A DNA stretch of 12,204 bases from Nitrospinota bacterium (lineage in GTDB: Bacteria > Nitrospinota > Nitrospinia > Nitrospinales > VA-1), in the NCBI GenBank assembly GCA_038108555.1, contig JAYNIA010000028.1, positions 1-12,204 of the forward strand. Reading direction: 5' to 3'. Positions 1-12,204 of this stretch are shown one piece after another. Numbering within the stretch: the first letter of the stretch is position 1; every line of letters starts with the position of its first letter. The translations under genes were made by a program, and so were the position numbers. The notes under the pieces were generated by a model. The model was not told where the DNA came from and did no database searches. It saw only the letters and a list, made by a program, of their open reading frames with translations.

Positions 1-57
1 ATTATTCCTCTACGCTTGACTCGTTGCCATTATAAACGATTTGCAACGCGAGGTAGC

Positions 58-585
58 TTATTTTTTAATTTGTCCCAATTTATCTTTGAAAACATTGAAA
101 CTATTGGAGTCGAACAGGACAAAGGCAACCGATTTTATAGAAGTATTTTGCGCCAAATAATTGATGGCCGCGTGCAGCAGAGTTTCTGCTGCGAGTTCCA
201 GGGGAAAGCCGAAAATGCCGGTGCTTAAGGCAGGAAAGGCGATGGATGTGATTTGATTTTCTTCGGCCCGCTTCAAGCTGTTGATCAGGGCGCTTTTGAG
301 TTTGTTGGTTTCATCTCCCTCACCCCATCGCGGTCCAACGGCGTGGATCACAAATTTGCATTTTAAATTTCCTGCAGGGGTGATGACGGCATCGCCGACG
401 GAACAATGGCCGATTTTGTCGCACTCCTTTTGAATTTCCGGCCCGCCTTTGCTGCGGATGGCTCCCGCCACACCTGCGCCCAGAATCAAATCCGAATTGG
501 CGGCGTTGACGATGGCCTGGGCGTCGCTTTCGGTGATGTCGCCCTGTTCCAGAATCAACTGGGACTGGTTGATGGTGACTTCCAT
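58..585 (-). CDS. Macrodomain protein (YmdB/MacroD-type O-acetyl-ADP-ribose deacetylase / ADP-ribosylhydrolase)
   Basis: 175 aa with canonical macro motifs QGDIT, AIVNAANxxLxxGAGVAGAI, VIHAVGP and FPALSTGIFGFP. Starts 1 nt after the dut stop. Confidence 0.95.
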   Translation of the reverse strand: MEVTINQSQLILEQGDITESDAQAIVNAANSDLILGAGVAGAIRSKGGPEIQKECDKIGHCSVGDAVITPAGNLKCKFVIHAVGPRWGEGDETNKLKSALINSLKRAEENQITSIAFPALSTGIFGFPLELAAETLLHAAINYLAQNTSIKSVAFVLFDSNSFNVFKDKLGQIKK

Positions 586-586
586 T

Positions 587-1018
587 TTATTTTCCTGTGG
601 AACCGAATCCCCCTTCGCTGCGGGCTGTTTCGTTCAATTCATCTGCGGCAAGAAATTTTACGCGTTCCACTTTCTGGATCAATATCTGTGCGATGCGATC
701 CCCCGGTTCGATAGGGAATTCGCTGTCGGAGTGATTGAAGAGAAGGACCTTTACTTCGCCACGGTAATGCGAGTCGATGACCCCGGCTCCGCAGTCGATT
801 CCTTTTTTTACGGCCAGTCCGCTTCGTGGCCAGATCAAACCGACATGCCCTTCCGGGATTTCAAGACGGAGCCCGGTTGCGACGAGCAATCGTTCCCCGG
901 GAGGAATCACGGTTTTTTCGGATGCGGTAATATCGGCCCCGGCGTCTCCGGCATGTGCGTACTGGGGAATTGTTCCTCCGGTCACCCGGCAGGTAAGATC
1001 GGATTCGTTTTCATTCAT
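587..1018 (-). CDS. dut: Trimeric dUTP diphosphatase (dUTPase)
   Basis: All five motifs are present: AGADI, PRSGLA, GVIDSHYRGE, GDRIAQ and RSEGGFGSTG. Confidence 0.98.
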   Translation of the reverse strand: MNENESDLTCRVTGGTIPQYAHAGDAGADITASEKTVIPPGERLLVATGLRLEIPEGHVGLIWPRSGLAVKKGIDCGAGVIDSHYRGEVKVLLFNHSDSEFPIEPGDRIAQILIQKVERVKFLAADELNETARSEGGFGSTGK

Positions 1019-1049
1019 TATTAAAGTCCGCGAGAAGTTTAAAAAGCGG

Positions 1050-1058
1050 ATTATATCA
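1050..1058 (-). promoter_or_regulatory. Putative extended -10 promoter for dut
   Basis: Minus strand reads TG-A-TATAAT about 30 nt upstream of the dut ATG. No good -35. Confidence 0.45.
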
Positions 1059-1072
1059 GGAGGAGGGGATTT

Positions 1073-1117
1073 AAAAAAAGAAAACCGGGAAGAGGGTGAA
1101 CGCCCCGCCTTTCCCGG
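1073..1117 (-). terminator. Intrinsic terminator / attenuator upstream of dut
   Basis: Minus strand CCGGGAA...TTCCCGG stem with an inner GGGG/CCCT helix, followed by TTTTCTTTTTTT. Confidence 0.75.
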
Positions 1118-1577
1118 ATAGTTAGTTCGTTTGGTTTTTTATAACTGCAACCGTCCTTGACAAGGAGAGAAAGATTTTCTGCTCCGGTAAGGGCGGGGCG
1201 CTTCCTTCTTTAAGAAAGGAGGCGGGCTACTTTCTTCCGGGTTTTACCCGGGGACAAAAAGGGACTCCATTCTACGCCAATTGGATAGATATCATCTGCC
1301 GAGATGCATCGCAGAGTTCGGCTGGCGCTCAAAACGTTTGGGGGTTTGGGAAGGGATTTGAGACTGCTATACATCCCACTGGTTGCTGTTAACATGTTCA
1401 ATTTGGGATGCATCTCATTCATTACTAATGGAATCCTCTTTTCTAGTAACCCGCCGCTGGAAGATCTGTCAAACCATCTCTCAATTTCTTTAGCCTTCCA
1501 AAAAAACGACACTGCAAATTGGGGCTGATAGTCAACGCCCATGTAAATCTATTCATCGCTTTATATTGTATGCTCCC
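1073..1577 (-). ncRNA. Candidate ~500-nt structured RNA (long 5' leader/attenuator of dut, or standalone ncRNA), family unknown
   Basis: Bounded by a sigma70 promoter (1581-1609) and a terminator. Nested helices 1445-1455/1221-1231, 1427-1442/1257-1271 and 1404-1413/1369-1378, plus 1183-1200/1101-1118. In the first three, each non-Watson-Crick pair is a G-U wobble on the minus strand. Confidence 0.6.
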
Positions 1578-1602
1578 GAAAAAGTACCACTACATATAGT
1601 AT
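1556..1602. promoter_or_regulatory. Tandem NrdR-box-like operator pair
   Basis: Cores CTTTATATTG (1559-1568) and CTACATATAG (1590-1599, within ccaCTACATATAGtat) resemble the NrdR consensus acaCwAtATaTwGtgt. They lie 31 bp apart, the known NrdR tandem spacing. Confidence 0.7.
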
Positions 1603-1609
1603 CTGTCAA
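1581..1609 (-). promoter_or_regulatory. Sigma70 promoter, predicted TSS ~1574-1577
   Basis: Minus strand TTGACA (1609-1604), 17-bp spacer ending TGG, TACTTT (1586-1581): a perfect -35 plus an extended -10. Confidence 0.75.
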
Positions 1610-1709
1610 GGGCTTATTTGAAAAAAATTGCTAAAAAACGAAGAAAACCTTATTTTATAATAAGTTAAGTGCGTCAAAAAAATTGTATTTTTCCAGGTTT
1701 TTTTTATTG

Positions 1710-1757
1710 ACGCCATATAAAGTATGCTTAAATTTTGTGTCTAACAAGATGTGGGGT
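1710..1757. promoter_or_regulatory. Second NrdR-box-like pair
   Basis: Cores CCATATAAAG (1713-1722) and CAAGATGTGG (1745-1754), 32 bp apart. More degenerate than the first pair. Confidence 0.45.
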
Positions 1758-1795
1758 GCCCAAATTTGGGCAGGTGTGGATAGATTTTGAATTTA

Positions 1796-3544
1796 TTATT
1801 GGGTTTTGAACTGGTTCATTTCGAGAGGAATGGGCTCCAGGTGCTTCTTCTTGATCCGATAATACCCATTTTTTCCGATAATTCGGGCGAAGTATTGTTG
1901 ATTGGTGGGTTCAAGATTTCCCACCGCCAGCTGGGCCATTTTTTCGGTTTCATTTTTCCAAATGCTGATTTTATAGGAAGGGGAGGTCAGCCCGGTAGAT
2001 TCGGGGGCTTTTTCTTCGGTAAAAAATTCGAATTCCAGCGCTTTCATGGTCCAAAGCAGGTCTTTTGGCAAAAACTCTTTTATTTTCATTTTTTCGGGTT
2101 GAGTCATGGCCCAGGTGGTTCCTGATTTTTTCAATTCGAAACTGGTTTTTGAAGTTTCGATGATAATTTTACTGGCTTCTTCGGAGTCAAACTTGAAAAG
2201 CTTTTTGTCGCGAAGTTCGTGAAAGCTTCGGAACAATTTTTTAGTCGTTTCTTTAGAAATCGAAAACACGGTGGATTCGCCGGTTCGTTGCGCGAAAACC
2301 TCATTACCTTCCAAATTGCTGTTACCAAAATGAATACTTATGGATTTCCCGTCGGTCAGAGCGATAGAAAAAGAACGTTTGGGTTTGTCGAGTCCAAAGG
2401 AGTCCGTTGCGTCCAAAGACAGTTTGATAAATTCGTTTATCTTGGCTTCTTTTAAGTCAAACAACACACTTCTAACCGTGGCCATGTCTGCTGCAGTCTC
2501 TTCCGGTTTTTTAATTTTCCAGTTTTCTTTATCGACACGAACCGTTTGAATCGTTTCCTTTTCCGTTTCGATATTTATTTCAGTGACATCTTTTTCTTCG
2601 AATTCGATCAGGGTTTTATTTAAAAAGTCGACATTCTTTTTATTAAGGGTGTCGCTGAATTTTGAATCCACCAGGAAAACCTGGGGAGTTCCCTCTTTCT
2701 TCGCATAGGTACCGGAACCAAATTTTGCATCACCGAGATGGATGGAATATTTCTTTTTGTCTTCGTCTTCCAGAAAGAGGGTCGTCGCGGGTTGGTCAAG
2801 GCCATAGGGTTTCAGTGATTCAGGCTTTTCGTTTTCAAATTTTTGAATGCGTGAAAACTGGAGTGCACGCAGGAAGGCCAAAACTGCGTCTTTGTCGCCT
2901 TTGGCTTTTATTTCTCCCTTTACCAGCCATTCCTCATTTTCCCGAACAAGATTTACCGGGTCCTTCTTCCTCTTGATCTCTATATAAGTGATGGAGCCGG
3001 AGCTAAAATTAAAAATTGTTTTATCTCTGAAGTCGTAAACCGATTTTTCGAACTTATCTTTGGAGGTTTCGGCTAAAAGGACTTTTGGATCACTTTCCAA
3101 TTTGAGATAAATTTTTCCTCCCATGGGGCTTTCGTTGCCTAATAACAGGGTCTCTTCGCGGCCGTCTTTAAATTTAAAATGAATTTTGCGGGAGGGATTT
3201 TTCAGGCCGAATTGAGAAAGGTCTTTCGGATTTTCTTCGACGACACGTGATTTTTCCAGGTTCTCTATTTCCGACAGGAAAGATTCGACTTCGGGATTGT
3301 CACCTTGTGATTTCAGAGGTTCTGAAAGATCCCAAGTGGTGTCCGCCTTCTGTTGAAGGGTGATGGAATGGTCATTATTAATTAAGGAGAATTCCTGGAC
3401 ATTTGCGGTTTTGAAATAAAAAACTTTTCCGGCAATTTCTTTTTCTTCAGCTTTCTTTTTTTCAGCAGGCAGGTCGACCAGGAAGTAGTACATTCCCAGA
3501 CCGAGGAAAACGACCCCCATCCAGGCCGTTCCTTTAAACTTCAT
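1796..3544 (-). CDS. DUF4340-like membrane-anchored extracytoplasmic protein with four tandem ~140-aa repeats (accessory to the Gld-type ABC system)
   Basis: N-terminal TM anchor, then four units each ending in a (Y/F)GLxxP-like motif, linked by DFRDKTIF/DFLNKTLI/ELRDKKLF. Start placed at 3544 (ATGA overlap with the upstream stop, with AGGAG upstream) rather than 3562. Confidence 0.85.
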   Translation of the reverse strand: MKFKGTAWMGVVFLGLGMYYFLVDLPAEKKKAEEKEIAGKVFYFKTANVQEFSLINNDHSITLQQKADTTWDLSEPLKSQGDNPEVESFLSEIENLEKSRVVEENPKDLSQFGLKNPSRKIHFKFKDGREETLLLGNESPMGGKIYLKLESDPKVLLAETSKDKFEKSVYDFRDKTIFNFSSGSITYIEIKRKKDPVNLVRENEEWLVKGEIKAKGDKDAVLAFLRALQFSRIQKFENEKPESLKPYGLDQPATTLFLEDEDKKKYSIHLGDAKFGSGTYAKKEGTPQVFLVDSKFSDTLNKKNVDFLNKTLIEFEEKDVTEINIETEKETIQTVRVDKENWKIKKPEETAADMATVRSVLFDLKEAKINEFIKLSLDATDSFGLDKPKRSFSIALTDGKSISIHFGNSNLEGNEVFAQRTGESTVFSISKETTKKLFRSFHELRDKKLFKFDSEEASKIIIETSKTSFELKKSGTTWAMTQPEKMKIKEFLPKDLLWTMKALEFEFFTEEKAPESTGLTSPSYKISIWKNETEKMAQLAVGNLEPTNQQYFARIIGKNGYYRIKKKHLEPIPLEMNQFKTQ

Positions 3545-5097
3545 AAACCCCTTCTCCTCCACCAGATGCGAATGCCGGTGCCGGCCACGATCCCAGGAAA
3601 CACCAGCAGGCCCAGAACAAAAATGGCGCTACCCCAGGATTTAGTTAAATGGATTGGTGTGTTTTTCTTTTCCTTGGGACGAATGGAAATCAGGTTTTCT
3701 TCTTCAGCCAGCCAGGATACGGCATTGAGAAAGAAATCTCCATTTCCGGAAAAGCTGGTGTACCGATTGTTGGCAAAATCCGAGTCGCCAATAACAACCA
3801 GGCTTGCTTTCGGTTGATTTTTTTTATGTTCGTGCGGTTCGCCGGTCTCTTTTTCGGCTTTGCCTTTCTCTAAAAGTTTTGTAGTGACTACCGCAACCGG
3901 GACCGGGCCTTTCAGATCGGTGGCTTCATCAAACTTCACCGTGCCCGACTCAAAGTCCGATTCCCCCCAACTATTGGCGCTGGTTTTTAACAATTCGACC
4001 GTTTCGTATTTTGAACTTGGGATGGTTTTAACGGATTGGATAATAGGAAAGATAGTTGCCAGGGCAAAATCACTGGTTATTTCGTGCACCGTATATTGGT
4101 TTACCACAGGGGCAGCAAAGTCACCGCCAAACAGTTTGGAAAGGGGGTCGATAACAATATCACCTCCCAATTCAATACCCCAGTTTTTCAGGAAATTTTC
4201 CATCCCATGTTTTGCTTTCGGGTCTGCGAGCAGCATGACAGCACCTCCCTTATCAAGGTATGCTTGCAATGCTTTTTGTTCTTCTATTTGAATAGGTTTT
4301 TTGGGTCCGGCAATAACCAGGGCAGAAGCATCTTCCGGGATTTCTCCGGTTTGCAGAAGGAGCAGGGATTTTACTTTGAAACCATCCTGTTCCAGATTTT
4401 TCCTGGCTGTCTGGTAACCCTCGTTTTCCGTGCTATCGATCTGGCTTTCTCCGTGGCCTTCAAGGAAATAAATTGTCTTTTGTTCATCGCGTGTGACTTT
4501 TAGCAATGCGTTGGTAAGGTTTTCTTCAGTGGCGTTTTGAATTTTGGTTTCTTTGGAACCGCTTTCTAAAACAATGGTGCCATAAGTGGTGACACCATAT
4601 TGTTTCGTCACAGCAGGATTTTTGTCGGGATCAACATAAGTTACATCAATTTTTTCAGTTTCTTCCTGATATCCTGAAATCAAATTTGAAAATGCAATTT
4701 TCTCTGCGGTTTCAACCTGGAAAAATGCAGTTAGTTTAACTTCGCGTGGAAGATTAGAAACAAACTTTTTGGTTTGCGGGGCCAGGGTGAACAGGTTGCC
4801 TTCAGTAAAGTCGAACCGGTGTTTGTGGCGATGAATGAGAAGGTTGACAAAAATTAAAATACCGAGGAATACAGCAGTCAATACTATTGCATTGGTTCCA
4901 TGCTGGGCGGTTCTTGATGAAAAGAATTTTTTCAGATTAGTTCCCTCGGAGATCAGATAAAAAATTCCATTGGAAATGGAAATAGCTGTAAGTGAAAAGA
5001 TCAGGACTTTTAGATCGGGAAGAACAATATAAAAAAACAACGCCATAAACCCTGATATCAGAGTCAGCCAGCCTGCTGCTTTGGCAAATTTTTTCAT
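3541..5097 (-). CDS. GldG-family ABC transporter auxiliary component
   Basis: Three N-terminal TM segments, RFDFTEGNLFTLAPQT, YVDPDKNP, IYFLEGHGE, LVIAGPK, VIGDSDF, NGDFFLNAVSWL, and a C-terminal TM followed by WWRRR. Confidence 0.9.
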   Translation of the reverse strand: MKKFAKAAGWLTLISGFMALFFYIVLPDLKVLIFSLTAISISNGIFYLISEGTNLKKFFSSRTAQHGTNAIVLTAVFLGILIFVNLLIHRHKHRFDFTEGNLFTLAPQTKKFVSNLPREVKLTAFFQVETAEKIAFSNLISGYQEETEKIDVTYVDPDKNPAVTKQYGVTTYGTIVLESGSKETKIQNATEENLTNALLKVTRDEQKTIYFLEGHGESQIDSTENEGYQTARKNLEQDGFKVKSLLLLQTGEIPEDASALVIAGPKKPIQIEEQKALQAYLDKGGAVMLLADPKAKHGMENFLKNWGIELGGDIVIDPLSKLFGGDFAAPVVNQYTVHEITSDFALATIFPIIQSVKTIPSSKYETVELLKTSANSWGESDFESGTVKFDEATDLKGPVPVAVVTTKLLEKGKAEKETGEPHEHKKNQPKASLVVIGDSDFANNRYTSFSGNGDFFLNAVSWLAEEENLISIRPKEKKNTPIHLTKSWGSAIFVLGLLVFPGIVAGTGIRIWWRRRGL

Positions 5098-5101
5098 AAA
5101 G

Positions 5102-5869
5102 TTATCTCCAGCGGTTCGAGTCTAAAGTTCGATGGCAAAGGAAAAGTCCAAAAATGATAAAAGAAATGTAGTAAGCCAGGTCGCTGGTTTCTATCATGCC
5201 TTTTAAGAAGCGATCCATATGTTCAATAACGGAAAGGTATTGAAGTACCTGCCCTGTTCCGGAGTCTGCAGTTTGCGCCCCCCATCCAATGACCCACATG
5301 AACAGGGAAAAACCAAAGGTGATTACCGCCGCCACGATTTGATTCTCTGTCAAAGAAGAAGCAAATATTCCGACGGATACATAACAACCCGCCATTAGGA
5401 GTACCCCCAGGTATCCTGTGAGTACAGGGCCGAGGTCCGGCTCGCCAATCATAAATAAAAATCCAATGGAGTAACTGGAAAGAAATATCATTAGGAAAAC
5501 TACAATCATGCATGCCATAAATTTTCCGAAAACGATTTCTTTTAAATGAACGGGAGAAGAAAGAAGAAGGCGAAAAGTTTTAGATTTTTTTTCCTCAGCA
5601 AAACTCCGCATGGTCACCACTGGGATTATCAGTAGCAAAATCACTGCCATGTTTTGAAAGCTTGGCTCAATAACCATTTCATTAATATTCAGGGCCATGC
5701 CCATTTGCTGGAATTGTCCTGACTGCATGCTTTGCAGACTGAAAAAGCTGAGGATGTTTATAAAAATATAACTGTAGACCATAAGGAATACGGTGGTGAC
5801 CACATAGAAAATGGGTGAATTAAAAAAGGAGCCCAGGTCTCTTTTAGCTATGATCCAACTGTTTTTCAT
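5102..5869 (-). CDS. ABC-2 type permease (GldF-like)
   Basis: About six TM helices with motifs IAKRDL..FFNSPIFY, TMRSFAEEKK..T..LL.SSP and SSLTENQIVAA. ATGA overlap with the ATPase stop. Confidence 0.93.
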   Translation of the reverse strand: MKNSWIIAKRDLGSFFNSPIFYVVTTVFLMVYSYIFINILSFFSLQSMQSGQFQQMGMALNINEMVIEPSFQNMAVILLLIIPVVTMRSFAEEKKSKTFRLLLSSPVHLKEIVFGKFMACMIVVFLMIFLSSYSIGFLFMIGEPDLGPVLTGYLGVLLMAGCYVSVGIFASSLTENQIVAAVITFGFSLFMWVIGWGAQTADSGTGQVLQYLSVIEHMDRFLKGMIETSDLAYYISFIIFGLFLCHRTLDSNRWR

Positions 5870-6801
5870 GCGGCAGGTTCCTTTTCTTCAAGAGTGAGTT
5901 TGAGGAAAATATCTTCCAGCGTCATGGAAACAGGTTTGAGCTCTACGATTCCCCAATTATTTTCCAGGGCCAGTTTTGCAATTTTATCTTGAAGGTTTGA
6001 TCGTAATGCGCATTCAACCAGATATTCGTTTTCCTCTCCCTTGACCGCAGAAATTACCTGTTCCAGGCCTTGTAATTTTTCGATGACACTATCCTGAGGG
6101 AGTCTTATTTTTAAAGAAAGGCGTTCGCTTTTTCTTAAAGAAGCGGTTAGGCCACCGAGAGAATCTATGGCGGCAATCTCTCCTTCGTTAATAATGATCA
6201 CCCGTTTGCAGATTTGTGTGATTTCGGGAAGAATGTGAGAGCTGAGAATAATAGTATGTTCTTCAGCAAGCTCCTGAATCAGTTTTCGAATTTCAATGAT
6301 TTGAATCGGGTCCAGTCCAATCGTGGGTTCGTCAAGAATCAGGATTTCAGGGTCGTGGACCATGGCTTGCGCCAATCCCACCCGTTGTTGGTAGCCTTTG
6401 GAAAGTCTTCCAATTATGCGGTGCCCCACATCTTTTAAGGAGCACTTTTGGATAACCCGGTCGACAGAGGCGGGAATATTTTTGCCATCAATACCTCTTA
6501 CGCCGGCTGCAAACTTTAAATAATCTTTGACAACCATATCGGAGTATAACGGAGGGGTTTCCGGAAGATATCCAATGATCTTGCGAATTTCAAGGGATTG
6601 GTCAAAGGTGTCGAAACCGTTTATTCTGGCGCTTCCGCTGGAAGCGGGAAGAATGCAGGAAATAATATTCATCGTTGTGCTTTTGCCCGCACCGTTGGGA
6701 CCGAGAAACCCGACAACTTCGCCTTTTTCTATTTGAAACGAAATATTGTTTATGGCACAACGAGTCCCATAATAACGAGTCAGGTCTTTAACCTCTATCA
6801 T
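5866..6801 (-). CDS. ABC transporter ATP-binding protein (GldA-like)
   Basis: Walker A GPNGAGKST, signature LSKGYQQR, Walker B ILILDEPT, H-loop SSH. GGAG 7 nt before the ATG. Confidence 0.97.
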   Translation of the reverse strand: MIEVKDLTRYYGTRCAINNISFQIEKGEVVGFLGPNGAGKSTTMNIISCILPASSGSARINGFDTFDQSLEIRKIIGYLPETPPLYSDMVVKDYLKFAAGVRGIDGKNIPASVDRVIQKCSLKDVGHRIIGRLSKGYQQRVGLAQAMVHDPEILILDEPTIGLDPIQIIEIRKLIQELAEEHTIILSSHILPEITQICKRVIIINEGEIAAIDSLGGLTASLRKSERLSLKIRLPQDSVIEKLQGLEQVISAVKGEENEYLVECALRSNLQDKIAKLALENNWGIVELKPVSMTLEDIFLKLTLEEKEPAA

Positions 6802-7016
6802 TCTGATGCTCCATTACAACTCCTGGAAATCTGCAAAATATCTCTTTGGTTATTGCTATAGAAAATAGCGAATTGGAAAAATCAAAGGTCAACTGAGTAA
6901 AAAAAAATTAGCACAGGGAATTCATTATTTTCAATTAAAAATTTTTAACAATTCTACCAATTGGGGATATGTCAGCGGGTTAAAACCAACCTGTTCCATA
7001 CTGCCGGTTTTCTTAA

Positions 7017-7044
7017 TTCCTCTCTCTTGCCACTGAGGGAGGGA
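7017..7044. repeat. Intergenic inverted repeat (REP-like hairpin)
   Basis: TTCCTCTCTC-ttgccact-GAGGGAGGGA: 10-bp stem with two G-U pairs when read on the plus strand. Confidence 0.4.
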
Positions 7045-7126
7045 GTGCAAGTCAATTTACAGTAAAAGGGGTAAAACATCAATTTGCTAAACAGGCATCG
7101 CCAATATGGGTTGCGGCGACTTGCTG

Positions 7127-7768
7127 CTATACCTTGAACATTCCAAATACCCAAACCCCATAAAATAACAGAAAAGCGGCGGAAAAAATTATAGCCGGTC
7201 TTCGTTTCAATTCTGCTGTTGGAGTGACGGCCTTAAACAGGAACAAGATTGCACAGATGACCCAGCCAAAAAATCCGATTTCAGTAAGAAGCGATCCATG
7301 GGTGGAGGGAGGTCGTTCGGACTTAAGGTCTTTTTTGAATTTGTTTTTTCGTTTTTCATAAGAATTTTCATTTTCCGAACCCTGTTTGGCAGCCATCCAA
7401 TGTGCAATTTTATCATTACAGAGGTCAATCCATGTTTTTCCCGGAAGCCAAAAGCTTCGGGTTGAATAAAAAGCTCCGCGAAGCAGGCGGCAACTTTTTA
7501 TAGCATCCTCTTTAAGATTAGCGGATTCATAAAAAAGGATGATGCTCCAAAATTTTTCGGCAGCAAGGGTAGCGGTGTCTGTACCGGGAACATACCATTT
7601 AATGGCTCTTTCGTAATGGACTATTGCCTGAGTGTGGTTCTTTTTATTAAAAAATTCATCTGCAATGGTTAGTTCCTCTTTGCCTTTAAAATAAATTTTT
7701 AAGATCGTCAGGGAAATTAACAAAATGAAACCGATAAGAATATTTAGGGCAAGAAGTTTTGTTTTCAT
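7127..7768 (-). CDS. Hypothetical membrane protein with a TPR-like helical segment
   Basis: 213 aa: N-terminal TM, TPR-like ADEFFNKKNHTQAIVHYERAIKWY, two C-terminal TMs. ATGA overlap with the oxidoreductase stop. Confidence 0.85.
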   Translation of the reverse strand: MKTKLLALNILIGFILLISLTILKIYFKGKEELTIADEFFNKKNHTQAIVHYERAIKWYVPGTDTATLAAEKFWSIILFYESANLKEDAIKSCRLLRGAFYSTRSFWLPGKTWIDLCNDKIAHWMAAKQGSENENSYEKRKNKFKKDLKSERPPSTHGSLLTEIGFFGWVICAILFLFKAVTPTAELKRRPAIIFSAAFLLFYGVWVFGMFKV

Positions 7769-8802
7769 TGGATTTTGAGGCGCTTTCCCTTTTGTTGTGA
7801 AGATTTGTAAACGGAATAAATAATTTCCAATGCTTTTAAACCGTCCTTGCCTGTTGATTTTCCAGGTTTGCCGGTGCGAATGCTTTTTAACATATCCCTT
7901 GCGCCCACAACGAAAGGCGATTCATTCTTTTTAGGTTCAGGGAAGGGGACTTTTTCCAGCTCTTGAAACCCTTTAAAGCGTTTGCTTTTTTTAGTTAGGT
8001 ATAACTCTCTGCCGGAATTTCCAATCAATAGACGGCCTTCCGAACCTTGAATGTCGAGTTCGAAATTAAAATATTTTCTTGCGCCTCCGCCTTCAATAAA
8101 AGCCATTGCTCCATTTTTAAACCTCATCATGGCACATGCCATTTCTTCAATGTATCTTTTCCCTTTCGGCCTTGTTTCATAGCCTGAAACCCATTCAATG
8201 GGACCGCCAAAATACAGAAGCAGGTCAATCAAATGTGTTCCATCATGAAATAGGGGGCCTCCACCAAAATCTGATACGGGTAACTCTCCCGGTTTCCAAC
8301 TCAAGGCATTTCCAACAATGGTTTTGATTTCTCCAATTTTCCCTGCCTGGATAATTTTATGCGCCAATACATAATAAGCGTCCCACCTTCGTTCATGATT
8401 GATGGAAAGTGGAATGTTTTTACTCTCGCAGGTGCGAACTAATTTGCGTGCAAGTTTTAAGTCTACATCAATGGGCTTTTCGCAGAAGATCCCTTTGATA
8501 CCTGCACGCACTCCATCCAGAGCAATGTTGGCATGTTGATTGGTCCATGTGGCAATACATAAAATATCCAACCGATTTTCTGAAAGCATTTCGTGATAAT
8601 CGGTGTAAAGGTTTTTGACCTTCCATTGTTTGCCAAAACTTTTTAATCGGGATTCGTTAATATCGCATCCTGCAACCAGTTTGACGTTTGAAAGTTTTGA
8701 AAAACCTCCGGCATGTGTGCAGGGTTTGCCTCGAAGTGGATCGTTCTCCAACAGGCTTCCAATTCGGCCACAGCCAATGATTCCGGTTTTGAAAATTTTC
8801 AT
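7765..8802 (-). CDS. Gfo/Idh/MocA family NAD(P)-dependent oxidoreductase
   Basis: Rossmann GIIGCGRIG, CEKP motif, NHERRWD and catalytic DGTH(LID). Confidence 0.95.
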   Translation of the reverse strand: MKIFKTGIIGCGRIGSLLENDPLRGKPCTHAGGFSKLSNVKLVAGCDINESRLKSFGKQWKVKNLYTDYHEMLSENRLDILCIATWTNQHANIALDGVRAGIKGIFCEKPIDVDLKLARKLVRTCESKNIPLSINHERRWDAYYVLAHKIIQAGKIGEIKTIVGNALSWKPGELPVSDFGGGPLFHDGTHLIDLLLYFGGPIEWVSGYETRPKGKRYIEEMACAMMRFKNGAMAFIEGGGARKYFNFELDIQGSEGRLLIGNSGRELYLTKKSKRFKGFQELEKVPFPEPKKNESPFVVGARDMLKSIRTGKPGKSTGKDGLKALEIIYSVYKSSQQKGKRLKIQ

Positions 8803-8852
8803 TTGCGAAAGGTGAGGGTGAGTCCAGTAAAAGGGTTTCTACAGGCAGCGAT

Positions 8853-8861
8853 ATTATAGCA
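8853..8861 (-). promoter_or_regulatory. Putative extended -10 promoter of the oxidoreductase operon
   Basis: Minus strand TG-C-TATAAT about 50 nt upstream of the ATG and just downstream of the terminator. Confidence 0.55.
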
Positions 8862-8899
8862 TTTTCATTTTAAAGGGATGGATTGAAAAGAAACTGAAG

Positions 8900-8936
8900 A
8901 ATAAAAAAGCACCTCTATTTGGATAGAGGTGCTTTT
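8900..8936 (-). terminator. Intrinsic terminator of the flagellin-flaG operon (potentially bidirectional)
   Basis: Perfect 14-bp inverted repeat AAAAGCACCTCTAT-ttgg-ATAGAGGTGCTTTT with a T6 tract on the minus strand. A second hairpin (8941-8964) precedes it. Confidence 0.9.
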
Positions 8937-8982
8937 GTAATCCGGGATCAGAAGCGATCCCGGAATTAGTACTTTCAAGGGA

Positions 8983-9411
8983 TTATTCTGAGCGGTTTTG
9001 TTCCTGTAGATCGGAGTGATCGCCTTCAACTTCAACATCACTTTCCCGGCTAAAAGCAATTTCGTTGTACTCCGTGATCCCTTCATTCAAGCGTAACTGT
9101 TGCTCACCCGGAATCTGACGAACTTCTTTCCCGGTTTTGTTATCCACCACTTCAATGATCACCTTTTGGGTTTCAGGATCTATTCGAACCCGTGTCTTAT
9201 GGTCCGGATCATTAAATTGCTGATTCTCAGTGGAAACATCATTGTCATCGGAGATAATTTTTACAGTGGAAAGTTCAGTGTAATCTCCATCGACATTTCC
9301 AAAAGGACTCACCTGTGGAGGATCGGCAGACCCCTGGGGTTTTGATGGTGTTGAATTGAATTGAGGCGAAAAACTAACTGAAAACGCCTGCGGAAAAATT
9401 GTTAATGACAT
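8983..9411 (-). CDS. flaG: FlaG family flagellar protein (divergent copy)
   Basis: FlaG core RIDPETQKVIIEVVDNKTGKEVRQIPGE, AGGAG SD, located downstream of a flagellin. Confidence 0.85.
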   Translation of the reverse strand: MSLTIFPQAFSVSFSPQFNSTPSKPQGSADPPQVSPFGNVDGDYTELSTVKIISDDNDVSTENQQFNDPDHKTRVRIDPETQKVIIEVVDNKTGKEVRQIPGEQQLRLNEGITEYNEIAFSRESDVEVEGDHSDLQEQNRSE

Positions 9412-9476
9412 TTTTTTCTCCTAATTTGTTTAAAAATCCTATTCCGGTAAACCGGAGAATTTTAGTTGATTAATTT

Positions 9477-10343
9477 TTAAACCCCTTCCAGCAATGTTAA
9501 TGCTGCTTGTGGGTTAATGTTAGCCTGTCCCACCATAGCCACTCCGGCTTGTACCAGGAGTTGGTTTTTGGTCAGTTCGGTTAATTCTTCTGCCAGATCA
9601 GCATCGCGAATGGTTGAAACCGCAGCGGTCAAATTTTCTTCCTGCACTTTCAAATTATCGAATGCATGCAACATTCGGATCTGTGCTGTTCCCACTCGAC
9701 CCCGTACCTGGATCAATGAATCAATGGCAACCGTCAGATCATTCAATGCCTGGAAAGAAGCTCCCTGAGTCCTGATATTGGATCCAGTCAATCCCAAAGA
9801 TGCGGTGCTCACATTGGTAAGATCCAAAATTTCATTCAGATCGATTTGATTCTCTGAACGAGAATCGACTCCCAATTGCAGAACATTGTGGTCTGCTTGT
9901 GGTTGACTTGCAGCCAAAGTTCCATCTAAAAGGAACGTACCGTTGAACTCAGTGGTACCTACAATCCTATCCAGTTCCTGAATTGAGGCCTGGTATTCCA
10001 GATCGGTAGAAATTCTTTCGATATCACCAATGGTTCCGTTGGCAGATTGGGATGCGAGAGACCTAAGGCGCAGTAAGATGCCAGAAATTTCATTCAGGGC
10101 ACCTTCGGCTGTTTTAATAAAGGCTGTTCCATCGATAAGATTTCTAGAGCCTTGTTGAAGAGCGAGAACATCTGCTCGGATGTTTTCTGTGAGGCTCAGT
10201 TCCGCACCACCATCAGAGGCACCTTCGATCCGGATACCTGAAGATATGCGGTTTATGGAACTTCCAAGTTGTGATCGACTTTCTTCAAGATGCCTTTGGG
10301 CATTCAATGAAGATAAGTTTGTATTTAATACTAATGCAACCAT
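9477..10343 (-). CDS. fliC: Flagellin (divergent, minimal D0/D1-type paralog)
   Basis: N-terminal LNTNLSSLNAQR..RISSGIRI and AEGALNEISGILLRLRSLASQSANGT; C-terminal ENLTAAVSTIRDADLAEE..QANINPQAALTLL. GGAGG SD. Confidence 0.95.
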   Translation of the reverse strand: MVALVLNTNLSSLNAQRHLEESRSQLGSSINRISSGIRIEGASDGGAELSLTENIRADVLALQQGSRNLIDGTAFIKTAEGALNEISGILLRLRSLASQSANGTIGDIERISTDLEYQASIQELDRIVGTTEFNGTFLLDGTLAASQPQADHNVLQLGVDSRSENQIDLNEILDLTNVSTASLGLTGSNIRTQGASFQALNDLTVAIDSLIQVRGRVGTAQIRMLHAFDNLKVQEENLTAAVSTIRDADLAEELTELTKNQLLVQAGVAMVGQANINPQAALTLLEGV

Positions 10344-10346
10344 TAT

Positions 10347-10404
10347 CTTTTCCTCCCTGAAAAGGTCTGGCGTTTTATAATTTTAGTTTTTAGCGTCCTT
10401 GCTA
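10347..10404 (-). promoter_or_regulatory. Paired CsrA-type GGA-loop hairpins in the flagellin leader
   Basis: TAGC-AAGGAC-GCTA (10404-10391) and CTTTTC-AGGGAG-GAAAAG (10364-10347, containing the SD). Confidence 0.7.
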
Positions 10405-10444
10405 TTAAACTCGGCTTTTATTTTTATCCGAGATCAATTTCCTA

Positions 10445-11302
10445 TTACTGGAGAAGCTGTAAAACCGATTGCGGAATCAGGTTGGCCTGACCCACCATGG
10501 CTGTTGATGCCTGAACCAGAATCTGGTTTCGCGTCAACAACGCTACTTCTTCGGCAATATCTGCATCTCGGATGGCCGATTCTGCAGCTTGCAGGTTCTC
10601 AATAGTAATAGAAAGATTCGAAATGGTCCTGACCAACCGGTTTTGTACTGCACCGACTTTACCTCGCCCCTGTGTGACAACAGTAATTGATGTGTTCATC
10701 TGATCCAGTGCAGTCAAAGCTGCTCCCGCTGTCGTTAAGCTTAAATTGCTGATAGACAGACTGGATGATGTGACTGCATCCAGGTTAACCTGCTCGTTCA
10801 AGTTAATACTGCTTTCTGAGTTGCTGTTGATGCCTACTTGAATGAGAATTTGGTTTTCTGAAGTTACAGACGAAGATAAAGAACCGTCTACCAACCGCTG
10901 TCCGTTAAACTCAGTGGTGTTGGCAATACGGTCAATTTCAAGTCGTAGTGCGTCAAATTCCAGTTGGATGGTTTGGCGTTCGGTGGAGCCGACAGTACCG
11001 GTCGCCGCTTGTGAGGCCAGTTCTCGGAGTCGAATGAGAATTCCGGATTGTTCGTTGAGGGCACCCTCTGTCACGTTAATGAGAGAGATACCATCGTTTG
11101 CGTTTCTTACTGCCTGACGAAGTGCTCGGATATCAGACCTTAATGCCTCGGAGATGGCCAGGCCTGCTGCATCGTCTGCGCCTCGGTTGATTCGGATTCC
11201 GGAGGAAATCCTTTCTACCGATTGTGCCAGGCGGTCATTGTTAATGCCGAGAATTCTCTGGGCATTTAATGACGGAATGTTGTTAAAAATTCTAATGGGC
11301 AT
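10445..11302 (-). CDS. fliC: Flagellin (minimal D0/D1-type)
   Basis: ERISSGIRINRGADDAAGLAISE, RLRELASQ and GAVQNRL..ENLQAAESAIRDADIAEE..QANLIPQSVLQLL. AAGGAGG SD. Confidence 0.98.
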   Translation of the reverse strand: MPIRIFNNIPSLNAQRILGINNDRLAQSVERISSGIRINRGADDAAGLAISEALRSDIRALRQAVRNANDGISLINVTEGALNEQSGILIRLRELASQAATGTVGSTERQTIQLEFDALRLEIDRIANTTEFNGQRLVDGSLSSSVTSENQILIQVGINSNSESSINLNEQVNLDAVTSSSLSISNLSLTTAGAALTALDQMNTSITVVTQGRGKVGAVQNRLVRTISNLSITIENLQAAESAIRDADIAEEVALLTRNQILVQASTAMVGQANLIPQSVLQLLQ

Positions 11303-11306
11303 GTTT

Positions 11307-11365
11307 ATTATCCTCCTTGATAATTAGGAACTTGGAATTCCTGAGTTTCAGCATCCTTGCTGAAA
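11307..11365 (-). promoter_or_regulatory. Paired CsrA-type GGA-loop hairpins in the flagellin leader
   Basis: TTTCAGC-AAGGAT-GCTGAAA (11365-11346) and ATTATC-AAGGAG-GATAAT (11324-11307, containing the SD). Confidence 0.8.
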
Positions 11366-11478
11366 TTTAAATTAGTGAAACCTTTGTTGCCTTTCCTGAA
11401 CTGTTTGAAATTAAGTTTAACTTGGAAAATCAATGCCAGTTCGATCTATCCCCTCCAGGAAAATCAAACTTAGGTTTT

Positions 11479-11506
11479 GTATCGGGAATTAAAAAAAAAT
11501 GCTTTA
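11479..11506 (-). promoter_or_regulatory. Sigma28 (FliA/SigD)-like promoter
   Basis: Minus strand TAAA-N16-CCCGATAC versus consensus TAAA-N15/16-GCCGATAA. Lies upstream of a flagellin and downstream of a terminator. Confidence 0.6.
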
Positions 11507-11607
11507 TAGTTTTTTTTATCGGAAGAGGAGCGATTTTAAAAAAAAGAAGGGAAGAAAGCTTCTAAACCATTATTTTTTAAGCCTTAGGGTAGGGTTGGCG
11601 GTGAGGC

Positions 11608-11645
11608 AAAAAAAAATGCGCCCCCCAAAAATGCAGGGACGCATT
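11608..11645 (-). terminator. Intrinsic terminator after flaG
   Basis: Minus strand AATGCGTCCCT...GGGGGCGCATT stem followed by a T9 tract. Confidence 0.8.
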
Positions 11646-11701
11646 ACCGATCCAGAGGGGTCGGTCGGAGAAGCCAGTAAATTTAATGTCGAACCTTTAG
11701 T

Positions 11702-12046
11702 TCAAACAGATTGATCCAGAAATTTTTGGTTAAACTCCGCGATACGACTGGTCAATCGCAAGAACTCTTCGCCGGGTATTTGTCGAATCACTTCACCTGA
11801 TTCACTATCTACAATCCGGATCACGACTTCATTGGTTTCTTGATTGACCTGATAGTCAATTTTATTGTTATCCAGAGAGTTGATATCCACCTGAGTTTCA
11901 GAACTTGGAGAAACAGGGGATTCCCTGGTTTCTGACAGATCGCTTTTGACCTCGCCGTAATTTGTCTCCCTTTCAGGTCTGGAGGTTAAGCCCGGTTGCC
12001 CGGGACTTTTTAACCTGCCTGTCAAGGAGGAAATATCGAATTCCAT
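11702..12046 (-). CDS. flaG: FlaG family flagellar protein
   Basis: IDYQVNQETNEVVIRIVDSESGEVIRQIPGEEFLRL and C-terminal FLDQSV. AGGAGG SD; directly downstream of a flagellin. Confidence 0.93.
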   Translation of the reverse strand: MEFDISSLTGRLKSPGQPGLTSRPERETNYGEVKSDLSETRESPVSPSSETQVDINSLDNNKIDYQVNQETNEVVIRIVDSESGEVIRQIPGEEFLRLTSRIAEFNQKFLDQSV

Positions 12047-12117
12047 ATTTATAACCTCCTATTTTTTGAGTCAGTTGAAAAATAATATCGCAACATTTTT
12101 TATACTCCCGGCTAAAA

Positions 12118-12204
12118 TTAACCGAGGAGCTGTAAAACCGACTGCGGGATTAAGTTTGCCTGTCCCACCATCGCGGTTGAAGCCTGTACCAGAATCTGGT
12201 TTCG
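12118..12204 (-). CDS. fliC: Flagellin, 3' end only (truncated by the window edge; absent from the ORF track)
   Basis: Manual translation RNQILVQASTAMVGQANLIPQSVLQLLG* is identical to the C-terminus of 10445-11302 except for the last residue. Confidence 0.95.
   Translation of the reverse strand, partial: RNQILVQASTAMVGQANLIPQSVLQLLG

Follow-up and report, generated by a model that had tools for sequence, protein, structure and literature searches.

We found that the minus strand of the window, the whole 12,204-nt stretch of Nitrospinota DNA analysed here, carries between positions ~1575 and ~1073 a member of a new structured RNA family. That it is a real functional RNA is close to certain. 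The element very probably derives from a lost short-type gene for class II ribonucleotide reductase (nrdJ), of which it would retain the promoter and the first ~110 codons. In our main reading, to which we give a probability of roughly 0.4, this RNA from a displaced nrdJ would act in trans as a folded, protein-binding molecule, made when NrdR releases its promoters for replication, and would help to regulate DNA replication. Its neighbours in the window are a DUF4340 gene upstream and dut with a macro-domain gene downstream. The features of the locus are as follows.

1742 to 1757, no strand assigned: box A of an upstream NrdR-type pair, scoring 12.8 with a matrix built from nrdJ promoters alone
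1710 to 1725, no strand assigned: box B of the upstream NrdR-type pair, 32 nt from box A
1581 to 1609, minus strand: sigma-70-type promoter read from the sequence (-35 at 1609-1604, -10 at 1586-1581), with a probable start near 1575
1587 to 1602, no strand assigned: NrdR-type box 1, between the -35 and -10, scoring 16.3
1556 to 1571, no strand assigned: NrdR-type box 2, 31 nt from box 1, scoring 4.4, conserved
~1575 to ~1073, minus strand: candidate RNA primary transcript, with predicted start and end
1050 to 1058, minus strand: extended -10 element, likely the promoter of dut itself, with similar sites seen by eye in relatives
587 to 1018, minus strand: dut (dUTPase), above the TIGR00576 cut-off, a usual but not required neighbour

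A preliminary description of this DNA had proposed an undescribed RNA behind an NrdR-box promoter. The promoter lies where it had been placed on the minus strand, with TTGACA (1609-1604), a 17-nt spacer and TACTTT (1586-1581), and is present in 43 of 44 loci. A promoter consensus scan of the window did not list it; its -10 is weak. An NrdR-type box does cover the promoter, with the correction that the window holds two box pairs, at 1602-1587/1571-1556 (31 apart) and 1757-1742/1725-1710 (32 apart). Box 1 is among the top five single sites of the source genome (G000), where such a box follows a -35 at just two promoters, those of the RNA and nrdJ. With the matrix from nrdJ promoters, a pair scoring at least 18 was found at the RNA promoter in 19/21 genera but before only 1 of 581 control (random) genes, and the upstream pair scored at least 15 in 11/21 genera. 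In the same 19/21 genera the boxes over the promoter are paired a whole number of turns apart, as in an NrdR regulon. The genome encodes NrdR (TIGR00244, 191.7 bits; cut-off 124.65). The likely descent of the RNA from a ribonucleotide reductase gene would explain its NrdR boxes.

Box pairs were also found before smc in 15/18 genomes and before parC in 7/16, against 0/13 for the gyrA control. The predicted NrdR regulon thus appears to reach the chromosome segregation genes smc and parC. The preliminary description had missed these pairs, as it had the likely reductase ancestry. In the available part of a study of E. coli and P. aeruginosa (10.1101/2025.03.28.645925), NrdR box pairs occur only at reductase operons. 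As in that regulon, the pairs described here cover the promoter with boxes 31-32 nt apart, and those at nrdJ of these genomes do likewise; in contrast to it, pairs here also stand before a non-coding RNA, smc and parC. The RNA would be a non-reductase target with paired NrdR-type boxes, and the pairs at smc and parC across the order run against the reductase-only view as given in that part of the study. In the source genome, paired boxes precede smc and parC-parE at G000:C1:48075-48121 and G000:C37:8010-8056, and the topoisomerase IV genes are ordered parC then parE (G000:C37:8260-12403).

The fold of the minus strand from 1073 to 1575 has an energy of -158 kcal/mol (z -4.1), which none of 100 shuffles reached, compared to z -1.56 for the plus strand of the same unit, where 8/100 shuffles were as good. 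These values agree with the minus-strand direction claimed earlier. The sense fold was also better than the antisense fold in 28/30 relatives. All three long helices described previously (P1, P2 and P3 below) occur in the minimum-energy fold. The RNA is built as follows, all on the minus strand.

1456 to 1575: variable 5' segment, 92-152 nt in relatives, without a conserved ORF or detected NrdJ likeness
1221 to 1455: conserved core domain closed by P1, 203-259 nt in 65 distinct relatives, likely the stable form
1445 to 1455: 5' strand of P1, pairing with 1231-1221 over 11 bp in the minimum-energy fold
1221 to 1231: 3' strand of P1, from the minimum-energy fold and the two-sided-change test
1256 to 1443: helix P2 (1443-1427 with 1271-1256, bulge at 1437), strongly covarying
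1369 to 1413: hairpin P3 (1413-1404/1378-1369), of variable length
1329 to 1361: J3/4, a C-rich, largely unpaired joint of fixed length (26 nt in 29/31 relatives)
1274 to 1328: P4/P5 with loop and a 17-nt joint containing an invariant CCA, pairs mostly invariant
1237 to 1251: hairpin P6 (1251-1246/1242-1237), absent in genera g11 and g13
1099 to 1202: second domain, a long helix P7 enclosing a conserved triloop hairpin (1162-1152)
1073 to 1117: terminator-like hairpin with U tract, overlapping the 3' strand of P7, the probable 3' end of the primary transcript

P1 is almost invariant at 11-12 bp, and in the minimum-energy fold P4 pairs 1328-1323 with 1279-1274 and P5 pairs 1322-1318 with 1302-1298. 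The strands of a smaller hairpin proposed earlier, UGGAAG/CUUCCA, are complementary as claimed, but the minimum-energy fold does not pair them and not all genera have them. No conserved pseudoknot helix was found between the unpaired joints; one alternative pairing is possible, between the P1 5' strand and J3/4. In the second domain the P7 strands (1202-1192/1109-1099) form a module of -43.3 kcal/mol. P7 is a strong helix in 16/21 genera, its motif was recovered by pattern in 15/21, and among the 21 genera it was not convincing in g3, g5, g11 and g13. The terminator claimed in the preliminary description fares less well: the hairpin exists (1117-1085, -17.5 kcal/mol) but competes with the stronger, long-range P7. 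It does not appear when the whole unit is folded, and a terminator scan did not list it. In most other genera a U-rich tail directly follows P7. The triloop motif was also considered as an antisense promoter and rejected, having by eye no -10 at the right distance.

The helices covary in relatives. In an 18-sequence alignment, 21 of 50 pairs showed two-sided change compared to 10.2 in shuffles, none of 500 shuffles reaching as many, and 93% of cells were paired against 39-47% for slid controls. Two-sided change affected 8 of 15 pairs in P2 and 5 of 7 in P3, and P4/P5 contained one covarying pair (A-U/G-C). Because relatedness inflates covariation tests, the P2 strands were also paired across 20 genera. 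Cognate duplexes averaged -16.3 kcal/mol and non-cognate ones -9.4 kcal/mol, and the sense duplex was better than the antisense in 18/20 genera. Together with this covariation, the conservation of the element and its nrdJ-like promoter build bear out the proposal of an undescribed RNA under NrdR-type control.

Using a covariance model of the 93-nt centre, we found one copy in 90/102 genomes of Nitrospinales, a main group of marine nitrite oxidisers, and in 0/18 genomes of sister orders. Amongst Nitrospinales genomes at least 90% complete, 50/51 carry the RNA. A nucleotide search detected it in 29/41 related genomes. An exact pattern, applied to one genome per species, gave 44 loci, of which 42 have titles naming Nitrospina or higher taxa and two naming Nitrospirota/Nitrospirae with the same neighbours. 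All 53 metagenome loci adjoin dut or the DUF4340 gene. Phages had no copy, and a single 37-nt match in plasmids was judged to be chance. Viral contigs had no copy by one pattern; by another they gave one match, lacking P1 and the C-rich joint, which was also judged to be chance.

Rfam 15 returned no family over the region at E<=5, and none at E<=1 in six divergent loci, so the novelty proposed earlier stands against Rfam. We found no prior description in the literature, subscription papers and motif-table supplements aside. Several known RNAs were considered and rejected. The region has no match to 6S RNA (RF00013), and the 6S RNA of this genome lies at C2:186535-186720 (86.8 bits). The tmRNA is likewise elsewhere in the genome, and an SRP-like motif is on C3. 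RNase P RNA is present elsewhere in 5/5 relatives that also carry the candidate RNA; it was not found in the G000 assembly and is probably unassembled there. A bacterial Y RNA was rejected, the Ro60 (TROVE) protein being found in 0/5 genomes.

We propose the following history and mode of action. An ancestor of Nitrospinales would have gained the long-type NrdJ and the short nrdJ would have decayed, its promoter and 5' coding part being kept and then selected as an RNA. At low dATP, NrdR would release its promoters, and the ~500-nt transcript would be made together with nrdJ, smc and parC-parE. Trimming may then leave a stable form of ~235 nt with P1 as its closing helix. The invariant P4/P5, together with the C-rich joints of fixed length, would present a folded surface, which may bind a protein involved in replication or nucleotide supply and hold or tune it.

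Parts of 1221-1507 are covered by contigs from 4 RNA libraries of as many studies, including one contig of 232 nt over 1221-1451. That one contig stops at 1221 and two others extrapolate to ~1222 through unaligned ends suggests, very faintly, a 3' end at P1. As these contigs show neither strand nor ends, the trimmed form is something we infer. The four libraries were examined from 24 runs matching this stretch, of which 23 were recorded as RNA, from 17 studies, and 22 had a share below 0.2. Positions 1073-1220, dut and the DUF4340 gene had no contig cover, an absence that proves nothing as the runs were chosen by this stretch.

For the activity of the RNA, binding to protein is slightly favoured over pairing to mRNA. 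Invariant bases are scattered in loops and also occur in paired positions, and the joints are of fixed length. No mRNA target was prominent, and G000, a genome 92% complete, gave no Hfq. Since fixed joint lengths and invariant paired bases suit a core read by protein better than a seed, a trans-acting, protein-binding RNA is preferred. The candidate resembles 6S RNA and other stable protein-binding RNAs, with its ~200-250 nt, closing helix, large unpaired joints and possible excision from a longer transcript. It differs from 6S in lacking an RF00013 match and in its multi-branch architecture, and a canonical 6S is present elsewhere in the genome.

The main competing explanation, rather unlikely in our judgement, keeps the same origin and control but makes the molecule a multi-target base-pairing small RNA whose C-rich joints pair with G-rich ribosome-binding regions. 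The RNA does have four or five unpaired CCUUCC/CCUCC-like stretches, and seeds rich in C are typical of small RNAs that work without Hfq. The precedent for a gene-derived origin, OxyS, is moreover itself a regulatory small RNA, according to the available part of its study (10.1101/2021.10.18.464853). Against this, the one genome searched, G000, offered no mRNA start region that was prominent as a target, its longest matches being 10-11 nt and at chance level. The nrdJ start regions do not behave as targets either, 14/15 genome pairs being no better than the 25th percentile. The joints also vary at single positions yet hold their length. We therefore retain the protein-binding reading. A more ambitious version of it is improbable as a whole: a new class in which the front of a reductase gene was recycled as a tertiary-folded RNA, switched on with nrdJ, smc and topoisomerase IV and binding one of these or NrdR, would couple dNTP supply to replication and segregation.

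The evidence for descent from nrdJ comes from the core. Read on the sense strand and in frame, it resembles the N-terminal part of short NrdJ (PRK08665 type; the short genes were typed as PRK08665/TIGR02504). Profile-profile comparison with short NrdJ gave a probability of 91% (E 1e-6); its 66 collinear columns begin at RRV and extend to the residues that follow PIG. The 34 relic rows used were chosen from the 47/65 cores that were stop-free and scored at least 30 against NrdJ, so the result is favoured by this pre-selection. All 65 distinct cores scored best on the sense strand. The NrdJ profile reached at least 8 bits for 26/65 cores, compared to an antisense maximum of 0.6 and 0/2527 shuffles. 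The P1 5' strand (1445-1455) reads RRVT in the old frame and short NrdJ has RRVA. The likeness within the window is clearest over one stretch.

1276 to 1374, minus strand: 33 ungapped codons aligned to residues 60-92 of the short NrdJ query (PNSPTLMNAGR to SACF region)

Over these codons (1374-1276), 12/33 residues and 49/99 bases are identical to the short enzyme, and the conserved cysteine is lost. What the RNA shares with the short reductase gene is the build of the promoter and the residues at ~codons 30-98 of the query segment. The RNA differs in having no conserved start, no cysteine and none of the rest of the gene, and in being frameshifted with a pN/pS near 1 (0.47 in one genus). The earlier statement that the unit holds no recognisable protein holds for Pfam, which recognised none at the locus, but the old frame does bear the imprint of a ribonucleotide reductase by profile-profile comparison.

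Searches between the RNA and the gene were reciprocal. In 18 sister-order genomes, a permissive search with a broader nucleotide model of the RNA had its best match inside short nrdJ in 5, each time on the sense strand, at the same site and at the PNSPTLMNAGR motif. Four of these genomes belong to genus g30 and one to g24, representing two families, with 20-24 bits and E from 5e-4 to 0.02 per genome. Other weak sister-order matches (L243, L244, L246, L248 and L249) lie antisense inside unrelated ORFs and were rejected. In the reverse direction, 117 residues of short NrdJ matched the RNA locus in 4 Nitrospinales genomes (E 0.004-0.08). Short nrdJ is found in 16/18 sister-order genomes but is complete in 0/102 Nitrospinales, and the long NrdJ (PRK07562 type) is found in 37/41 Nitrospinales and 0/18 outside genomes. 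This complementary distribution of the RNA and short nrdJ is one evolutionary event, not many. The RNA promoter has the build of short-nrdJ promoters in sister orders. Three short-nrdJ promoters of family f5 are identical to it at 29-34/50 positions without gaps, and 27/28 long-nrdJ promoters at no more than 17/50. Mean ungapped identity is nevertheless similar for the two types (16/50 for short and 14/50 for long).

The likeness to nrdJ could instead be chance or convergence, the RNA having arisen elsewhere and gained its NrdR boxes independently. Individual homology scores are indeed weak, and four of the five best matches fall in one genus. With the NrdJ profile, the six frames of G000 scored only 6.2 bits at the RNA locus, below several chance matches. 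A profile of the translated relic found nothing in the PDB at E<=10 and no reductase family in Pfam. Against 1.84 billion proteins it gave 28 matches, none a reductase and mostly short ORFs, which are presumably repeats or genes called within the RNA. No gene neighbours are shared either: in 20 short-nrdJ loci there was no DUF4340, ABC, dut or macro gene. No NrdJ likeness was detected in the 5' segment and P7 domain. However, coincidence would have to account for reciprocal matches at the same site and strand, for 66 collinear columns, and for a promoter build and complementary distribution that fit one gene family, the one predicted by the boxes. We consider it distinctly improbable. Some side observations on short nrdJ were made in these searches. 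It is directly followed by smc in family f6 (L263, L264) and by the dCTP deaminase gene (dcd) in f9 and f7 (L250-L256, L261). A Nitrospinales bin (G053) has a short-nrdJ 5' end with an NrdR-type promoter at a contig edge (L269, G053:C339:1-330). The RNA was not found in that bin, and the fragment is contamination or a retained copy.

Descent from short nrdJ follows a route of origin that is already known. In the available part of their study (10.1101/2021.10.18.464853), the small RNAs OxyS and StyR-3 derive from decayed protein genes and remain in the parental regulon. They have in common with our case that the sense strand resembles part of a protein gene in relatives, that this gene was lost and that the regulator site was retained. 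StyR-3 derives from the 5' end of its gene, as proposed here. Compared with what that part of the study reports for the two, the likeness here is mainly in translation, over conserved coding sequence up to the cysteine motif, a ~235-nt multi-helix core is kept across a whole order, and a different form of the enzyme took the place of the parent. Among the marks of a gene-derived RNA, we found sense homology (weak in single scores, clear when combined), loss of the parent and retention of the regulator site, but not the gene neighbourhood of the parent, which was absent from the 20 short-nrdJ loci. The RNA family is new to Rfam and the nrdJ origin is likely new. The corresponding segment of short-nrdJ mRNA shows no consistent structure when compared with synonymous shuffles (z -2.7 to +1.2), and the fold therefore probably arose after the gene decayed. 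The origin of large structured bacterial RNAs is an open question, and this candidate is likely traceable to a named enzyme gene. As the parent gene persists in sister orders, it should be possible to reconstruct and test how an mRNA became a folded RNA.

The preliminary description had suggested a riboswitch-like leader of dut. This does not agree with genus g13. In four of its genomes the RNA, still with promoter and boxes, points towards a convergent ParB-like gene, while other contigs carry dut and the macro gene, preceded by a short spacer that lacks the RNA. The dut gene is thus the usual neighbour and not a requirement, and the RNA is not always upstream of the gene it would regulate, as a cis leader should be. 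In the window, dut has its own extended -10 (1058-1050). In all likelihood, therefore, the RNA acts in trans. A leader or riboswitch controlling dut through a switch between P7 and the terminator is unlikely, more so than chance resemblance to nrdJ. It would fit the position of dut as the next gene in 41/44 genome loci and 51/53 metagenome loci, and P7 and the terminator are mutually exclusive in the window. Yet P7 is not convincing in g3, g5 and g11, where dut still adjoins, g13 retains the RNA without dut, the separate extended -10 is seen in this window and by eye in relatives, and no aptamer family matched. As a side observation, dut was not found with this query in 4/5 genomes of other orders (G041, G042, G046, G108).

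Protein-level selection on the old frame has ceased, and it is the nucleotide sequence that is selected. This follows from pN/pS, from codon-position conservation and from frameshifts and stops. The pN/pS of the old frame was 1.19, 0.87, 0.89 and 0.47 in four genera, compared to 0.10-0.16 for dut in three reliable controls; the g20 dut control (ratio 0.71) was unreliable, probably mis-registered, and was left out. The pS of the old frame was 0.09-0.16, which is two to five times below that of dut (0.36-0.67). Conservation was flat over codon positions (0.82/0.85/0.84). Many members, including the window, have frameshifts or stops, and there is no conserved start. The locus does not look like a functional class II reductase gene, which would have an intact frame, the cysteine and a pN/pS well below 1. 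A translated remnant, in which a short NrdJ-derived peptide or its translation is selected, is the least probable alternative: the old frame is open in 17/30 cores (2 and 4 for the other frames), so that some translation is possible, the P1-to-core distance is in phase in 26/39 rows and 10/18 distinct lengths, and g17 has an ATG-started ORF of at least 142 codons in 8/8 members examined, but pN/pS is near 1 in three genera (0.47 in a fourth), conservation does not vary with codon position, and many members are interrupted and lack a conserved start.

An ATG-started frame of ~150 codons passes through the RNA at g17 loci, among them L028:1670-2080, and shows no protein-level selection; in L028 it ends just before the start of dut. 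Elsewhere in the window, the genes usually found upstream of the RNA occupy positions 1796-6801 and encode an ABC transporter, accompanied by a GldG-like auxiliary protein, and a DUF4340 protein with four repeats. Positions 8983-12046 hold two flagellin genes in tandem, each with a flaG-like neighbour.
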